A stretch of 64,000 nt of DNA from Candidatus Woesearchaeota archaeon (GTDB lineage: Archaea; Nanobdellota; Nanobdellia; Woesearchaeales; GW2011-AR15): assembly GCA_016928835.1 (NCBI GenBank), contig JAFGJW010000007.1, positions 12,158-76,157 on the forward strand. Reading direction: 5' to 3'. The notes beneath the pieces were generated by a model that was not told where the DNA came from, ran no database searches, and saw only the letters and a program-made list of their open reading frames with translations. The position numbers and the translations under genes are program-made. This document shows, piece after piece, positions 1 to 64,000 of the stretch (the stretch's first letter is position 1; every line of letters starts with the position of its first letter).

Positions 1-53
1 AATTAATGAAGTTGAAAATAACAAAATTATAATAGAAATCAGAAAAAAGGTTA

Positions 54-614
54 ATGAGTTATGTAAGCAGTTTCCATTGTATCCAGACATCACCTATTAA
101 AATGATAGAACAAATATTGATAAAGATTAAGGATATTATCTTAGCACCCATAACACACCCGGAAATGATATGGATTTCATTACCTCTCTTAATTTCTCTT
201 GTCCTTATCGAACTATATTTTGGGAAGTATTCAAAAGAAGAACTAGGATGGAACTCAGCACTCTCCAATAGCATGCTCTTATCATTTGTGGGATTGGACC
301 TGTTTAGGAAATTATTTACCATCTCAGGCAATAAGCTAGTTTTCTGCTCTAAGATACTGGTAGCTCTCGGGGTCACTACAGTTGGTTTCGCTTTCCTATA
401 CATGAATTTTTATCATAAGCTTCCAAAAAAACTGGCTTTCACTCTAAACTCAGTAATTCCAACCAATTTAACAGCCTATTTTGCACAAGTCCTGGTATAT
501 ACAGAGCAGGAATTAACCTTAGCAGCTTTAATATCTTTTATCACAATTTACCTCGGAACTTGGTTATTTTTTAGTATTGTTCATATATTTGAAACGAAGG
601 GTTATGATTCTTGA
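54..614 (+). CDS. hypothetical integral membrane protein
   Basis: 186 aa ORF, several hydrophobic helices, no recognisable family motif. Confidence 0.4.
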   Translation: MSYVSSFHCIQTSPIKMIEQILIKIKDIILAPITHPEMIWISLPLLISLVLIELYFGKYSKEELGWNSALSNSMLLSFVGLDLFRKLFTISGNKLVFCSKILVALGVTTVGFAFLYMNFYHKLPKKLAFTLNSVIPTNLTAYFAQVLVYTEQELTLAALISFITIYLGTWLFFSIVHIFETKGYDS

Positions 615-886
615 CAATGAAAATTATTTTAAAAAAACCGGGATTGAAATTATTGAAGATATTTTTGGAGAGCTCAGACAATAAGATAAAGAGTATTAAG
701 ATAACAGGTGATTTCTTTATCTATCCAGAAGAATCAATAGACAAACTAGAAACAGAATTGACAAGCATTGAAATTGATGAATGGACAATTAAAAAAAGAA
801 TAAATAACTTTGTAAAAAAGAATAATATCAGATTCTTTGGTATTACAACAGAAGCAATTACAGAGGCTATATTAAAATGCAAGTGA
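611..886 (+). CDS. lipoate-protein ligase A C-terminal accessory domain protein (split LplA, LplB-like)
   Basis: 91 aa; GDFF motif typical of LplA C-terminal domain; overlaps by 10 nt and is co-oriented with LplA catalytic-domain gene, as in archaeal split LplA. Confidence 0.6.
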   Translation: MTMKIILKKPGLKLLKIFLESSDNKIKSIKITGDFFIYPEESIDKLETELTSIEIDEWTIKKRINNFVKKNNIRFFGITTEAITEAILKCK

Positions 887-1632
887 GATTGTTAAAAACA
901 GGTTCCAATACCGCTTTCATGAATATGGCTATTGACGAGTCTGTGTTAGCGCATGTGAGCAAGGGTTTAAGTATTCCAACACTGAGATTCTATGGATGGA
1001 AGCCTGCTGCTGTTTCTATTGGCTATTTCCAGAGTATGGAGGATGAGGTTGATGTTGAGTTATGCAAAGAGAAAGGCATTGACTGCACCAGGAGAGTTAC
1101 AGGAGGTGGTGCTGTATTCCATGACAAAGAAGTTACATATAGTCTTATTATTCCAGAAAATTCGTTTGTATCAAATGACATTCTTGAATCATATAAGCAG
1201 ATATGTGGGGGCATAATTTCTGGTTTACAGCTATTTGGGATAAAATCAGAGTTCAAACCATTAAATGATATTATTGCTTATGGTAAAAAAATCTCAGGCA
1301 ATGCGCAGACAAGAAGACTAGGATGCATATTACAGCACGGCACAATCATACAGTCAGTGGATGTCAAAAGGATGTTCTCTATACTTAAAGTGCCTGATGA
1401 AAAGATCAAGGATAAATTAATTAAAAGCGTGGAGGAAAGGGTTACTTCTGTGAATAACATTTTAGGGAAAGAAGTTAGTTTTGAAAAAATTGGGGAATGT
1501 TTAATTAAAGGTTTTTCATCGGCTCTAAACCTTGAATTGGTTGAAGGAAAATTGTCTAGTTCTGAGATTGGGCTAGCAGAAAGATTAGTAAAAGAGAAGT
1601 ATGAGACAAAAGAGTGGAATTTTAAAAGGTAA
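877..1632 (+). CDS. lplA: lipoate-protein ligase A catalytic subunit (LplA N-terminal domain)
   Basis: BPL/LPL catalytic domain; RRVTGGGAVFHD motif and lipoyl-AMP binding lysine region (KKISGNAQ). Confidence 0.8.
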   Translation: MQVRLLKTGSNTAFMNMAIDESVLAHVSKGLSIPTLRFYGWKPAAVSIGYFQSMEDEVDVELCKEKGIDCTRRVTGGGAVFHDKEVTYSLIIPENSFVSNDILESYKQICGGIISGLQLFGIKSEFKPLNDIIAYGKKISGNAQTRRLGCILQHGTIIQSVDVKRMFSILKVPDEKIKDKLIKSVEERVTSVNNILGKEVSFEKIGECLIKGFSSALNLELVEGKLSSSEIGLAERLVKEKYETKEWNFKR

Positions 1633-1668
1633 ATTTTATTAATCACTACCCTTTAGTTTTTTATTGGG

Positions 1669-3030
1669 GTGAATAAAATAGAATACGACGCAGTAATCAT
1701 AGGCGCAGGCCCCGGAGGCTATACATGCGCAATCAGAATTTCTCAGCTTGGGGGAAAAGCCTGTATTGTAGAAAAAGATGAATTAGGGGGAACTTGCACA
1801 AACTGGGGATGCATACCCACAAAGTCGCTAATTGCCTCTATTCAATTATTAAAAAGTGTTAAGAGAGCATCTAGATTTGGAATTGATATTAAGGAGTATA
1901 ATGCAGATTTCCAAAAAGTAATGCAGAGGAAAAATACAATTGTAAAAACAGCTGTTCTAGGAATAAAGAATTTATTAGACAGCTATAATGTCAATGTGAT
2001 ACAGGGAGAAGCTCACGTGTTGTCAAAAAATGAAGTAAAAGTGAATGAAGCAACTATAAAGGCAAAGAACATTGTAATTGCCACCGGCTCCAATCCAATT
2101 ATTTTTCCTAATGTGAAGGTTGACGGTCACACTGTCTTAACAAGCAGAGAGCTGTTGTCTATAGACCATGTCCCAAAAGAATTAATAATCATAGGCGGAG
2201 GCATTATCGGCATTGAGTTTGCCACGATATTCTCTGAATTGGGAACAAGAGTTACAATTATTGAGATGCTTCCAAGAATCATAGCAACAGAAGATGAAGA
2301 GATTGGAGCAGAACTTTCAAAATCATTAGAAAAACAAAATGTAACTATTCTAACTAACCACAAATTTTTAGAGATAAATGATAATAGAGTGAAAGTACTT
2401 AACCAGGAAAACAAACAAGAGTTTGAAGTGAGTGCTGAGAAAATACTTTTTGCAGTTGGAAGAAGAGCCAATTTCAATACAGAAGAATTAGATAAGACTG
2501 GGGTTAAATATGAAAAGGCAATTATTGTTGACTCACATTTGAGAACAAATATTCCAAATGTTTATGCAATTGGAGATGTAAACGGAAAGTACATTCTGGC
2601 ACATGTTGCTATGAAGCAAGGTGAAGTTGCTGGTGAAAATATTATGGGACAAGATAAGGAAATGAATTATGATGCTGTGCCAAGCGCCATCTTCACAATC
2701 CCTGAAATTGCCAGTGTCGGCAAACAATATAAAGAAGGCTGCTTAACCGGGAAATTCCCTTTTGCTGCTAATGGAAAAGCAAGAGCTGACTCAGCAATTG
2801 AAGGATTTTGTAAGGTCATTGTAAAAGACAATAAATTATTAGGCGTCCATATAATAGGGGAGAATGCATCTTCACTAATTGAAGAGGCAGCACTCGCAAT
2901 AAAAAATAATATTGGTGTTGAGCAGGTACTTAATACGATTCATGCTCATCCAACATTATGCGAAATATTAAAAGGGGCAGTTGAGGATGCTCTTAACAGG
3001 GCGATTGATCTGCCAAAGAAAGGTGGTTAA
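1669..3030 (+). CDS. lpdA: dihydrolipoyl dehydrogenase (E3)
   Basis: FAD GxGxxG (IIGAGPGG), redox-active disulfide GGTCTNWGCIPTK, second NAD Rossmann GGGIIGIEF, C-terminal HAHPT dimerisation motif. Confidence 0.9.
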   Translation: MNKIEYDAVIIGAGPGGYTCAIRISQLGGKACIVEKDELGGTCTNWGCIPTKSLIASIQLLKSVKRASRFGIDIKEYNADFQKVMQRKNTIVKTAVLGIKNLLDSYNVNVIQGEAHVLSKNEVKVNEATIKAKNIVIATGSNPIIFPNVKVDGHTVLTSRELLSIDHVPKELIIIGGGIIGIEFATIFSELGTRVTIIEMLPRIIATEDEEIGAELSKSLEKQNVTILTNHKFLEINDNRVKVLNQENKQEFEVSAEKILFAVGRRANFNTEELDKTGVKYEKAIIVDSHLRTNIPNVYAIGDVNGKYILAHVAMKQGEVAGENIMGQDKEMNYDAVPSAIFTIPEIASVGKQYKEGCLTGKFPFAANGKARADSAIEGFCKVIVKDNKLLGVHIIGENASSLIEEAALAIKNNIGVEQVLNTIHAHPTLCEILKGAVEDALNRAIDLPKKGG

Positions 3031-3032
3031 AA

Positions 3033-3410
3033 ATGGAAAATCCAGACAACCTGAAATATACAAAAAAACACGAATGGGTCAAGGTAGAGGGAGATACTGC
3101 TTTATGCGGTGTTACAGACAAGGGTCAGCAGTTGCTGAAGGACATTGTTTTTGTTGAATTACCTTCACCAGGACCTGTTGCAAAAGACCAGCCTATCGGT
3201 TCAGTTGAGTCAGTAAAATCTGTGAGCGATTTCTATGCCCCTGTTTCAGGAGAGATTGTTGAACTGAATAAGGAACTGGAAAACTCGCCAGACTTATTAA
3301 ACAAAGAGCCTTATGGCAGAGGATGGGTTGTGAAAATTAAGCTCACTAATAAAGATGAATTAAATGGATTGATGGATAAAGCTAAATATGAGGAGTTCAT
3401 TAAAGCCTAA
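3033..3410 (+). CDS. gcvH: glycine cleavage system H protein / lipoyl carrier protein
   Basis: 125 aa; lipoyl-lysine motif ESVKSVSD, conserved YTKxHEW N-terminus. Confidence 0.85.
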   Translation: MENPDNLKYTKKHEWVKVEGDTALCGVTDKGQQLLKDIVFVELPSPGPVAKDQPIGSVESVKSVSDFYAPVSGEIVELNKELENSPDLLNKEPYGRGWVVKIKLTNKDELNGLMDKAKYEEFIKA

Positions 3411-4248
3411 GGTTAAGCTACCTTGTTCCCAAAATTACGGAAGAATTAATTCTATTCTTAAAAAGCATAATCTCCATACAGTCTGCGAGGAAGCTTCATG
3501 CCCTAATCTGGGAGAATGCTGGGACTCTGGCACTGCCACATTCATGATTCTTGGGGATATTTGCACTAGGAATTGTCTCTATTGCAATGTTAAGAGCGGG
3601 AAACCAATGAGACCAGACAAAAAAGAGCCAAAGAGAATAGCAGAGGTGGTTAGTAAGTTAGGATTAAATTATGTTGTGATTACTTCTGTTACAAGAGATG
3701 ATTTAGAAGATGGAGGCGCCTCTGCCTTTGCTGCTTGCATAAAAGAGATAAGAAAGTTAAATAGGAACATAAAAGTAGAACTTTTGATACCGGATTATAG
3801 TGGAGATTCCCTAAAAAAGTTAGTAGATGCAAATCCTGATGTACTTAACCATAATATTGAGGTTGTTGAACCTTTGTTCAAAAGACTAAGACCCCAGGGA
3901 GACTACAGAAAATCATTACAGACTCTAAAAGATATTAAAAAGATTAATAAAAATCAAGTAACAAAATCTGGTTTTATAATCGGCTTTGGAGAGATAGAAA
4001 AGGATATTAAATCAACAATAGAAAACTTAAGAAAAGCTGATGTTGATATTCTAACCATTGGGCAATATTTAAGACCAAGTTTAAAGAATGTTCCTGTGGA
4101 GAAATATTACCTCCCAGAAGATTTCAATAAATTGAGAGAATATGCTGTCTCTATTGGAATTCAAGAGATAAAATGCGGACCCCTAGTTAGATCTTCTTAC
4201 AAAGCTAGTCATATGTATAAGAAGGTGTATGAGCATCAAAAGGATTGA
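3388..4248 (+). CDS. lipA: lipoyl synthase (radical SAM)
   Basis: N-terminal auxiliary cluster CEEASCPNLGEC and radical SAM CTRNCLYC motif; 23-nt overlap with gcvH. Confidence 0.9.
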   Translation: MRSSLKPKVKLPCSQNYGRINSILKKHNLHTVCEEASCPNLGECWDSGTATFMILGDICTRNCLYCNVKSGKPMRPDKKEPKRIAEVVSKLGLNYVVITSVTRDDLEDGGASAFAACIKEIRKLNRNIKVELLIPDYSGDSLKKLVDANPDVLNHNIEVVEPLFKRLRPQGDYRKSLQTLKDIKKINKNQVTKSGFIIGFGEIEKDIKSTIENLRKADVDILTIGQYLRPSLKNVPVEKYYLPEDFNKLREYAVSIGIQEIKCGPLVRSSYKASHMYKKVYEHQKD

Positions 4249-5263
4249 ATTCATGGGGCAGTCTTCTCAATGCTATTGATAATCTTTCGTGGAGCACATC
4301 TTCAAGTGAAATTCTTTTTTTATCTAAATACTCCTGGCATTGTTTCTTATATAAGTCACGATTGTACAACCCGACTAAATAACCTGCCACAATAAGCTGC
4401 ATAAAACTGCGAGCTCCTGTCATCTGAATCATGCCACTTCTTTGCTGGGCCACATAGATCTCAGTGACTCCAAGTTCCGCTGCTGTTTCTTCAATAGAAT
4501 AGCCTCTTGCTCCATAGAGCAGTGTAACAGCTTCTCCTGGAGAAAAGACACTCTGTTGTCCGAGTAACTCTGCAGGCAAATACATATCTTCTAGTTGGCT
4601 TATTGCATTTTCCAAACCCGCGGCAAAGCCAATATTATATTTTATGCATATCTTATCCATTAAAGATTTGGTCAACTGTGCTTTCTCCAGTATTAAAATT
4701 GCAGCCTTGCTGATGCTGGTTCTCAGTGTTCCCTTTCTCGTGTTAAACGTCCTTAAAGCAAGACAGATTCTCCGTCGATAATTGCTTATACGGCCAGGAC
4801 AATAGCCCAACCTCTCAGCTGTTTCCTCAGTAGTATAGCCTAAAATTGCATCTAACAATACTCTTCCCTCAAGATAGTTAAATCCGATTCTTAACTGAGA
4901 AGATGGTTCTGCTGGTTCTCCTCTGATACACATGGCTTCCTGCTGAGAGCGGATAGGTATTTCAAGGTGCCTCATCCATAGTCCAATATCCTGGTCCCTT
5001 AGATCTCTATGATAGCTTGACTCAGTGGTAACGCGCATTGCCACTTCCTCTAAACTCATGCGCTCTACATGATATAAATATGCAAGATAAAAAGGTAAAG
5101 TGGGGGGCAAGTCTATCTTTTCTGTGCGAAATTCAGCAAATATATAGGGTGCAAGAGACAATTGGACTTTTTCCATTGTTCCTCTTACATAGGGATTTTC
5201 TAGTTCATTCACACTCCTGATAGTCTCTCTACCGATATCTTCAACACTCGTAAGTTGAGTCAT
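4205..5263 (-). CDS. hypothetical protein with three sigma-70 region-4/LuxR-like helix-turn-helix repeats
   Basis: 352 aa; repeated modules GYTTEETAERLGY.., GYSIEETAAELGVTEIYV.., MSLEEVAMRV..; Arg-rich, atypical for this AT-rich genome. Confidence 0.5.
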   Translation of the reverse strand: MTQLTSVEDIGRETIRSVNELENPYVRGTMEKVQLSLAPYIFAEFRTEKIDLPPTLPFYLAYLYHVERMSLEEVAMRVTTESSYHRDLRDQDIGLWMRHLEIPIRSQQEAMCIRGEPAEPSSQLRIGFNYLEGRVLLDAILGYTTEETAERLGYCPGRISNYRRRICLALRTFNTRKGTLRTSISKAAILILEKAQLTKSLMDKICIKYNIGFAAGLENAISQLEDMYLPAELLGQQSVFSPGEAVTLLYGARGYSIEETAAELGVTEIYVAQQRSGMIQMTGARSFMQLIVAGYLVGLYNRDLYKKQCQEYLDKKRISLEDVLHERLSIALRRLPHEFNPFDAHTPSYTYD

Positions 5264-5317
5264 CGCTGAGCAGAATTACATCTTTATATATAAATATTAT
5301 ATTAAATAATTGACAAT

Positions 5318-5347
5318 ATCTTTTTAAACGATGGTACTTTCTTTTTT
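5318..5347 (+). promoter_or_regulatory. putative TATA-like element (TTTTTAAA) and Shine-Dalgarno-like AGGTGAT upstream of rtcB
   Basis: A/T box about 25-33 nt upstream and GGTGA 8 nt upstream of ATG at 5353; prediction by eye only. Confidence 0.25.
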
Positions 5348-5352
5348 TCTAG

Positions 5353-6792
5353 GTGATTACCATGGAGTATGATTTAAAAAAGATCAATGATTTCCTTTTT
5401 GAAGTTCCTAAACAAGGAGCAATGCAAGTGCCACTTAGAATTTTTGCCTCTGAAAAATTGATCCAGAAGATGAAAGAGGACAATGCAATACAGCAGGGTG
5501 TTAATGTTGCTGCTCTCCCTGGGATAGTAAATGCGTCAATCATGCTGCCAGATGCCCATCAGGGCTATGGTTTCAGCATTGGTGGTGTAGCTGGCTTCAA
5601 ACTTGAGGAAGGTATTATTACTCCTGGTGGAATTGGTTTTGACATAAATTGTGGTATCCGTCTATTATCAACTAGTCTAAAAAAAGAACAGCTGTCTTCC
5701 AAAATTAAGGAACTAATTGAGATTATTTTCAGAAATGTTCCCTCAGGTGTTGGCTCATCCTCAAAAATAAGATTAAGTGATTCTGAATTAAATGCAGTTT
5801 TAGAAAAGGGCTCTAAATGGGCAGTTGCTCACGGCTATGGAATAGAAGAAGATTATGAGCACTGCGAATCTTATGGAAGTTTAGCACCTGCAGATGCTTC
5901 GAAGGTAAGTAACAAGGCAAAAGCCAGGGGCAGAGACCAGCTCGGCACTTTAGGTGCTGGAAATCATTTCCTTGAAATACAGTATGTGGACGAGATTTAC
6001 CAGCCAGAGATAGCTAAAAGATTTGGTATTAATGAGAAGAACCAAATAACTGTAATGATACATTGTGGCTCTCGCGGTTTAGGTCATCAGGTGTGTTCTG
6101 ATTACCTGCGCAAAATGGAGGATACCTATCCAGATATCATGAAAAGACTGCCTGAAAAAGACCTAATCTATGCCCCGTTTAACAGCCAGCTGGGACAGGA
6201 TTACTTTAAAGGGATGAGTGCTGCTGCCAATTATGCATGGGCTAACAGGCATATTATTGCACATTTTGTAAGAGAGTCGTTTAAGCCAATATTTCCAGAT
6301 GCAGAGCTTAAAACTATTTATGATGTGGCACACAATATAGCTAAAATAGAAGAGCATGAAGTGGATGGCAGAAAAGTGAAGCTGATTTTGCATAGGAAAG
6401 GAGCCACTAGAGCATTTCCACCAGGCCACCCAGAGATACCTGATGCTTACAGGGAAGCAGGGCAACCAGTGATAATTCCTGGCAGCATGGGAACTGCTTC
6501 TTATCTCTTGGTAGGCACAAAAGAGGGAATGGAACAGACATTTGGGAGCTCAGCGCATGGCGCTGGCAGAGTTATGAGCAGGCATGCTGCATTGCGGCAA
6601 TTCAGAGGCGAGCATGTGAAGAGCGAGCTTGAGAAAAACAAGATTTATGTCAAGGCGGCATCATGGAAGGGAATAGCAGAAGAAGCCCCTCAAGTATACA
6701 AGGATATAGATGAAGTTATTAGAGCAACAACAAAATCAGGACTAAGCAAGGCAGTTGCAAGATTAAGACCAATGGGTGTGATAAAGGGATAG
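5353..6792 (+). CDS. rtcB: RNA-splicing ligase RtcB
   Basis: Hallmark motifs GAGNHF, HCGSRGLGHQ, SSAHGAGR; length 479 aa. Confidence 0.95.
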   Translation: MITMEYDLKKINDFLFEVPKQGAMQVPLRIFASEKLIQKMKEDNAIQQGVNVAALPGIVNASIMLPDAHQGYGFSIGGVAGFKLEEGIITPGGIGFDINCGIRLLSTSLKKEQLSSKIKELIEIIFRNVPSGVGSSSKIRLSDSELNAVLEKGSKWAVAHGYGIEEDYEHCESYGSLAPADASKVSNKAKARGRDQLGTLGAGNHFLEIQYVDEIYQPEIAKRFGINEKNQITVMIHCGSRGLGHQVCSDYLRKMEDTYPDIMKRLPEKDLIYAPFNSQLGQDYFKGMSAAANYAWANRHIIAHFVRESFKPIFPDAELKTIYDVAHNIAKIEEHEVDGRKVKLILHRKGATRAFPPGHPEIPDAYREAGQPVIIPGSMGTASYLLVGTKEGMEQTFGSSAHGAGRVMSRHAALRQFRGEHVKSELEKNKIYVKAASWKGIAEEAPQVYKDIDEVIRATTKSGLSKAVARLRPMGVIKG

Positions 6793-6915
6793 ATATATAT
6801 TATTTCTGAATAATTTTATAAATCTTTCTACTAATTTACTATTGACAAGTAGTCATAAAATAAACCACAAAATATAAATATCAATTGCCTATAATATGTG
6901 CGGGGGATATAATTA

Positions 6916-7209
6916 ATGGGAAAAATAAGACTTATTGTCTTAGACATTTTAAAGCCGCACCAGCCAAGTATCTTAGAGCTGGCTTCTCAATTAAGTGACT
7001 TGAAAGGAGTTGACGGAGTTGATATTACAGTATACGAGATAGACAGCAAAGTGGAAAATGTTAAAGCCACAATCAAGGGCGCTCATATTGAATACCCAAA
7101 AGTTAGAAAGGTAGTTGACCAAATGGGAGGCACAATCCATAGTATAGATAAGGTTGCATGCGGTCACGAGATTGTCAAAGAAGTTGACACCCACCAGGAC
7201 AACCATTAA
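6916..7209 (+). CDS. DUF211-family small archaeal protein
   Basis: 97 aa; pattern RLIVLDILKPH..P..LEL...L..L.GVDGV.I.V.EID...E....TI.G..I.Y..V...V...GG.IHSID.V matches archaeal DUF211. Confidence 0.7.
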   Translation: MGKIRLIVLDILKPHQPSILELASQLSDLKGVDGVDITVYEIDSKVENVKATIKGAHIEYPKVRKVVDQMGGTIHSIDKVACGHEIVKEVDTHQDNH

Positions 7210-7211
7210 CC

Positions 7212-7805
7212 ATGAGATCAGCTCTCTCCAGATTTCTAGACAGAGTAAGAGAATACGACAGAATAGCCAAGATAGGCGAAATAGGCAGAAGATATTTCGC
7301 CATGAATTCCTTCGACGGCATCCTAACAATTCTTGGAATACTGCTGGGAAGCTATTTCGCAGGGATAAGCAATGCGAGAATAATCATAACTACTGGTTTT
7401 GGCGCCTGCATTGCGATGGGTGTTTCTGGGATATGGGGAACTTACCTGGCTGAAGAAGCAGAAAGAAATAAGGCATTAAGGGACTTGGAAAGAGCAACTC
7501 TGACAAGAATGAAAAATACCAAAATTCAAAAGGCTGCAAAATTTGCCATAATCAGCGTTGCTTTGATTGATGGACTGTCTCCCTTCTTTGCTGCACTAGT
7601 AGTGATTCTTCCCTTCATAGTGCTATCCTTCCTACCTATTAAGTTAATCTACCTAATCTCAATAATGATTGCTTTCATTCTTCTAATCTCTTTAGGTATC
7701 TTCCTGGGTACGATTTCAAGGGAAAATATTATTAAGAGTGGATTAAAAATGGCGCTCGCCGGAGTGGTTTGTGTTGTCCTAAGTCTCCTCTTACAATTTT
7801 ATTAG
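7212..7805 (+). CDS. VIT1/CCC1-like (DUF125) membrane protein
   Basis: 197 aa; N-terminal soluble segment then Gly-rich TM helices (NSFDGILTILGILLG...); family call tentative. Confidence 0.45.
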   Translation: MRSALSRFLDRVREYDRIAKIGEIGRRYFAMNSFDGILTILGILLGSYFAGISNARIIITTGFGACIAMGVSGIWGTYLAEEAERNKALRDLERATLTRMKNTKIQKAAKFAIISVALIDGLSPFFAALVVILPFIVLSFLPIKLIYLISIMIAFILLISLGIFLGTISRENIIKSGLKMALAGVVCVVLSLLLQFY

Positions 7806-7842
7806 AAAGCTTTAAATATACGCTAACAAACCAAGGAATTAG

Positions 7843-8271
7843 GTGATTTATATGAGTATTGTGGGATTCAATTTTACAAAGATCGTGGTTGAGAAGAAGA
7901 AACAGGCAATTGGAAAGATTAATATTGCAAATAATTTCAGCATTAAGGAAGTTCGAGAAGCAAAACTAAACTTAGGCAAGAGCTCACAAAGAGGCCTGGA
8001 ATTCAACTTTGAATTTAGTTCCAAGTATCAGGATGATATTGGTTCAATCGAACTTTTCGGTTTCCTTATATTTATGGACAAAGAAGAAAAGGTAAAAGAA
8101 GCGCTCTCTTCATGGAAAAAAGATAAGAAAATCCCAAAAGAGATTATTGACCAGGTCTACAATCACATAATTTCAAGGAGTTATGTTGAAGCATTGTTAT
8201 TGAGCAGGGAAGTTCAGCTGCCTCCTCCGATTCCCTTGCCAAGAATCGCTCAGAGACAGACTACCCAATAA
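7843..8271 (+). CDS. hypothetical protein
   Basis: 142 aa ORF with RBS-like AGGTGA upstream; no recognisable motif. Confidence 0.4.
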   Translation: MIYMSIVGFNFTKIVVEKKKQAIGKINIANNFSIKEVREAKLNLGKSSQRGLEFNFEFSSKYQDDIGSIELFGFLIFMDKEEKVKEALSSWKKDKKIPKEIIDQVYNHIISRSYVEALLLSREVQLPPPIPLPRIAQRQTTQ

Positions 8272-8316
8272 TTTTTTTTCTAAAAATTTTTATTTAATCA
8301 TTTATTCTACTTTATC

Positions 8317-9489
8317 ATGTTCAAACGGATATTTGTCATAGTTCTGGACGGCGTAGGTATTGGATATCTGCCTGATGCAGAAAGAGTTGGAGATAAAGGA
8401 GCTAATACAATGAAAAATATTGCTCTTGCATCAAATGGACTAAGTCTGCCAAATCTTCAAAGGCTGGGCCTGGGTAATATAATAGAGATTAAGGGGATAC
8501 AGAAAACAGCCGGAATAGGCTCCTTTGGAAAAATGGCTGAGAAGAATCCAGCTAAAAATTCTGATGCTGGCCATTGGGAATTGATGGGATATATCAAAGA
8601 TCCCGGCTTTCCTCTCTATCCAAATGGATTTCCAAAGCAATTGCTGAAAAGGTTTGAGATTCTAACAGGCAGAAAAGTACTTGGTAATATCCGTGCATCT
8701 GGAACCGAGATAATCAAGCGATTGGGAGAAGAGCATCTTAAAACGGGAAAACTGATAGTATATACTTCTGCGGACAGTGTATTTCAAATTGCAGCCCATG
8801 TTGATATTATCTCCATTGAAGAATTATATGGTATTTGTAAGAAAGCAAGAAAATTGTGTGTTGGAAAATGGGAAGTTGGCAGGATTATAGCAAGGCCATT
8901 TCAAGGTAAAGCAGATAAATTTCAAAGGATAAATGAAAGGAGGAGAGACTATCCTTTGCCATTTAAAGAGGATACTATTTTAGACAAACTAAAAGAAAAT
9001 GGCTATGATACAATCACATTTGGCGAGGTAGGGGAACTGTTCAATATGAAAGGCATTACAAAGTATCTCCATACAAAAGATAATCAGCAATCCATAAACT
9101 TTATTATCCAAAAAACACAAAAAGACTTTACGGGTATATTATTTGGAAACCTTGTTGATTTTGATATGCTCTATGGTCATAGGCGCAATCCTGCTGGGTT
9201 TAAAAAAGCGCTTGAATACTTTGATAGCAGGCTCAGTGATATAATGGCCAGGCTCGATCAGGATGACCTCTTGGTTATTACTGCAGACCACGGAAATGAC
9301 CCAACGTTCAAGGGTACAGATCACACACGGGAATATGTTCCTCTGCTTGTTTATGGAAAAAAATGCAGGCCAAATGTTAATCTCGGAACAAGAAAAAGTT
9401 TTGCTGATGTCGGCAAAACCATAGCAGATAATTTCAACTTAAAAATTAATAATGGAACAAGTTTTTTAAAAGAGATATTAGAATGTTAA
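8317..9489 (+). CDS. deoB: phosphopentomutase
   Basis: Alkaline-phosphatase superfamily; N-terminal LDGVGIG and C-terminal TADHGNDPT motifs typical of DeoB. Confidence 0.85.
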   Translation: MFKRIFVIVLDGVGIGYLPDAERVGDKGANTMKNIALASNGLSLPNLQRLGLGNIIEIKGIQKTAGIGSFGKMAEKNPAKNSDAGHWELMGYIKDPGFPLYPNGFPKQLLKRFEILTGRKVLGNIRASGTEIIKRLGEEHLKTGKLIVYTSADSVFQIAAHVDIISIEELYGICKKARKLCVGKWEVGRIIARPFQGKADKFQRINERRRDYPLPFKEDTILDKLKENGYDTITFGEVGELFNMKGITKYLHTKDNQQSINFIIQKTQKDFTGILFGNLVDFDMLYGHRRNPAGFKKALEYFDSRLSDIMARLDQDDLLVITADHGNDPTFKGTDHTREYVPLLVYGKKCRPNVNLGTRKSFADVGKTIADNFNLKINNGTSFLKEILEC

Positions 9490-10562
9490 TACAAGGTCAA
9501 AACTACAAAACAGTCTGGATGGAGGGCAATATAATTAAATTAATCAACCAGCCGCTGCTCCCACATAGATTTGAGATTACCGAAGTCCACAATTATGAGG
9601 AAGTATATCTGGCAATAAAGACCATGGTTGTAAGGGGCGCTCCAGCAATCGGTGCTACAGCAGCTTATGGTGTTGCACAGGCAGTATATGATTTCCAGGG
9701 TCCGCTTAAGGCATTAAAACACCACCTAGCTAAAGTTAATAAGAGAATCGCATCTTCAAGGCCTACTGCACAGGACCTGTTTCATGGAATAGCTAATGTA
9801 ACTAACTCAACAATAAATTCAAAAACAGTAAAAGAAGCAAAGAAAAAAGCAGTAGAAGCAGCAGAAGAATATGCTAATAACAGTGTAGAAGAATGTAAGA
9901 AAATTGGTGAGCATGGCAGTAAGTTAATCAAGAATAATTTTAAAATACTGACACACTGCAACGCAGGTGCTTTAGCTACTGTTGATTATGGGACTGCTCT
10001 GGCGCCAATAAGGATTGCTCATTACAATAGTAAAAAAATATTTATATATGTTGATGAAACAAGACCAAGGCTGCAAGGTGCAAGATTGACTTCTTTTGAA
10101 TTAGGTGAAGAAAATATTCCGCATGCAATTATTGCAGACAATGCCGCAGGGTATTATATGAGACAAAAAGAGATAGATATATGCATAGTGGGTGCCGACA
10201 GAATAGCTGCGAATGGTGATGTTGCAAATAAAATTGGTACTTATGAAAAGGCTGTCCTGGCTAAAGAGAATGACATCCCATTTTATGTTGCCGCACCCTT
10301 ATCAACATTTGACCTAAATTGCAGCTCAGGGAATAAAATACCTATTGAAGAAAGAGATCAAAGCGAAGTATTGTTCAGTATAGGCTGGAACGATAATGGT
10401 GATTTTAATAAGGTAAGAATATCACCTGAAAACAGCAAAGCAAAGAATCCTGCATTTGACATCACACCAGCTAGATATATTACAGGGATTATTACGCCTA
10501 AAGGGATAATTAATGCAAATAAACAAGGAATAAGAAAACTATTCTGCGTAGAGAGGCTCTAG
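9483..10562 (+). CDS. eIF-2B alpha/beta/delta-family isomerase (ribose-1,5-bisphosphate isomerase or methylthioribose-1-phosphate isomerase)
   Basis: Motifs SRPTAQDL, THCNAGALAT, VDETRPRLQGARLT, VGADRIAANGDVANKIGT; 7-nt overlap with deoB. Confidence 0.8.
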   Translation: MLIQGQNYKTVWMEGNIIKLINQPLLPHRFEITEVHNYEEVYLAIKTMVVRGAPAIGATAAYGVAQAVYDFQGPLKALKHHLAKVNKRIASSRPTAQDLFHGIANVTNSTINSKTVKEAKKKAVEAAEEYANNSVEECKKIGEHGSKLIKNNFKILTHCNAGALATVDYGTALAPIRIAHYNSKKIFIYVDETRPRLQGARLTSFELGEENIPHAIIADNAAGYYMRQKEIDICIVGADRIAANGDVANKIGTYEKAVLAKENDIPFYVAAPLSTFDLNCSSGNKIPIEERDQSEVLFSIGWNDNGDFNKVRISPENSKAKNPAFDITPARYITGIITPKGIINANKQGIRKLFCVERL

Positions 10563-10871
10563 CGCTTCTATTAAAAGTTCATTTGCACTTTTGCGAAGTT
10601 CAACAGTGCCTTCCCTGCTGCAATAAGGACATCTGTTAACTTCAGCTGATTTCCGCTTTGAGAAATTGTACTGGCATGCCTTGCAGTGATATCTAAGGAC
10701 TTCTTGAACTTCTTCTTGTTGATTCTCCTCAGCTTCGAAGGGTATCTCAATTTTCCTGGTTTTCTCTCCTAGACAGTACACACATAACAATTTAGCATTT
10801 GTCATAGAGAACTTGATCTCAGAACTTGGATACTCATTTTTGCATTTTGAACATGTCAGCATAACAATCAC
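10539..10871 (-). CDS. zinc-ribbon protein (four CxxC pairs) downstream of ftsZ
   Basis: 110 aa; CSKC..CVYC..CKAC..CPYC. Confidence 0.5.
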   Translation of the reverse strand: MIVMLTCSKCKNEYPSSEIKFSMTNAKLLCVYCLGEKTRKIEIPFEAEENQQEEVQEVLRYHCKACQYNFSKRKSAEVNRCPYCSREGTVELRKSANELLIEALEPLYAE

Positions 10872-10894
10872 CTGTAAAAATAAAAGATAAAATT

Positions 10895-11938
10895 TCAGCT
10901 CAATATCTCAATCTTGAGCTCGTCATTAAACAATCTTTGCTTTTCTGCCGCTCTTTCTTTGACACACTCTTTTCCAAGGATCCATGGGCTTTTTACCCCA
11001 GTTATAATTGTCATGACGCACAATTTGCCTGTCATCTGATCATTTACTCTTGCTCCCCAGATAACATTTGCATCAAGATCCATGGAAGCAGTCACTAATT
11101 CTCCAACTTTAGAAACATCCTCAAGTGTCATATCTGGCCCGCCTTCAACATGGATAAGCGCTCCTGTAGCTCCCTCATAATCAATATTCAGCAGCGGATT
11201 GCTCAAAGCACCTTTTACTGCCTCCTCCACTCTGTTTTCTGTGTCTGAAACACCTATACCTATGCATGCAACTCCTCCATTAGTCATTATTGCCTTCACA
11301 TCTGCATAATCAAGATTCACTAAAGAAGGTACAGCTATAATCTCAACAATGCCTCTGATCATTGTACTTATTAATTCATTTGCAACTGCAAAAGCCTGTC
11401 TAACTGGCAGATTACCAGCAATCTGCACAAGCCTATTATTATCTATAACCACAACAGTATCACAATAGCTTCTTAGCTGCTGTAATCCAAACTCTGCCTT
11501 ATCGATTCTGGCCCTCTCAATATTGAATGGCATTGTAACAGTGCCTATCACAATATTACCCATCTCCTTGCATAATTTTGCCACAACCGGCGCAGCGCCT
11601 GTTCCTGTTCCGCCGCCCATTCCTGCGCATATAAAAACCATGTCCGTATCTTTTAACGTATTCTTTATATTTGCACTGCTCTCTTCAGCAGCCTGTGCTC
11701 CCAGCTTTGGAAAGCCTCCGCATCCAAGGCCTCTAGTAACATCCTTGCCTATCAAGAATTTCTTATCTGCATCAATAACACTAAGATGCTGTTGATCTGT
11801 ATTGCATGCAATAACTTCTGCACCCTTAACTCCTTTTTGGTATAGCCAGTTGACCATATTATTGCCGGCTCCTCCGACACCAATGACCTTTATTCTTACC
11901 TGACCTACATCCAAACCTTCATATACTTGTTCTGTCAT
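10895..11938 (-). CDS. ftsZ: cell division GTPase FtsZ
   Basis: Tubulin signature GGGTGTGAAPVVA, GVGGAGNN N-terminal GTP-binding loop. Confidence 0.95.
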   Translation of the reverse strand: MTEQVYEGLDVGQVRIKVIGVGGAGNNMVNWLYQKGVKGAEVIACNTDQQHLSVIDADKKFLIGKDVTRGLGCGGFPKLGAQAAEESSANIKNTLKDTDMVFICAGMGGGTGTGAAPVVAKLCKEMGNIVIGTVTMPFNIERARIDKAEFGLQQLRSYCDTVVVIDNNRLVQIAGNLPVRQAFAVANELISTMIRGIVEIIAVPSLVNLDYADVKAIMTNGGVACIGIGVSDTENRVEEAVKGALSNPLLNIDYEGATGALIHVEGGPDMTLEDVSKVGELVTASMDLDANVIWGARVNDQMTGKLCVMTIITGVKSPWILGKECVKERAAEKQRLFNDELKIEILS

Positions 11939-12125
11939 TTTTCCCTCCTTTTTTTATAACATTTCAAAAAAAGTATTATTTATAATAAATGAACTAATAT
12001 ATAAATTTTACTATTAGTGTGGATTTTTGTATATTAATATTATAAAATGTATTTTTTAGAATATAAATAGGTAGTAAATAAGTAAAATAAAAAAATTTAT
12101 AACATCATGTAGCAATTGAAAGCAC

Positions 12126-12692
12126 ATGGAAAAATATTCTGGTGTAAAATTCAAAACAGTATTTCTCAGCAATAATATTCTCAAAACAACTGCAGATACT
12201 AAGAAGCTACTAAAATGGTGCAGAGTTTTTCATGAAAAAGGTTTTGCCCCTTGTTATGATAAGGGGTCATGTGGAAACTTGAGCTATAGAACAGAAAAAG
12301 CAATGATTATAACCCCAAGTTCTTGCTTTTTTGACAAAATCACTGAAAAAGACCTTGTGACAGTATTGGCCCTAGATCTTAAAGCAAAGCAGGTATTTGT
12401 CCATGGCATAAGGGAACCCTCCTCTGAAACTTTCCTTCATGCTAAAATATATGAATTAAGAGAAGATATAAACGCGGTCTTCCATGGGCACTGCGATAAT
12501 ATTGTTAGGAACGCCAAAAAACTGAAGCTTGTTGAAACAGAAAAAGAGCAAGCTTATGGCTCGCTTAAATTGGTTGAAGAAGTAGAAAAAGTCCTCAGAA
12601 AGAATAATATTATTGTATTGAAGAACCATGGTTTTATTTCTTTAGGGGAAACAATGGAAGATGCTGGTGAAAGAATATTAAGAATTATTTAA
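12126..12692 (+). CDS. class II aldolase/adducin-family protein (MtnB/Ald2/fuculose-P aldolase-like)
   Basis: GNLSYR...IITPSS and HAKIY...AVFHGH metal-binding motifs. Confidence 0.75.
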   Translation: MEKYSGVKFKTVFLSNNILKTTADTKKLLKWCRVFHEKGFAPCYDKGSCGNLSYRTEKAMIITPSSCFFDKITEKDLVTVLALDLKAKQVFVHGIREPSSETFLHAKIYELREDINAVFHGHCDNIVRNAKKLKLVETEKEQAYGSLKLVEEVEKVLRKNNIIVLKNHGFISLGETMEDAGERILRII

Positions 12693-14661
12693 GCAAACCC
12701 TCCAGCCATTTCCCTGCCTGATTCAGCCATATCTGTATCTTCTCCCAAAAGGTGGGCTCATTAAGATCAATAGAAAAATGTTCTTCTGTTAGATAAGCCC
12801 TGCCTTCTTCATCTTCATAGTGAATTAAGATAGAGAACCTATTATCCATTAGTTTAAGCAGGTCACCTGAGAGTGTGTACTTAAAGGGTTTATATGAGCT
12901 TAATTCATCCAACTCTGCAGTCTCTTCCTCACCATTGACAACAAACACAACTTTTATATTTTGTGGCTCAGAAAAAGACCTTTTCCAGAGCTCAAAAACA
13001 ATATCAAAATTATCTCTGTAAGTGACTTTATCAGGATAAATTAAATCAGTTACCTCAATTAAGGGCCTGTCAATTACAGTGATGGTAAGAAACTCTGCTT
13101 TGCTAACATCTTTATTCTTTGCTGTTGCTGTCAGCGCCTTTTGCCCAAGCTCGCCGTAGCTTAATCCAAAGGTTACAGCCTCTGCTTGTGATATGCCCAA
13201 ATCTATTGTCTTGCAATCACTATCCAGGCATATCCTAAGATTATTTAGGATGACATTCCCAACATTCCTTACACTACAATTCACAGAAAAAGACTTATTC
13301 ACATCCGCTTTTTCCTGGTGGGCACAGTCAAGTGTAACATCTCCCCTATAAACTTTGTCCTCCTCATATTCACTCAATAGACCAAGGATGTGCGTATAAG
13401 TAAATTTGATTGCATTATTCTCTGCCTTAAATTCAGACTCATGCTCCTTATTTGAGCTCGTCCTTATAGAAAAAGGGAAAGTATAAATGTAATTCTCTCT
13501 TAAATCAGAATCTACTTCTGCAATCCAAAAAACCATTTTCTTTTCTCCGGGTTTTAGCAGAACAAATTTTCTCTGGTCTTTAACAACTATTTCCTTTGGC
13601 TTTGATAGGATAAGTTCAGTTGTGACATAATAGTCTTTCTTATTAGTTAGTGTCACTTCAATCAGATTATATGAGCCTATGTCTATTCTATCTGACAAAA
13701 CATCTAATGTAACATCAAACAGTTCTGAAGCAGCTTTCCCATACTCACTTATGCTAACTTCTGTACCAAGGCTTTGTGCGTTGAGCTCAGTATCAATTGA
13801 TTTCCACTCAAATGTTGTGCTTGCTTTCTGGGAGTCTATTGAATGCTTTAGCTTAATATGCCCTGCATCCACATAGCCAAGCTGGCCATATGTCACATCA
13901 AAAGGCACCCAGCCATGGCCTGGAAAATATACCTCTGCCCACCCATGCAATCCCCAGGAATTTTGAAATGTCTCAATATTAGTGTATGCAATGCCGGAAA
14001 CAAATCTTGCTGGAATACCCATTGATCTGCAGAGAGAGATGAAAAGGTTTGTCAGTTCATCGCACACACCCTCTTTATGTTCAAGCACCCAGGTTGATTT
14101 CTGAGTTGCCTCTGCTGTAACTGCTGAGAGAGAATCATCATAAATAATATTCCTGTTCACCCACTCAGCAAGCTTAAACACCACAACAAATAAATCATCC
14201 TCTCCCTCTGCCAGAGAAGAACCCAGTTCAATAATCTCTTTGTTAATGTCAATGAGCTCAGTTTCTTCTAGGTATTCCTCCTCCTCAATGCTGAGCAACG
14301 GAAATCTAATCTTTTCTGTGACTGGAAGAAAGTCATCATATGTTCTTATCTTTGAGAGCAAATAGTAATCAAGCTTGGTCTCAGCTGGTTCGTCCCATGT
14401 AAAAATGACTGAATCATCTTCTCTTACACCAGGAACAGACTCAAGGCTTATTACTTCCTGCCTGTAATCGTCAATTGGCAGAAAAGCCAGTTTCGCACTA
14501 ACATAGTCAACTCTGCTTCGAGAAGATGTTTTCACCAGATTGATAGTTGAATACAGCCTAAGCTCCATAACTACATCATTTACATAAAGCACAGCATCAT
14601 CTTCAGCCCAAACAGTAACAAGCAATAAGATAAAAATAACTAGCACAAATAATTTTTTCAT
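12685..14661 (-). CDS. secreted transglutaminase-like cysteine protease domain protein
   Basis: 658 aa; N-terminal signal/TM, transglutaminase core GVCDELTNLFISLCRSMGIPARFVSG...HGWAEVY...D catalytic triad. Confidence 0.8.
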   Translation of the reverse strand: MKKLFVLVIFILLLVTVWAEDDAVLYVNDVVMELRLYSTINLVKTSSRSRVDYVSAKLAFLPIDDYRQEVISLESVPGVREDDSVIFTWDEPAETKLDYYLLSKIRTYDDFLPVTEKIRFPLLSIEEEEYLEETELIDINKEIIELGSSLAEGEDDLFVVVFKLAEWVNRNIIYDDSLSAVTAEATQKSTWVLEHKEGVCDELTNLFISLCRSMGIPARFVSGIAYTNIETFQNSWGLHGWAEVYFPGHGWVPFDVTYGQLGYVDAGHIKLKHSIDSQKASTTFEWKSIDTELNAQSLGTEVSISEYGKAASELFDVTLDVLSDRIDIGSYNLIEVTLTNKKDYYVTTELILSKPKEIVVKDQRKFVLLKPGEKKMVFWIAEVDSDLRENYIYTFPFSIRTSSNKEHESEFKAENNAIKFTYTHILGLLSEYEEDKVYRGDVTLDCAHQEKADVNKSFSVNCSVRNVGNVILNNLRICLDSDCKTIDLGISQAEAVTFGLSYGELGQKALTATAKNKDVSKAEFLTITVIDRPLIEVTDLIYPDKVTYRDNFDIVFELWKRSFSEPQNIKVVFVVNGEEETAELDELSSYKPFKYTLSGDLLKLMDNRFSILIHYEDEEGRAYLTEEHFSIDLNEPTFWEKIQIWLNQAGKWLEGLLK

Positions 14662-14754
14662 GTCAAGAATATTTTTATATAGACTATATAAGATTTTCTA
14701 TATTCTTTATTTGTATCCGTTAAATTTATAAAACGAGTCATATCTTTAAGATAT

Positions 14755-15315
14755 ATGGGAGATAATAATGACAAGGAGTTTCTTGATGAGTTTGATATTG
14801 ATGTCAAACGGTTGATAAAACATCTTGTGCAGTTTATCGTAATCATAATACTATTTAATATACTGTCAACTTTTTTTAGAGGAAAGACCATTTTATTATT
14901 TGAGGAGATAATTAGCCTTGAAATAATCTTATTGATTCTGTTCGGACTATTATCGCTTCCGCTTGTAGGCAGGCTGGTTGCAGATACTCGGATCCTAATT
15001 GCATTATTATCAAGTTTTATAATTAAGAGATTTCCTGGAATGACGCAGGAAGTCCATCCGCTTATCAGGATTTTTAGGGATATTGTCTATATCATTATCT
15101 TGTTCCTTGTTTCTGTTCCTGCAATTCCTCTTTTCAGCCAGTATATGGTATTTGGCTATCATGTTACACATATAGTCTCTTTATTATTATTGGCACTGCT
15201 CGTTGTTTTTCTATATGATCTGTCAAAAAACATTTTTCAGCTCACTCATGGGCATCTTAAAGAAGCAGCTGCACATTTTCTAAAGATAATGGATAAATTA
15301 AACAAGAAAAAATGA
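14755..15315 (+). CDS. hypothetical membrane protein
   Basis: 186 aa, multiple hydrophobic helices. Confidence 0.4.
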   Translation: MGDNNDKEFLDEFDIDVKRLIKHLVQFIVIIILFNILSTFFRGKTILLFEEIISLEIILLILFGLLSLPLVGRLVADTRILIALLSSFIIKRFPGMTQEVHPLIRIFRDIVYIIILFLVSVPAIPLFSQYMVFGYHVTHIVSLLLLALLVVFLYDLSKNIFQLTHGHLKEAAAHFLKIMDKLNKKK

Positions 15316-16601
15316 CGCCTGAGATAATTGCGCTCCTAATTTTTACACTCACATATCTTTTGTTCATAAGTGAACTGGTACATAAAACAGTGGCAGCATT
15401 AATCGGCGCCATGCTTATGGTAGCCTACGGCATTCTGAGTTATAATGAGATTGGCTCAACTATTGATTATAAGACACTGACAGTGGCAATTGGTATGATG
15501 ATTACAATTAATGTTGTAAAAAAAAGTGGACTATTTGAGTATCTCTCAATAAAGGCAGTGAAAATTACAAAGGGCAATCCCACAAAATTGATGGTGGTAA
15601 TAGTCTTGCTGAGCACACTAATATCAACATTTTTCAGCAACATAACCTCAACCTTAATATTAGGAACTTTAGTAATTTCATTATGCCATATGTTAGACCT
15701 TGATTTTGTGCCTTACCTCGTTATAATTGCCATAAGTGTTAATATCGCTGGATTATTGACTCCGATAAGCTCTCTCCCAAACATTATGGTGTCTGCAGCC
15801 GCCGGATTGAGCTTTGGCGATTTCGGTTTAAATTTATTATTGCTTGGAATTCTGCTGCTGGCATCAACCATTATTTTCTTTATGTTCTTTTTTAGGAAAA
15901 CATTAACAAAACGCATTAGTAGAGAAGAAATTGATAGGCTGAAGCAACTAGACGAAAACAAAGAAATAAAAAATAAAAAACTTTTTACCAGGTCTTGCAT
16001 TATCCTTGGACTTATTGTTTTCTTCTTTTTGATTCAGGACGTGACCCATATTGGCAATGAGGCAATTGCAATCGCAGGTGCTATAATTATGTTGCTTCTA
16101 AGCAGCGCAGATCCAGAGGAAATGCTTTCACAAGTCCAATGGTCAACAATCGCATTTTTCATAGGACTTTTCATTGTGATTGGTGGCATAGAGAAGGTAG
16201 GCCTACTGGATAAGATATCTTACTTACTTGCTGAACATATCTCCTCATTGCTCTCTGCAATGTTTTTAATCTTGTCTGGCTCTGCAATTAGCTCATCTAT
16301 TGTTGATAACATTCCTGTGACAGCAGTTTTGCTACCTATTCTCAAGAATCTCAACAGCATCCTGAACATAAGCGGCAACTTTCTTTTCTATCCACTGATT
16401 GCTGGTGTAGCAATAGGAGGAAATATCACACCAATTGCCTCTCCTGCAAATGTAATCGCTGTTGGATTGGCTGAAAAAAACAAAAAGAGAATTAGCTTCG
16501 GTTACTTTATGAAGGCTGGTTTGTTTTTATCCTTGCTGCATATGATAATCTCCACATTGTATTTTAGTGCTATGATATATCTTCAATTTGGATCATTATA
16601 G
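15312..16601 (+). CDS. ArsB/NhaD-superfamily anion permease
   Basis: 429 aa polytopic membrane protein with internal repeat architecture typical of CitMHS/ArsB/NhaD; 4-nt overlap with upstream ORF. Confidence 0.6.
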   Translation: MTPEIIALLIFTLTYLLFISELVHKTVAALIGAMLMVAYGILSYNEIGSTIDYKTLTVAIGMMITINVVKKSGLFEYLSIKAVKITKGNPTKLMVVIVLLSTLISTFFSNITSTLILGTLVISLCHMLDLDFVPYLVIIAISVNIAGLLTPISSLPNIMVSAAAGLSFGDFGLNLLLLGILLLASTIIFFMFFFRKTLTKRISREEIDRLKQLDENKEIKNKKLFTRSCIILGLIVFFFLIQDVTHIGNEAIAIAGAIIMLLLSSADPEEMLSQVQWSTIAFFIGLFIVIGGIEKVGLLDKISYLLAEHISSLLSAMFLILSGSAISSSIVDNIPVTAVLLPILKNLNSILNISGNFLFYPLIAGVAIGGNITPIASPANVIAVGLAEKNKKRISFGYFMKAGLFLSLLHMIISTLYFSAMIYLQFGSL

Positions 16602-16613
16602 GGGCAGATAAGA

Positions 16614-17639
16614 TTATATCTGTTTTTCTATATTATCAATAAATTTGTTAAAATCTTTTTCCTTAATGCATGCCCCGCATGCATGCTCATGCCCGCCGCC
16701 GTAACCGTCTACATCTTTTAAGGCTTTTTGTACAATTGGAAGTACTTTCCTATTGCCGCAGCGCAAGGATAATTTAACTTCTCCAGACCTAGTCCTGCCT
16801 GTAATAACAAACTTATCCTGATGCCTGTACAGCAATTCATTACTCAAATCAGATGTGAACGACATCTTGTTTCCAGAATAAATAAATAGTATAATCTTGT
16901 CATTTGTCACTTTGACCTGCTTCAACAATTCATCATATTCAGTATTTATTTTTTGGAATCTTTTATAAATAAACCTTCCTTGCGGTGATGTCTGCTCAAG
17001 TATTTCATATGGATCATTTATTCTGGTCAATATTTTAACACATGTCATCGCTTCACTTGTTTTACCCTTGACAATAAAGTTAAATATTTTTGCTAAGAGC
17101 CCTATCTTAGAATTAAACAAAGCATCTTCTGGTTTCTTAATTCTACTGGACAATAAATCTGGATATTCTTTAATAAATTCATTCTTGAAATCAGGTATGA
17201 ACCAGTCTCCAATGCATCCAGCCATGGCAATCCAAATATCCTGCTCAACCACTTTATAGGCCCAGTAGCTTGTCGGAGAAGTATTGTTATTTGTACTTTT
17301 GATAAGAGGATTATAATATTTAACATTTTTCCTGGCAGCAGGCTGATGATGGTCCAACCAAACTACTTTGGTCTTGGCATTGTCAATGAAATCCTGGCTG
17401 ACTTTCGGGATGTCAAGAATAAATATCTTGTCAGGATGATATTCCTCAACTTTTCTTATAAATTTATCATCTAACATGGGGTATGTTTTAAGGATAACTC
17501 CTTTGCCTTCTTTAATAAATCTGTAGAAAAGCAAAAATGATGAAAGCCCGTCCGCATCATCATCAAAAAAGATTAAAGGGCGGAAGCTTGACTCTAGCTC
17601 TTCTCTTAGCTCTTGTATTTGTTCATTGGTAAAAGCCAT
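16614..17639 (-). CDS. DHH/DHHA1 phosphoesterase (NrnA/RecJ-like)
   Basis: DHH motifs FFDDDADG, WLDHHQP and DHHA1 GGGHEHACGA. Confidence 0.8.
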   Translation of the reverse strand: MAFTNEQIQELREELESSFRPLIFFDDDADGLSSFLLFYRFIKEGKGVILKTYPMLDDKFIRKVEEYHPDKIFILDIPKVSQDFIDNAKTKVVWLDHHQPAARKNVKYYNPLIKSTNNNTSPTSYWAYKVVEQDIWIAMAGCIGDWFIPDFKNEFIKEYPDLLSSRIKKPEDALFNSKIGLLAKIFNFIVKGKTSEAMTCVKILTRINDPYEILEQTSPQGRFIYKRFQKINTEYDELLKQVKVTNDKIILFIYSGNKMSFTSDLSNELLYRHQDKFVITGRTRSGEVKLSLRCGNRKVLPIVQKALKDVDGYGGGHEHACGACIKEKDFNKFIDNIEKQI

Positions 17640-17676
17640 TTAGACACTAAAAAAAACGGAATTTATATAATTTATC

Positions 17677-18099
17677 TTAAATATATATCCTGCGTGCATT
17701 AAATGAATCTGGTGTAATAATAAAGTGAACTTGACTATCATCTTCGTCTGAATATCCACCCAGGGGTAATGTGAGATTCCTGAATGAAACAGGTGTGGAA
17801 GGTGGCATAAAATCATAAATGCTTCCCCCAAATTCATAAAACCCGCACGGGTTTTCTACATAAACTCGGCAATTCCTAAGAAGTACAATACCAGATTTAT
17901 CTCCTGGTCCTGCAGAGCCGCATATTAAGACTTTCCTACCAAGACTATAGCGACCGCCTGAGACTAGCATTATTAATTCTCTTGGTAATTTAGATTGGCT
18001 AGCACTAAGTAATGTTTCAAGGCTCTCAAAGTCAGGCACTTCATGTGAGCCTGGAAGTAAATCTATTCTCTCTATCTCAGCTTCTTGTCTTGCATTCAT
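17677..18099 (-). CDS. hypothetical protein (Arg/Gly-rich, lineage-atypical composition)
   Basis: 140 aa; ATGA stop/start overlap with upstream thiI-like gene suggests co-transcription. Confidence 0.4.
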   Translation of the reverse strand: MNARQEAEIERIDLLPGSHEVPDFESLETLLSASQSKLPRELIMLVSGGRYSLGRKVLICGSAGPGDKSGIVLLRNCRVYVENPCGFYEFGGSIYDFMPPSTPVSFRNLTLPLGGYSDEDDSQVHFIITPDSFNARRIYI

Positions 18100-18704
18100 T
18101 TTATATTTTCAACTGCTTTACATATAATTTCTACAAGATTAAGTTTTTCTTCCTCTTCTTCAACCTTATCTAAATTAGCCTTTGTTGCAGGATTTTTTGG
18201 GAGCAGGGCGCAAGAGGGTGACCTTAGTATTGAGATATCATATGTTCCAATATCTATAGCCTTATTTATTGTTTCCTGTTTATCATTGCATAATACCGGT
18301 CTTAAAATTGTAATTTTTATGCTCCTGTCAAGAACATACATATTATGCAAAGTCTGCGAAGCAACCTGTCCAAGGCTCTCGCCTGTAATCAAATACTGAT
18401 ACTCTTTCTTATTCGCTATTGCCTCTGCTATCCTGTACATCATTCTTTTGCAGACAACACACCTATACCTCGGATAGACCTTTTCTGCGATTGCCTTCTG
18501 AATTTCTTTGAAAGGGACATCAAACAATTGAATTTTTTTGTTTGTTCTCTCAGAAATTTGTTTAATCAATTTTTGTACTTTTTCCAAAGACCTTTCATCA
18601 GTGTTAAAATGCACGCAGTCCACCTTGAGCCCCTGTTTTAGCATAACATAAGTGGCAACAGGGCTGTCTATTCCTGAAGATATTAAAGAAAGTGCATTAA
18701 CCAT
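18096..18704 (-). CDS. thiI: tRNA sulfurtransferase ThiI-like PP-loop ATPase (AANH domain only)
   Basis: PP-loop SGGIDSPVA; 202 aa, no THUMP or rhodanese domain. Confidence 0.75.
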   Translation of the reverse strand: MVNALSLISSGIDSPVATYVMLKQGLKVDCVHFNTDERSLEKVQKLIKQISERTNKKIQLFDVPFKEIQKAIAEKVYPRYRCVVCKRMMYRIAEAIANKKEYQYLITGESLGQVASQTLHNMYVLDRSIKITILRPVLCNDKQETINKAIDIGTYDISILRSPSCALLPKNPATKANLDKVEEEEEKLNLVEIICKAVENIK

Positions 18705-18813
18705 TAAGAAATCAAAACTAAGATAATATATAAAGATTTACCATGGCAAATTTGTTTAGATATATTTAAATATAAGATTTAAATCATAGAACTCACTTAG
18801 GGGTGGGAACAAG

Positions 18814-20148
18814 ATGGCCAGCGATACTATAAGAGTACTTTTTTATGAGCTTCCTCCTGAAAGTGTTCAGACAAGAGGGACGAAAGCACTTCGTCGATGG
18901 AAACATGAGGCGACAGATGACTATTCAAATGGACTACAGTCACAGATGTACTGGGGGTGTAGAGATCTCTCTCTCAGGAACGCGATGGGGCTTTCTGCTG
19001 AAGCTAGGAAGAGCTTAGTTGATACAATCAAGGAGACACGATTTACTGCTGAGCATGCCTCAAGAATTGAGGAAATTTGTCACATCCTTGGAAAAGGTGG
19101 AGATTATGATTATGTGGTTGTTGACGTCTCAGAACTCGCGCTAGATGAAGGCAAGAAGAGAACAGCGGAAATAAAGGAACTGTTAGGTTCTGGTACAGAG
19201 CCTGCCAAACTTATCGTGGTGGACGGGAAATTTCATACAAGATGGAAAGCCATGCGAAGATTCTATGAAGCGGACCACTGGATTACCATAAGACGACGGC
19301 ATAATTCTGTAGAGTCATTAAACCTGATAGCAGACTACCTCATTAGAGACATCCGTTCAAGGCATTTACCAAGACCCACTATTAATAGAGATATAATTAA
19401 TTTGGATGAAGTTTTGGACACTGTCCCTGAGCGTTTGAAAAGAATGCTTCTAAACCTAGTTTTAAATTGTGAAAGTAATGAGATTCATGACACTCAAGGC
19501 GCACCAACTGGGTGCAATCATCTTCCAGAACCAAGCTGCCGCGTTGAAGGTTATGATATTTTGCATTTCCTAGCAGCAAATCCAGGAAGGGATTATAGGA
19601 TATGCGGGCATTGTAGAAGTGGTACTGGTCTTCCCGGACCAACTGAATTTAGTGGAGAGGACATTGACTTTTTAAGATGGGCTGCTTTGCAGGTGGAGTG
19701 GAGAGCATTGATATATTTGGAAGAATTTGGTCAGGGTTTTATCTATTCATTTGATGGAAGCAGGAGCAAGTATGACCTTGCCCTTCCTGACACTAGGACA
19801 CTTATAGGAATGTATGGCGCCTGGAAGAATGAAACAGAGCCCGTGGTCTGGAAAATCACACCAGTAGACTGGGGAGGGGATAATCGATTAATTGTCAATC
19901 TCTTTTTGGCTTCTGGACCAATTTGGATTAGAAATTCTCTAGATCCAGACCTACTAAAAGATGTTATTCTGGATTATTGGATCGGACGGGATAGATATCG
20001 TAATACATTGGAGCATGCCTTGCAACACTACAGAGAGTATCTAGGAGGCAAACCTGGACATGTATATGCTGTGAAAGATGATGAGCAAAACCTTGCTGGT
20101 ATAGGAAGACTTATTGTAGAGAGAATCCATCCGCTAGTGGAAGAATAG
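18814..20148 (+). CDS. hypothetical protein
   Basis: 444 aa; Cys cluster CNHLPEPSC..CGHCRSG; no recognisable family. Confidence 0.5.
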   Translation: MASDTIRVLFYELPPESVQTRGTKALRRWKHEATDDYSNGLQSQMYWGCRDLSLRNAMGLSAEARKSLVDTIKETRFTAEHASRIEEICHILGKGGDYDYVVVDVSELALDEGKKRTAEIKELLGSGTEPAKLIVVDGKFHTRWKAMRRFYEADHWITIRRRHNSVESLNLIADYLIRDIRSRHLPRPTINRDIINLDEVLDTVPERLKRMLLNLVLNCESNEIHDTQGAPTGCNHLPEPSCRVEGYDILHFLAANPGRDYRICGHCRSGTGLPGPTEFSGEDIDFLRWAALQVEWRALIYLEEFGQGFIYSFDGSRSKYDLALPDTRTLIGMYGAWKNETEPVVWKITPVDWGGDNRLIVNLFLASGPIWIRNSLDPDLLKDVILDYWIGRDRYRNTLEHALQHYREYLGGKPGHVYAVKDDEQNLAGIGRLIVERIHPLVEE

Positions 20149-20186
20149 TAACCCAACAGATATTAGCTATGCAGAGACAGAGAGCA

Positions 20187-22394
20187 TTATCCATAAAAAT
20201 CTCTCACAAGAGGCTTCACAACCTTCTCCCAGTCCTTATACTTCATCTTTATTGAATTTGTATGAGAACCAGCATTGAACACGATTTCTTTTTGTTTTTC
20301 TAAGGATTCATCAACATACGCTTTCATATCAAACAGATTGCCAAAAGGGGGCATTGCTCCTATACTCAAACCAGTTATTTTTTTTACTTCTTTTGCATTG
20401 GCCAATTGGAGTTTTTCAACTTTCAAAATCTTCTTAAGCTTATCACTATCAATTTTCTTAGCAGCAGATATTACCACCATAATATACCCTTTGCTTGTTT
20501 TAAATATCAGCGCTTTAGCACCCTGCTCTAATTTTGTTCCTCTTATTTTTGCAGCTTGCTCAGAGGTATAAACAGGCTTGTGGTGGTATTCTTTATACTT
20601 GATATTGTCCTTAATAAGTAAATTCCTTATCTCATTGAAAACATCCTTATATGCAGTTTTAATTTGGATATGCAACTCATCCAGCTGAGCCTGGTTGACT
20701 TGAGAGGGAGAACCAACCATTAATGACTCTGCATTTTTTGTCTTAGGAAAGGCAATAACATCCCGTATGGCAGCTTGACCGGTAATAATAGTAACCAGCC
20801 GATCTAAGCCAAAGGCAATCCCGCCGTGCGGTGGCGCACCATACTTGAAAGCATCCAGCAAAAATCCAAAATTCTCTCTTGCTTCTTTTTTTGGTATTTT
20901 AAGCACTTTAAATATTCTCTCCTGCAGTTTCGGATCATGTATCCTTATAGAGCCGCCCCCAACCTCATAGCCGTTCAGTACAACATCATATGCTCTAGCT
21001 CTAGCTTTCTCAGGACTTTTATCTAAAAAATTTATATCTTCCTGTTTAGGGCTTGTGAATGGATGATGGACCGCAACGTGCCTTTGTTCATTCTCATCAA
21101 ACTCAACCAAGGGAAAATCAGTTATCCATAAGAAATTGTATTTAGTGTCATCAATTAACTCCAGTCTTTTTCCCAGCTCTAATCTTAGTGCTCCGAGAGC
21201 AGTATTCACAACATGATGCTTATGATCTGCAACAAAGAATAGTATACCGCCTTCCTTAACTTTAGTATGTTTAGCAAGTTCTTCTTGTATCTTTTTGCTA
21301 AAAAACTTTAGGATATTTGACTCAAATCCATTTTTTGTCATCCTCATGGCAACTAGTCCTCTAGCGCCATACCTTTTTGCCAAATCAGTGAGCTCATCTA
21401 TATCCTTTCTTGAGAATTTGTTTTCAGCACTGATACATTTAACTGAACCATTATTTTTTACAGTCTCGCTGAATACCTGAAAATCGCAATCTTGAACAAT
21501 ACTGGTAACATCCATTAGCTGTAATCCGAATCTTGTATCAGGCCTGTCAGTGCCATAAGTGTCCATTGCCTCTCTATAGGTTAATCTCGGGAATGGCACG
21601 CTAACATCAAGTTTCAAAACATCTTTCCATATCTGCCTTAATAATTCTTCCATCAAATTCTGCACATCATCCTCCTCGACAAAAGACATCTCTATATCCA
21701 GCTGTGTAAACTCCGGCTGCCTGTCAGCCCTGAAATCCTCATCTCTAAGGCATTTCACAATCTGATAATACCTGTCAAATCCGCTAATCATAAGAATCTG
21801 TTTATACAGCTGAGGGCTTTGCGGCAGTGCATAGAACTTGCCTGGATGGATTCTGCTGGGAACAAGAAAATCCCTAGCACCTTCTGGCGTGCTCTTAGCA
21901 AGGAAAGGTGTCTCTATATCAATAAAATTATGCTCATTGAAAAAATCTCTTATTACTTTTGTTACCTTATGCCTTGTAATAAAAACACTCTGCAACTCTG
22001 GTCTTCTGAGATCAAGATACCTATATTTCAGCCTTGATTCGTCTGTTGTATTCTCATCATATACTTCTATCGGCAGAGTGTCTGCATTATTCAAAATCTC
22101 CAGTTTTCCGCACAAAATTTCTATGTCTCCTGTGCCAAGGGCCTGGTTCTTATCCTTTCTCTCTTTTACTCTTCCCTTAACTCTCACAACATCTTCTCTG
22201 TGCAGTTGTTTTGCATGACTATACAGTTTCTTGTCAGAATCATCAACAACTATCTGTGTTCTCCCGTATCGGTCTCTCACATCAAAGAACAAAAGATTTC
22301 CAAAGTCCCTCACCTTATGCACCCAGCCGCATAAGCTAACTTTTTTACCAATATGCTTTTTCCTTAATTCGCCGCATGTATGGGTTCGCATCAT
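20187..22394 (-). CDS. aspS: bacterial-type aspartyl-tRNA synthetase fused to C-terminal YbaK/ProX-like aminoacyl-tRNA deacylase domain
   Basis: N-terminal OB fold MRTHTCGELR..., RLKYRYLDLRR, class II motifs FRAD/QLDIEMSF, GGIAFGLDRLV and FPKT; about 140 aa C-terminal extension with YbaK-like GLSIGAMPPFG...NAGSH; start moved to internal Met (22394) by homology. Confidence 0.85.
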   Translation of the reverse strand: MMRTHTCGELRKKHIGKKVSLCGWVHKVRDFGNLLFFDVRDRYGRTQIVVDDSDKKLYSHAKQLHREDVVRVKGRVKERKDKNQALGTGDIEILCGKLEILNNADTLPIEVYDENTTDESRLKYRYLDLRRPELQSVFITRHKVTKVIRDFFNEHNFIDIETPFLAKSTPEGARDFLVPSRIHPGKFYALPQSPQLYKQILMISGFDRYYQIVKCLRDEDFRADRQPEFTQLDIEMSFVEEDDVQNLMEELLRQIWKDVLKLDVSVPFPRLTYREAMDTYGTDRPDTRFGLQLMDVTSIVQDCDFQVFSETVKNNGSVKCISAENKFSRKDIDELTDLAKRYGARGLVAMRMTKNGFESNILKFFSKKIQEELAKHTKVKEGGILFFVADHKHHVVNTALGALRLELGKRLELIDDTKYNFLWITDFPLVEFDENEQRHVAVHHPFTSPKQEDINFLDKSPEKARARAYDVVLNGYEVGGGSIRIHDPKLQERIFKVLKIPKKEARENFGFLLDAFKYGAPPHGGIAFGLDRLVTIITGQAAIRDVIAFPKTKNAESLMVGSPSQVNQAQLDELHIQIKTAYKDVFNEIRNLLIKDNIKYKEYHHKPVYTSEQAAKIRGTKLEQGAKALIFKTSKGYIMVVISAAKKIDSDKLKKILKVEKLQLANAKEVKKITGLSIGAMPPFGNLFDMKAYVDESLEKQKEIVFNAGSHTNSIKMKYKDWEKVVKPLVRDFYG

Positions 22395-22555
22395 TCTAAA
22401 TAGTAAAATAAATTCCAGTTTAAAAAACTTTTCAGAAAAAGAATAAGGAAAAATGAAATTGCCCCGCTGGCACATTAGTTAAGAGCAACGATCAATAGAA
22501 ATAGGGTGAATAAACAGTTGGAAATATTTATAAATCTCTGAGCTAATAAAATAAT

Positions 22556-24163
22556 GTGGTTAATCAACAATTGCTTGAATATTTTAAAAAAGGTATTTCT
22601 CAAGGAAACACTATTGAGGGACTAAGAGCGTTTTATTTACAGAATAATGTTCCAGAGCAAGATATCCAGGAAGTAATAAGTCATCTTGTCAAAGACAAGA
22701 ATGCAAAACCCAAAAGAATTCTAGCAGTTTTAGTAATAATTACAAGCTTTGTTGTGTTAGTATTAGTACTGTGTTATTTTTTATTTTTAAAGGATTATTC
22801 AAAAGCGGGCTCATTTAATTTTAGGCTTCTATCTGAAGAAGAGCTCAATAAGAGAGGAAGCTTTACAATTCCAGAATATGCCGCAACCTATGAACATCAT
22901 ATTAAGTACACTGGAACTGATGAAGAAATTGCCAATCTTATCGACTACTACTATGAAAATAAAAATAGCATTACAATCTACCACAAGAATAATAACTACA
23001 CAATCATAACCAATAACAAGGATTCAGAGACTATAAGAATAGAATATTTGGTAGGTGAAGACTACTACCTGTGCCAGACAGGAAATGAAACAGAGTGTTT
23101 TAGATCTTCTAATAAAAATATTTTCTTACTTATGCTACTTGAATTAGCAGATAAATTCAACAACAATATCTCTCAGTACCATATTCTCAGCTCAAGAACA
23201 AAAAATTTTTTAGGTGTACCAGGTGGTTGTTATGAATTCCAGCAAAATAATGATTACAGCAGTGAAACATTCGAACTGTGTCATGAACTACATGGGGTTC
23301 CTGTTTACTATAAAATTAATAAGCCCGATCTTGTAAACGAGATGGTTGTGAAAGAACTCACAAGAACAGTAAACGGGTTTGATTTTGAAAATGATCTGGC
23401 GATTCGCATTAAGCAGGCACAAAATCCACAGAATATTGTTGCTGACACACCAACAGAAGGTAATTGCAGATCAGATTGTACTAAAGGAGACGGCATTGCA
23501 TATCTTGAGTGTTCTGGAGTAAACGAATGTCTCACTGTTGATCCAAAGTGTGACCGTGAAAAGGTCAATCTTGTAATTCACGAACCCTTCTGCCATTTAT
23601 ATGGACCATATGACGAACTAGTAGAGTCATATCAATGCAGTTTTATTGACGGTCAGATATATGTAAGGCGTGAAGAAACGGCTCTATGTTACTATGGGTG
23701 TGAAGAAGGTTCATGTATACAGCCACAAAATGCATGTGCTGATGAATATGGAAAAATTCTGCCTATTCAAACGAGGTATTGTGAAGATGAAAAAGGCAAC
23801 TATTCCTTCACTGGGTGCTCAGGAGACACTGACATTTTTTACTGGTTCTGTGACAATGAACAAGATTGCAGAAGCTTGGGCAATACATGCTCATCAAATT
23901 TCTGCAAAGACGCTGTATGTTGGATGCCTATCCAATGTTCAGATAGCGATGAAGGACTTGATTATGCAGAGAAAGGTGAGATAATCATCAAGTATGCTAA
24001 TGGGGAAGACACTAGGGTTGACAAATGCTATCGGGAGTCTTATCCGAATCCGAATTGGCAAGACTCTAAATTATTAATGGAATGGTATTGTGTTGATAAC
24101 AAAGTTCAGTATAAGAGGTATGAATGTCCCAATGACTGTGTAAATGGAGCATGTATCAGCTGA
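22556..24163 (+). CDS. single-pass membrane protein with large extracellular cysteine-rich domain
   Basis: 535 aa; TM helix around aa 55-77; more than 35 Cys in C-terminal 250 aa. Confidence 0.5.
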   Translation: MVNQQLLEYFKKGISQGNTIEGLRAFYLQNNVPEQDIQEVISHLVKDKNAKPKRILAVLVIITSFVVLVLVLCYFLFLKDYSKAGSFNFRLLSEEELNKRGSFTIPEYAATYEHHIKYTGTDEEIANLIDYYYENKNSITIYHKNNNYTIITNNKDSETIRIEYLVGEDYYLCQTGNETECFRSSNKNIFLLMLLELADKFNNNISQYHILSSRTKNFLGVPGGCYEFQQNNDYSSETFELCHELHGVPVYYKINKPDLVNEMVVKELTRTVNGFDFENDLAIRIKQAQNPQNIVADTPTEGNCRSDCTKGDGIAYLECSGVNECLTVDPKCDREKVNLVIHEPFCHLYGPYDELVESYQCSFIDGQIYVRREETALCYYGCEEGSCIQPQNACADEYGKILPIQTRYCEDEKGNYSFTGCSGDTDIFYWFCDNEQDCRSLGNTCSSNFCKDAVCWMPIQCSDSDEGLDYAEKGEIIIKYANGEDTRVDKCYRESYPNPNWQDSKLLMEWYCVDNKVQYKRYECPNDCVNGACIS

Positions 24164-24216
24164 ACCTCATCTATATTGACACAAGATATATAAAGAAACT
24201 ATTGTAGAATAGAAAT

Positions 24217-24570
24217 ATGAAGCAGATACTCAAGGCATTCATCTATAGCCTGCTGCTGGGGTTCATAGCTTTATATTCTGTCTCACAATTCTGGGAAAAG
24301 CCACTTGAGCTCACTCTCGGACTGCTTAGTTTAAGTGCGTTAATGTTATTAATTTCCAAAAAAAAAGAGGATTTGGTGCTGTTTGTTGTCTGCGGCGCTT
24401 CGGGAGCGATTGCAGAAATCATCGGCATATTTTTCGGTGCATGGAATTACTCGCTGCCCCAGCTCGGCATTATTCCATACTGGCTTCCTATCCTCTGGGG
24501 AATTGCTGCCCTTTTCGTTAAAAGAACATCACAAGAGATAGACGATTTTTTCAAGAAAAAGACTAAATAA
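24217..24570 (+). CDS. small hypothetical membrane protein
   Basis: 117 aa, 3 predicted TM helices. Confidence 0.4.
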   Translation: MKQILKAFIYSLLLGFIALYSVSQFWEKPLELTLGLLSLSALMLLISKKKEDLVLFVVCGASGAIAEIIGIFFGAWNYSLPQLGIIPYWLPILWGIAALFVKRTSQEIDDFFKKKTK

Positions 24571-27388
24571 CAACAATCCCCGGCTTTCCGGGCATACCCC
24601 TTTTCCTTTCTTTGCTTTTTTCCCCCTTCTCCACTACCACATCAACTCTACTAAAATTACTGCTTATAAAATCCCGTGCTTCAACCAGTGCAGTATATTC
24701 TTTTTCCTGTGACGCTACATCTTCTACACTCTTGCCTGCTTTCATAATCTTCTGTAATATCTGTGCAATTTCTTTTGAATGCTTTTTAAATTCATCTCTC
24801 CTCATTGCTGCCTGCATCAAATCCTTGAACTCCCTGGAGGGCTGTTTTTGAAGCATTTTATACAGCTCATACTTCCAATTCTCAGAAACTATAAGCTTGA
24901 CCTGTTTTGGTTTTTTTATTTTGATTAACTTCAAAACCTCATTTATATCATATACAACATTTTCAATTGTCTTCTCCAGCACATCAAGCTCCTTGTCAAC
25001 AGCATTTTTATCATATTTGGGCCATGATGCTCCACAAATAAATCCTTTTTTACCTATAGTACTCCAGACCTCTTCTCCAGTAAAAGGTATAAAAGGCGCC
25101 AGCAGCAGTACCTGAGTTTCAATGGCTTTATTCATTATCTCTTTGTTTGGTTTTTCAGCTGTTCTCCTTAGGTACCATCTCATTATTCTCTGCATATCAA
25201 AATAGGCCCTCTGAAGTGCGCTTCTGAACATAGTCTGCTCCATACACTTAGTTGTATCTTTGATGCTAAGATTAATCTGGGACAGCATCCATCTGTCAAT
25301 AGTCCTCTTCTCATATATACCTCTGTTGTAATATTGTCCAGCAAAATTGATCAATTGTGTCAGTTTGTCCTTCATTGCCCTAGCCAACTCAGTATCCCAA
25401 TTTGCATCATCAAGGCCTTCTCCCCCAGAAAGTACGGTGAATCTGGAAGCATCTGCACCAAACTCTGATACCATAACTCTCACAGGGATAACATTTCCCA
25501 GTGACTTTGACATCTTCTGGCCGTCGACAGTAACCCACCCATTTAAACCATAGCTCTCTGGCCAGTGTTTTTCCGGGAATATGGCTGTGTGGTTGAAAAT
25601 GCAGAAACTCATATGATTCTGGATAAGATCTTTTCCAGTATTCCTGAAATCCATCGGGTACCAGTACAAGAACTCCTCCCTTAGTTCTTCTAATAATTTC
25701 TTGCCAACTTTTGATTTATCTTTATTTTTTCCCAAAAAAACATAATCAAAAAAATTATCATCAATTTTCTCTATATCAATATCCTTAATTTTGTGTGAGA
25801 TTGTGTAATATGCCATATATATTGTACTGTCTGACAATGATTCAATAACCCATTTCTTGTCCCACGGCAGTGGCGTTCCCAGGTCAGTTTCTGATTCGTG
25901 CGTGCAGGCCCAGTCATCAAGCCAGTCCAATACATAGTCAAATTGCGGGCGTACTTTTTCTGGGTATAGATTCATTCTATTGAGGCATTTATGAGCCAGC
26001 TTCTTCCACTCATTATTGCCATATGCCAAGAACCATTGGTCTGAGACAATCTTTACTTTAGCTTCTGTCAGGCATCTGCATATTACTTTTCCGGTTGGCT
26101 CGTACATAACATCTGCCCTGCCCTCTTTTATTAATTTACTCTTGATTTTTTCTTTGGCTACCTCTACTTTCATGCCTGCATAACCCCCACTATTCTTGGT
26201 CATAATGCCTGTATGATAGCCGGCCTTATAGATAATTTTTCTCGCTTCCTCCAATTTTGCCCTTTCCTTTTGGTTTTTTATTTTTCTGTCAAGGCAGATT
26301 TTTACGCCTGCCATGTCACCCCATTCCTTAGTCTTTATAATTGGGATAACCTCAATCTTTTTGATATCCTCCCAATTTAATCCGTATTTTTCGCATTCTT
26401 CTTTTGAATTCTGCAGATCTGTTAATCCCATGTAGTCATCAGGAGCATCACTTGGCACTGATGTAACAATTCCAGAACCAATGTCAGGGTTGCAGAAGCT
26501 TGAGGGCAAGATAATCAATTCTTTGTCAATACCAGGAGCATATGCATATTTTCCGATTATTTCTCCTCCATTTACTTTGCCGATCTCCTCGACTTTTTTA
26601 TCCTGCAGCTTGAGTTTGTCAGCACACTCTTTGCTGCAGATCCAATTTTCTTTATCATCCACCCTTATCTTAACATACTCAACCTTTGGATCAACCCATA
26701 AATTAGTCTGTCCGTATATAGTCTCAGGCCTCAGAGACGCGCAGACGATATAAGCATCTTCAAACTTAAACTTCAATAGTGTGTATTCCTGAGGTGTTTC
26801 TCCTTCTCCTGCAACTCTTGAATGGTCGCCGATAGGCATATTTTCTCTTGGGCACCAGATTACTGGTTTCTTGCCTTTTATTACATAACCCTTTTTCTTT
26901 AATGTCCTAAACTGCCACTCAATGAATTTGCTGTAATGAGGATTTAGAGAAGTGGTGATAAAATTCCTCCTCCAATCTATGGATAGACCAGCGTCTGTTA
27001 AATCATCTTGCCAGCCCTTTGAAAAGATCTTGATCCATTGTTTTGGCTCTTTAAATTTTTCAATTTGTTCCTCATTAAAACCCATCTGCCTTAGTGTAGA
27101 GATTTGCTTCTCTTCCCCATCGCTGACTCTTCTGGCTGCATTTATTATAGGTGAGCCAGTGCAGTGCCAAGCCTGCGCAAACAGCACATTATGGTCTGTC
27201 ATTCTCCTGTATCTCGCATAAGTCTCAACTCTCATCAGAGAATAAAAGTGGCCTATATGCGGAAAAAGATTTATATAGGGATAAGGGAAAGTAACAAAGG
27301 ATTTTTTCCTTTTGTCTGGCCTGTACTCAAATATTTTGGCTTCCTGCCATTTTTTAACCCATTTTTCTTCGATTTTTTTCCAGTTCAT
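24563..27388 (-). CDS. leuS: leucyl-tRNA synthetase, archaeal/eukaryal type
   Basis: 941 aa; HIGH-like PHIGHFYS and KMSKS motifs; editing (CP1) domain. Confidence 0.95.
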   Translation of the reverse strand: MNWKKIEEKWVKKWQEAKIFEYRPDKRKKSFVTFPYPYINLFPHIGHFYSLMRVETYARYRRMTDHNVLFAQAWHCTGSPIINAARRVSDGEEKQISTLRQMGFNEEQIEKFKEPKQWIKIFSKGWQDDLTDAGLSIDWRRNFITTSLNPHYSKFIEWQFRTLKKKGYVIKGKKPVIWCPRENMPIGDHSRVAGEGETPQEYTLLKFKFEDAYIVCASLRPETIYGQTNLWVDPKVEYVKIRVDDKENWICSKECADKLKLQDKKVEEIGKVNGGEIIGKYAYAPGIDKELIILPSSFCNPDIGSGIVTSVPSDAPDDYMGLTDLQNSKEECEKYGLNWEDIKKIEVIPIIKTKEWGDMAGVKICLDRKIKNQKERAKLEEARKIIYKAGYHTGIMTKNSGGYAGMKVEVAKEKIKSKLIKEGRADVMYEPTGKVICRCLTEAKVKIVSDQWFLAYGNNEWKKLAHKCLNRMNLYPEKVRPQFDYVLDWLDDWACTHESETDLGTPLPWDKKWVIESLSDSTIYMAYYTISHKIKDIDIEKIDDNFFDYVFLGKNKDKSKVGKKLLEELREEFLYWYPMDFRNTGKDLIQNHMSFCIFNHTAIFPEKHWPESYGLNGWVTVDGQKMSKSLGNVIPVRVMVSEFGADASRFTVLSGGEGLDDANWDTELARAMKDKLTQLINFAGQYYNRGIYEKRTIDRWMLSQINLSIKDTTKCMEQTMFRSALQRAYFDMQRIMRWYLRRTAEKPNKEIMNKAIETQVLLLAPFIPFTGEEVWSTIGKKGFICGASWPKYDKNAVDKELDVLEKTIENVVYDINEVLKLIKIKKPKQVKLIVSENWKYELYKMLQKQPSREFKDLMQAAMRRDEFKKHSKEIAQILQKIMKAGKSVEDVASQEKEYTALVEARDFISSNFSRVDVVVEKGEKSKERKRGMPGKPGIVVI

Positions 27389-27570
27389 TTGTATGCACCT
27401 TAGTTATTTGCTAATTGTATATAAAGTTTATGCAAAGAAACAAGACAATGAGCTCACAGAACGAGCAACAACAAAAGGTCTAACCCATTGAGCTTCATGC
27501 AGATTGTAAATCAGGTGTAATATTTAAATGTTAGTGGTTTTGATAACTATATATTGAAGACAAGACAAAT

Positions 27571-28710
27571 CTAGACAACATTAAAGTAAGTTTTGCGGTC
27601 TGGAATAGGTTGACGTAGTCTTCTGAGGCCTACCCAGTTACTTGTAAAATCGGCAAGCCCACCAATTTGCCTAGCTAGGCTCTCAATTTCCTCTTCGATT
27701 AATGAATAGATACCAACAAATTCTTGTATACGTTGCTTTAGTTCTGGATCAATAATGCAATCAATCATCTTTATACATAGATTTGGTTTTATAGGGAGTT
27801 GACACTGATAATTCTGTTGTTCTGACCCCAAAAACTGACAATGTAAGCTTCCAGTTTCTGTTATGTAAACTGCAGGTCTAGAACCATGTTTCGCATCATA
27901 CCATATTAATGCCGCATTAAGAAGACCATATCTACCTGGCAAGGCCATCTCCATTACAGATCCATGACAGCATCCCCTTTCCATGCAATAATCATATAAT
28001 CCAATTTTTCTAAATTCTTCTTCAAGCTGTTGTTGGGCATTTTGCAGTGCCTTTGCCAATACTAACAAACTTGTTCTATAATTACCGCTTTTTATTTGAT
28101 TTGCCATTTTCCACTTATCTTCAATGTCCAGTTCGTTAAGGTTTCGCATTACTCGATCGTCATAATCATGAAACTTTCCACTAGTATTGGCATCTTCAAT
28201 TAGTACTAGATCATATAGAAAAGCTTCTAATATTTTTTCCCTTTCCTCCTGTGAAAGTGTAGACTCCCTATGAATAAGGCACTGAACTGGTGGTTGTATC
28301 TTTCTCCTACCTTTCAACCGGAAATACAAATCTTCGAACATTTTTCTTAGGTGTCTGTATATCGTGCTTTCACTTAGTCCAGCAAAGCAACTGATATCTG
28401 ATACTGGCATTTCATAGTCTTCAAAAAGCCGTTTGTATAGTGACTTGATACTATCAAATCCAAAAACATCATCTTCACCAAAAGGTTTAATATCTCTCTC
28501 AACAAATTCAAGAATTTTGCCAAGTCTTAAGTAAGCTCTAAATGAAAAATCATGCACCTGGCTTGAGACATAATTCCAAGGGTCTCCAGAAAACTGATCA
28601 GGAATAGGAACCATGGGATCTTCAAGATCTTTGAAACGACCGTTAACTTCATATTCCTTGAGCAGTGCTATAAGTACATCTTCTATTGTTATATCTGGTC
28701 TTAAAGGCAT
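27571..28710 (-). CDS. hypothetical protein with helix-turn-helix motif
   Basis: 379 aa; ISCFAGLSESTIYRHLRK HTH-like segment; Arg-rich composition. Confidence 0.5.
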   Translation of the reverse strand: MPLRPDITIEDVLIALLKEYEVNGRFKDLEDPMVPIPDQFSGDPWNYVSSQVHDFSFRAYLRLGKILEFVERDIKPFGEDDVFGFDSIKSLYKRLFEDYEMPVSDISCFAGLSESTIYRHLRKMFEDLYFRLKGRRKIQPPVQCLIHRESTLSQEEREKILEAFLYDLVLIEDANTSGKFHDYDDRVMRNLNELDIEDKWKMANQIKSGNYRTSLLVLAKALQNAQQQLEEEFRKIGLYDYCMERGCCHGSVMEMALPGRYGLLNAALIWYDAKHGSRPAVYITETGSLHCQFLGSEQQNYQCQLPIKPNLCIKMIDCIIDPELKQRIQEFVGIYSLIEEEIESLARQIGGLADFTSNWVGLRRLRQPIPDRKTYFNVV

Positions 28711-28802
28711 TTTTCACTATGAAAAATAAGTTATATATAAATGATTCCTTGCCATTAATAATATCAGGAAAATATGGATAAAGTAGAATTTGTAAAAAAA
28801 CC

Positions 28803-29003
28803 CTAGAACTTCTTAAACTGTGCCACTGTATCGATTAAATCAACATGGCCCATGAACATTGCCCTGCAGCAGTATCTCTCTAACCCAAGCTCATCCAACG
28901 TCTCTTTAACATTCTTTTTCTTATTATCTGTTTTTGCCAAGAAATCTTCCCACAGGTGTGCAATGGGCTTTCCACATGAATAGCATCTGACAGGGATAAT
29001 CAT
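28803..29003 (-). CDS. rpoN: DNA-directed RNA polymerase subunit N (Rpb10 homolog)
   Basis: MIIPVRCYSCGK...LGLERYCCR zinc-binding signature; start set at internal Met of listed 88-aa ORF. Confidence 0.85.
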   Translation of the reverse strand: MIIPVRCYSCGKPIAHLWEDFLAKTDNKKKNVKETLDELGLERYCCRAMFMGHVDLIDTVAQFKKF

Positions 29004-29055
29004 AGTCCCATGGAAACACGATTTATTTATAAAGTTTGCTGATTTTATATATAGC

Positions 29056-29610
29056 ATGAAAGTTTTCATTATTCACGGAGCTTATGGCTCCCCACAGGAA
29101 AATTGGATACCCTGGCTTAAATTTGAGTTAAAAAAAATAAAGTCTGAAGTGATCATTCCGGCGTTTCCAACACCAGAGGGCCAATCCTTAAAAAACTGGA
29201 TGAGTGTTTTCGAGAGATATTTGGAAGAACTGGATGAGGACACCATTTTAATCGGCCATAGCATCGGCGCCACATTTGTTCTTAGAGTTCTGGAAAAAAT
29301 AAAAAAGCAAATCAAAGCAAGTTTTCTTGTTGCTGGAGTATTATCTTACCTTAACATAGAGGAATTTGACAACATAAACAGGACGTTTATAGAGAAAGAG
29401 TTTAATACCAAAAAAATCAGACAGAACTGTAAAAAGTTCTATATTATCAACTCAGACAATGACCCATACATTCCGTTAGACAAAGCTGAAAGATTAGCTC
29501 AAGAGTTGAATACAAAGGTTATAATAGTAAAAAATGCAGGCCATTTCAATATAAAAGCAGGATATGCTAAATTTGAGTTCCTTCTAGAAAAGATTAAAAA
29601 AGAGCTTTAA
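29056..29610 (+). CDS. alpha/beta-fold serine hydrolase, RBBP9/YdeN family
   Basis: IIHGAYGSP..W, nucleophile elbow GHSIG, C-terminal His. Confidence 0.7.
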   Translation: MKVFIIHGAYGSPQENWIPWLKFELKKIKSEVIIPAFPTPEGQSLKNWMSVFERYLEELDEDTILIGHSIGATFVLRVLEKIKKQIKASFLVAGVLSYLNIEEFDNINRTFIEKEFNTKKIRQNCKKFYIINSDNDPYIPLDKAERLAQELNTKVIIVKNAGHFNIKAGYAKFEFLLEKIKKEL

Positions 29611-29626
29611 ACCGTCATTGGATTTT

Positions 29627-30724
29627 TCATGACTTTGCCTGAGATTTTCTTTGTTTTATTTTTCTTGGCTTGACCTTACCGTTTATTGGGTAACGAAGCG
29701 ATCCATCTTTAACTCGGATAAAAGGAGGTAGTCCCTCTCTTGTTCTATCAACAGTTCTTGTTCCAAGTTCAGCATGACTTGCCAGTAAGGTGATAATTGG
29801 TTTCCCATATTCATCAATTAAAACATGGGCTGTGCCTAGAATCTCAGCAACATCGTCAGGAGTCATAAGCCTATCTAGATTTTCGCAATAGAAATAAACA
29901 GCTTCGCAGGGATGTACTCCAAGAGGTAAAGCTCCGACTGCATCATCCTTAAGTCGCCTTACTCGGTCAAATTCCCTTTTGGTAATGACATCTAGTGTAC
30001 AAGGAGTTCCCTGGAGATTACGTCCTTTTCTCCAAGGCTTTTCATGTTGCATTCTTAGCCATAGGTACCCAGGGTTTTGATCTTGTAAGTTTGATGCGTA
30101 TATTTGATGTATACCCTCAATTGAAACTACATATATTTCATACACCTCTGTATCAGTTGCATCACAACCCATCATTCGTTCCACCTCTGTAAGTAAATCA
30201 ACAGCTTCTTTTATATTTGGGTATGATTCGCTACCGATCACAACATAGGGTGAATCTCCATTTTGAAAGAAGACAGATCTCGCTAATCTTTCAGGTGTAA
30301 CTGCACTCAGTGTGCTCCGTATTGATAATTCTTCAGAATAGCGAACGTGTTCTAACAAGACATCTTTATTTCCTGGTCTGAGAGTAAACACAAATATACC
30401 AAGATCGGTTTCTTTAGCTAATGTAAAAGGTAACTGATCTATTTGATAATGAAGTATTGCCCGAATTATTTGACTTGCAACATCTGGAGGAACTGCCGAA
30501 GTTTCCTCAGCATGTATTCCGTATGTTCCTATCAAGGTGGCTAATCTCCCCCCTTCTAAATATACTTTCGAAGCCAAATCACCAGGTAATGAGACCAGGG
30601 TGGTTTTTGGATTCAATGAATCTTCGCCTATTTTCTTTGTCCATCCTCTCCGCCGATCTATAAGAACAACGAAACCGTAATCTTGAAAACTTTGGAAGTA
30701 AGGAACTGCATAATTTACAGTCAT
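29627..30724 (-). CDS. hypothetical protein
   Basis: 365 aa, Arg-rich, no recognisable motif. Confidence 0.5.
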   Translation of the reverse strand: MTVNYAVPYFQSFQDYGFVVLIDRRRGWTKKIGEDSLNPKTTLVSLPGDLASKVYLEGGRLATLIGTYGIHAEETSAVPPDVASQIIRAILHYQIDQLPFTLAKETDLGIFVFTLRPGNKDVLLEHVRYSEELSIRSTLSAVTPERLARSVFFQNGDSPYVVIGSESYPNIKEAVDLLTEVERMMGCDATDTEVYEIYVVSIEGIHQIYASNLQDQNPGYLWLRMQHEKPWRKGRNLQGTPCTLDVITKREFDRVRRLKDDAVGALPLGVHPCEAVYFYCENLDRLMTPDDVAEILGTAHVLIDEYGKPIITLLASHAELGTRTVDRTREGLPPFIRVKDGSLRYPINGKVKPRKIKQRKSQAKS

Positions 30725-30860
30725 TTTAGGGCAGGGTACATAAAGGTTATATAATAACTTTTCGCTATACAGAAAAGGTTTTAGGATTTACCTAAGAAAA
30801 CATTAAAAAAGAGCTTTAAATTCTTTAAGTCTATTTTATCATAACAATTATAATTTACAA

Positions 30861-30929
30861 GAGGGGGCAAGCCCCCTCCTGACCTCCCCCAGAAGCGCTT
30901 CTGGGGGTCGAAGGGGGCGGAGTCCCCTT
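30861..30929. repeat. cluster of three GC-rich perfect hairpins (GAGGGGGC-AA-GCCCCCTC; CCCCCAGAAGC/GCTTCTGGGGG; AAGGGG-N7-CCCCTT)
   Basis: Direct reading; about 70% GC block in AT-rich intergenic region immediately upstream of tgt TATA-like box. Confidence 0.6.
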
Positions 30930-30955
30930 CTAACTTATATGAAGATTCATATTAA

Positions 30956-32161
<1,206 letters not shown>

Positions 32162-32285
32162 ATTGCTATTATTACTTCTTTGACTAAAATATTTCTGGAC
32201 CTTCTTGAACAACACCTAGATCTACCAGATACTGCGCCTCAGATCGTATCTCGATTTACGGTCCGTATTCTTACAAATACTGCCT

Positions 32286-32654
32286 CTATTTCACAAATTC
32301 AACATTATCAAAATTCTCGAATTCTTTATCGCCCGTAAGAAACTTCATTTTATTTTCTTCTGCCATTATGTAGCCTAAGCAATCAGGAAAGGATAGTTTT
32401 TTCTCTTTATTCTTAAGTCTGAATTTAGCAGCATCGTGAATATGTTCTTTTTTAATCTCCAAAAAATTGAAATTAAAAAGATTTAATATTTTTGTAACCT
32501 GGTTTTCTCTATCTCTTAAAATAAGATAGTAAAATTCATAATAGGTTAAATTATTAATAAAAACAGGTAAATCTACATATTTCTTATATGCTGGCTTTCC
32601 CTCTATTATTTCAATTAGTGCGTAGGTATCAAAAACAAAACTCATTACTCCCAC
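32286..32654 (-). CDS. vapC: PIN-domain ribonuclease toxin VapC
   Basis: FVFDTYALIE N-terminal acidic residue and FLTGD near C-terminus; overlaps upstream antitoxin. Confidence 0.75.
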   Translation of the reverse strand: MGVMSFVFDTYALIEIIEGKPAYKKYVDLPVFINNLTYYEFYYLILRDRENQVTKILNLFNFNFLEIKKEHIHDAAKFRLKNKEKKLSFPDCLGYIMAEENKMKFLTGDKEFENFDNVEFVK

Positions 32655-32866
32655 TCTTCCCTTAATCTATCTTTTATATTCTGTGCGTTAATCTTCCAAT
32701 CTTTTGCTATGCCGAATACTTTTGGGTCTGGTTTTTTCACCTTTTTCTTTATTTCAACTATTATCTCCTCATTCTCTTTTATCTGTTCTTCCTCAATTAT
32801 TTTTTTGGGTATAGTAACACCTAATGAGTTTCCCCACGCCCTTGCTATAACCTCTATTTCAGTCAT
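32645..32866 (-). CDS. vapB: AbrB/SpoVT-type antitoxin VapB
   Basis: 73 aa; swapped-hairpin motif VIARAWGNSLGVTIPKKI. Confidence 0.7.
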   Translation of the reverse strand: MTEIEVIARAWGNSLGVTIPKKIIEEEQIKENEEIIVEIKKKVKKPDPKVFGIAKDWKINAQNIKDRLREEWE

Positions 32867-32901
32867 TATGTATAATATAATATAATTATATTTAAAGTTT
32901 T

Positions 32902-33585
32902 CTATTCTCCAACATACATCTTCTTCTCCGGCACAAGATAAATCATCCAGAAGGATAAGATTGTGACTATTGCCTTAACCAAAATATTGCTTAAAACCAT
33001 AATCCAGAGAACATCTATGCTTAATACACCTGAAAAAGCTATTGCCGGAAAAATTATACTATCTATAGGAATTGAAATACTATTGGAAATAATAACCCTT
33101 AGCCACTGCGGTTTTTTCTTTCCAAAGCCAGTAGTCCACCATTGGTAGACTTCAGTATCGATCAACTCTGAAACAACTTCCGCAATTATAGAGGCAATTA
33201 CTATTCTTGGTATAAGACCAAAGATAAATTCCCATGCTGCCTGGGCTCCTCTTGAAGCTTCATTAGTCCCCACCATCAAACTCGTTGCATTCCAAAAAGA
33301 AGCGCCCCATACAGGTTCAGGGGGCAGCATTACTGCGAATTGGAAATAGAGAGCCATTATTATGTTAATAATACCAGCCAATATAATCGCCGTTTGTGCT
33401 GCTTTTTTTCCCAGTTGCTTATGGATAACATCCCTCCATGTAAAGGTAAAAGCATAAATGATGCCGGCATCCATTACAAGCCTGCCAAGTACAATTACTT
33501 TGGTTGCGGCAATATCTGCTGCCATTTGCAGGAATATATAAACACCAGAAAGGATAACTGCAACCTGCGTCTTTGTTAATCTCAT
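32902..33585 (-). CDS. queuosine precursor transporter YhhQ/DUF165 family
   Basis: 227 aa 6-TM protein with DUF165-like motifs (ADIAATKVI, FTWRDVIH, SELIDTEVY). Confidence 0.8.
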   Translation of the reverse strand: MRLTKTQVAVILSGVYIFLQMAADIAATKVIVLGRLVMDAGIIYAFTFTWRDVIHKQLGKKAAQTAIILAGIINIIMALYFQFAVMLPPEPVWGASFWNATSLMVGTNEASRGAQAAWEFIFGLIPRIVIASIIAEVVSELIDTEVYQWWTTGFGKKKPQWLRVIISNSISIPIDSIIFPAIAFSGVLSIDVLWIMVLSNILVKAIVTILSFWMIYLVPEKKMYVGE

Positions 33586-33626
33586 ACAAAAGAAGAAGTC
33601 ATGTCAAATTAAAAAAGGTTGTGATT

Positions 33627-33863
33627 TTATCCTTCCTTAACAATTATCTGCTCCATTGCCTGCTCTATCTTCGCACTCATGTTGTACCCTTTATTTTTGC
33701 AAAGCTTCCTGAATTTAGATGCAGTAGATTTGTCTATTGTAAAGTTAAGTCTTGTTTTTGTTCTTATCTCATGGGTTTTTTCAAATTCTAAAAGAGTGTC
33801 AAATAATTCTTTGTGTTCTTTTGCGATCCTATGAGCTCTTTCACGGACATTTTCGGATGGCAT
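33627..33863 (-). CDS. small putative partner/antitoxin of Doc toxin
   Basis: 78 aa basic protein immediately downstream of and overlapping the Doc gene by 23 nt. Confidence 0.4.
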   Translation of the reverse strand: MPSENVRERAHRIAKEHKELFDTLLEFEKTHEIRTKTRLNFTIDKSTASKFRKLCKNKGYNMSAKIEQAMEQIIVKEG

Positions 33864-34191
33864 CTTTGATCATTTCCTCAATTTTTATTATATCTACAAT
33901 ATTTTTCAAAACAATCTTTTGGACTAGTTTAGCAACGTCACCATCATTTGTACTACAATTTTTTAATTCTGCATAATACTTCACTAACAAAGCAGCTGTT
34001 CTTTTATTGCCTTCTTCAAAAACATGATCCAGTAGTATTGCTCTCACTAAAAACGCTAGTGCTTTTGGCCAGTTTGTAGTTCTTTTTGCATAGCTTATAG
34101 CAAAATCCAGGCTTGCTTCATTAATAACAGTTCCAGTATCAAATTCCTGATTAAGTGCAATAATGTCCTTTTTTGTTAACATGAATCTCAT
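33841..34191 (-). CDS. doc: Fic/Doc-family toxin (death-on-curing-like)
   Basis: Fic motif HVFEEGNKRTA. Confidence 0.75.
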   Translation of the reverse strand: MRFMLTKKDIIALNQEFDTGTVINEASLDFAISYAKRTTNWPKALAFLVRAILLDHVFEEGNKRTAALLVKYYAELKNCSTNDGDVAKLVQKIVLKNIVDIIKIEEMIKDAIRKCP

Positions 34192-34320
34192 TTTTAGTAT
34201 GTATTCGTGTGTATAAATGTGTATTTATATTTAAATTTATTGATTTTAAAAAGTAAAGAAAAAGTCATTTATATATCTCACTCGTGAATGTGTCGAGTGA
34301 AAAAATAGAAGATAAAGAAC

Positions 34321-37300
34321 TTATTTTATTCCCAGTTCCTCTTCTTTTTTCTTAACAAGCAAAGTTGTTTTCATCACGGTGTCAGGATTCAAAGACATTG
34401 ACTTGATTCCACATTTAACCAAGAATTCAGCAAACTCCGGAAAATCACTCGGTGCTTGTCCACATATCCCGATGTACTTCCCTTTCCTGTTCGCAATCTC
34501 GATAACCTGCTTTACTAATTTCTTTACTGCATCATTTCTCTCATCATAGATGTGGCTCACTAATTCTGAATCTCTATCTAAGCCAAGTGTTAATTGTGTA
34601 AGGTCATTGCTCCCTATAGAGAAACCATCAAAAATGTCTAAAAACTCTTCTGCCATAATAACATTACTTGGAATCTCGCACATACATACTATCCTCAGTT
34701 CATTTTCACCTTGTTTCAAACCAAATTCTTCCATTGTCTCAACTACTTTCTTGCCTTCATCAGCTGTCCTGCAAAAAGGTATCATAACAACTATATTAGT
34801 TAATCCCATCTCATCTCTGACTCTCTTTAATGCTTTACATTCCAAATTAAAAGCTTCTTTATAGTTCTTGTCATAATAGCGGGAGGCTCCTCTCCATCCA
34901 ATCATTGGGTTATCTTCCTCTGGCTCAAACTGCTTCCCCCCTATAAGATTTGCATATTCATTGCTCTTAAAATCACTTAATCTTACAATAACATCATGAG
35001 GATAGAAGGCGGCTCCTAACATAGCAATACCCTGGGCCAACTTATCAACAAAATAATCTCCCTTTTTCTTATACCCATAGGTAAGCTCTGAGATAATCTT
35101 CTTCGCTTTATTATCCTTTAATTTATCATACTTCAGCAATGCCAATGGATGCACCCGGATATATGAATTAATAATGAACTCCTCTCTGGCAAGACCAACC
35201 CCGTCATTTGGAATAAAACTTAGGTCAAATGCCTGTTCTGGATTGCCAATATTCATCATAATTTTTGTCTTGGGCCTTTTCAATCCCTTTAGGTCAGTCT
35301 CTTCAACTTCAAATTTCAAGAGTCCTTCATATACATAGCCATTTGTGCCTTGGGAGCAATCAACTGTTACTTTCTGGCCTGACTTTATTTTGGTTGTTGC
35401 TTTGAGTGTACCGACAATGCACGGTATCCCTAACTCTCTTGACACAATCGCTGCATGGCAATTATTTACTAGAACCGGTGTTAATCTACTGGTAAAAACA
35501 ATGTAGTTGTGGTTATCAGCCACTGTAATATTATATACTTCCTTAATCCCCTTCTCTTCCACAAAAGAGACTCTCTGCATTCGTGTGTCTGATTCAATAA
35601 GTTTATTCAGTTCATACTTTTCTCTTTCACTGCACATAGGGAGAACATTCTTAATAATTTTGTCAGCGTCAATCATTAAATTATTTACTACATATGTTTT
35701 TATTCTTCCTTTATAATTCACCTTATCAACAATATCTCCCATAACTTGTTTAGCAGAAAAGAATCTGACACCATTTACTGTTCTATTATCCTTTCCCTTG
35801 ACTCTTTTTGTGTATGCTAATATCTCATCAATGCGCTCAACTATCTGCACATTCCATATTGTTCTATTTGTTGTTATCTGGGGCACAACTCCAAGTCTCA
35901 AGCAACTTACAACAATGGACTCCAGTAATAACCTGCTTGAGCAATATATATTTATTCTGCTACTCTGGTGGCTATAGCTTCCGTCTCCATCAATAACTCC
36001 TGCAAGATAATTTAAGACTAAAGTTGTATCCGCTTGCAGAAGCGTCTGGACTATCAGCTGCTTCTCTTGGTTCAATTGAGTAGCTATCTGTTTACTATAA
36101 CACCTGTATGCGGTTGCGTTGCCTTCAACAAGTTCTCCCCTTATGAGACCAGAAGACGTTTTTTTCTTGACTGCTTTAAATGATTTGTTGAACAGCTTTT
36201 CCATGCATTGGTTTACTTGGTAAATGAACTCTTCTTTTTCCTCCGTCGGCTTTTGGATGAATTGCACTTCACCATGGGTTGATGAAAGATATATGCTTCC
36301 ATCAGTGATAAGTGCTCCTAAAAGATATGCTAATTTGTGCTCCTTATCTGTGGAAGTGTTTAGCTGCGGAATCTTTTGGGCTAATAGAAGCATCTGTTCA
36401 CCTTCAAGCAATGTGGATACCTGTCTACCCACTAGTTCTCTGTCTTTAAAAGTAAGCATTTTATGGTCTGGTGTTAAGTTCAAGGTATTTCCTTTCATTC
36501 TTCCTGTTTGGGAAACACCTACTTCAATCACTTCTGATTCTCTCTTCATTGAAGCTATTACTGGTTTCCACTCAATTTTCAAGGTTTCTTTGTTTAAAGA
36601 GGGGACATATAGACCATCATAATCATTAAATACCTCTTTAAAGGTCCTGAACCCTTGATTTGTAAGCAAGACGGTATCACCAGTAAAGCATGTTCTCCCT
36701 CCTCTATTAGTCACAATAGCAGAGGCAATCTTCATTATGGGCTCCCAATCCGGGTCGGTCATATCAGTAACCAAAACCTGGCCTTTCTTAAAATTCCCAA
36801 TCTGCTTTACCTCGGCAATCACATTTGCGTCTCCCTGCCCGATCATCTCACCAACTGCATTACCTTCAACAAGCACCTGGCCTTTTTCTTTCAGCACATA
36901 TTTTTTCAAGACATCCACATCTTTTTGGGAATGGACTGTCTCAGGCCTTGCCTGTACAATATATAGATGTTTGTCAACACCATCCTTAGCCCATTCCATG
37001 TCCATGGGCTTGAAATGGCCTGCCTTTGCTGAATAATGATCCTCTATTATACAACCCCATTTAGCCAGTGTCAAGATCTCATCATCTGTCAGACAGAATT
37101 TTTTTCTCTCGCCTTCTGTAGTATTTATGTTTTTTGTTGGTTTATTCCTGTCAGTGGAATAAACCATTTTTTTCTCTTTTGAACCTACTTTTTTGCTTAG
37201 GATAGGTTTGAAACCCTTCTTCATTGTAGGCTTGAAGACATAGAACTCATCTGGATTGACTGCACCCTGCACGATATTTTCTCCTAGGCCCCATGAGCCT

Positions 37301-37974
37301 GTGACAAAAACAACATCTTTGAATCCTGACTCAGTGTCAATTGAGAACATGACACCAGAGCATGCCTTGTCGCTCCTGACCATTTTCTGGACAGCAATAC
37401 TCAGTCCGATTGAGAAATGGTCAAAGCCTTTGTCTTCCCTATATGAAATCGCTCTATTTGTAAAAAGTGATGCAAAACATTTTTTGCAGGCATCTAATAA
37501 TTGTTTTTCTCCTCTTATATTAAGATAAGTCTCCTGCTGTCCCGCAAAGCTAGCATCTGGAAGATCTTCTGCAGTTGCACTGGACCTTACAGCCACATCA
37601 ACATTCTGCTGCTTATAGGCCTTGCACAGATTTTGATACTCTCTAGTTATTTGCTCTGCCAATTCTTTAGGCAGCTCAATATTTTTAATAAGCTTTCTTA
37701 CTTTTTCGCCTCTCTCTTGAAGATTCTTAATATTATGGGTGTCCAAGTCTTTTAATATCTCCTTTATCTTTTCTTTTGCTTGTTCTTTCTCTAATAAATA
37801 AAAATAAGAGTATGCAGTAATGGCAAAACCATTAGGCACTCTAACGCCTTTTGATGTTAATTCGCGATACATCTCTCCCAGAGATGCATTTTTTCCACCT
37901 ACTAAAGGCACATCTTCTATGCCAAGCTGGTCAAACCAAAGAATAAATGCGTTTTTTTTATCCAAGATAAACAC
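34321..37974 (-). CDS. ppsA: phosphoenolpyruvate synthase (pyruvate, water dikinase) interrupted by an in-frame intein
   Basis: ATP-grasp N-domain, phosphohistidine motif GGRT-[intein]-CHAAIVSRELGIP, PEP-utilising TIM-barrel C-domain; 1217 aa versus about 807 aa without intein. Confidence 0.9.
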   Translation of the reverse strand: MFILDKKNAFILWFDQLGIEDVPLVGGKNASLGEMYRELTSKGVRVPNGFAITAYSYFYLLEKEQAKEKIKEILKDLDTHNIKNLQERGEKVRKLIKNIELPKELAEQITREYQNLCKAYKQQNVDVAVRSSATAEDLPDASFAGQQETYLNIRGEKQLLDACKKCFASLFTNRAISYREDKGFDHFSIGLSIAVQKMVRSDKACSGVMFSIDTESGFKDVVFVTGSWGLGENIVQGAVNPDEFYVFKPTMKKGFKPILSKKVGSKEKKMVYSTDRNKPTKNINTTEGERKKFCLTDDEILTLAKWGCIIEDHYSAKAGHFKPMDMEWAKDGVDKHLYIVQARPETVHSQKDVDVLKKYVLKEKGQVLVEGNAVGEMIGQGDANVIAEVKQIGNFKKGQVLVTDMTDPDWEPIMKIASAIVTNRGGRTCFTGDTVLLTNQGFRTFKEVFNDYDGLYVPSLNKETLKIEWKPVIASMKRESEVIEVGVSQTGRMKGNTLNLTPDHKMLTFKDRELVGRQVSTLLEGEQMLLLAQKIPQLNTSTDKEHKLAYLLGALITDGSIYLSSTHGEVQFIQKPTEEKEEFIYQVNQCMEKLFNKSFKAVKKKTSSGLIRGELVEGNATAYRCYSKQIATQLNQEKQLIVQTLLQADTTLVLNYLAGVIDGDGSYSHQSSRINIYCSSRLLLESIVVSCLRLGVVPQITTNRTIWNVQIVERIDEILAYTKRVKGKDNRTVNGVRFFSAKQVMGDIVDKVNYKGRIKTYVVNNLMIDADKIIKNVLPMCSEREKYELNKLIESDTRMQRVSFVEEKGIKEVYNITVADNHNYIVFTSRLTPVLVNNCHAAIVSRELGIPCIVGTLKATTKIKSGQKVTVDCSQGTNGYVYEGLLKFEVEETDLKGLKRPKTKIMMNIGNPEQAFDLSFIPNDGVGLAREEFIINSYIRVHPLALLKYDKLKDNKAKKIISELTYGYKKKGDYFVDKLAQGIAMLGAAFYPHDVIVRLSDFKSNEYANLIGGKQFEPEEDNPMIGWRGASRYYDKNYKEAFNLECKALKRVRDEMGLTNIVVMIPFCRTADEGKKVVETMEEFGLKQGENELRIVCMCEIPSNVIMAEEFLDIFDGFSIGSNDLTQLTLGLDRDSELVSHIYDERNDAVKKLVKQVIEIANRKGKYIGICGQAPSDFPEFAEFLVKCGIKSMSLNPDTVMKTTLLVKKKEEELGIK
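35461..36690 (-). mobile_element. intein with LAGLIDADG homing-endonuclease domain inside ppsA (410 aa)
   Basis: Begins CFTGDTVLL (Cys1), ends VLVNN followed by +1 Cys; two LAGLIDADG motifs LLGALITDGS and LAGVIDGDGS; boundaries checked against nucleotide sequence. Confidence 0.85.
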
Positions 37975-38061
37975 CTCTTATACTAAAAATAACCATTTAG
38001 AATTGTACAGAGATAGATAAGTTTTATAAAGGTTTGTTATGAGTGAAGAGTGGGGAAAGAG

Positions 38062-38907
38062 TTAACCTAAATTAAACCTACAAGTTCCACAGCGAGAATA
38101 TATTTTATAGGTTGCGGGTTGTGAAGGACTAAAAGCCTCATGTTCCCCATCCGGATCTAAAGCAGAATAAGGAATTTTAATGTCGCGTTTATGATATAGT
38201 TCAAGAAACAGAGCTCTAGGCAAGAGTATTACTCGAGGATGAGTCATATCTCCACACCTATTACGAGGCAGATGCACTTTGTCTCCATTTTTTGTAACAA
38301 CTACTAATTTTGGTGAACTTGCTTCTCTTACTTCGCTTTCAGTTTGGTATGTAGGCACTAGAGGAATATTTAGATAAGGTTTTCCTTCCCATACAAGAAT
38401 GTGCAAACCTTGCTCTGTAGGAAGCCTTGTAATTAGCTCATGCCTCAAGGCCTGCTCAATAGGATACATCAATGGTTTTGGGAATGGAGGGAAAAAGAAC
38501 AATGGTTCAACAAAAGAAGTATCTATTTTTCCTGCTTCATGTTCAACAATAGAGGTAAGTGAATCCGCACAACTGTCGGCAATCCTCACAAGAGTCTCTT
38601 CGGGTCTGGTTTTTGCGGATATTTGTTCTCGAATTTTGCGTCTTATTGAATAATTAAAAAAAGTCTTATCGAATATAAAATTAAAATCTTCATTCCCAGG
38701 AAACCATAATCCTTGCGGTACAAAAGTTATTGCTAGATTAACATCAGTTAAGTCTTGAGTTTCTGACCGGTCTATCCAATAAAAATAAATTCCCCTTGGC
38801 ACATGTAATCTTCTTAACACATAAGCTAGCATGTTTGCTTTTCTTAGCATGTTATTCTTAAACTTTTCTGTTTTAACCACTCGAAAGTACTTACAAAACC
38901 GAAACAT
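38062..38907 (-). CDS. hypothetical protein
   Basis: 281 aa, Arg/Pro-rich, C-terminal Cys pair; no recognisable family. Confidence 0.45.
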   Translation of the reverse strand: MFRFCKYFRVVKTEKFKNNMLRKANMLAYVLRRLHVPRGIYFYWIDRSETQDLTDVNLAITFVPQGLWFPGNEDFNFIFDKTFFNYSIRRKIREQISAKTRPEETLVRIADSCADSLTSIVEHEAGKIDTSFVEPLFFFPPFPKPLMYPIEQALRHELITRLPTEQGLHILVWEGKPYLNIPLVPTYQTESEVREASSPKLVVVTKNGDKVHLPRNRCGDMTHPRVILLPRALFLELYHKRDIKIPYSALDPDGEHEAFSPSQPATYKIYSRCGTCRFNLG

Positions 38908-39299
38908 TTAAATAGGAGTTCTAACTACTATCTAGTAACTACAATGAGGCGTAAGAGCCAATTCTCATTATCACCCCACTCAAAACTCTTACGCCGCATA
39001 AACATTGAAAATGGAATACGAAAAAGACATCGAAATCCTAAGAACGTTGAGAAAAAACTCTAAAAAAAGGAGTTTTAATGAGGCTATTAACAGCAAAGAG
39101 CTTAGTGCTGATGAGCTTGACGAATTATTTTTATCATAGGTGATATTATGGCTAGGATCAGACGATCAAAAACAAATACTACCTTTTTCATGGACATACC
39201 TAAAGACGAGGAGAATGGAAAGAGATGGAAAAAGATTGAAGATGGTCTTGAATATGAATTCTAGTTTTTAAATAAAAATATTAACTCTTACTATTTCTA

Positions 39300-39490
39300 C
39301 ATGCATTACGCCAAGGTGGGACAATTCGGCTACTCCGACGGTCTCGAACAGCCCTGCTGTGCCTGGAGGCCTTCGCGGCTAAAAGGCTTTCGGGCAAACC
39401 GTTTCCTTCGGGAACTCCCGGTTCAAAGAACCTTTTAAGAAAAAATCTTAGGTTTTGAAAGTCCGGGCCTTGGCGCCTTTCAATATCAAT
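39300..39490 (+). ncRNA. GC-rich structured non-coding island; contains RNase P RNA P2-P3-P4(5' strand)-like segment (TTCAAA / hairpin / TTTGAA / GAAAGTCCGGGC)
   Basis: About 55% GC in non-coding DNA of an AT-rich genome; exact match to RNase P CR-I core GAAAGUCCGGGC preceded by P2/P3-like pairing; remainder of an RNase P RNA not found, so identity unresolved. Confidence 0.3.
39466..39478. repeat. 13-bp direct repeat GGCCTTGGCGCCT (left copy) flanking AbrB-RelE cassette
   Basis: Identical 13-mer at 39466-39478 and 40298-40310. Confidence 0.8.
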
Positions 39491-39496
39491 GCATTT

Positions 39497-39799
39497 CTAT
39501 TGCTCATCCTTATGTGAATACTCAACAAATCTAATTATTCTCTCTTGTTCATAGTAAACATAGTAAAGTCTAAAAGAATCAAGATAAACCTCTTGTTCAC
39601 CTTTCCTTGAATACCTCATGTGCTTCCCAATGCTGGGATTCTGAACAATTTTTAATATTTGTTTGAATAGTCTAATCTTTGTATTGGTATCCTTAGTTTT
39701 TTTTATAAGTTTATTAAATTCTTCTGAGAAACGTAACGAGATGTTTTTTTCCTTTGCTGTGGCTAAAATAAGGATTCTAATCTCTTCAATTGAGCTCAT
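39497..39799 (-). CDS. RelE/ParE-superfamily toxin
   Basis: 100 aa; C-terminal FRLYYVYYEQERIIRFVEYSHKDE resembles RelE/ParE fold terminus; 4-nt overlap with upstream antitoxin. Confidence 0.6.
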   Translation of the reverse strand: MSSIEEIRILILATAKEKNISLRFSEEFNKLIKKTKDTNTKIRLFKQILKIVQNPSIGKHMRYSRKGEQEVYLDSFRLYYVYYEQERIIRFVEYSHKDEQ

Positions 39800-40067
39800 T
39801 TTAGGACTTCTTCAGCATCAAGTTCCTTGCCTTCTTCCATATCCTGCAATATTTTGTCGTGCCTCATTGCCCTAACAAAATCTCTTGCAAATCTGCTCTT
39901 CTTTCTGTCAATATTCAGAATGTCCTTAACAGGTTTAATGACTATCTCATTATCATCAGACATTATTACCAACTGGTCATTTTCTGTCAAGCCCAAATGA
40001 TCCCGTATGTTGTTAGGTATAACAATCTGGCCGCGAGTGCTTAGTTTCGTTATTCCAATTTCCATGT
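39796..40067 (-). CDS. AbrB/MazE-type antitoxin (SpoVT_AbrB domain)
   Basis: MEIGITKLSTRGQIVIPNNIRDHLGL; start moved to internal Met with GAGGT RBS 8 nt upstream. Confidence 0.7.
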
Positions 40068-40297
40068 TTTTTACCTCAATAATACGAAAATGAAAACATT
40101 TTCGAATATCCAGAATAAAGAAATTATTCTGTATAAGTATGAAAAGTAAGATTATTATATAAATCTTTTGGAATTGAGAGAATTGTTTAGAGTTACAGAA
40201 AAATATAAAAATAATAATATCAAAATAGAACATATTATGAAGGAAAAAGGTTAGCAAAATATTTCCCAAGAATTATTCAATTATTTTTTTCAGTCAA

Positions 40298-40310
40298 GGC
40301 CTTGGCGCCT
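40298..40310. repeat. 13-bp direct repeat GGCCTTGGCGCCT (right copy)
   Basis: See left copy. Confidence 0.8.
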
Positions 40311-40421
40311 ACTTCCTAATCCTGCTATGTAAATAGTTCTAATTAATTATTAAGAACTTCTATGTGTAATCCCTTTTAAATTCGAAAAGAATATAAACTT
40401 ACCTAAGAAAGAATAGATGTT

Positions 40422-41417
40422 ATGCTTATAGTTGACATTTTAATCTTCATTGCTGCATGTTCCGTGTTAGTTAAAAGCAGTTCATGGCTCTTGAAAAGCC
40501 TCATCAAAATTTCCTTCTTCTTTAATATAAGCGATGTTATTACTGGGTCTGTAATAATGGCTATCTCCACATCTTTCCCAGAATTGTCTGTAGGCATTAT
40601 GTCAGCATTTGATCATCAGCCAATACTTGGCCTCGGCACATCAATTGGGACAATAATATTCAATCTCACTATGATAATGGGAATTATCACGCTCATGGCA
40701 CGTGGAATAAAGATGAGGAATAACTTGTTGCGCAAAGAACTCCTATATATGCTCTTTATTGTCTTTACTCCAGTAATCTTGATGAATGACCATTATTTTT
40801 GGCAACTCTTAGGAATATATATTGCACCGGGAATATCAAGATGGAATGGTTTTATTCTCATTGCCATTTTCTGCTTATATTTGTGGAAGATATTCTCACA
40901 ACATAAAAAATTTAATACTGTGCACCACCACGAACGCTCTTGTAATATAATGAAAGAGACTACAATTCTTTTGTTTAATTTGTCTTTGCTTTTATTAAGC
41001 GCAAAACTAAGTGTTGAATATGCTGAACTGCTTTCTGGTGAACTTGGTATTGCCAATCTATATATGGGCTTATTTATACTAGCTATTGGGACTAGTCTTC
41101 CTGAACTTGTGTTTTCTACAAGAGCAGTGCTCACCAGACACCAGGATATGGCTCTTGGAGATTTGATAGGAAGTGCAATAACCAACTCCACACTTGTTAT
41201 CGGTGCCATTGCCGTAATTTCACCCATTGGTGAGAATATCAAGGCATTGTTTATTAGCAGTATGTTTATGCTAGTAATTTGCTTCATATTTTTCACATTT
41301 GCTGAGAGCGGCAGAGAATTAAGCTGGAAAGAAGGGATATCCTTGATCCTCCTATACTGTTTTTATCTGTTCATACAATTATACACAAGAACAAATCCGT
41401 TATTATTTATGCAATAG
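40422..41417 (+). CDS. CaCA-family Na+/Ca2+ exchanger (YrbG-like)
   Basis: Two alpha-repeat motifs TSFPELSV and GTSLPELVFS. Confidence 0.8.
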   Translation: MLIVDILIFIAACSVLVKSSSWLLKSLIKISFFFNISDVITGSVIMAISTSFPELSVGIMSAFDHQPILGLGTSIGTIIFNLTMIMGIITLMARGIKMRNNLLRKELLYMLFIVFTPVILMNDHYFWQLLGIYIAPGISRWNGFILIAIFCLYLWKIFSQHKKFNTVHHHERSCNIMKETTILLFNLSLLLLSAKLSVEYAELLSGELGIANLYMGLFILAIGTSLPELVFSTRAVLTRHQDMALGDLIGSAITNSTLVIGAIAVISPIGENIKALFISSMFMLVICFIFFTFAESGRELSWKEGISLILLYCFYLFIQLYTRTNPLLFMQ

Positions 41418-41420
41418 TGA

Positions 41421-42473
41421 CTACTTAGTATGGTCAATCTTATCTCTTAATCTTTCCTTGACTTCATACATCTCAAACAGGGTCTCAACAGTAACAAGTA
41501 CCAACGGCCCAAGTACAATCCCAATAATACCAAAGAAACTTAATCCTCCCAAAATACCTATAAAAATTACACCTTGGTGAATCTTAACCTTTTCTCCGAT
41601 AATGCGCGGCTTGATAAAATTATCAATAGTGCTAACCAGCATCACACCATAAAGAAGCAATCCTATTGCCCTAAAGATCTGGCCGACATCACCGCTAGAC
41701 AAACCGTTTAGGAACATGAAAAGTGAGAGTGGTGCATAAACAAACGGCGCACCCATATAAGGAATCAATGCTAGAAAGAACGTTAGCAGTGCAAAAAATA
41801 AGGGGGTCTTAACGCCAAAAATTAAGTACCCGAAAAAAGCTAATATGCTTTGCGCAAGAGCTGTTACAATATGCCCGTAAACAACAGCCTGAACAAGATT
41901 TTCCATATGCCTAAAAAAGATTTGTTTATGTTTGCTGTGCATAGGGAAGTATTGAAACAATTTCTCAGTTATGGCAGGAGCGTCTCTAAAGAAAAAGAAC
42001 ATCAAAAAAAAGACTACAAAGATATTGACAAGTCTATTAGGTATACCTGCAAGAAAATTTTTTATTGAATTCATTAGGAAATTAAAGACCGACTGCAGTA
42101 TAGATGAAAGATCTAAATGAACACCTGTTTTCTCGTAGAAAGTCTGCAAATACTCATTGGCCTTAAAATGAGATCCCGAAACAATATTGACTACCCTGCT
42201 TGATATGCCCGGAATCTCTCTTATAAGAGTATTTAATATTAAAAGAGAGGGTAAGACAATTATGGCAAGAATTAGGATACAGAGTATAATTGAAGAAATA
42301 TTTTTATTTTTAACTATCTCATTGACTAACTTGAAGATAGGATAAAAGATATAAGTAAGCAGCATTGAACTAATGATCGCTATCAGATAGGGTTTAACAA
42401 TGAGATAACTTAAGACAAGCAGCCCGATTATTAGCATAGTTGTGCCATACTTGTAATAGTCATCACCGATCAT
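41421..42473 (-). CDS. AI-2E family transporter (UPF0118/PerM)
   Basis: 350 aa, 7-8 TM, family-typical architecture and Gly/Pro-rich C-terminal helices. Confidence 0.75.
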   Translation of the reverse strand: MIGDDYYKYGTTMLIIGLLVLSYLIVKPYLIAIISSMLLTYIFYPIFKLVNEIVKNKNISSIILCILILAIIVLPSLLILNTLIREIPGISSRVVNIVSGSHFKANEYLQTFYEKTGVHLDLSSILQSVFNFLMNSIKNFLAGIPNRLVNIFVVFFLMFFFFRDAPAITEKLFQYFPMHSKHKQIFFRHMENLVQAVVYGHIVTALAQSILAFFGYLIFGVKTPLFFALLTFFLALIPYMGAPFVYAPLSLFMFLNGLSSGDVGQIFRAIGLLLYGVMLVSTIDNFIKPRIIGEKVKIHQGVIFIGILGGLSFFGIIGIVLGPLVLVTVETLFEMYEVKERLRDKIDHTK

Positions 42474-42527
42474 AAAAAAAAATCATGGTTTATACTATAT
42501 AAATTTATTGATTTGCCTTAAGAAGAA

Positions 42528-42622
42528 TGGGCCCGCCCGGATTTTCGCAAATTTTTCCCTCAACTCGAACCGGGGACCTCCGCCTTGTAAGGGCGATGTC
42601 ATAGCCACTAGACCACGAGCCC
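42528..42622 (-). tRNA. tRNA-Val (anticodon TAC) with 22-nt non-canonical intron in the T-loop (42543..42564)
   Basis: Manual fold: acceptor GGGCTCG/CGGGCCC, D-arm, anticodon stem TCGCC/GGCGG with loop CTTACAA, T-stem CCCGG/CCGGG; removing GTTGAGGGAAAAATTTGCGAAA restores canonical TTCGAAT T-loop and 73-nt length; discriminator A, no encoded CCA. Confidence 0.75.
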
Positions 42623-42715
42623 TGCAGGAGCTAAGAATGCAGGATTAGTTTTTATAATTTTCTAAATAAAGCCAACTAGTAAAACATAAAAAGGCGCAAA
42701 AAATTCTAAGATAAT

Positions 42716-43285
42716 ATGAGAGTAATAACAAAAGATGAATTAAAGCAGGAAAAAACAAAATTTTTAAGACTATTCAAAAAAAGCATATTTATATATCCTA
42801 CTGATACGATCTATGGCATTGGATGCAATGCAAAAGAGGGTCTTCTGGTCAATAAGATACGAGATATTAAAAACAGGGTGGATCAGCCTTTCTCTGTAAT
42901 AGCTCCTTCAAAAGCATGGATTCTTGATAATTGTATAGTTGACAAGCATGGAAAGCAATATCTGCGCAAACTGCCGGGACCCTATACACTTGTTCTAAAG
43001 CTCAAGAAAAAGAACTGTATCTCAAAAAGTATAAACGCGAAAAGAGATACTCTAGGTGTTAGAATACCCAAGCACTGGTTCTCAAACATTGTTGCACAAC
43101 TTAAAATCCCTATAGTAACAACATCTGTAAATAAATCAGGCGAGGAATTTATGACTTCACTGGAGGACTTGGATCCTGGGATAAAACGTAGTGTTGATTT
43201 TATTATATATGAAGGAGTAAAGAGAGGAAAGCCTTCAACAATAGTCCGATTAGATGAATACATAGCACAGATAGATAAAAGATGA
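42716..43285 (+). CDS. threonylcarbamoyl-AMP synthase, YrdC/Sua5/TsaC family
   Basis: YPTDTIYGIGC motif. Confidence 0.85.
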   Translation: MRVITKDELKQEKTKFLRLFKKSIFIYPTDTIYGIGCNAKEGLLVNKIRDIKNRVDQPFSVIAPSKAWILDNCIVDKHGKQYLRKLPGPYTLVLKLKKKNCISKSINAKRDTLGVRIPKHWFSNIVAQLKIPIVTTSVNKSGEEFMTSLEDLDPGIKRSVDFIIYEGVKRGKPSTIVRLDEYIAQIDKR

Positions 43286-43884
43286 GAATTCTTGCGGCAG
43301 GAGACATACACGGAGATAGTAACCTGGCAGAGAGACTGGCCAAAAAATCCAAAGAGAAGAATGTTGACCTGGTTGTTTTATGCGGTGATTTGACCTATGC
43401 TGAGCAGAGCACAAAGAATATAATTGGTCCGTTTGTAAAACGGAAAAAAAAGGTTCTTCTTATCCCTGGTAACCATGAAACATTAGCTACAGCAGATTTT
43501 CTAGCTGAGCTGTATGGTGTGACCAATCTCCACGGATACTCAATAAGAGCAGGCGAAGTAGGCTTGTTTGGGTGCGGTGGCGCTAATATTGGTAGATTCC
43601 AGCTGAGCGAGCCTGAGATCTATGAGCTCTTGAAAAAAGGTCATGACAATATCAAGGACAGCAAGAGAAGAATAATGGTAACTCATGTCCATCCATCAGG
43701 CACAAAAATGGAAAAGCTAACTTCTGTATTTCCAGGAAGCCAAGGTGTGAGAAAGGCTATTGATTCTCTTAAGCCGGATTTTGTATTATGCAGCCATGTG
43801 CATGAAGCAGAGGGCATAGAAGAGAAGATAGGGAAGACAAAAGTCATTAATGTCGGCAGGGAAGGGAAGATTATTGATGTTTAG
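43282..43884 (+). CDS. calcineurin-like metallophosphoesterase
   Basis: GDIHGD, GDLT, GNHE, HVH motifs; ATGA overlap with yrdC. Confidence 0.8.
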   Translation: MRILAAGDIHGDSNLAERLAKKSKEKNVDLVVLCGDLTYAEQSTKNIIGPFVKRKKKVLLIPGNHETLATADFLAELYGVTNLHGYSIRAGEVGLFGCGGANIGRFQLSEPEIYELLKKGHDNIKDSKRRIMVTHVHPSGTKMEKLTSVFPGSQGVRKAIDSLKPDFVLCSHVHEAEGIEEKIGKTKVINVGREGKIIDV

Positions 43885-43894
43885 TAACTCTTTT

Positions 43895-45253
43895 TTATCT
43901 TATATGAGCTGTTTTTGCTATAGGATATTGATTTACAGAAAGTCCTGGTAATAATTCGTTTGCACATATTAGAATATCAGCAACCATCTGTCCATTGTTG
44001 GCTCCAGATTCATAGGCAGTTGTACAATATCGTCCATCAAGTGCGTGAGCAACTGCGGAAACGTATTGATCAGGAGTTAGCATGTCCCCTCTTGAAGAAG
44101 AAAATTCATTATATAGCTCATTATATGCCTTTTGTATTCCAAGTATTTCAACAAGATTTATTTGGCTATCCCCTTCTTCTTCGAGATCAAATAGGAGATA
44201 ATTATTCCACAAAGTAGCAAAGAAATTCACTCTAGCCTGAATCTCCTGCTTCTTATCCGCAAATTCAACTAACCTAGCATGATATTTGGGTGCATCTGCC
44301 CTGAAAGTATCAGAATCAATACTGGCTTGAGCTGATTGTCCAAATTGCTCAACTAAGTTAAAGTGTGCCTGGTAGAGCGAAAACAGAGCATTTAGTGCAT
44401 CAGTTGCAGCATTTTCCTCGCGTTCTTGTAATTCATGTGCTTTTGCACTTGTATCAGGTATATTAAGACCATCTGACAATGTCATATACTGCTTCATAAA
44501 CCTCCCAAGTGCTTGTGCACCCATAAATAATTGTGTTGAGTAGTAACCTGCTGAATTTGGTGTTCCAAATCCAAACTTAAGCAATACCTTTTCTCCATGA
44601 AATCCAGCTATTTCTGCTTCCCTAGCTCCTCCAGATAAAGAAACATAAACACTTCCATTGCGGCTAGCCCTTAAAAGCAGCGCCTGGACCTGAGGGTTGC
44701 TAAGAACGGTATCAAGTCTTGGAAGACTGAACAATGCATTATCTAGATACTTCATTTGTTGTATTTGGTTCCTTAAAATCTTGTCACCAACTTCTTCAAT
44801 ATAATAAATACGCCCATTTTCACTTGTTATTCCGGGAACACCAAAAAAAGGATCTTCTTGAGCCATTAAAGAGTATCTAAGCTGAGCACCTCCGAATCCG
44901 ACAGTGTCTCCTATTTCTGCCGAGAACTGATTAGTTCTATCACTGTTATGGAATGTTCCATTCTGGGTTCTATTATCAGTTACTATCCATTGTGCACCTT
45001 GTTCATCATATTCAACAACAGCATGAACATCATCTAAAAGAGTATTAGGTATGCAGTAAAGACTTTTTCTAGGACTTCGGCCAATAGTCATCTGCTCAAG
45101 ATAATACATTTCTCCATCGGTCTCAACACCTAGAAGTATTTCTTCCCCAATACCATTTTCCAGAACAATACGTTTAGCTCCAGGCTGCAAAGCCTTTGTA
45201 ACCAATTCATCAAGGAAATTTACTGTTGGCATTGTAGGAGTGAAACACCACAC
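43895..45253 (-). CDS. FHA-domain protein with uncharacterised C-terminal region
   Basis: N-terminal FHA signature TIGRSP...DD.HA....D..G..W.VTD..T.NGTF.N..R. Confidence 0.6.
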   Translation of the reverse strand: MWCFTPTMPTVNFLDELVTKALQPGAKRIVLENGIGEEILLGVETDGEMYYLEQMTIGRSPRKSLYCIPNTLLDDVHAVVEYDEQGAQWIVTDNRTQNGTFHNSDRTNQFSAEIGDTVGFGGAQLRYSLMAQEDPFFGVPGITSENGRIYYIEEVGDKILRNQIQQMKYLDNALFSLPRLDTVLSNPQVQALLLRASRNGSVYVSLSGGAREAEIAGFHGEKVLLKFGFGTPNSAGYYSTQLFMGAQALGRFMKQYMTLSDGLNIPDTSAKAHELQEREENAATDALNALFSLYQAHFNLVEQFGQSAQASIDSDTFRADAPKYHARLVEFADKKQEIQARVNFFATLWNNYLLFDLEEEGDSQINLVEILGIQKAYNELYNEFSSSRGDMLTPDQYVSAVAHALDGRYCTTAYESGANNGQMVADILICANELLPGLSVNQYPIAKTAHIR

Positions 45254-45290
45254 ATATATAAATCTTTCTATTTTTATTACTTAAAAGTAA

Positions 45291-46988
45291 CTACATCACT
45301 TCCAATGCTTCAATCCCTAGCAATTCCAACCCTATTTTAAGAACCTGTTTCACACAGCAGACTAATAGGATCCTTGCCTTCTCCAACTCTTTGTCTTCTT
45401 GTATTACCTGATGCTTATGATAATACTCATTGAATTTCTGGCTTAAATCAATTAAATAATTTGCTATTAAACTTGGCTTGTAATTTTCTGCTGATTTTTC
45501 TATTAAACTTGGAAATTGTTCAAGCAGTCCTAGTATAGCTCTCTCCTCTTCTGTTCTTAACAAAGAAAAATCAACATTCTTAACAACTTGTTTTTTGTGC
45601 TTTCGCAGTATACTTGAAGCACGCGCATGTGTATACTGCACATAAGGCCCTGTCTCTCCCTCAAAACTCAAAGACTCTTTTGGATTAAAGATGAAGTCTT
45701 TCATTGGGTCATATTTCAATATAAAAAACTTGATTGCCCCCATGCCAATTTCTTCTGCTCTTTTGTCTATCTCGCTCGTAGATAATTCCTTATATCTTTT
45801 CTTAATCTCTTTCTTAGCCATTTCATGTATATTGTCTGCCAGATTATCCGCATCAACAACTTTTCCCTCGCGAGATTTCATCTTCCCTTCAGGAAGGTAT
45901 ATCATGCCATAGGCAAGATGATAACAGTCTTTAGCAAAAGGATACTTTAAAATCTCAAAAATTTTAAATAAAACCTTAAAGTGGTGGATATGCTCATTTC
46001 CCACTATATATATCATCTTATCCATCTTATAGTCCCCATACCTTATTTTTGCCAGTACAAGGTCTTGTGTAATATAAATGGATGTGCCGTCAGCCCTTAA
46101 CACCACCTTTTTTCCAAGCCCGTGCTTACTTAGATTAGCAACAATATTATCATTTTCATCCTTCTCAAATATGCCTCTCTCTAGACCATTTTTTACAATC
46201 TCTTTTCCTTTCATATAATGGTCGCTCTCAAAATATGGTTTGTCCATTGCCACACCATATCTGTCATAAGTCTGCATAATCCCTTTAACAGCCCAGTCAT
46301 TCATCTTGCTCCATAGTTGCCTAACCTCTAGGTCTCCGCTCTCCCATTTTCTAAGCATCTCTTGTATTTTATCCTCAAACTCAGGATGGTCCGGCAGCTC
46401 TTTGGCATATTTAACATAAAACTCTCCAACGAAATGATCTGTTTTCTTATCCGGCCTTTTGCTATTCCCGAATTTTTCATAGGCAAGCATAGACTTGCAG
46501 ATATGCACTCCGCGGTTATTTAATATATCAACACGTATACTTTTATTTCCTAGGAACTTGTAGATATTTACCAGAGAATTGCCCAAAACCATATTTCTTA
46601 CATGACCCAGATGCAGTGGCTTATTTGTATTGGGACCAGGGGATTCAATCATAACAATACCTTTCTTTCTCTTCCCAGAACCATATTTCCCCTTTTTCTG
46701 ATAAATCTCACTTAGTATATCCTTTGCCAGCTCCTCCTTATTAACGAAAAAATTCACATAAGGTCCTATCGCTTTTATATTTGATATATATTGGTCAGGC
46801 TTAATTTGTCCCGCTAAATCTTTGGCAATTTGAGCAGGATTTTTTTTTAAATGTTTAGCCAGACTAAAGCATGGAAAAGCATAATCTCCCATAGTTGGGT
46901 CTGGAGGTTTTTCTAACACTGGTATACCAGTCTTCCCAGCAAGAACCTTGTCTAAAGAAGCGATAATTGATTTTTTGAACTTGTTCAT
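45291..46988 (-). CDS. argS: arginyl-tRNA synthetase
   Basis: HIGH-type PLHLGHVRN, class I core, DALR anticodon-binding C-terminus. Confidence 0.95.
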   Translation of the reverse strand: MNKFKKSIIASLDKVLAGKTGIPVLEKPPDPTMGDYAFPCFSLAKHLKKNPAQIAKDLAGQIKPDQYISNIKAIGPYVNFFVNKEELAKDILSEIYQKKGKYGSGKRKKGIVMIESPGPNTNKPLHLGHVRNMVLGNSLVNIYKFLGNKSIRVDILNNRGVHICKSMLAYEKFGNSKRPDKKTDHFVGEFYVKYAKELPDHPEFEDKIQEMLRKWESGDLEVRQLWSKMNDWAVKGIMQTYDRYGVAMDKPYFESDHYMKGKEIVKNGLERGIFEKDENDNIVANLSKHGLGKKVVLRADGTSIYITQDLVLAKIRYGDYKMDKMIYIVGNEHIHHFKVLFKIFEILKYPFAKDCYHLAYGMIYLPEGKMKSREGKVVDADNLADNIHEMAKKEIKKRYKELSTSEIDKRAEEIGMGAIKFFILKYDPMKDFIFNPKESLSFEGETGPYVQYTHARASSILRKHKKQVVKNVDFSLLRTEEERAILGLLEQFPSLIEKSAENYKPSLIANYLIDLSQKFNEYYHKHQVIQEDKELEKARILLVCCVKQVLKIGLELLGIEALEVM

Positions 46989-47013
46989 TTAAATAAAGAA
47001 ATAAGTGAATATT

Positions 47014-47331
47014 TTAAATCTTTGTTTCTTTGCTGACCCATTTTTCAAATGGTTTATGCGCCTTATCTATCTTCCATGCAACAACACAGGGCACATCATA
47101 AGTATGTATCTTCTTAATCTCACTATCTATCTTTTCGAAATTCTCATCCCGTGTCTTTGCAATAATACTAAATTCTGTATTCTCTTGGAGCTCATTATTG
47201 AACCAGTACATGCTTTCAATTGGAAAGATATTAACACATGCAACCAATTTTTTCTGAAGCAAATGCTTGGAAATATTTTTTGCATCCTTTACATTGCCTG
47301 CAGTAATATAAACAAACAGCATACCAATCAC
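47014..47331 (-). CDS. cutA: divalent-cation tolerance protein CutA
   Basis: 105 aa; CutA1 fold motifs VACVNI and HTYDVPCVVAWKI. Confidence 0.85.
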   Translation of the reverse strand: MIGMLFVYITAGNVKDAKNISKHLLQKKLVACVNIFPIESMYWFNNELQENTEFSIIAKTRDENFEKIDSEIKKIHTYDVPCVVAWKIDKAHKPFEKWVSKETKI

Positions 47332-47408
47332 CTCTTAATTATTGATTACACCATAGTTTAAATAATTTATCAATAAATTAATAATGGAAGCTTAATTCCA
47401 GTGCAGAT

Positions 47409-48044
47409 ATGAAGCCAAAACTAATAATATTTGATTATGACGGTGTTATTATGAATTCCTTTGATTTCATCAAAAAAGCCTATGACAACATTGCAGAGGA
47501 ATACCAGATTGACAAACCAAATAACCAAGAGTATTACCTGGATTTCTTTGAATTGGACTGGAGGAATACTCTAAAAAAGTGGGGTATTGCTGATAAAAAT
47601 GAGATTGATAGAGTTGTTAAGATTTATTATGACACCTATGACAAACTCAACAACACTATCACACCCTATGATGGGATCACTGAGGTCATCAAAAAAGTAT
47701 CAGAAGAGTATTGCACGGCAATTGTCTCAAACACATACAGGAAGGTAATATTAGCTAAACTTATGGAATTTAAACTGGAAAAGTTTTTTGATTTAATTCT
47801 AGGTATTGAAGACGGCGACTTTAAGCCAAGCCCTGATTTGCTTATCAAATGCATGGGTAAATTGAATTATGAACCCCAAGACACTGTGTTTATCGGTGAT
47901 ATGGATGGAGATATCATAGCTGGGAAAGCTGCAAAAGTCAAAAAGATAATCGCAGTTACTTATGGTTTTCATACACTAAGAAGACTAAAAGGCGCCGATA
48001 TCATTGTCAATAGTCCAAGTGAAATTATAAAAGCTGTCAGATAA
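47409..48044 (+). CDS. HAD-superfamily hydrolase, subfamily IA
   Basis: Motif I IIFDYDGV, motif III/IV IGDMDGDI. Confidence 0.8.
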   Translation: MKPKLIIFDYDGVIMNSFDFIKKAYDNIAEEYQIDKPNNQEYYLDFFELDWRNTLKKWGIADKNEIDRVVKIYYDTYDKLNNTITPYDGITEVIKKVSEEYCTAIVSNTYRKVILAKLMEFKLEKFFDLILGIEDGDFKPSPDLLIKCMGKLNYEPQDTVFIGDMDGDIIAGKAAKVKKIIAVTYGFHTLRRLKGADIIVNSPSEIIKAVR

Positions 48045-48091
48045 AAAAGTAAATATAATAAATAAGGTAAATATTCTTAGCCGGGGTTGAG

Positions 48092-49216
48092 ATGAGTGAA
48101 CAACAAAGAAGAGTCTATGTAATAGTAAATCCGGTTTCTGGAGAATACAGCAGCGATACGGTAGAAAGGTTGGAAGAGATACTAAGACAGACTGCAATAG
48201 CTGAAATAACAAACACACAAAGATTGTCTAGTCCAGTTGAGCAAGTTCCTCAGAGGGAATGGCATACATTAAGTCCACCAACAAATATTGACAGTCTTAT
48301 AGGTGATGCTAAAGATAAAGGATATAACTACATAATTGTTGTGGGCGGCGATGGCACTGTCCATGGTGTCGTGAACTCATTAAGAAATCATGAAGACTAT
48401 ATGAGCAGTGTCCGCTTGGCGTTAGTGCCCACAGGATCTGGTGATGATCTATGCCACAATTTAGGTATTCATAGTGTGCAACAAGCATTAGAGCTAATAG
48501 CAAGCGACCTATTTAATGAAGATAGGTACAAAGCAGCAGATGTTTTAAGATGCGCTATTCCGCAGAATGATTATGAGCGGGCTTTTATTAACAGCGCAGA
48601 TGCCGGATTTGGTGCTCACTTGATTGACTTTGGCAATAAGCGTACAGGAAGAATCATAAGAGGAGCACTTAGCACTTTGCAGGATTTGATGCATAAATTT
48701 GGAATAAAGGGAATCAATTTGCTTGAAAAATGGTATGAAATTTGTGTTCTACCTGCATTCCTATCTTATAGAGTCCCAGATTTTTCTATCTCCATAGATA
48801 GTAGAGCATATCAGAGGCATCATGGTGCATTCCTGCCAATCTGTATGAATGGAAAAGTAGCTGCAGGGAATTTACTATTAGCAGAAGATGCTGACAATTC
48901 AGACGGATATTTGCATTTTACTATGCTTCACGGCATTAAATATTCGCTTGGAGGACTATTGAAGGTGGCTGCATTATTAGGATTAGCTAAGAATCATGAT
49001 ATAAAACTATTTCAAGATCCCCAAATTATGTATACGCCTGCTCATCAAATAACCCAGCTACCTAATCTAGGTGCTGTTGGAAGAGCTCTTGAGCTTGATG
49101 GCGAACTTTACCTTTTTAATAGTCCTATTACTAAAGTTGTATACAGCACTCTCTGGCCAGATTCTGAACAAGGTTACAAAGTAAGAATATTAGCAGCCCC
49201 ACGGAACAGTGAATAG
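48092..49216 (+). CDS. diacylglycerol kinase catalytic-domain (YegS/sphingosine kinase-like) lipid kinase
   Basis: VIVNPVSG and IIVVGGDGTVHGVVNSL, LALVPTGSGDDL. Confidence 0.75.
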   Translation: MSEQQRRVYVIVNPVSGEYSSDTVERLEEILRQTAIAEITNTQRLSSPVEQVPQREWHTLSPPTNIDSLIGDAKDKGYNYIIVVGGDGTVHGVVNSLRNHEDYMSSVRLALVPTGSGDDLCHNLGIHSVQQALELIASDLFNEDRYKAADVLRCAIPQNDYERAFINSADAGFGAHLIDFGNKRTGRIIRGALSTLQDLMHKFGIKGINLLEKWYEICVLPAFLSYRVPDFSISIDSRAYQRHHGAFLPICMNGKVAAGNLLLAEDADNSDGYLHFTMLHGIKYSLGGLLKVAALLGLAKNHDIKLFQDPQIMYTPAHQITQLPNLGAVGRALELDGELYLFNSPITKVVYSTLWPDSEQGYKVRILAAPRNSE

Positions 49217-49312
49217 GCAAGATACCTATTTTTAGTCTCTAATATAGGATAACAAAAAAGATATTAATAAGGTAACTATTGGAATCCTATCAACTCATAG
49301 GGGGACTGAAGA

Positions 49313-50872
49313 ATGATACATGATTATGGATTAAGCTTAGCAACTGTGGCATATCTGATCGGGGTTGATAGCGAAAGAGTAAAAACGGACCCATTAGTAA
49401 CAACACTTGACCCTGATATTATGGCGGCACATGCTGTCTTCACATTTAGAGATCTGCCAGAAGGATATTCAAACAGACTTGTTCTTGGATTGCGTAGTGG
49501 TTTGCATGATGCACTTGCTGCACTTGGGTGCAGAATAGAGCCATGGTTAAATACCTGGGAATCAGGCCAAGAGCCAGTTCCTCCAGGGATTCATGCTGTA
49601 GTTGATGTTCCTAGAGATGATGGTACTAGACGAGCTCATGCTATTTATAGACTTGAAGACAAACAAAATACTCAAGTTATTACAGTAGCTGAAGTCCCTA
49701 GAATAATCCGGGACCCGACACATAGTTATCTCAACCGAACCAGAGCTGGAATAGAAACGCTGCTCAATCATAGATCAGTAATCGTTATCGGCACTTATTC
49801 TGATAAACCTAATTTGGCGCAGATTCTGAATATGAACCTTGATGTGACACCTGTTGATTTAGGCAGGGAAGATGCCTTGTTAGATTGGGTAAGAAACATG
49901 TTAGTTCCAAAAGCTTCACCAATTATTCCAGCAGACATTAAGCGGTTTCAAAAAGGATATTTTAACCCAGAAGACAGCAGATATAGAACTTATGTTGAAG
50001 CTCTTATAAAATTAAGTAGAGGTTTATCTAGTACAGGCCTTTTCCCCCCAGGACAAACACTTGTCAATTTGGTGGAAGATAGATTGGACAGGCGTATTCT
50101 TGACGGCATAGTAGGAGGCAGGAGCGGATATTCATTTGGCTTCCTGGCTGTTGGTTGGGCTGAATATCGAAGTCAAAAAATAATCAATGAAGAAGTCTGG
50201 GAATCATTAGTTCCAGCTGAAGGTTTAGAAAACATTAGGTGTGATGGTGATATTTGGTATATAAGATTAGATAGAGAAGGTAGGACTAGGTATTATGAAG
50301 TTCCTGTTGTCCATATTGCCAGCTCGCTCTCAGGGAGAGATAAATCGGCACTTACCCGCAGAGATGTTGGCATTATAAGTGTAAAGAATGGCGAGTTACA
50401 CTTTAAAGTAGCAGAGGGAGTGGACTGGGAAATGGAAAAACCCAGAGCTTCTTTTGACCTCATGGCTCAGGTGGCGATGATATACGGCTCAGCTTTTGGC
50501 AGAGACCCTAGCAGAATAGATGAGCCAATTGAAAAAGTGCAAATCCATTACCATGGTTATCCACATCCGGATTGGCTTGTTCAAGGCACTGATTATGTTG
50601 CAGGCATTAATAATATCGGCGCACCGTGTGGCACTCCGCAAGCAGGATTACTGAATTTCTTTGAAAGCCTGTCATTATATGATGCCAATCCCGATCTGCG
50701 AGTAGCACACCTAATAGAGCCTGGACATGGCACAAATATCTTGGTGGATTTACATGATCTAGATTATATAATTGAGCGACTGCAAGCAGGAAGAAGGGGC
50801 AGGTGGCCAGTTGTTGAACTTGGAAGCAGGCACTGGAATTTGCTTAGAGAAAAGTCTCAATCATATAGTTAA
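49313..50872 (+). CDS. hypothetical protein
   Basis: 519 aa, no recognisable motif. Confidence 0.5.
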   Translation: MIHDYGLSLATVAYLIGVDSERVKTDPLVTTLDPDIMAAHAVFTFRDLPEGYSNRLVLGLRSGLHDALAALGCRIEPWLNTWESGQEPVPPGIHAVVDVPRDDGTRRAHAIYRLEDKQNTQVITVAEVPRIIRDPTHSYLNRTRAGIETLLNHRSVIVIGTYSDKPNLAQILNMNLDVTPVDLGREDALLDWVRNMLVPKASPIIPADIKRFQKGYFNPEDSRYRTYVEALIKLSRGLSSTGLFPPGQTLVNLVEDRLDRRILDGIVGGRSGYSFGFLAVGWAEYRSQKIINEEVWESLVPAEGLENIRCDGDIWYIRLDREGRTRYYEVPVVHIASSLSGRDKSALTRRDVGIISVKNGELHFKVAEGVDWEMEKPRASFDLMAQVAMIYGSAFGRDPSRIDEPIEKVQIHYHGYPHPDWLVQGTDYVAGINNIGAPCGTPQAGLLNFFESLSLYDANPDLRVAHLIEPGHGTNILVDLHDLDYIIERLQAGRRGRWPVVELGSRHWNLLREKSQSYS

Positions 50873-52228
50873 AGATCTGAAACATAACGCTTGTTTCAAA
50901 TATCTTTTGTCATCACCAGTAGGGAAAAAAGCTCTTTTCAATTCTCTTCTGTCTCTTAATTGGACTATGCTCTGCCAATAATGCACTTTGATTAATCTTC
51001 TCAATGCTTCTTGGTATTGAGCTTTAGTGGCCCAAAATGGCTCATAAAAAGTGATTTTCTTTCCAAATCGGTTAATACTTACACTGTCTTGGGGCCCTAC
51101 AAGTGAAAGATCATACCCATCTAAATAACCTTCAAGAACAGCCAATCCTAAATCTACCAAATGTCCGCTGTCAGCAACAAAACCTACAGCAAGTTGAAAG
51201 CTACGGTCATTGCCAACACAGTCAAAAACAATTTTAAAAGGAGCATTGTCATCTTGATGCTGTGGCTCCTCATAATTTGTTTTTCCCAGTTGGACTGTTT
51301 TATATGGACTGTATTGTCCAACAATTCCGCTTTGTCTGTCTCGCCTAGTCACTACAGTCACATTCTCGTAACCTAGTTGTGATAAATAATCCATAACACA
51401 AAAGCCTAGTGCACCCATTCCAATTATGAGTATTGGCACTTCATTATCAAATTCAGCTCTAGTAAGAACCATATTAACACCATTAATGGCACAAGCATAA
51501 GTATCTGTCATCACAGCCCTCTCCAATCGCTCATTTGGTTGAAGATTCGTAAATCCATCTGGCAAGGGTATGAATTGTTGCCTATGAGCAATCACTCTCT
51601 CTGATAAACCTCCACCAAGTTGGTCTCTGTTCTCAGTTATTGCTCCAAAACCATGAATGCCTCTAACATCTCCGCTCATAATATTTTCACAAAGGTTTTC
51701 TATCCCCTCAGAACATTGTCTGCATTGTTCCTCAACTGATTTTGCTGCACATGAGAGAATGGGATATAAAACCCCCAACCTATCTCGGGAATCCTTGACT
51801 ACTATCTCATGCCCGATAGTGTAAGGGGCAACAACTCTTCCAGGCTCCCATCTTCTGATACGTTCACAATACTGTTTTTGAGTCCATAAAATAAAGCGCT
51901 GAAGTGCATTTAGAGTATTTGGTGCAATATTAGGGAGAAAATCAAACATAGCTGTCCCCATTTGCAGTGTAATTAAGTTACGGTCGCTGCCGCAAACACC
52001 GCTGCATATTACTTCGTATGAACGGTAGTCATTACTCAAACCAATATCTTGTGGGTCTAATAATAAGACTTGTTTAAGTGCATAAAAAGGATGAGATATT
52101 GGATGCTGAAAAGGATATTCTCTTCCAATCCACCTAATCATTTTAAAAAGAACAGGATGATGGACCAAGAGTCCTGTATAAAGGGGAATCGGGGCAAATT
52201 GTATTGATTCCTGTTTTTTGCCTTTCAT
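50861..52228 (-). CDS. medium-chain (zinc-type) dehydrogenase/reductase family protein with about 60-aa N-terminal extension
   Basis: EVICSGVCGSD and GHEIVV zinc-ligand motifs, Rossmann IIGMGALG. Confidence 0.65.
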   Translation of the reverse strand: MKGKKQESIQFAPIPLYTGLLVHHPVLFKMIRWIGREYPFQHPISHPFYALKQVLLLDPQDIGLSNDYRSYEVICSGVCGSDRNLITLQMGTAMFDFLPNIAPNTLNALQRFILWTQKQYCERIRRWEPGRVVAPYTIGHEIVVKDSRDRLGVLYPILSCAAKSVEEQCRQCSEGIENLCENIMSGDVRGIHGFGAITENRDQLGGGLSERVIAHRQQFIPLPDGFTNLQPNERLERAVMTDTYACAINGVNMVLTRAEFDNEVPILIIGMGALGFCVMDYLSQLGYENVTVVTRRDRQSGIVGQYSPYKTVQLGKTNYEEPQHQDDNAPFKIVFDCVGNDRSFQLAVGFVADSGHLVDLGLAVLEGYLDGYDLSLVGPQDSVSINRFGKKITFYEPFWATKAQYQEALRRLIKVHYWQSIVQLRDRRELKRAFFPTGDDKRYLKQALCFRSLTI

Positions 52229-52341
52229 TTTATCAGTAAGCTAAATCCCCAAAACCATAATGGAGATTAATTTCTTTAATATAAAATTTATTGTTGATTT
52301 TCAATAACCTTTTTAAAATCCCTTTTTTTTCTTTTATTCCA

Positions 52342-53490
52342 ATGGCAAAAAAAGACTATTATGAAATTCTAGGCGTTAGTAGAGATGCTTCCAAAGATGA
52401 GATTAAAAAAGCCTACAAAAAACTGGCATTGAAGTATCACCCTGACAGGCACATGGACACTGACAAGAAGAAAGAGGCTGAAGAAAAGTTTAAAGAAATA
52501 AACGAGGCTGCTTCTGTGCTGGGAGATGATGAGAAAAGAGCACAATATGATCGCTTTGGCACTGCACAGCCAATGGATTTCTCTGGTTTTGATTTCAGCG
52601 ACTTTGGATTCAGGGATTTTGGAGGTGATTTTGATTTTGGTGATATATTTGATATGTTTTTTGGTGGAGGAAGTTTTGGATTTTCTTCCAGAGGAGCAAA
52701 AAGAGCATACCGAGGCTCTAATCTAAGGTTTGATATTTCTTTAAGTCTTGAGGAGGTTGCAGCAGGAGTGGAAAAGACAATCATGCTCCCACAGCTCATC
52801 CAATGCCCTGCATGTAATGGAAAAGGAGCAAAAGATAGTGATGATATTGTAACCTGCGACATATGCAGAGGAACCGGAAGACAGACCACTACCAAGAGGA
52901 CTGTGTTCGGCGTTTTCCAAACAACAACCACCTGTGGAAAATGTAATGGTCAAGGCAAGATAATAGAAAAACCATGCAGCAAATGCAATGGAGAAGGTAT
53001 TGTTAAACAAAGTTCTAAAATAAAGATTAAGATTCCAGCAGGTGTTGAAGAGGGCACACATCTAAGACTTTCTGGCAAAGGTGACGCAGGAATAAGAGGA
53101 GGGCCTCCAGGAGATTTGTATGTTGTGGTACAAATAAAAGAACATGAAATTTTTAGGAGAGAAGCAGCAGACATCTATCTCGAAACACCGATTTCATTTG
53201 TCCAGGCTTCACTGGGCACAACAATAGAAATACCTACATTAGAAGGCAAGGCTAAGCTAAAAATACCTCCAGGCACGCAGACAAATACCATATTTCGATT
53301 AAAGGATAAAGGCGTCCCCTACCTTAATAGGGGCGGCAGAGGGGATGAGAACGTTAGGGTGATAGTTAAGGTGCCTGACAGATTATCTAAAAAACAGAAA
53401 GAGATATTAGAGCAGTTTGCAGAGGCAAGCGGCGAAGACTCTGAACCAAGTGAAAGCTTTTTTAAGAAGATATTTGGCAAGTCGTGGTAA
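52342..53490 (+). CDS. dnaJ: chaperone DnaJ (Hsp40)
   Basis: J-domain [13 protein letters not shown]-rich linker, four CxxCxGxG repeats; start moved to MAKKDYY. Confidence 0.9.
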
Positions 53491-53502
53491 TTCTAAAAGA
53501 AT

Positions 53503-53772
53503 GTGGGGAGGAGGATTTTCACAAACGCCATCCAAGACCAGGGGGCTAAGCAAACGCAGTTTGCGCACGCCGCCTTTCTGGTGTGAACTGACAGATGGCA
53601 GTTCTTTTGAACCCCCGCAGGCATTTCTCCTGAATGAAACTTGATTTCACTTCAGTCTAAGCCAATAGGTGTCTTTCATTCATAGCGTGAAGCTCATCAC
53701 ACCTACGAAGCGACCTAAGCTTGGACATTTACTCCAGAAAATCTATCCCGTTTGGCCACTCCGGCATCCCCA
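53503..53772. ncRNA. GC-rich 270-nt non-coding island with complementary termini (GTGGGGA..GGAG / CTCC..TCCCCAC), candidate structured RNA
   Basis: About 50% GC; 7+4 bp terminal helix closing the element; several internal GGGGG/CCCCC pairings; family not identifiable by eye. Confidence 0.3.
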
Positions 53773-54428
53773 CATTTGAATCGGGAGTTAATTCTCTTGA
53801 GTTTCTCTTTATTTTGTAACGGGAAACTATTTAAAAAGTTATCTATCTCTTTCCGTCTTAAGCGTATTCCATAAAACTCCCGACCATATTTTTTATTAAA
53901 CCAGATTTCAGTTCCATGTGAAACATCCAACTCATTAAGCAAACTGCTAAGGCCAATCTGTAGCTGCTTACTTGCTGTCGTAAAACCTAATGAGTTACCT
54001 CTAAAACCACCATCTGTATCAAAATAACCTGCAATAAAATATCTCTTAATTTTTGATGAGTTATGTCTGATTAAAGAGGGGATAATAACAGCCGAACTCT
54101 TTGATCCTTCAGGGACTTCCATAGTTTTATTTAGGAAATTATACAACGCTTTATTTCTTATATAAATTCTCAATCGAGGTGTTCTATCCCCCTTTTGAAT
54201 TATACTTTTTGGTTTGGTCCTTGTTTTAATAATTGTCTTTATTATTTTATAGATATATAATAAAAATTTTTTATCACTAAGATCTATACTTATTCTATAA
54301 TCCTTTGACAAATCGGTCTTATGTGATTTTGGAGAATTTGACAAATTGCCATCTCCAATAATTACACCAGTTAAATAAGCAGTTTTGACATTAAGATAGA
54401 TTTTTTGAGCTTTTTTTTGATTATTCAT
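53715..54428 (-). CDS. free-standing double-motif LAGLIDADG homing endonuclease
   Basis: 237 aa; motifs LTGVIIGDGNL and IAGYFDTDGGF about 100 aa apart; last about 22 codons run into the GC-rich island. Confidence 0.8.
   Translation of the reverse strand: MNNQKKAQKIYLNVKTAYLTGVIIGDGNLSNSPKSHKTDLSKDYRISIDLSDKKFLLYIYKIIKTIIKTRTKPKSIIQKGDRTPRLRIYIRNKALYNFLNKTMEVPEGSKSSAVIIPSLIRHNSSKIKRYFIAGYFDTDGGFRGNSLGFTTASKQLQIGLSSLLNELDVSHGTEIWFNKKYGREFYGIRLRRKEIDNFLNSFPLQNKEKLKRINSRFKCGDAGVAKRDRFSGVNVQA
53750..53773. repeat. 24-nt direct repeat copy 1 (TTTGGCCACTCCGG|CATCCCCACA)
   Basis: Matches 54644-54657 plus 54702-54711. Confidence 0.7.
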
Positions 54429-54643
54429 TCAAATCACAGCGGGATGATGTAGTCCAAACTATGTAAATAATTTTAATTTAAATATTTCGCGCGCACAAAT
54501 GTCCAGTGAGATGAAGTCGAGCTAGACTAGGAGATTGAATATTTCCAAGGCCCAGTACCGAAAATTATAATTAATAGTTGAAAAAATTGTAAATATGATT
54601 TGAATTTAATTAATAATTACAGGAAAAAACCAAAATTTTTAAT

Positions 54644-54711
54644 CTCACACTTCTTTGGCCACTCCGGACAAACGAAGTTCGTAGGAGCACGAACTCCGGT
54701 TAGTTCTCCGG
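54644..54711. repeat. 24-nt direct repeat copy 2 interrupted by 44-nt palindromic insert (54658..54701) bounded by CTCCGG repeats
   Basis: Insert contains perfect hairpin GTTCGT-AGGAGC-ACGAAC. Confidence 0.7.
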
Positions 54712-54778
54712 CATCCCCACAAACAGTAGTGGAAGAACTCAATCTGTTTTAAATAATTTATTATTTGCCAGTATCACT

Positions 54779-55363
54779 TCACAAGCTCATAATCCTGACA
54801 AAAAATTCTCCAAGATTAATAAAAAGGATAATATTAAAAAACAGCACCACCATTGGCTCAATATATCTCTTATGGGGCAGCAAATTAAGCATGCTGGCGA
54901 TAAAGAATTCTAGAATCGCAAACAAAAAAGAAAAGAGTATGCCTACTACCACAATACTATAGTTACTAAAAAATAATGAGAGGTAACCAAGAAAGATTAT
55001 GGGAATGATGGATATCATGTCTGACACTTCAAATCCTCCAGTTAATAATTCTGCAAGATTTCCTGCAACGAGACAAAAAATCAATGAAGTCTTGAATCCA
55101 TAAGCTCTCACGATGAGAATACTAACAAAAAATAGCAAGTCAATATGCACAGGAAATCTGAATCTATGCAAAAAGTAATCCACAAGCATGATAAGTGCCC
55201 CAAGAAAAAGGAGTATAAATATGTCCTTAAATTTTAATAAAAAAATTATCAAGCCAGAAGCAATTATTACATATTTTATTGGTGTGTTAAGGAATTGTCT
55301 AATTGGCCTGAAAAATGCAGGCTCTCTTTTGCCTCTTTTACGTCTAAAATTATCCATAAACAA
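54779..55363 (-). CDS. hypothetical membrane protein
   Basis: 194 aa, 5-6 TM helices. Confidence 0.4.
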   Translation of the reverse strand: MFMDNFRRKRGKREPAFFRPIRQFLNTPIKYVIIASGLIIFLLKFKDIFILLFLGALIMLVDYFLHRFRFPVHIDLLFFVSILIVRAYGFKTSLIFCLVAGNLAELLTGGFEVSDMISIIPIIFLGYLSLFFSNYSIVVVGILFSFLFAILEFFIASMLNLLPHKRYIEPMVVLFFNIILFINLGEFFVRIMSL

Positions 55364-55428
55364 AGTAAGAAATGATTAGTTAATAATAACTTTATGCCCA
55401 ATCAGCTATATTTCTCTATATACTATTT

Positions 55429-56004
55429 TTATACAGGCAACCAAAGACCTCTTCTTAACCTAAACAAGCTGTCCATATCTCTAAGAATTCTTACCAGCTC
55501 TTCAGGCCTATTGTTTGTATAGACATATACTTCGCTATCTTCTCTATCAAAAGTCTCCATCCGCTCCCATCTTGAATCCACTTCACCAACCACATCGTTT
55601 ATCCTTCTTTTTCTATAATTTCTTTTTCTTAATATATCCTTCTCGACATCAAGACAAATCAAATACTTCTCTGCTACACAACCACCAGTATCAAGCAGCC
55701 ATTCCCTCATCTCATTTGTCTCAGCACAGGAATCAACCACAACATCAAGTCCTTTGCCAAGATTCGATAACTTCATTGAGTGCAGCAACCATAACATGTC
55801 ATTTTCAAGTCTTTCATAATCAGGTCTCTTGCTATAATCACTAAAGTCTAGAACCCCGTAAAGTTCATAACGCAACTGATCCGTACTCACCCATCTAAAT
55901 CCTAATCTGGCAAGATGACTGGCAACTTCAGATTTCCCTGAGCAAGGATATCCACACATCACCACTAGCCGCGGCAGTTCATCATAATTTCTGTGCACAT
56001 ACAT
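55429..56004 (-). CDS. P-loop kinase/ATPase (AAA_33 / zeta-toxin-like fold)
   Basis: Walker A GYPCSGKS; Arg-rich. Confidence 0.55.
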   Translation of the reverse strand: MYVHRNYDELPRLVVMCGYPCSGKSEVASHLARLGFRWVSTDQLRYELYGVLDFSDYSKRPDYERLENDMLWLLHSMKLSNLGKGLDVVVDSCAETNEMREWLLDTGGCVAEKYLICLDVEKDILRKRNYRKRRINDVVGEVDSRWERMETFDREDSEVYVYTNNRPEELVRILRDMDSLFRLRRGLWLPV

Positions 56005-56081
56005 ACGGCTCTGTAGAGATTAGTTATATAAAAGCATTTTTAACAAAATTTATATACTCCCATTATTCAAAGTATCTTACA

Positions 56082-56267
56082 ATGGATAAACAAGAATGGG
56101 AAGCAGAAAGAGACAGAGCATGGAAAAAGATTGAGGACCTGAGAAAAGAGTTTGAAAACAACCACGGAGATGAAGATGCTCTCCATCGGGCAATAGCAGA
56201 TGCGCTGAGCAAGGGATACATTTTAAAAACGCAATTTGGCCTAGTTAAAGCAGAGTACAGAGAATAG
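56082..56267 (+). CDS. small hypothetical protein
   Basis: 61 aa acidic helical ORF divergent from P-loop kinase. Confidence 0.3.
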   Translation: MDKQEWEAERDRAWKKIEDLRKEFENNHGDEDALHRAIADALSKGYILKTQFGLVKAEYRE

Positions 56268-56316
56268 ATAAAATTTAAATATACAACAATTTCTCCTCTG
56301 AATTGGGTGATACAAG

Positions 56317-57123
56317 ATGATAATATTCCCTATTGTATTTTTATTTGTTACAGGAATGATAGTAGCTGGCCTGGTTGTATTAAGCTCTATTAAACAGGCA
56401 AATGAATGGGAGCGTATCCCTATACTAAGGTTGGGAAGATATGTTGGAATGCGGGGCCCGGGTTTATTTTGGAAATGGCCAATTATTGAGCAGATACCAT
56501 TTAGGATTGATTTGAGAATAAAGGTTAGGGAGATTAGAACAGAGGAAAGAACTTTAACCAAGGACAATGTTCCGGTGAATGTAGGCAGCATATTATACGT
56601 ACAGCCGGTAAAACAACATTTAGAAAAATTAATACTTAATATTGATGATTATGAGAACGCAACCATTCTAGCTACACAGACAACACTCAGAGAGACAATC
56701 GGAAAACACACTCTCCAAGAATTGCTTTCAGACAGAGAAAAGGTCGCTGAAGAATTGCAGAAGATTATAGATGAAAAAACAGAGGCATGGGGTGTGAAGG
56801 TTCATTCAGTTGAAATCAGAGAAGTGGAGATTCCATCACAACTACAGGATGCGATTGCGCGAGTAGCTGAAGCAGAAAGGGAGAGGCAATCTAGAGTCAC
56901 TTTAGCACAGGCAGAGGTAGAAGCTGCAGGGAAAATGCTTGAAGCTGCATCAAATTATGACAAATCTCCAAGGGCAATGGAACTTAGATGGATGAACCAA
57001 ATCCATGATATTGGCTTGCATGGAGTCGGCACAGTAATACTCGTACCAACAGATATGCCAATGGCTGGTGTCGGCGGTGTCCTTGGCCTGGAGAAACTAA
57101 GGCCAAAGAGAAAAAGAGAATAG
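56317..57123 (+). CDS. SPFH/band-7 (stomatin/prohibitin-like) membrane protein
   Basis: N-terminal TM, SPFH core, Ala/Glu-rich coiled coil. Confidence 0.85.
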   Translation: MIIFPIVFLFVTGMIVAGLVVLSSIKQANEWERIPILRLGRYVGMRGPGLFWKWPIIEQIPFRIDLRIKVREIRTEERTLTKDNVPVNVGSILYVQPVKQHLEKLILNIDDYENATILATQTTLRETIGKHTLQELLSDREKVAEELQKIIDEKTEAWGVKVHSVEIREVEIPSQLQDAIARVAEAERERQSRVTLAQAEVEAAGKMLEAASNYDKSPRAMELRWMNQIHDIGLHGVGTVILVPTDMPMAGVGGVLGLEKLRPKRKRE

Positions 57124-57248
57124 GCATTATTTATATAGAATAGTACTTAGCTACCTAATTTCTCTGCAAAGTAATTTATCCTGTTATTCTGCGAATAGAA
57201 AAATAGTTTTATATAGTTTGAGAGATTTACATTAGCTGGTGGTAAAAC

Positions 57249-58235
57249 ATGGATCCTCAAATTGATAAATCTGATATGGGCAAAGTTCTGGCAGAGTTTC
57301 CTGAAATGATAAGGGATGCCATGGAGCTCGCAAGAGATATTAACATTGAGGATGATATTGAGAACATATTTATCTGCGGCATGGGAGGCAGCGCTTTCTC
57401 AGGTGATTTACTAAAGTGTTACTTACAGAATTTCAAAATACCTGTCTTTATCAACAAGAATTATTCCTTGCCGAAATATGTTAATAGCAAAACACTGTTA
57501 TTTGCAGTCTCATATTCAGGCAATACAGAAGAGACAATCTCCCAATATAGGGAGGGAATCAGAAGAAAGGCAAAGATTGTCTCTATATCCTCAGGGGGCA
57601 AGCTCAAAGAACTGGCCGCAATGAACAAGAACCCCCACGTCCTGGTCCCTAAGGGCATCCAGCCCAGGCTGTCAACACCATTTTTATTTGTTCCTATGCT
57701 AACGGTCTTGCAGAATATCAAATTGATTCCTAATCAGAAAAAGCTGCTGCTGGATTCCATTGACGCGTTAGAAAATCCAATTATCAAGGACAGGGCCCAG
57801 GAGTTAGCATCAAAAATCAAAAACAAGATTCCGATCATTTACTCCTCAGACAGAATCTATTGTATTGCAGAAAAATGGAAATGCGATATTAATGAAAATG
57901 CAAAAACACCTGCTTTCTACAATCTGTTCCCAGAATTTAACCACAACGAAATAAACGGATATGTCAATCTGGTTGGAACTTATTTTGCTATTCTTATCAG
58001 GGACTTAGACGACCATGAGAGGGTCAAGAAAAGAATCGGCATAATCAAAAAACTAATACTCTCCAAAGGTGTTGAGGTTACAGAGATAGCAATTACTGGA
58101 AACAGTTATTTAATTAGACTATTATCAGGCATATATATGGGTCTATGGGTTTCCTATCACCTTGCTCTTGAGTACAATGTAGATCCTACCCCTGTCGAGA
58201 TAATAGAGGACTTAAAAAAGGAGTTAGCGAGGTAA
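57249..58235 (+). CDS. SIS-domain bifunctional phosphoglucose/phosphomannose isomerase
   Basis: ICGMGGSAFSGDLL and VSYSGNTEET. Confidence 0.8.
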   Translation: MDPQIDKSDMGKVLAEFPEMIRDAMELARDINIEDDIENIFICGMGGSAFSGDLLKCYLQNFKIPVFINKNYSLPKYVNSKTLLFAVSYSGNTEETISQYREGIRRKAKIVSISSGGKLKELAAMNKNPHVLVPKGIQPRLSTPFLFVPMLTVLQNIKLIPNQKKLLLDSIDALENPIIKDRAQELASKIKNKIPIIYSSDRIYCIAEKWKCDINENAKTPAFYNLFPEFNHNEINGYVNLVGTYFAILIRDLDDHERVKKRIGIIKKLILSKGVEVTEIAITGNSYLIRLLSGIYMGLWVSYHLALEYNVDPTPVEIIEDLKKELAR

Positions 58236-58293
58236 AACGTAAGATTTAAATATATGAATAATAATCAAAATACTAGCCAGTTACTATTTTTTC

Positions 58294-58701
58294 GTGGAGG
58301 TTAAAATGAAAAAATTTTTTGACAAAGTAAAAGACAGGATTAAAAAATTCAGTTTTGATGATGAGATTTCTAATGGTCACGGTGAATATTTGGAGCTTGA
58401 TACTACAAGACAGCATGACAAGGCTTCAAAAGTGGTTGTGAGACCGTTTGTTATTGAGGATTTTTCTGATATCAAAGCCATACTTGATTCTATGAGAGGA
58501 GGGTACACAGTGGGGCTAGTAAACATTCGTCCTCTTAAGGATAAGGACTTAGTGGAACTCAAGAGAGCAATTAACAAGCTAAAAAAGACCTGCGAAGCTG
58601 TTGATGGAGATATTGCGGGATTCGGCGATGATTATTTGGTCATTGTACCCAGTTTTGCAGAGATTTACAGAGAAAAAGCCAAGGAAGAACCTGAAGAATA
58701 G
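58294..58701 (+). CDS. sepF: cell division protein SepF
   Basis: 135 aa; DUF552 core VVVRPFVIEDFSDIKAILDSMRGGYTVGLVNI...DYLVIVP. Confidence 0.75.
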   Translation: MEVKMKKFFDKVKDRIKKFSFDDEISNGHGEYLELDTTRQHDKASKVVVRPFVIEDFSDIKAILDSMRGGYTVGLVNIRPLKDKDLVELKRAINKLKKTCEAVDGDIAGFGDDYLVIVPSFAEIYREKAKEEPEE

Positions 58702-58766
58702 ACATTAGTTACTCTAATTATATTTATCAAAACATTAATATACTAATTTTCAAACTAATAAGTGTC

Positions 58767-59159
58767 ATGGACATTAACAAAATTCAGAAACTTAACAAAT
58801 TAGCTGTTGACTTAAAAAAGCATAATATTGTTGATTCTAAGGAAGAAGCCATTAAACAAGCTGAAAATGTTGTTGGAGCCAAGCATGATGACTTTAGTAC
58901 AAAAGAACCTGACAGAATGCGTGAAATTGAGAAGGAAATTCGAAAGATTGGGTTTGAAGTAAGAGAGCAACAGCAAAAAATCTCTGACATAGTAAAAACA
59001 CTGAATGAAGTCTTAGAACAACTTCATAATTCAAAGCTAAATATTAGACCAAAAGAAAAGATTTCAGCTAAAAAAGATCCCACAAAGCCCATAGACAGAA
59101 ATAAAGTGGCTCCTTCTGAGGTCTCTATTGAGAAATATTTTTATTTTGGGAAGAAATAG
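58767..59159 (+). CDS. hypothetical coiled-coil protein
   Basis: 130 aa, Lys/Glu-rich. Confidence 0.35.
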   Translation: MDINKIQKLNKLAVDLKKHNIVDSKEEAIKQAENVVGAKHDDFSTKEPDRMREIEKEIRKIGFEVREQQQKISDIVKTLNEVLEQLHNSKLNIRPKEKISAKKDPTKPIDRNKVAPSEVSIEKYFYFGKK

Positions 59160-59364
59160 ATCCCTTATACTTTTTCACAAGATCCTGCCATTCTATCACT
59201 CTTTCCTCGGCCTTTAAAGCTGTTCTAATAAGTACCGCATTCCTTTCCTCAAGCTCATCAATGCGTTTATCCTTTCTCTCTAATTCCTTATAGAGGGTTT
59301 CAATAATTATTTTAGGAGATTTCCTGCCTATCTTAGATGGAGAATGCTTTTTGCCTTTTTCCAT
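59125..59364 (-). CDS. hypothetical small protein
   Basis: 79 aa, basic N-terminus then coiled coil. Confidence 0.3.
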   Translation of the reverse strand: MEKGKKHSPSKIGRKSPKIIIETLYKELERKDKRIDELEERNAVLIRTALKAEERVIEWQDLVKKYKGSISSQNKNISQ

Positions 59365-59407
59365 TATTTGTATTAATAATAATCAAGGAAATATAAGCTT
59401 TTCTGGC

Positions 59408-59902
59408 CTAATCAACTGTAGTCGTAAAATCATCGCCAACAATATGAAAAATTCTTTTGCCTTGATTAAGCAAGGCGCTAGCTGCGACTTTTCCAATAAA
59501 CAGAACATGATCCCCTGTGTCAATCTCATCAACCACTTCGCACTCAATATAAGCCAGTGCCTCTTTTATTCTTGCGCAGTCAATTTTATCGCAATCTTTC
59601 TTTGTCAACCCTGCCTCTGTAAATTTATCCATATGCCTGCCAGTATGCCTACCGCAGAATAGAACCTCTTTCTGAAAATCAATTGACATAAAATTAACAG
59701 CAAAACACTTACTTCTGCTAATTAATTCACAAGAGAATCTAGTTTTTCCAGCAGAAATGCCGTACATTAAAGGCTTGAATGAAAGGGGGATATGCCAGTC
59801 CAAGGCAATAATATTATCTTTGATTTCGTCCTTGCCAAAGTTGTTATATTTTGCCCTGCATGTTACAAGTACTGTCTGCCTTGGGTTAACAGTATTGAGC
59901 AT
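59408..59902 (-). CDS. flavin reductase-like FMN-binding split-barrel protein
   Basis: Flavin_Reduct-type motifs around PRQTVLVTCRAK.., MYGISAG.., FAVNF. Confidence 0.7.
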   Translation of the reverse strand: MLNTVNPRQTVLVTCRAKYNNFGKDEIKDNIIALDWHIPLSFKPLMYGISAGKTRFSCELISRSKCFAVNFMSIDFQKEVLFCGRHTGRHMDKFTEAGLTKKDCDKIDCARIKEALAYIECEVVDEIDTGDHVLFIGKVAASALLNQGKRIFHIVGDDFTTTVD

Positions 59903-60687
59903 TATTCTTCTTTCTCCTTCCTGACCTTGAACTTTCTATCCTGAATCATGAACAAACCCACAAAGAACAATATCAGGTAGACAACAAGAGGAAGAATACC
60001 AAGATTGAACAATGGTTTTGACACCAGCTCAAGTAAAATCATCAGTGTACTAGTGTAAATTGCCAGCTTCAGTATATCAACAGATTTAACATTATATCTT
60101 TTTATTGTACTGTAACCTACACCAAGAAGTGTCACTATTAAGATCTCAACAAGGTACTTGAAGGAGAGGATGGTGAATAGGAACAGGAATGCAGAAGGCA
60201 CTAGTATGATTAAAATAAAAACAATAAATTTTTTCACCTTATCCTTGTACGTAACCAGGTCTTCATATTGCTCCAAAGAGATTGTTTCTATGCTATATAA
60301 CTTAAAATTCATAATATCTGGATCAAACTTTTTCCTATATAGATGCTCTTTTGTGATAATATAGTCTTCATCAGTCATATTGGCTTGGTTTTTGGTTAAG
60401 TCAAGGACTATTTTTGGATCATTGATAAGGAGAACAGGCTGTTTCTGAACCACATCAAAACTTACTTTAAATGAGTCAAACTGGGAATAGATCTTATCAA
60501 GTCTTTCAGTTATTGTATTGAACTTCATTAAAAAGATAAACCCCGAGAGCAACATAGATAATATCAATATGAAAAAGAGATAGTGGAACGCATCACCAAG
60601 TTTTTTTTTAGTAAGCTCTTTATACGAATCTGGATTAAATGATTTGATGATAACAATAAAAAATTCTTTAATTTTCATAGCAATCAC
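59902..60687 (-). CDS. hypothetical membrane protein
   Basis: 261 aa, 3+ TM. Confidence 0.4.
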   Translation of the reverse strand: MIAMKIKEFFIVIIKSFNPDSYKELTKKKLGDAFHYLFFILILSMLLSGFIFLMKFNTITERLDKIYSQFDSFKVSFDVVQKQPVLLINDPKIVLDLTKNQANMTDEDYIITKEHLYRKKFDPDIMNFKLYSIETISLEQYEDLVTYKDKVKKFIVFILIILVPSAFLFLFTILSFKYLVEILIVTLLGVGYSTIKRYNVKSVDILKLAIYTSTLMILLELVSKPLFNLGILPLVVYLILFFVGLFMIQDRKFKVRKEKEE

Positions 60688-60713
60688 TAAACACAGAGAG
60701 TTTAAAAAGTTTT

Positions 60714-61187
60714 TTATATAATGAATACAAGGTCCTTTCTTTCTTCTATAATCTTTTTTATTTTAAAGTTATTCTCCAATAGCTCCCTTATTTCAAAATA
60801 ATTTTTTGAATTCTTTAACACAGAAAAAGCAAATTTATCTTTACCAACTCTTCTTATCTCTTCAATTGCTTTTTTGATATCCTCAAAATTATGCATTGCT
60901 GTTACACTGATAATAATGTCAAAGAAATTATCTGGGTAAGGGATTGACTCTGCTTCAGCAATTGTGATTTTGGCTTCACCGTTGTATTGTTTCACCAGTT
61001 CTTTGCTTGGATCTATACCATAGCAATTGCAGTTAAATAATCCAAAGCTTATACCAGTGCCACATCCGACATCAAGTAGTCTATCTGATTTTTTAATGTC
61101 AATATGGTTTTTGATTATTCTTAGTTTATTGAGTTGCTCTTCTTTGTGAAGTTCGTTGTATGATTTGGCGAGATTGTTGTAGTTCAT
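60714..61187 (-). CDS. class I SAM-dependent methyltransferase
   Basis: Motif I LDVGCGTG, post-I acidic residue. Confidence 0.8.
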   Translation of the reverse strand: MNYNNLAKSYNELHKEEQLNKLRIIKNHIDIKKSDRLLDVGCGTGISFGLFNCNCYGIDPSKELVKQYNGEAKITIAEAESIPYPDNFFDIIISVTAMHNFEDIKKAIEEIRRVGKDKFAFSVLKNSKNYFEIRELLENNFKIKKIIEERKDLVFII

Positions 61188-61221
61188 TTGTTTGTATTAA
61201 TTTACTTAAGTACAAAAATTA

Positions 61222-61242
61222 GAAGAGGGGACGCCCCTCTTC
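61222..61242. repeat. GC-rich perfect hairpin GAAGAGGGG-ACG-CCCCTCTTC followed by GAC-ACCCC
   Basis: Shares GAGGGG-N-CCCCTC hairpin and following YGAC..CCCC with element at 30861-30890. Confidence 0.55.
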
Positions 61243-61370
61243 GACACCCCAACGCTTACTGAGAGGGGCTCCAAAGGGGAGAGTGTTCTACCCTTTGTAA
61301 ATATTAAACTAACAATTTAAATAAGTATATTTTACAAACATTAAAATATTTCCTTTATTCTCTGCATTAC

Positions 61371-62546
61371 ATGATTGAACTCAGCGGGTGTTCAATAATA
61401 GAGAAGGGAAGAATTCTGCTTGTAAAAAAGAAAAAAGAAAATCATTACGAGCTGCCAGGTGGAAAAGTTATTGGCAGAGAAAAAATAAAAGATACTGCGG
61501 CCAGAGAGCTGAAAGAAGAGCTCGGGATAAAAGCAGCCCGCCTTGACTATTTTGGGAGCTTTGATTTTTCTTTAAATGAACGTATGTTTAGAAGCCATAT
61601 TTTCCTCGCAGAGATAGACTCAAACCAAGAACCAAGAATCCTTGAGCCGGAATTTTTTAGCGAAATGCTATGGCTCCCAATTAGAGATCATAAACAATTC
61701 AGATTATCTCCTAATGTCGAGCAATTTTTGGTGAAGTATTTGGAGGGCATGAAAAAAAAGTGTGACAGCATTTTACAGAATCTAACAAATAAAAAACATA
61801 TCTTGTTCACAGACCGCGGCAACTCTTCTATATGGCTAGCTTTAAAATTGATGAAAAAACTAGGCAAAAGTAATATTTTGATGCCGGACCAGGGTGGGTG
61901 GTTCACTTACAGGGATTTCTCAAAAAGGCTTAAGCTAAACATAATAACATATAAAACAGATTACGGGCTTGTGAAAATAGAGAACTTAAGTCTTGATGCT
62001 AATTCTGCCATATTTGTAAACTCGTTAGCAGGCTATTTCGTCGAGATACAGAATATAAGCGAGATACAGGAATTGTGCAGAAAAAAAGATGCTGTTTTAA
62101 TTAATGATGTCTCGGGCTCAATAGGAAGCGAACTAGCAAAAGACGGAGACATTGTCCTTGGAAGCTTTGGGGAGGGAAAGCCAATAAATGTCGAATATGG
62201 AGGGTTTATAGCCACAGATAATAAAGAGTTCTATGATTTTTTTTCTGGAAAGCTCAATAAAAAATTAAAAGAGTTTTACCAGGAATTATATGAAAAATTA
62301 ATTAATTTAGGAAAAAGAAGGGAATTCTTCTCTAGCCTGAATAAAAAAATAAAAGAAGACTTAAAAGAGTATAATATAGTACATAGAGCCATACCCGGAA
62401 TAAATGTGGTAATCAGGTTCAGTAATGAAAAGGAAAAAGAGGAGCTGATAGGATATTGTAAGAAAAACAATTTCGAGTACAGACTCTGTCCGCGATACAA
62501 CAGGATTAAAGAAGATGCTGTTTCTATTGAAGTGAAGCGATTGTAG
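61371..62546 (+). CDS. NUDIX hydrolase fused to uncharacterised about 250-aa C-terminal domain
   Basis: Nudix box GGKVIGREKIKDTAARELKEELGI. Confidence 0.7.
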   Translation: MIELSGCSIIEKGRILLVKKKKENHYELPGGKVIGREKIKDTAARELKEELGIKAARLDYFGSFDFSLNERMFRSHIFLAEIDSNQEPRILEPEFFSEMLWLPIRDHKQFRLSPNVEQFLVKYLEGMKKKCDSILQNLTNKKHILFTDRGNSSIWLALKLMKKLGKSNILMPDQGGWFTYRDFSKRLKLNIITYKTDYGLVKIENLSLDANSAIFVNSLAGYFVEIQNISEIQELCRKKDAVLINDVSGSIGSELAKDGDIVLGSFGEGKPINVEYGGFIATDNKEFYDFFSGKLNKKLKEFYQELYEKLINLGKRREFFSSLNKKIKEDLKEYNIVHRAIPGINVVIRFSNEKEKEELIGYCKKNNFEYRLCPRYNRIKEDAVSIEVKRL

Positions 62547-62617
62547 ATTATTTATTATCAAAAACCTTAAAAACCCCTTCTTCTTTTTGTTTTTATTCTA
62601 TGAGGTGATGTAAAATT

Positions 62618-62998
62618 TTGAAACTACCAGATTCAATGGATGAATTGGTTTATTGGACCAGCCGAAGTATGGGCAAAGGAAATGTGAAAGCATGGGTTTA
62701 TAGAGGAGAATGTCCAAAATGCGGAAAAGGCATTATGGGCAAACCTGTTGAAAAAGGCAAGGTAAAGGTAAGGGCAAAGTATTATGAATGCCCGGAGTGC
62801 GGATATAAGGTCGATAAACAGGAATATGAAGATTCATTGACTGCCAATATTGTGTACACCTGTCCTGAATGCGGCAACAAGGGGGAAACACAGATTCCTT
62901 TTAGAAGAAAAAAGTTCCAGGGAGTGGATGCTTTGGTATTCCAATGTGAGAAATGCAAGGCTAAAGTTCCCGTAACTAAGAAGATGAAGGAGATTTAG
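62618..62998 (+). CDS. zinc-ribbon protein with three CPxCG motifs
   Basis: CPKCG, CPECG, CPECG plus CEKC. Confidence 0.5.
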   Translation: MKLPDSMDELVYWTSRSMGKGNVKAWVYRGECPKCGKGIMGKPVEKGKVKVRAKYYECPECGYKVDKQEYEDSLTANIVYTCPECGNKGETQIPFRRKKFQGVDALVFQCEKCKAKVPVTKKMKEI

Positions 62999-64000
62999 CC
63001 CTTAATATCATTTCATATTCTTTTTTCAATCTATTCAATATTACTCTATCGGCATTGAAAAATACCTTGAAATAAGACTCTAACAGTCTGATTAAATTTT
63101 CATTATTAATCTTAAACAATTCATCTTTATCTATAAGGTTGCACAATGCCCTTAATTTATCACCTAAGGGCTTTTTCAGGTCTTTTGGTAAATTCTTGAT
63201 TATTGAAGTGCATGTTTCTTTATCATAATTATCAAATGCAATCTCCTTTGCAAGTTCTATTGCGCTCAAGTTGTAATATGAATAAAATAAATCTCTGTAG
63301 TCAAAAAATATTCTTGCTCTTAACGCAAAGCACACATCTAAGAAATGGGCTTTGTGCCAGTAATTTATACTACCAAAATCAAAGCACTCTAACTCCAAAT
63401 CCAAATCTTCAACAGGGAAGAAGCTGCCTTTATGCATATTATAAATCTCAGTCCCTGGCAGTGGCCAGAGGAAATTTGATTTGATCTCTATTTTTGAATA
63501 TTTTGAGAATCGCTTTACTTCATCAAGCATCTTCTCAACACTCTCTTTAGTTTCAAATGGGCTGAGTATATAGCTGATTGCCAGTGTAAAGTTCATCTTG
63601 TTCGCCAGTTTGGCAAATTTTTCAATTACTTCTCTCTCTTTATCCAATCTCCACTGTTTTCGAATATCTCCGAGATACTTTCTCCTTACTTTTTCAGAAA
63701 TAGCTTCATCAACAACCTCCCTGCCAAAAAAAAGGTTATTGTTCCTATTACCAAGTTCCTTTACTATTGAAACAGCTTCATCAAACTCCTTTTTCTCAAT
63801 GAAAAAAGAAGGATCAGAGTAAAGAACAACATCTGGGATTTTCTTGAACTTTTCTTTGTATGACTCAAAAAATTCCAGTGTCCTTTTTTTATTTTCCCTC
63901 CATAAAGGATTGTTGTCGTACAGGTAGATGCGCTTTATTTCTTTACTCTTGATATCACTAATGTAATCTTTAACAGGGATAGAAATTATTGTTTTAGGGC
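62976..64000 (-). CDS. hypothetical protein, N-terminus beyond window edge
   Basis: Listed 223-aa ORF continues in frame upstream without stop to position 64000. Confidence 0.45.
   Translation of the reverse strand, partial: PKTIISIPVKDYISDIKSKEIKRIYLYDNNPLWRENKKRTLEFFESYKEKFKKIPDVVLYSDPSFFIEKKEFDEAVSIVKELGNRNNNLFFGREVVDEAISEKVRRKYLGDIRKQWRLDKEREVIEKFAKLANKMNFTLAISYILSPFETKESVEKMLDEVKRFSKYSKIEIKSNFLWPLPGTEIYNMHKGSFFPVEDLDLELECFDFGSINYWHKAHFLDVCFALRARIFFDYRDLFYSYYNLSAIELAKEIAFDNYDKETCTSIIKNLPKDLKKPLGDKLRALCNLIDKDELFKINNENLIRLLESYFKVFFNADRVILNRLKKEYEMILRAKSPSSS

Follow-up and report, generated by a model that had tools for sequence, protein, structure and literature searches.

Serine tRNA gene with two introns

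The window analyzed here is a stretch of archaeal DNA of 64 kb, and all coordinates refer to positions within it. Its host belongs to Candidatus Woesearchaeota (DPANN), the name given in the NCBI record for a protein identical to one encoded near the tRNA gene described below. On its forward strand, positions 39310 to 39475 hold a 166-nt gene for tRNA-Ser(CGA) that is interrupted by two bulge-helix-bulge (BHB) introns, and directly 3′ of this gene lies an A/T-rich cassette of 819 bp (30% GC) that carries a pair of toxin-antitoxin (TA) genes. The tRNA gene has 54.2% GC, and no GC peak elsewhere in the window is as strong. A preliminary description of this DNA had noted a GC-rich island at 39300 to 39490 (about 55% GC in a background of about 35%); we obtain 51.3% for that interval and 37.1% for the window, which bears out the island, but what had been called a noncoding stretch is actually the tRNA gene. 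The forward strand folds at −73.4 kcal/mol with a z score of −4.08, compared with a z score of −2.25 for the reverse strand. An A/T-rich, TATA-like sequence, TTTAAATAAAAATATTAAC (39267 to 39286, forward strand), about 25 to 40 nt upstream of tRNA position 1, was picked out by eye as a candidate archaeal promoter.

The first exon (39310 to 39348, forward strand) comprises the 5′ strand of the acceptor stem (GCCAAGG), the D arm, the 5′ strand of the anticodon stem, and the anticodon loop up to A37, with the anticodon CGA at 39345 to 39347 on the same strand. The second (39397 to 39427, forward strand) begins with A38 and continues through the 3′ strand of the anticodon stem (ACCGT), the variable arm (TTCC-TTCG-GGAA), the 5′ strand of the T stem (CCCGG), and T-loop positions 54 to 59 (TTCAAA). 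U60, the 3′ strands of the T stem (CCGGG) and acceptor stem (CCTTGGC), and the discriminator G73 at 39475 make up the third (39462 to 39475, forward strand), and a CCT trailer follows, up to 39478. From the doubly spliced sequence, ARAGORN predicts an 86-base tRNA-Ser(cga) whose cloverleaf has an acceptor stem of 7 bp, a D stem of 3 bp, a long variable arm, and a T stem of 5 bp that closes the loop TTCAAAT, a match to the TTCRANY type; counted from position 1 to G73, the mature tRNA is 84 nt long. A long variable arm, a serine anticodon, and a G73 discriminator are serine identity elements, and the spliced sequence combines all three with the cloverleaf of a class II serine tRNA. The identity of the tRNA and the geometry of its introns are, in this sense, direct observations. 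ARAGORN makes no tRNA call on the unspliced gene, even with its intron options, and Rfam has no match to it; standard tRNA finders overlook the gene because of its two introns. A call of Ala(cgc), returned by ARAGORN only for the form lacking the T-loop intron and with the other intron shifted by 2 nt, was rejected because of the class II variable arm, G73, a C3-G70 pair in place of G3-U70, and the agreement of the BHB register with Ser(CGA).

Intron 1 (39349 to 39396, forward strand; 48 nt) occupies the canonical position 37/38 and is GC rich (64.6%), in contrast to intron 2 (39428 to 39461, forward strand; 34 nt), which lies at T-loop position 59/60, is A/T rich (26.5% GC), and has the 3′ end TGAAAG. 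The 48-nt anticodon-loop intron is also called by ARAGORN after removal of the T-loop intron. In the BHB structure of intron 1, the outer helix is the 5-bp anticodon stem, the central 4 bp are C39343-G39394, U-G, C-G, and G39346-C39391, and the bulges, AA|C and CA|A, comprise 3 nt each; only 2 bp, followed by mismatches, make up the weak inner helix. The corresponding elements of intron 2 are the 5-bp T stem, a central helix of U39422-A39459, U-A, C-G, and A39425-U39456, bulges of 3 nt each (AA|G and AG|U), and an inner helix. Both introns thus have the 3-4-3 geometry of archaeal BHB introns (two 3-nt bulges, a 4-bp helix between them, and flanking helices) and are located where excision restores 7-nt anticodon and T loops, the latter with the sequence TTCAAAT.

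We infer that both introns are spliced in vivo. The archaeal tRNA-splicing endonuclease would cut within the 3-nt bulges of each, and an RtcB-type ligase would then join the exons into the class II tRNA of 84 nt, to which CCA would be added. In vitro, a DPANN endonuclease has been shown to cut a 59/60 intron from another DPANN archaeon (PMC3239211), and many disrupted tRNA genes are already on record for DPANN (PMC3239211, PMC5829648).

T-loop introns in other tRNA genes

Genome contigs were scanned for the same T-arm/intron pattern, and this yielded nine DPANN or other archaeal loci. Each time, the matched motif proved to be a tRNA T arm interrupted by a T-loop intron, and in eight of the nine, removal of that intron produced a tRNA recognized by ARAGORN, including tRNA-Ser(UGA) and tRNA-Pro(UGG). 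A first, relaxed pattern had given 24 matches on viral contigs, all of them chance matches in coding DNA. In the window itself, 59/60 introns interrupt at least two more tRNA genes, also overlooked, so that it contains at least three tRNA genes in all, where the initial tRNA search had shown none.

Resemblance to RNase P RNA

The island had been proposed to carry the 5′ portion of a reduced or fragmented RNase P RNA, on the strength of a motif, TTCAAA...AACCTTTTAAGA..TCTTAGGTT..TTTGAAAGTCCGGGC, which we find exactly as described at 39422 to 39468. Its supposed P2/P3/P2 arrangement does not correspond to RNase P anatomy, in which P3 is not flanked by P2; the pairing of TTCAAA with TTTGAA is the BHB central helix in the tRNA T loop. 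The 12-mer GAAAGTCCGGGC that had been assigned to CR-I is likewise present, and it consists of the intron 3′ end GAAAG, U60, CCGGG as the T-stem 3′ strand, and the first base of the acceptor stem. An intron in this position would have to end in UGAA, which would pair with T-loop residues U54 to A57, and the bulge AG, U60, CCGGG, and the first acceptor base would come next; the 12-mer is explained as a by-product of this T-loop-intron architecture. Every element attributed to RNase P is part of the tRNA gene, and the proposed RNA matches no Rfam family. Covariance-model searches of 39100 to 40500 and of 39285 to 39495 found no RNase P match at an E value of ≤10, and the latter stretch, 211 nt taken in isolation, was not matched at that level by SRP or other Rfam families either. 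Across the window, Rfam returned nothing at the gathering score; what appeared at an E value of ≤10 was only noise (such as snoRNA, PreQ1, and PhotoRC fragments).

The possibility that the island is the 5′ part, or a reduced or permuted form, of RNase P RNA draws on several likenesses. GAAAGUCCGGGC, as the P4 5′ strand, is an exact 12-nt match to what we take to be the CR-I core of Escherichia coli M1 RNA; GAAC-CCCGG-UU, 40 nt upstream of the 12-mer, resembles CR-V, with CCCGGUU as the putative P4 3′ strand; and a terminal helix closes the whole RNA. Against this, no Rfam RNase P family is detected at an E value of ≤10 even with lax filters, the two supposed P4 strands together make up the T stem of the tRNA, and the acceptor stem accounts for the terminal helix. 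In RNase P RNA, CR-I lies 5′ of CR-V and pairs with it as the long-range P4, with CR-II to CR-IV, P1 to P3, P5, and P15 between or around them. Here, the 12-mer is 8 nt from the RNA 3′ end, and its sole partner is the CCCGG 40 nt upstream, with which it forms a local 5-bp T stem; equivalents of the S domain, P15, and CR-II to CR-IV are missing. Furthermore, the spliced sequence is a textbook tRNA-Ser, and an identical 11-mer of the 12-mer recurs in other archaea, in genes for tRNA-Pro, tRNA-Ser, and further intron-containing tRNAs. We regard the RNase P reading of the island, with the 12-mer as CR-I and CCCGGUU as a CR-V-like strand, as vanishingly improbable. A circularly permuted RNase P RNA reduced to the C domain, an idea prompted by the permuted Thermoproteus SRP RNA, was overturned by the genome scans, and interpretations of the hairpins as SRP RNA or K-turn/sRNA were weighed by eye and dropped.

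Toxin-antitoxin genes and flanking repeats

The toxin-antitoxin pair noted in the preliminary description is present on the reverse strand, where the antitoxin gene (39796 to 40065; 89 amino acids [aa]) lies upstream of the toxin gene (39497 to 39799; 100 aa) and overlaps it by 4 nt. The antitoxin has a DNA-binding domain of the AbrB/MazE (SpoVT) fold and matches the MazE_antitoxin profile (Pfam PF04014; E value, 3e-10) and the AbrB profile TIGR01439 (E value, 2e-13). The toxin is predicted to belong to the RelE/ParE superfamily by virtue of its family, its own matches being below threshold (ParE-like_toxin, E value of 0.013; TIGR02683, E value of 0.0074). Pfam PF05016 (ParE_toxin) is matched by 11 of 14 aligned family members (best E value, 5e-7), an alignment that includes the window's own protein, itself without a PF05016 match at an E value of ≤0.01. 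The pair would be expected to act as a TA module.

These two genes are the only ones between two direct repeats. As had been described, the identical 13-mers GGCCTTGGCGCCT occur only at 39466 and 40298, and the sequence comprises the end of the T stem, the acceptor 3′ strand, the discriminator, and CCT. Similarity between the copies reaches 26 nt at 81%, although the part 5′ of the 13-nt core is A/T rich and weak alone. The attL-like copy (39453 to 39478, forward strand; exact core, 39466 to 39478) is the functional tRNA 3′ end, and the attR-like copy TTTTTTCAGTCAAGGCCTTGGCGCCT (40285 to 40310, forward strand; exact core, 40298 to 40310) is a degraded duplicate of it. The copies are 832 bp apart and bracket the TA cassette in the manner of attL and attR; beyond the attR-like 13-mer, the DNA continues as ACTTCCTAATCC.

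Sister cassette in another genome

A blastn comparison of the window with metagenomic archaeal contigs (L113 to L115) revealed 83% identity over 39496 to 40090, 90% over 40133 to 40174, and 92.6% over 40269 to 40295. The homology spans 39496 to 40295, exactly between the repeats, and ends at both copies. Its conserved blocks extend into the A/T-rich leader of the cassette (40066 to 40297, reverse strand), where those at 40066 to 40090 and 40133 to 40174 probably serve as promoter/operator; the block at 40269 to 40295, GAATTATTCAATTATTTT, forms the cassette terminus. On L113, a tRNA-Ser(CGA) gene, interrupted by a T-loop intron of 90 nt, comes after the toxin stop codon, and the far end of the cassette carries a degraded copy of that genome's own tRNA 3′ end (22 nt at 82%) at a spacing of 740 bp. 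The cassette of L113 to L115 sits at the tRNA-Ser(CGA) of its own genome with a degraded repeat of its own, and the mature tRNA-Ser(CGA) sequences of the window and L113 are only 65% identical.

Outside the cassette, the window shares no other open reading frame (ORF) with L113 or L114. Identity among toxin homologues reaches 93%, while the neighboring housekeeping protein has no relative above 54%. The closest homologues of the Na/Ca-exchanger neighbor (≤54% identical) lie in unrelated contexts, and the upstream neighbor of 281 aa is an orphan. Among 80 metagenomic loci and six further contexts, members of the TA family outside the closest clade were not enriched beside tRNA genes and had no flanking tRNA repeats, so that targeting of tRNA genes is apparent in the two genomes of the closest clade only. 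The cassette on L116 is flanked by direct repeats of approximately 85 nt that are not identifiable as tRNA.

Integration at the tRNA 3′ end

The insert lies between direct repeats of the tRNA 3′ end, and the tRNA gene is intact at one junction. Such duplication of a tRNA 3′ end is the classical att arrangement and the signature of site-specific integration. The repeats, the limits of the cassette, and its recurrence at this tRNA species elsewhere are likewise direct observations. We read the locus as a tRNA-Ser(CGA) gene with two BHB introns and a TA cassette integrated site specifically at the tRNA 3′ end, with a probability of about 0.9. The earlier suggestion that the TA pair had inserted by site-specific recombination with duplication of its target was essentially right, but the RNA gene concerned is tRNA-Ser(CGA) and not RNase P RNA.

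Neither the cassette nor 20 mid-sized ORFs of the window include an integrase or recombinase. Because the cassette lacks a recombinase of its own, it would most likely have been integrated by an integrase supplied in trans, as for a cis-mobilizable element (CIME), or it may be a conserved deletion derivative of such an element; without an element-encoded integrase, it fits only the nonautonomous (CIME-like) category. Its presence on L113 at a tRNA-Ser(CGA) of only limited similarity to that of the window points to a small, integrase-less integrative cassette. Tentatively, and at rather less than even odds, the 0.8-kb ParE/AbrB cassette may be a distinct recombinase-less mini mobile element of Woesearchaeota that is integrated in trans, specifically at tRNA-Ser(CGA) 3′ ends, and whose att site extends to the T-loop intron/exon boundary, AG|TCC.

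An alternative that we consider unlikely is that a larger, integrase-bearing virus or plasmid once occupied the interval between the repeats and lost everything but its TA module through deletion, the module being kept by addiction. The absence of a recombinase from the cassette would fit such a history, as would the partly degraded attR copy, which suggests age; TA modules are, moreover, typical cargo of integrated elements. However, the sister cassette in a divergent host is of nearly equal size (740 versus 832 bp between repeats), the conserved 27-nt terminal block abuts the repeat likewise in the sister, and two independent deletions would not yield identical ends, whereas a single deletion derivative that spread horizontally would be equivalent to the mini-element model. 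It is far less probable still that the second 13-mer matches by chance or was left behind by a partial duplication of the tRNA gene that had nothing to do with the cassette. The exact match is indeed short, and its A/T-rich flanks extend easily, but a search with the 18-mer allowing up to three mismatches found two sites compared with 0.00 expected from 100 shuffles, the limits of cassette homology coincide with both repeat copies, and the arrangement recurs in L113 with that genome's own tRNA sequence. 

The preferred reading, site-specific integration at an intron-containing tRNA gene, unites two known kinds of feature, a tRNA gene with BHB introns and a tRNA-targeted TA cassette. It also carries a caution for annotation: GC-rich “orphan structured RNAs” of DPANN genomes that escape both ARAGORN and Rfam very often turn out to be tRNA genes with noncanonical introns. 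A 59/60 intron automatically yields ...YGAANN-U-[T stem], which can mimic RNase P CR-I in genes whose T stem reads CCGGG. As a case of insertion targeted to a tRNA 3′ end in an uncultured archaeal lineage, the TA cassette is small and clean; it was found in two divergent hosts and may help in cataloguing mobile elements and att sites in DPANN genomes. Disruption of tRNA genes has long been proposed to shield them against integrating elements. If the cassette is indeed a distinct mini-element with such an att site, it would be one adapted to an intron-containing target, and this adaptation would bear on the proposal that tRNA disruption is protective.

Comparison with known systems

Multiple and noncanonical BHB introns, such as those of tRNA-Ser(CGA) here, are known from Thermoproteales and from DPANN (e.g., the ARMAN-2 pre-tRNA-Cys with its 59/60 intron). 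The gene shares with known archaeal tRNA genes of this type its combination of 37/38 and 59/60 introns, the 3-4-3 BHB geometry, and the fact that standard finders and Rfam miss it; it shows no essential difference from known multi-intron archaeal tRNA genes and is a new example of them. Its likeness to RNase P RNA (RNaseP_arch, type T, and bacterial types A and B) is confined to the 12-mer and a G+C-rich, well-folded context, and it departs from that RNA in having no covariance-model match, P4 pseudoknot topology, or other conserved regions. The TA genes resemble type II modules that pair a RelE/ParE toxin with an AbrB/MazE (SpoVT) antitoxin in gene order, in their 4-nt overlap, in protein lengths (89 and 100 aa), and in the antitoxin domain matches; the window toxin differs from that toxin family in falling below Pfam thresholds. 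Compared with integrative elements and CIMEs at tRNA 3′ ends, the cassette is very small (0.8 kb), has no integrase within it or in the ORFs tested, and has a repeat that reaches, and perhaps crosses by 2 nt, the T-loop intron/exon boundary. It shares with these elements the direct repeats of the tRNA end, an intact tRNA at one junction, a lower GC content (30%), TA cargo, and occupation of the corresponding tRNA species in another, divergent genome.

A tRNA-Ser(CGA) gene with two introns

The strongest GC peak of the window lies at 39300-39490, where GC content reaches 51.3%, compared with 37.1% for the window. On the plus strand, this island adopts a fold of several hairpins enclosed by a terminal helix (-73.4 kcal/mol; z = -4.08 versus shuffles), whereas folding of the minus strand is not markedly better than that of shuffles (z = -2.25); therefore, the island holds a real structured RNA of ~166 nt on the plus strand. 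ARAGORN detected no tRNA in the unspliced 64 kb, and with two introns deleted it gives a tRNA-Ser(cga) of 86 bases with a regular class II cloverleaf. Exon 1 (39310-39348, +) comprises the GCCAAGG acceptor strand, the D arm, the anticodon stem, and the loop CUCGAA, and is followed by a 48-nt intron at position 37/38 (39349-39396, +). Exon 2 (39397-39427, +) supplies A38, ACCGU, the variable arm UUCC-UUCG-GGAA, the T stem CCCGG, and UUCAAA, and is followed by a 34-nt T-loop intron at position 59/60 (39428-39461, +). Exon 3 (39462-39475, +) carries U60, CCGGG, CCUUGGC, and G73, with a CCU trailer directly 3' of it.

Both introns have 3-4-3 bulge-helix-bulge (BHB) geometry. For intron 1, the outer helix is the anticodon stem (5 bp), the central helix pairs C32-G, U33-G, C34-G, and G35-C (39343-46 with 39394-91), and the bulge sequences are AA|C and CA|A; for intron 2, the outer helix is the T stem (5 bp), the central helix pairs U54-A, U55-A, C56-G, and A57-U (39422-25 with 39459-56), and the bulge sequences are AA|G and AG|U. 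By the archaeal EndA rule, cuts fall after the second bulge nucleotide, and such cuts give back the 7-nt loops CUCGAAA and UUCAAAU. With the canonical intron alone deleted, ARAGORN reports nothing; with the T-loop intron alone deleted, it reports a tRNA whose anticodon loop contains a 48-nt intron, but places that intron 2 nt off and labels the tRNA Ala(cgc). That identity is ruled out by the long variable arm, by C3-G70 in place of G3-U70, by G73, and by the BHB register, which suits Ser(CGA).

Resemblance to RNase P RNA

Every string quoted in the preliminary description is present at its position, but the interpretation of the island as part of an RNase P RNA proved wrong. Rfam searches yielded no matches in the whole window at gathering score; at E ≤ 10, neither RNase P nor SRP nor any other plausible family matched, even with the isolated 211 nt as the query and the laxest filters, and tRNA and intron parts account for the motif. 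GAAAGUCCGGGC resolves into GAA + AG + U60 + CCGGG + C66, in which GAA is a piece of UGAA, the obligatory partner of the conserved T-loop UUCA, AG represents the two bulge nucleotides, CCGGG is the T-stem 3' strand, and C66 is the first acceptor base; the CR-V-like upstream string, CCCGGUUCAAA, is the T stem plus the T loop. The likeness is thus a structural coincidence, and the same match occurs in other tRNA genes that combine a CCGGG T stem with an intron at 59/60.

A permuted mini-RNase P, prompted by a CR-V-like CCCGGUU lying 5' of a CR-I-like GAAAGUCCGGG across a hairpin, was overturned by archaeal tRNA loci with the same pattern. A scan for the bipartite pattern CCCGG-YT...GAAAGTCCGGG, with each GTDB species represented by a single genome, matched 84 stretches (80 listed), most of them by chance in bacteria. 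Nine of the listed matches come from archaeal MAGs, DPANN and others, and each of them is a tRNA T arm split in the T-loop, with the shared layout acceptor - D arm - anticodon arm - (variable arm) - CCCGG TTCAAA [intron ...YGAAAG] T CCGGG - acceptor 3' strand. Once the T-loop intron is deleted, ARAGORN calls tRNAs at eight of these nine loci, including tRNA-Ser(UGA) and tRNA-Pro(UGG).

A toxin-antitoxin cassette at the tRNA 3' end

The repeat GGCCTTGGCGCCT occurs exactly twice in the window, at the two sites described previously (39466 and 40298), and spans tRNA positions 64-73 and the CCU trailer after them. Similarity reaches 26 nt at 81% (39453-39478 versus 40285-40310), stretching back to the end of the T-loop intron; an 18-mer with ≤3 mismatches finds both repeat sites only (0.00 expected from 100 shuffles). 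The 819 bp between the repeats (39479-40297; 30.2% GC) contain only the toxin-antitoxin (TA) pair already proposed, as two overlapping minus-strand ORFs, and an A/T-rich leader. The 89-aa antitoxin (39796-40065, -) is of the MazE/AbrB type (PF04014, E 3e-10; TIGR01439, E 2e-13). The 100-aa toxin (39497-39799, -), which overlaps the antitoxin ORF, alone falls below threshold (ParE-like, E 0.013; TIGR02683 RelE/ParE, E 0.0074) and appears better placed by its family: 11 of 14 aligned family sequences, the window's own among the 14, match PF05016 ParE_toxin (best E 5e-7).

Toxin relatives reach 93%, 72%, and 69% identity, whereas those of the adjacent housekeeping gene do not exceed 54%, which argues for horizontal movement of the cassette; the same ≤54% identity of the neighboring protein's nearest relatives made synteny comparison useless. 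NCBI lists a protein identical to this neighbor under Woesearchaeota, which places the window in an archaeon of that group. The 93%-identical toxin is carried by three contigs (L113 to L115), which align with the window from 39496 to 40090 (83% nt), at 40133-40174 (90%), and at 40269-40295 (92.6%), exactly the inter-repeat interval and nothing outside it; L113 and L114 have no other ORF matching the 64-kb window. In L113, the toxin stop is followed by a tRNA gene in the same relative orientation that, minus a 90-nt T-loop intron, is tRNA-Ser(cga) (85 bases). The far end of the L113 cassette bears a degraded copy of that contig's own tRNA 3' end (AAAATGCGCTGAGATAGGGACT versus AAAATGCGCCGGGACTGGGACT; 82% identical; spacing, 740 bp), and the mature tRNAs of the window and L113 are only 65% identical. 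In two divergent hosts, the same cassette thus appears to have inserted behind one and the same tRNA species, at its 3' end, bracketed each time by the local tRNA end, as would be the behavior of a site-specific integrative element. From the tRNA-end repeats and this recurrence, the earlier suggestion of a TA insertion beside a structured RNA was right, the RNA being tRNA-Ser(CGA).

No recombinase was found in the cassette or among 20 other ORFs tested from the window, and therefore the cassette is best described as CIME-like (a cis-mobilizable element without its own recombinase), mobilized in trans; the alternative is a single deletion derivative that has spread. More distant TA-family members occupy diverse contexts; they lack flanking tRNA repeats and show no enrichment of tRNA genes nearby. 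One clade (contigs L116 to L118), carrying a 72%-identical TA, is flanked by direct repeats of another kind; in L116 these lie at 3608-3687 and 4312-4394, ~705 bp apart, as two blocks of 19 nt (95%) and 24 nt (96%), and are not recognizable as tRNA. These repeats could mark an alternative attachment site used by the same family of cassettes. In the Woesearchaeota contig L119 (JAANXH010000054), the region upstream of the antitoxin (3560-3690) contains a long nested inverted repeat that is almost perfect, CGAAAAAGTGGC...CAGAGGC...CCCTACA / TGTAGGG...GCCTCTG...GCCACTTTTTCG; this repeat could represent either a structured RNA or a site of recombination.

Other hidden tRNA genes and neighboring features

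In practice, the apparent lack of tRNA genes in the window is an artifact: the window contains at least three with introns at 59/60. The second, tRNA-Val(UAC) (42528-42622, -), has a 22-nt T-loop intron at 59/60, coincides with the second-highest GC peak (0.56, 120-nt window), and is called by ARAGORN (73 bases) only with the intron deleted. The third (53502-53773, -) is class II-like and has a long variable region; one intron of 90 nt interrupts its T-loop at 59/60, and another of ~86 nt holds C/D-box-like motifs (GUGAUGAG ... CUGA); the Gln(ctg) call obtained from its partly spliced form is not credible. An ORF of 237 aa encoding a LAGLIDADG_3 homing-endonuclease domain (53715-54428, -; E 4e-13) ends ~58 nt inside the 5' part of this gene. 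Elsewhere, a PEP synthase/PPDK-family gene (34321-37974, -) is split by an intein that carries a LAGLIDADG domain, as judged from the Pfam families assigned to the identical Logan contig.

A 40-nt module of the L113 tRNA-Ser T-loop intron (3423-3462) recurs twice (4068-4107 and 4235-4274; 70-85% identity), ~0.6-0.8 kb away, within an apparent multi-intron tRNA gene (minus strand, ~4020-4340) that also has a 32-nt repeat (4153-4297), which suggests that intron modules spread between tRNA genes. In Euryarchaeota archaeon SM23-78 (LSSJ01000013.1), the first 14 nt of a tRNA-Ser-like gene (GCCACGGTCGCATA) are duplicated ~70 nt upstream; such a duplication may be another insertion scar, on the 5' side. 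Just upstream of the window's tRNA-Ser gene are two small back-to-back ORFs (39005-39271, +; 44 aa and, depending on the start codon, 38-43 aa) with no Pfam match, preceded by a 14-nt inverted repeat (38944-38999). The tRNA gene's 281-aa neighbor (38062-38907, -) is an orphan whose sole match among 5.8 billion clustered proteins is itself.

Comparison with known systems

Introns at 59/60 are documented in DPANN archaea, and in vitro cleavage by the ARMAN-2 endonuclease has been shown for one of them (PMC3239211); a survey with a Woesearchaeota genome among those covered reported that disrupted tRNA genes are numerous and tRNA sets incomplete in DPANN (PMC5829648). The window's tRNA-Ser(CGA) gene is a new example of this known kind of disrupted archaeal tRNA gene, and the cassette at its 3' end is a small, tidy, possibly non-autonomous tRNA-targeting element, likewise of a well-known category.

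Follow-up and report, generated by a model that had tools for sequence, protein, structure and literature searches.

What kind of RNA is encoded by a GC-rich block whose two ends can pair, and why should a free-standing homing-endonuclease gene and a short direct repeat lie against it? This question is raised by a locus within a 64,000-nucleotide stretch of a Candidatus Woesearchaeota archaeon genome (the window), in which a first-pass annotation described a LAGLIDADG endonuclease gene (HEG) beside a structured RNA. All features of the locus described below are on the minus strand.

As judged from its sequence, the GC-rich block, read from 53773 to 53502, encodes a tRNA-Leu(UAG) and is interrupted by four bulge-helix-bulge (BHB) introns; its spliced product is perfect and its exons are identical to those of an independent relative, L119, whose introns differ. 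The precursor is 272 nt long (53502-53773), with five exons totaling 84 nt and four introns totaling 188 nt. Exon 1 (53743-53773) includes the 5' strand of the acceptor stem, the D arm, and the 5' strand of the anticodon stem to position 30, and is followed by intron 1 (53721-53742; 22 nt) at the non-canonical position 30/31. Exon 2 (53714-53720), GCUUAGG, comprises position 31 and the anticodon loop to position 37, and intron 2 (53671-53713; 43 nt) is at the canonical position 37/38. The 3' strand of the anticodon stem and the first half of the variable arm form exon 3 (53657-53670), with intron 3 (53624-53656; 33 nt) in the variable-arm loop; exon 4 (53606-53623) includes the second half of the variable arm, the 5' strand of the T stem, and the T loop to position 59. 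Intron 4 (53516-53605; 90 nt) interrupts the T loop at 59/60, and exon 5 (53502-53515) contributes U60, the 3' strands of the T and acceptor stems, and discriminator A; CCA is not encoded. Directly 3' of the discriminator base is a T-rich run, UUCUUUU (53495-53501), which is likely an archaeal terminator; the same T-run is found in all relatives.

The BHB standard is a 4-bp central helix with two 3-nt bulges containing the cut sites, and introns 1 and 4 have central helices with 4/4 pairs, whereas introns 2 and 3 have 3/4, a relaxed form. The central helix of intron 1 is GGAU/GUCC with bulges AG/A and AA/G (slashes mark the cuts), that of intron 4 is UUCA/UGAA with the 5-bp T stem as its outer helix, and intron 3 has a 5-bp inner helix. 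An intron 4 of 89 nt was rejected, as it leaves an 8-nt T loop and a poor BHB, whereas 90 nt gives a 7-nt loop and 4/4 pairs. Intron content varies among relatives: intron 2 is present in L001, L024 and L119 and absent in L002, L004 and L006, the 59/60 site has shorter introns in L001, L034, L035, L056 and L119, and intron 3 is in no relative examined, L119 and all others having an uninterrupted GGCTTAGTGCC there.

Spliced in silico, the gene yields an 84-nt tRNA-Leu(UAG) that ARAGORN folds into a perfect cloverleaf with every stem paired: the acceptor stem has 7 bp, the D stem has 3 bp and a long loop, the variable arm is long as in class II tRNAs, the T-arm loop reads UUCAAAU, and the discriminator base is A. 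It is the same as the spliced L119 tRNA at 84/84 positions, whereas the introns of the two genes are unlike in sequence, length and number. On the genomic sequence, the standard tRNA models find nothing, with no Rfam tRNA match at E <= 10 and no ARAGORN call with or without intron mode. The four introns therefore hide the tRNA from both programs, which affects its detectability and not its identity; in relatives, ARAGORN forces an intron into the anticodon loop and miscalls the genes as Pro or Arg. The block has a GC content of 0.45-0.485 compared to 0.25-0.39 in its flanks. An RtcB ligase is encoded elsewhere in the window (5353-6792; 579 bits in a profile scan that also included ten further ORFs), and the first reading of the window as a site of RNA-level mobile genetics is borne out, the locus being an example at both the RNA and the DNA level.

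The endonuclease ORF (53715-54428) encodes 237 amino acids and, as originally described, is free-standing and in neither an intein nor an rRNA intron. It matches Pfam PF14528 (LAGLIDADG_3) with 50 bits (cutoff 22.5) and PF05204 with 21.2 bits (cutoff 21.1), and its two motifs, LTGVIIGDGNL and IAGYFDTDGGF, are both found in nearly all of the approximately 50 family ORFs. The catalytic acidic residues D26 and D139 (in GDG and DxDGG) are invariant in 20 diverse members. An AlphaFold2 model (pLDDT 87.4, pTM 0.85) has two pseudo-symmetric alpha-beta-beta-alpha-beta-beta-alpha domains, and Foldseek matches the model to I-DmoI (E = 1e-9, target-normalised TM 0.75-0.80), with further matches to the TliVMA and PI-PfuI endonuclease domains and I-Tsp061I, as well as to LAGLIDADG maturases and WhiA-type regulators; profile comparison supports the same fold with E = 4e-8. 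On its sequence and model the protein is a monomeric double-motif I-DmoI-like LAGLIDADG endonuclease, with putative DNA cleavage activity. An exact-sequence look-up of the window endonuclease found no record.

The endonuclease and tRNA genes overlap. Residues 1-218 form the fold, and the last modelled helix extends to residue 218, the point at which the tRNA starts; residues 219-237 are read through into the tRNA and intron 1, and the modelled tail (221-237) has a pLDDT below 50. No stop codon precedes the tRNA, so that the last 19 codons of the endonuclease message lie within the pre-tRNA and the UAG anticodon (53717-53715) is also the stop codon of the ORF. The ORF does read into the repeat as first noted, and continues into the RNA for 19 sense codons plus the stop. 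Family C-terminal tails are the D arm translated in three frames (CGDAGVAKR, GVPERSNG and RRCRSGQT), and the tail is therefore read-through and not conserved protein. A TATA-like box, AAATATTTAAAT (54476-54487), lies 48 nt upstream of the endonuclease ATG at a position conserved in relatives, and is presumed from its sequence to be the HEG's own promoter. About 12 nt further upstream is a conserved motif, CACTGGACA (54500-54508), which is upstream of the HEG in the window, L002, L004, L006, L131 and L151. The D-arm scan showed it in a single locus that lacks the endonuclease, L092, at -1256.

The direct repeat is a 24-mer, TTTGGCCACTCCGGCATCCCCACA, corresponding to tRNA positions -1 to +23 in linear count. 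Copy A (53751-53774) supplies the working tRNA 5' end and, at the same time, ORF codons 218-226. The second copy matches at 54654-54667 and 54706-54721, interrupted by 44 nt with CTCCGG-repeat ends; its 5' part (54706-54721) corresponds to tRNA positions -1 to +15, its 3' part (54654-54661) to +16 to +23, ending in GGCCAAA at the boundary, and the insert (54662-54705) is at tRNA position 15/16. The repeat and its place in a mobile unit were correctly recognized in the first-pass annotation, although the first copy was placed 1 nt off and the second 10 nt off, and the distance of 870 bp is replaced by start-to-start spacings of 903 and 947 nt. Its reading as the exon duplication of an intron does not hold, the repeat being the tRNA 5' end, which occurs both upstream of the cassette and as the working 5' end. 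Each half of the repeat occurs exactly twice in the window, compared to 0.01-0.03 expected occurrences. The 44-nt insert fits a BHB intron, with a CCGG/CCGG central helix of 4/4 pairs, 3-nt bulges AG/A and AG/U (slashes again marking the cuts), and a rod-like inner hairpin. The CTCCGG at both of its ends, seen from the start, is largely a consequence of the BHB rule, since the exon CCGG is palindromic and the intron end must pair with it. A MITE, as had been suggested, is rejected, the insert being single-copy in the window (up to 3 mismatches allowed) and absent from 127 loci.

A box, TATTTAAA (54748-54755), lies 27 nt upstream of the copy B +1 and is presumed to be the original tRNA promoter. 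The order on the minus strand is thus the tRNA promoter box, copy B with its insert, a 225-nt spacer with the second promoter-like box, the HEG ORF, and the complete tRNA-Leu(UAG). Since copy B keeps the tRNA's own promoter box and upstream copies recurrently end at +23, the HEG cassette lies within the 5' part of the tRNA gene and brings a substitute for the gene's 5' segment. The LAGLIDADG gene is the sole ORF with a family match in the 879-nt insert between the repeats, and there is no recombinase. The stretch from 59357 to 53744 of the window, which takes in both copies, the 44-nt insert and the ORF, is matched at 100% identity by the independent Logan assembly SRR13394437, and the locus is therefore not an assembly artefact. 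Among approximately 46 distinct HEG-containing loci, nine (the window and eight others) keep an upstream 5' copy, which in five (the window and four others) ends exactly at +23. Each kept copy has a TTTTTAAAG-type box 24-27 nt before +1 (24-25 nt in L131, L157, L137, L162, L163, L160 and L128); a box 23-26 nt before +1 is found in 35/65 Leu genes without the HEG and in 1/48 HEG-proximal tRNAs. In most relatives copy B is decayed, cut to 10-15 nt, or gone, and is therefore not needed for maintenance; the tRNA after the HEG is always complete.

A homologue search with the endonuclease returned 76 homologues, and nhmmer places the same tRNA 5' end directly 3' of every homologous HEG. The family comprises about 60 loci in the Woese-, Pace- and Nanoarchaeota (DPANN), and in approximately 55 distinct loci the HEG abuts tRNA-Leu(UAG) and reads into it, and a 30/31 intron is nearly always present. 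Among metagenome loci whose HEG is at least 36% identical and whose flank is long enough, tRNA-Leu(UAG) is immediately next in all except L177. Most of the approximately 50 family ORFs are intact, and the few frameshifted or truncated copies (L024, L181 and L185) fit the expectation of a homing cycle. The HEG is patchily present at one conserved site, with both filled and empty alleles: it is at 4/36 tRNA-Leu(UAG) genes in species-representative genomes (about 11%), and HEG-containing L004 is syntenic with L040 and L080, which lack it (LSM, an L37e-like gene, then tRNA-Leu). For the window's own neighbourhood no syntenic empty site was found in the fetched loci with the flanking genes (DnaJ, a 194-aa membrane protein, an AAA_33 kinase, an ADH-like protein and a Band_7 protein); the only relative of the membrane protein, at 51% identity, is in a different neighbourhood in L208. 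The HEG is beside none of 75 other Leu isoacceptor genes, which have an identical D arm, compared to the 4/36 UAG genes (p = 0.01), suggesting that the anticodon region is part of the target.

The HEG is also closely associated with the intron at 30/31, which is present in 49/54 distinct HEG-containing genes compared to 6/29 genes without the HEG (odds ratio 38, p = 1.5e-10, statistics that do not correct for shared ancestry); restricted to the unbiased genome sample, the comparison is 3/4 to 6/29 (p = 0.05). The homologous 30/31 introns of HEG-linked genes end in GTCCAA. A strict rule that the 30/31 intron confers immunity, or always accompanies the HEG, is contradicted by five loci: L144, L165 and L179 have a 37/38 intron only and an intact HEG, L071 has neither intron and an intact HEG, and L176 has neither intron and an ORF cut by the contig end. 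An intron at either 30/31 or 37/38 is found in 52/54 HEG-containing genes. Introns at 30/31 are also present in tRNA-Leu(CAA) and tRNA-Leu(UAA) genes, which never carry the HEG, and the site is therefore a general intron hot-spot in the clade. Alleles with the intron and without the HEG (L034, L040, L050, L080 and L119) have ordinary tRNA promoters upstream and no HEG remnants.

We favor, as the probable explanation of these patterns, a composite locus in which the HEG product would attack tRNA-Leu(UAG) genes that lack the intron, carriers would be protected by their intron, and homing would propagate both HEG and intron. The enzyme would cleave somewhere between the D stem and the anticodon-arm region, and double-strand-break repair from a carrier allele would copy the cassette in. 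Insertion would be harmless, with the cassette supplying a replacement 5' tRNA segment; the sequence upstream of copy A would become a 5' leader, trimmed or bypassed by an internal promoter, and the host splicing endonuclease and RtcB would remove the introns. The genome may have a second intact tRNA-Leu(UAG) gene outside the 64-kb window. An intron close to the restored site (30/31, or 37/38 in a few loci) would break the recognition sequence and protect the carrier. The 5' end of the recipient could pair with either copy, A or B, and homing would accordingly deliver the intron by itself or together with the HEG; we propose that this choice would give rise to alleles with the intron and without the HEG, and would make the HEG a DNA-level vehicle for BHB introns. 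The idea of an intron protecting its carrier has a precedent in F-CphI and the psbA intron, described as 'collaborative homing' (PMC6083498).

Other readings of the locus start from the same features. Co-conversion of flanking markers is general in homing, and the intron could be a passenger: the target would be the HEG's own insertion site, either the tRNA 5' boundary or 23/24, destroyed by the insertion, with a non-protective 30/31 intron co-converted within 30-60 nt. How commonly flanks are co-converted, the one recurrent boundary (+23) at which upstream copies end, the intact HEGs beside tRNAs without a 30/31 intron, and an intron family common to HEG-containing loci and L040, which lacks the HEG, all speak for it. 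We nonetheless consider it unlikely, as copy A and position 24 onward form an uninterrupted D arm, and a 23/24 site would be restored in carriers unless broken downstream, for example by an intron; a leader/+1 site would be half in an unconserved AT-rich leader, which is hard to fit with occurrence in three DPANN phyla and different neighbourhoods; and the HEG is absent from the 75 other isoacceptor genes despite their identical D arm. It is far less probable that the protein is domesticated, acting as a host regulator or maturation factor of tRNA-Leu(UAG) through operon-like co-transcription. Maturases and WhiA-type proteins commonly lose the catalytic acidic residues, whereas both are invariant here; moreover, only about one in nine tRNA-Leu(UAG) genes of species representatives carries the HEG, filled and empty sites are syntenic, frameshifted and truncated copies exist, and BHB splicing requires no maturase. 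These outweigh the strict and ancient juxtaposition with one tRNA, the conserved upstream CACTGGACA, and the existence of LAGLIDADG maturases and WhiA-type regulators, which do appear among the fold-search matches.

The remaining possibilities fare worse still. Archaeal rRNA BHB introns encode LAGLIDADG enzymes (I-DmoI and I-Tsp061I), so that copy B could be imagined as the true exon 1, with the spacer, the HEG and copy A (54653 to 53751) together forming a giant D-loop BHB intron; the GGCC palindrome in both copies could make a 4-bp central helix, but a hand check shows that no outer or inner BHB helix can be drawn beyond it, copy A makes splicing needless, and the state of copy B in most relatives (decayed, 10-15 nt, or absent) beside an always complete downstream tRNA leaves this reading highly improbable. 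We give practically no credence to the repeat as an att-site duplication left by an integrase-type element or plasmid remnant with a chance LAGLIDADG gene. A tRNA 5' fragment, an insert and a complete tRNA are indeed the signature of an integrative element, as seen with a 1.8-kb recombinase element at the Caldiarchaeum tRNA-Thr(GGU) (PMC3293823), but the 879-nt insert here includes an HEG and no recombinase, and the same minimal cassette is present in dozens of genomes. Comparably negligible is the initial suggestion of an RNase P- or SRP-type structured RNA, with a closing helix formed by the ends of a 270-nt island. The pairing ends (GUGGGGA/UCCCCAC) are present, and none of 200 shuffled sequences folds as well as the block (z = -2.96), but the supposed closing helix is the tRNA acceptor stem. 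A cmscan of 53300-54900 on both strands at E <= 10 gives three chance-level matches, all of them outside the island and to families other than RNaseP_arch, RNaseP-T and Archaea_SRP, and at Rfam gathering thresholds over the whole window the island is unmatched. The block splices to a perfect tRNA-Leu(UAG) whose exons L119 shares at 100% identity, unlike the segments between them, and the relatives' version is merely 114-160 nt. RNase P (CR-I and CR-V) and SRP helix-8 motifs were also sought by eye, and were dropped once the relatives showed a tRNA of that length there.

The composite locus that we favor has parallels in several known systems. As in F-CphI/psbA collaborative homing, a free-standing endonuclease gene is next to an intron-containing target gene, the two are statistically coupled, and the intron is proposed to block self-cleavage and the endonuclease to give the intron mobility. 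That system pairs an Endo VII-type enzyme with a group I intron, a self-splicing ribozyme in a phage protein gene, whereas here there is a host-spliced BHB intron, an archaeal tRNA and a LAGLIDADG enzyme; the cassette is inside its target gene, offset by a duplicated 5' segment, and both cleavage and immunity are putative. I-DmoI, I-Tsp061I and I-PorI, from rRNA BHB introns, share the monomeric double-LAGLIDADG fold, an archaeal host, and BHB splicing that keeps the host RNA functional, but their genes are within the intron and are spliced out, whereas none of the four introns contains the window HEG, which lies upstream of the mature RNA, has its own promoter-like boxes, and overlaps the 5' half of the tRNA. 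The T4 seg and mob genes are likewise free-standing HEGs beside conserved genes, mobilized by break repair with co-conversion of flanks (PMC2790892, PMC2988022); they differ in being phage GIY-YIG or HNH genes with no tRNA-segment duplication and no host-spliced intron.

Among cellular tRNA genes, the closest arrangement in overall form is the Caldiarchaeum subterraneum tRNA-Thr(GGU), in which a tRNA 5' fragment is followed by the 1.8-kb recombinase element and a complete tRNA copy with an extra, gained intron (Sugahara et al. 2012, PMC3293823), and for which a coupling of mobile-element insertion and intron gain was proposed. There the enzyme is a DNA recombinase in a repeated element of one population, whereas the cassette described here is 0.88 kb, HEG-only, and found in three DPANN phyla at one isoacceptor. 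The multi-intron tRNA genes of the Thermoproteales and other archaea (Sugahara 2007 and 2008, and Fujishima 2010, as reviewed in PMC4033280 and PMC4090602) also combine the canonical 37/38 intron with non-canonical ones at 30/31, at 59/60 and in the variable region, with related introns across genes, but they have up to three introns and not four, and the host here is a DPANN archaeon. In the literature searched, we found no report of a DNA endonuclease linked to multi-intron tRNA genes.

These features have consequences for genome annotation. The four introns in one tRNA gene exceed the maximum of three per archaeal tRNA gene given in a 2014 review (PMC4033280), and since they hide the gene from Rfam and ARAGORN, genomes of this group will appear to be without tRNA-Leu(UAG); annotation of the endonuclease will carry a spurious tail that is tRNA sequence. 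The mechanism that carries archaeal BHB introns to new positions and into new genes has been described in review as 'still unknown' (PMC4090602), and tRNA introns have been considered as guards of tRNA genes against mobile elements, an idea of Randau and Soll as cited in PMC4090602 and PMC4033280. The window locus and approximately 55 like it bring together a putative site-specific DNA endonuclease, a duplicated tRNA segment and one non-canonical intron in a single physical unit, and with filled, empty and intron-only alleles all in public data, the ideas of intron spread and intron protection are directly testable. That this HEG family is found almost only in tRNA-Leu(UAG) suggests how archaeal tRNA introns could be spread at the level of DNA. 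The broader proposal, which we advance tentatively and hold short of probable, is that a LAGLIDADG endonuclease and a host-spliced BHB intron are a cooperative mobile pair in cellular archaeal tRNA genes, in which the endonuclease would cut tRNA-Leu(UAG) genes that have no intron, the 23-nt duplication would render insertion harmless and leave the endonuclease message as an expendable 5' leader, and the 30/31 intron would immunise the carrier and, through break repair, spread with or without the HEG. If true, it would provide a first concrete mechanism, at the DNA level, by which archaeal tRNA introns are gained and spread, and would add to self-splicing introns and inteins a third way for an HEG to live harmlessly in an essential gene.

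Judged from its sequence, the GC-rich island 3' of the free-standing LAGLIDADG endonuclease gene (53773->53502, minus strand) is a tRNA-Leu(UAG) gene interrupted by four introns, where the first-pass annotation had proposed a structured RNA resembling RNase P or SRP. The island lies downstream of the endonuclease gene on the same strand, has a GC content of 45–48% (25–39% in its context), and has ends that pair and a folding that beats 200/200 shuffles (z = -2.96). With no Rfam match to the island at a cutoff as loose as E <= 10 and no ARAGORN tRNA call in the window, its identity was worked out from relatives. In each of the four contigs fetched for homologous endonucleases, nhmmer located the island's first 35–40 nt right where the endonuclease gene ends, and these four loci contain a class-II tRNA that has one to three inserts and the anticodon loop CUUAGG.

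Alignment of the window to the relative loci places five exons on the minus strand (53773-53743, 53720-53714, 53670-53657, 53623-53606 and 53515-53502), separated by introns of 22 nt at tRNA position 30/31, 43 nt at the canonical position 37/38, 33 nt in the variable-arm loop, and 90 nt at position 59/60. All four can form the bulge-helix-bulge (BHB) motif of host-spliced archaeal introns, with 4/4 central-helix pairs in the first and fourth introns, 3/4 in the second and third, and 3-nt bulges on both sides; the outer helix of the fourth intron is the T stem. Spliced in silico, the joined exons give an 84-nt RNA with every stem paired that ARAGORN calls tRNA-Leu(UAG), and it is identical at 84/84 positions to the spliced tRNA of another Woesearchaeote (L119), which has different introns at three of the window's sites, an uninterrupted variable arm, and no endonuclease. 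A T-run directly follows the discriminator base, and intron-less tRNA-Leu(UAG) genes with the same exons (..GGCCAAACGGGATAGGCTTAGGACCTAT..) are present at L043 and L076. A 2014 review gives three introns as the most held by an archaeal tRNA gene (PMC4033280). The RtcB tRNA-splicing ligase, which seals BHB exons, is encoded at 5353-6792 (+; 579 bits to PF01139), confirming the earlier remark on it.

The 'intron-containing tRNA' of the first-pass annotation is probably a tRNA-Val(UAC) gene at 42527-42622 (-) with a 22-nt T-loop insert, CCCGGTTCGA[GTTGAGGGAAAAATTTGCGAAA]ATCCGGGCGGGCCCA; it scores 25.6 bits in Rfam, under the gathering score of 29, and is missed by ARAGORN. Another tRNA-like gene (GCCCCGTAGTGTAGCGGTCAAAAC...GGTTCGAAC...) with several apparent long inserts is found in a related Woesearchaeote (L208, ~3150-3370), and tRNA genes with many interruptions seem to be frequent among these archaea.

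The endonuclease ORF (54428..53715, minus strand) codes for 237 aa with two LAGLIDADG motifs, scores 50 bits against Pfam LAGLIDADG_3 (cutoff 22.5), and has a 100% match in NCBI; the source organism is a Candidatus Woesearchaeota archaeon. The family counts at least 76 proteins of about 230 aa, every one free-standing, and across 20 diverse aligned members the acidic residue of each motif (D26, D139) is invariant. A confident AlphaFold2 model (pLDDT 87.4) has two alpha-beta-beta-alpha-beta-beta-alpha halves, and its closest matches among solved structures are I-DmoI, an archaeal intron enzyme, together with I-Tsp061I and the endonuclease domains of archaeal inteins. The final helix of the model stops at residue 218, codon 219 is the tRNA start, residues 221–237 are predicted to be disordered, and the UAG stop codon (53717-53715) is the tRNA anticodon. 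Family members end in C-terminal tails that correspond to the tRNA D arm read in each of the three frames (CGDAGVAKR, GVPERSNG, RRCRSGQT), which argues that the tail is read-through into the tRNA and not selected protein.

The endonuclease is linked to a single tRNA isoacceptor. A metagenome scan with the family alignment recovered 80 loci; among homologues with at least 36% identity and sufficient flank, all except L177 are directly followed by tRNA-Leu(UAG). A genome scan with the D-arm sequence, a pattern that leaves out tRNA-Leu genes with a 15/16 intron, recovered 120 loci, with the endonuclease at 4/36 tRNA-Leu(UAG) genes and at none of the 75 Leu genes of other anticodons, which have an identical D arm (p = 0.01). 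Filled (L004) and empty (L040, L080) sites share a neighbourhood of LSM and an L37e-like gene followed by tRNA-Leu. Most family ORFs are intact, with one frameshifted (L024) and a few truncated, and this combination of filled and empty sites with mostly intact and some broken ORFs is what the life cycle of a selfish homing gene normally produces. Distant LAGLIDADG relatives (24–29% identity) in metagenome loci also adjoin tRNA genes: they directly abut a tRNA-Thr(GGU)-like gene at L190-L197, adjoin a tRNA-Val-like gene containing an insert at L207, and have the neighbouring tRNA on the opposite strand at L187, L205 and L206. Settling next to tRNA genes may be more widespread across this endonuclease clade.

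The 24-nt direct repeat is part of the tRNA gene. Its copies lie at 53751-53774 (copy A, downstream) and at 54654-54667 plus 54706-54721 (copy B, upstream); copy B is split by 44 nt as previously described, at coordinates 10 nt from those first assigned. Each half of the 24-mer occurs twice in the window (0.01–0.03 expected), and an independent Logan assembly (SRR13394437) is identical across the whole structure, which therefore is not an assembly artefact. Copy A corresponds to positions -1 to +23 of the working tRNA, and copy B, 0.9 kb upstream, to the same positions; a TATTTAAA box lies 27 nt upstream of the copy-B +1. The upstream copy is decayed or deleted in most lineages and kept in 9 of about 46 distinct endonuclease-bearing loci, five of which end exactly at +23 (...GGCCAAA|). 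All nine have a TTTTTAAAG-type box 24–27 nt before +1, a spacing that matches endonuclease-less Leu genes (23–26 nt in 35/65); only 1/48 endonuclease-proximal tRNAs has a box at that place. Copy B is thus where the tRNA gene originally began, together with its presumed promoter, and the cassette, comprising a spacer, the endonuclease gene and a second, new copy of positions 1–23, lies inside the gene. The 44-nt insert fits a BHB intron at tRNA position 15/16 and has no second copy in the window or fetched loci; the CTCCGG repeats around it, earlier read as a target duplication, follow mostly from the palindromic CCGG helix.

A conserved motif, CACTGGACA, at 54500-54508 lies about 10–12 nt upstream of the endonuclease gene's TATA-like box, and is also upstream of the endonuclease ATG in L002, L004, L006, L131 and L151; among endonuclease-less loci of the D-arm scan it is present in L092 only. 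Its loose similarity to tRNA positions 21–30 (AAACGGGACAG) makes an operator for endonuclease autoregulation conceivable. The codons of the invariant F198-L199-N, TTTTTAAAT (~53823-53831), form a TATA-like box 49 nt before the tRNA +1; the same box occurs at that distance in 10/48 endonuclease-linked loci, and it may serve the tRNA as an internal promoter or simply reflect AT-rich codon usage. In L146, the upstream tRNA copy (positions 1–23) is followed, ~199–165 nt upstream of the endonuclease ATG, by a scrambled stretch, GCTTAGCGGCTAAACGGGACAGGCTTTAATG, that contains the intron-less 30/31 junction (ACAG|GCTT) and resembles a scar of repair involving a recipient gene that lacked this intron.

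The 30/31 intron, with a 3' end ...(G/A)TCCAA and often an inner helix TAATTCT...AGAATTA, is present in 49/54 distinct endonuclease-linked tRNA-Leu(UAG) genes and 6/29 without the endonuclease (odds ratio 38, p = 1.5e-10, a statistic inflated by shared ancestry); in the unbiased genome sample alone the association has p = 0.05. An intron at 30/31 or 37/38 is present in 52/54 linked genes, including three with an intact endonuclease and the 37/38 intron only (L144, L165, L179); L071 and L176 have neither, the ORF of the latter being cut by the contig end. Leu(CAA) and Leu(UAA) genes that never carry the endonuclease can likewise have a 30/31 intron. Introns just before the anticodon loop, often with a 37/38 intron, were seen in tRNA-Leu(UAA)/(CAA) genes of the same archaeal groups with no endonuclease nearby (L009, L014, L107, L118; L051, L074, L091, L123, L125).

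In the proposed mechanism, the target of the enzyme is the intron-less tRNA-Leu(UAG) gene, probably its anticodon arm, as suggested by the endonuclease being confined to UAG genes despite identical D arms in other Leu genes. Break repair from a carrier would copy the cassette, and with the 5' segment duplicated, all upstream sequence would become a removable leader or be bypassed by an internal promoter, so that the tRNA could survive without a self-splicing element. The adjoining BHB intron would interrupt the rebuilt recognition sequence, as in the 'collaborative homing' of F-CphI and the psbA intron (PMC6083498). If the recipient 5' end paired with copy A and not copy B, the intron alone would be transferred, yielding immune alleles with the intron and without the endonuclease. 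The chief alternative is that homing is of the ordinary kind and the intron a co-converted passenger. Under either reading, the endonuclease would be a DNA-level carrier of a BHB intron.

No account of a LAGLIDADG gene residing within a DPANN tRNA-Leu gene turned up in full-text literature searches. Three systems come closest: F-CphI/psbA, which differs in involving a group I intron, a phage and an Endo VII-type enzyme; I-DmoI-type genes, which are located inside rRNA BHB introns; and the Caldiarchaeum tRNA-Thr locus, which has a tRNA 5' fragment followed by a recombinase element and then a tRNA copy richer in introns (PMC3293823). Since reviews describe the mechanism of BHB-intron transposition as unknown (PMC4090602), the arrangement is relevant both to archaeal tRNA introns and to homing endonucleases.
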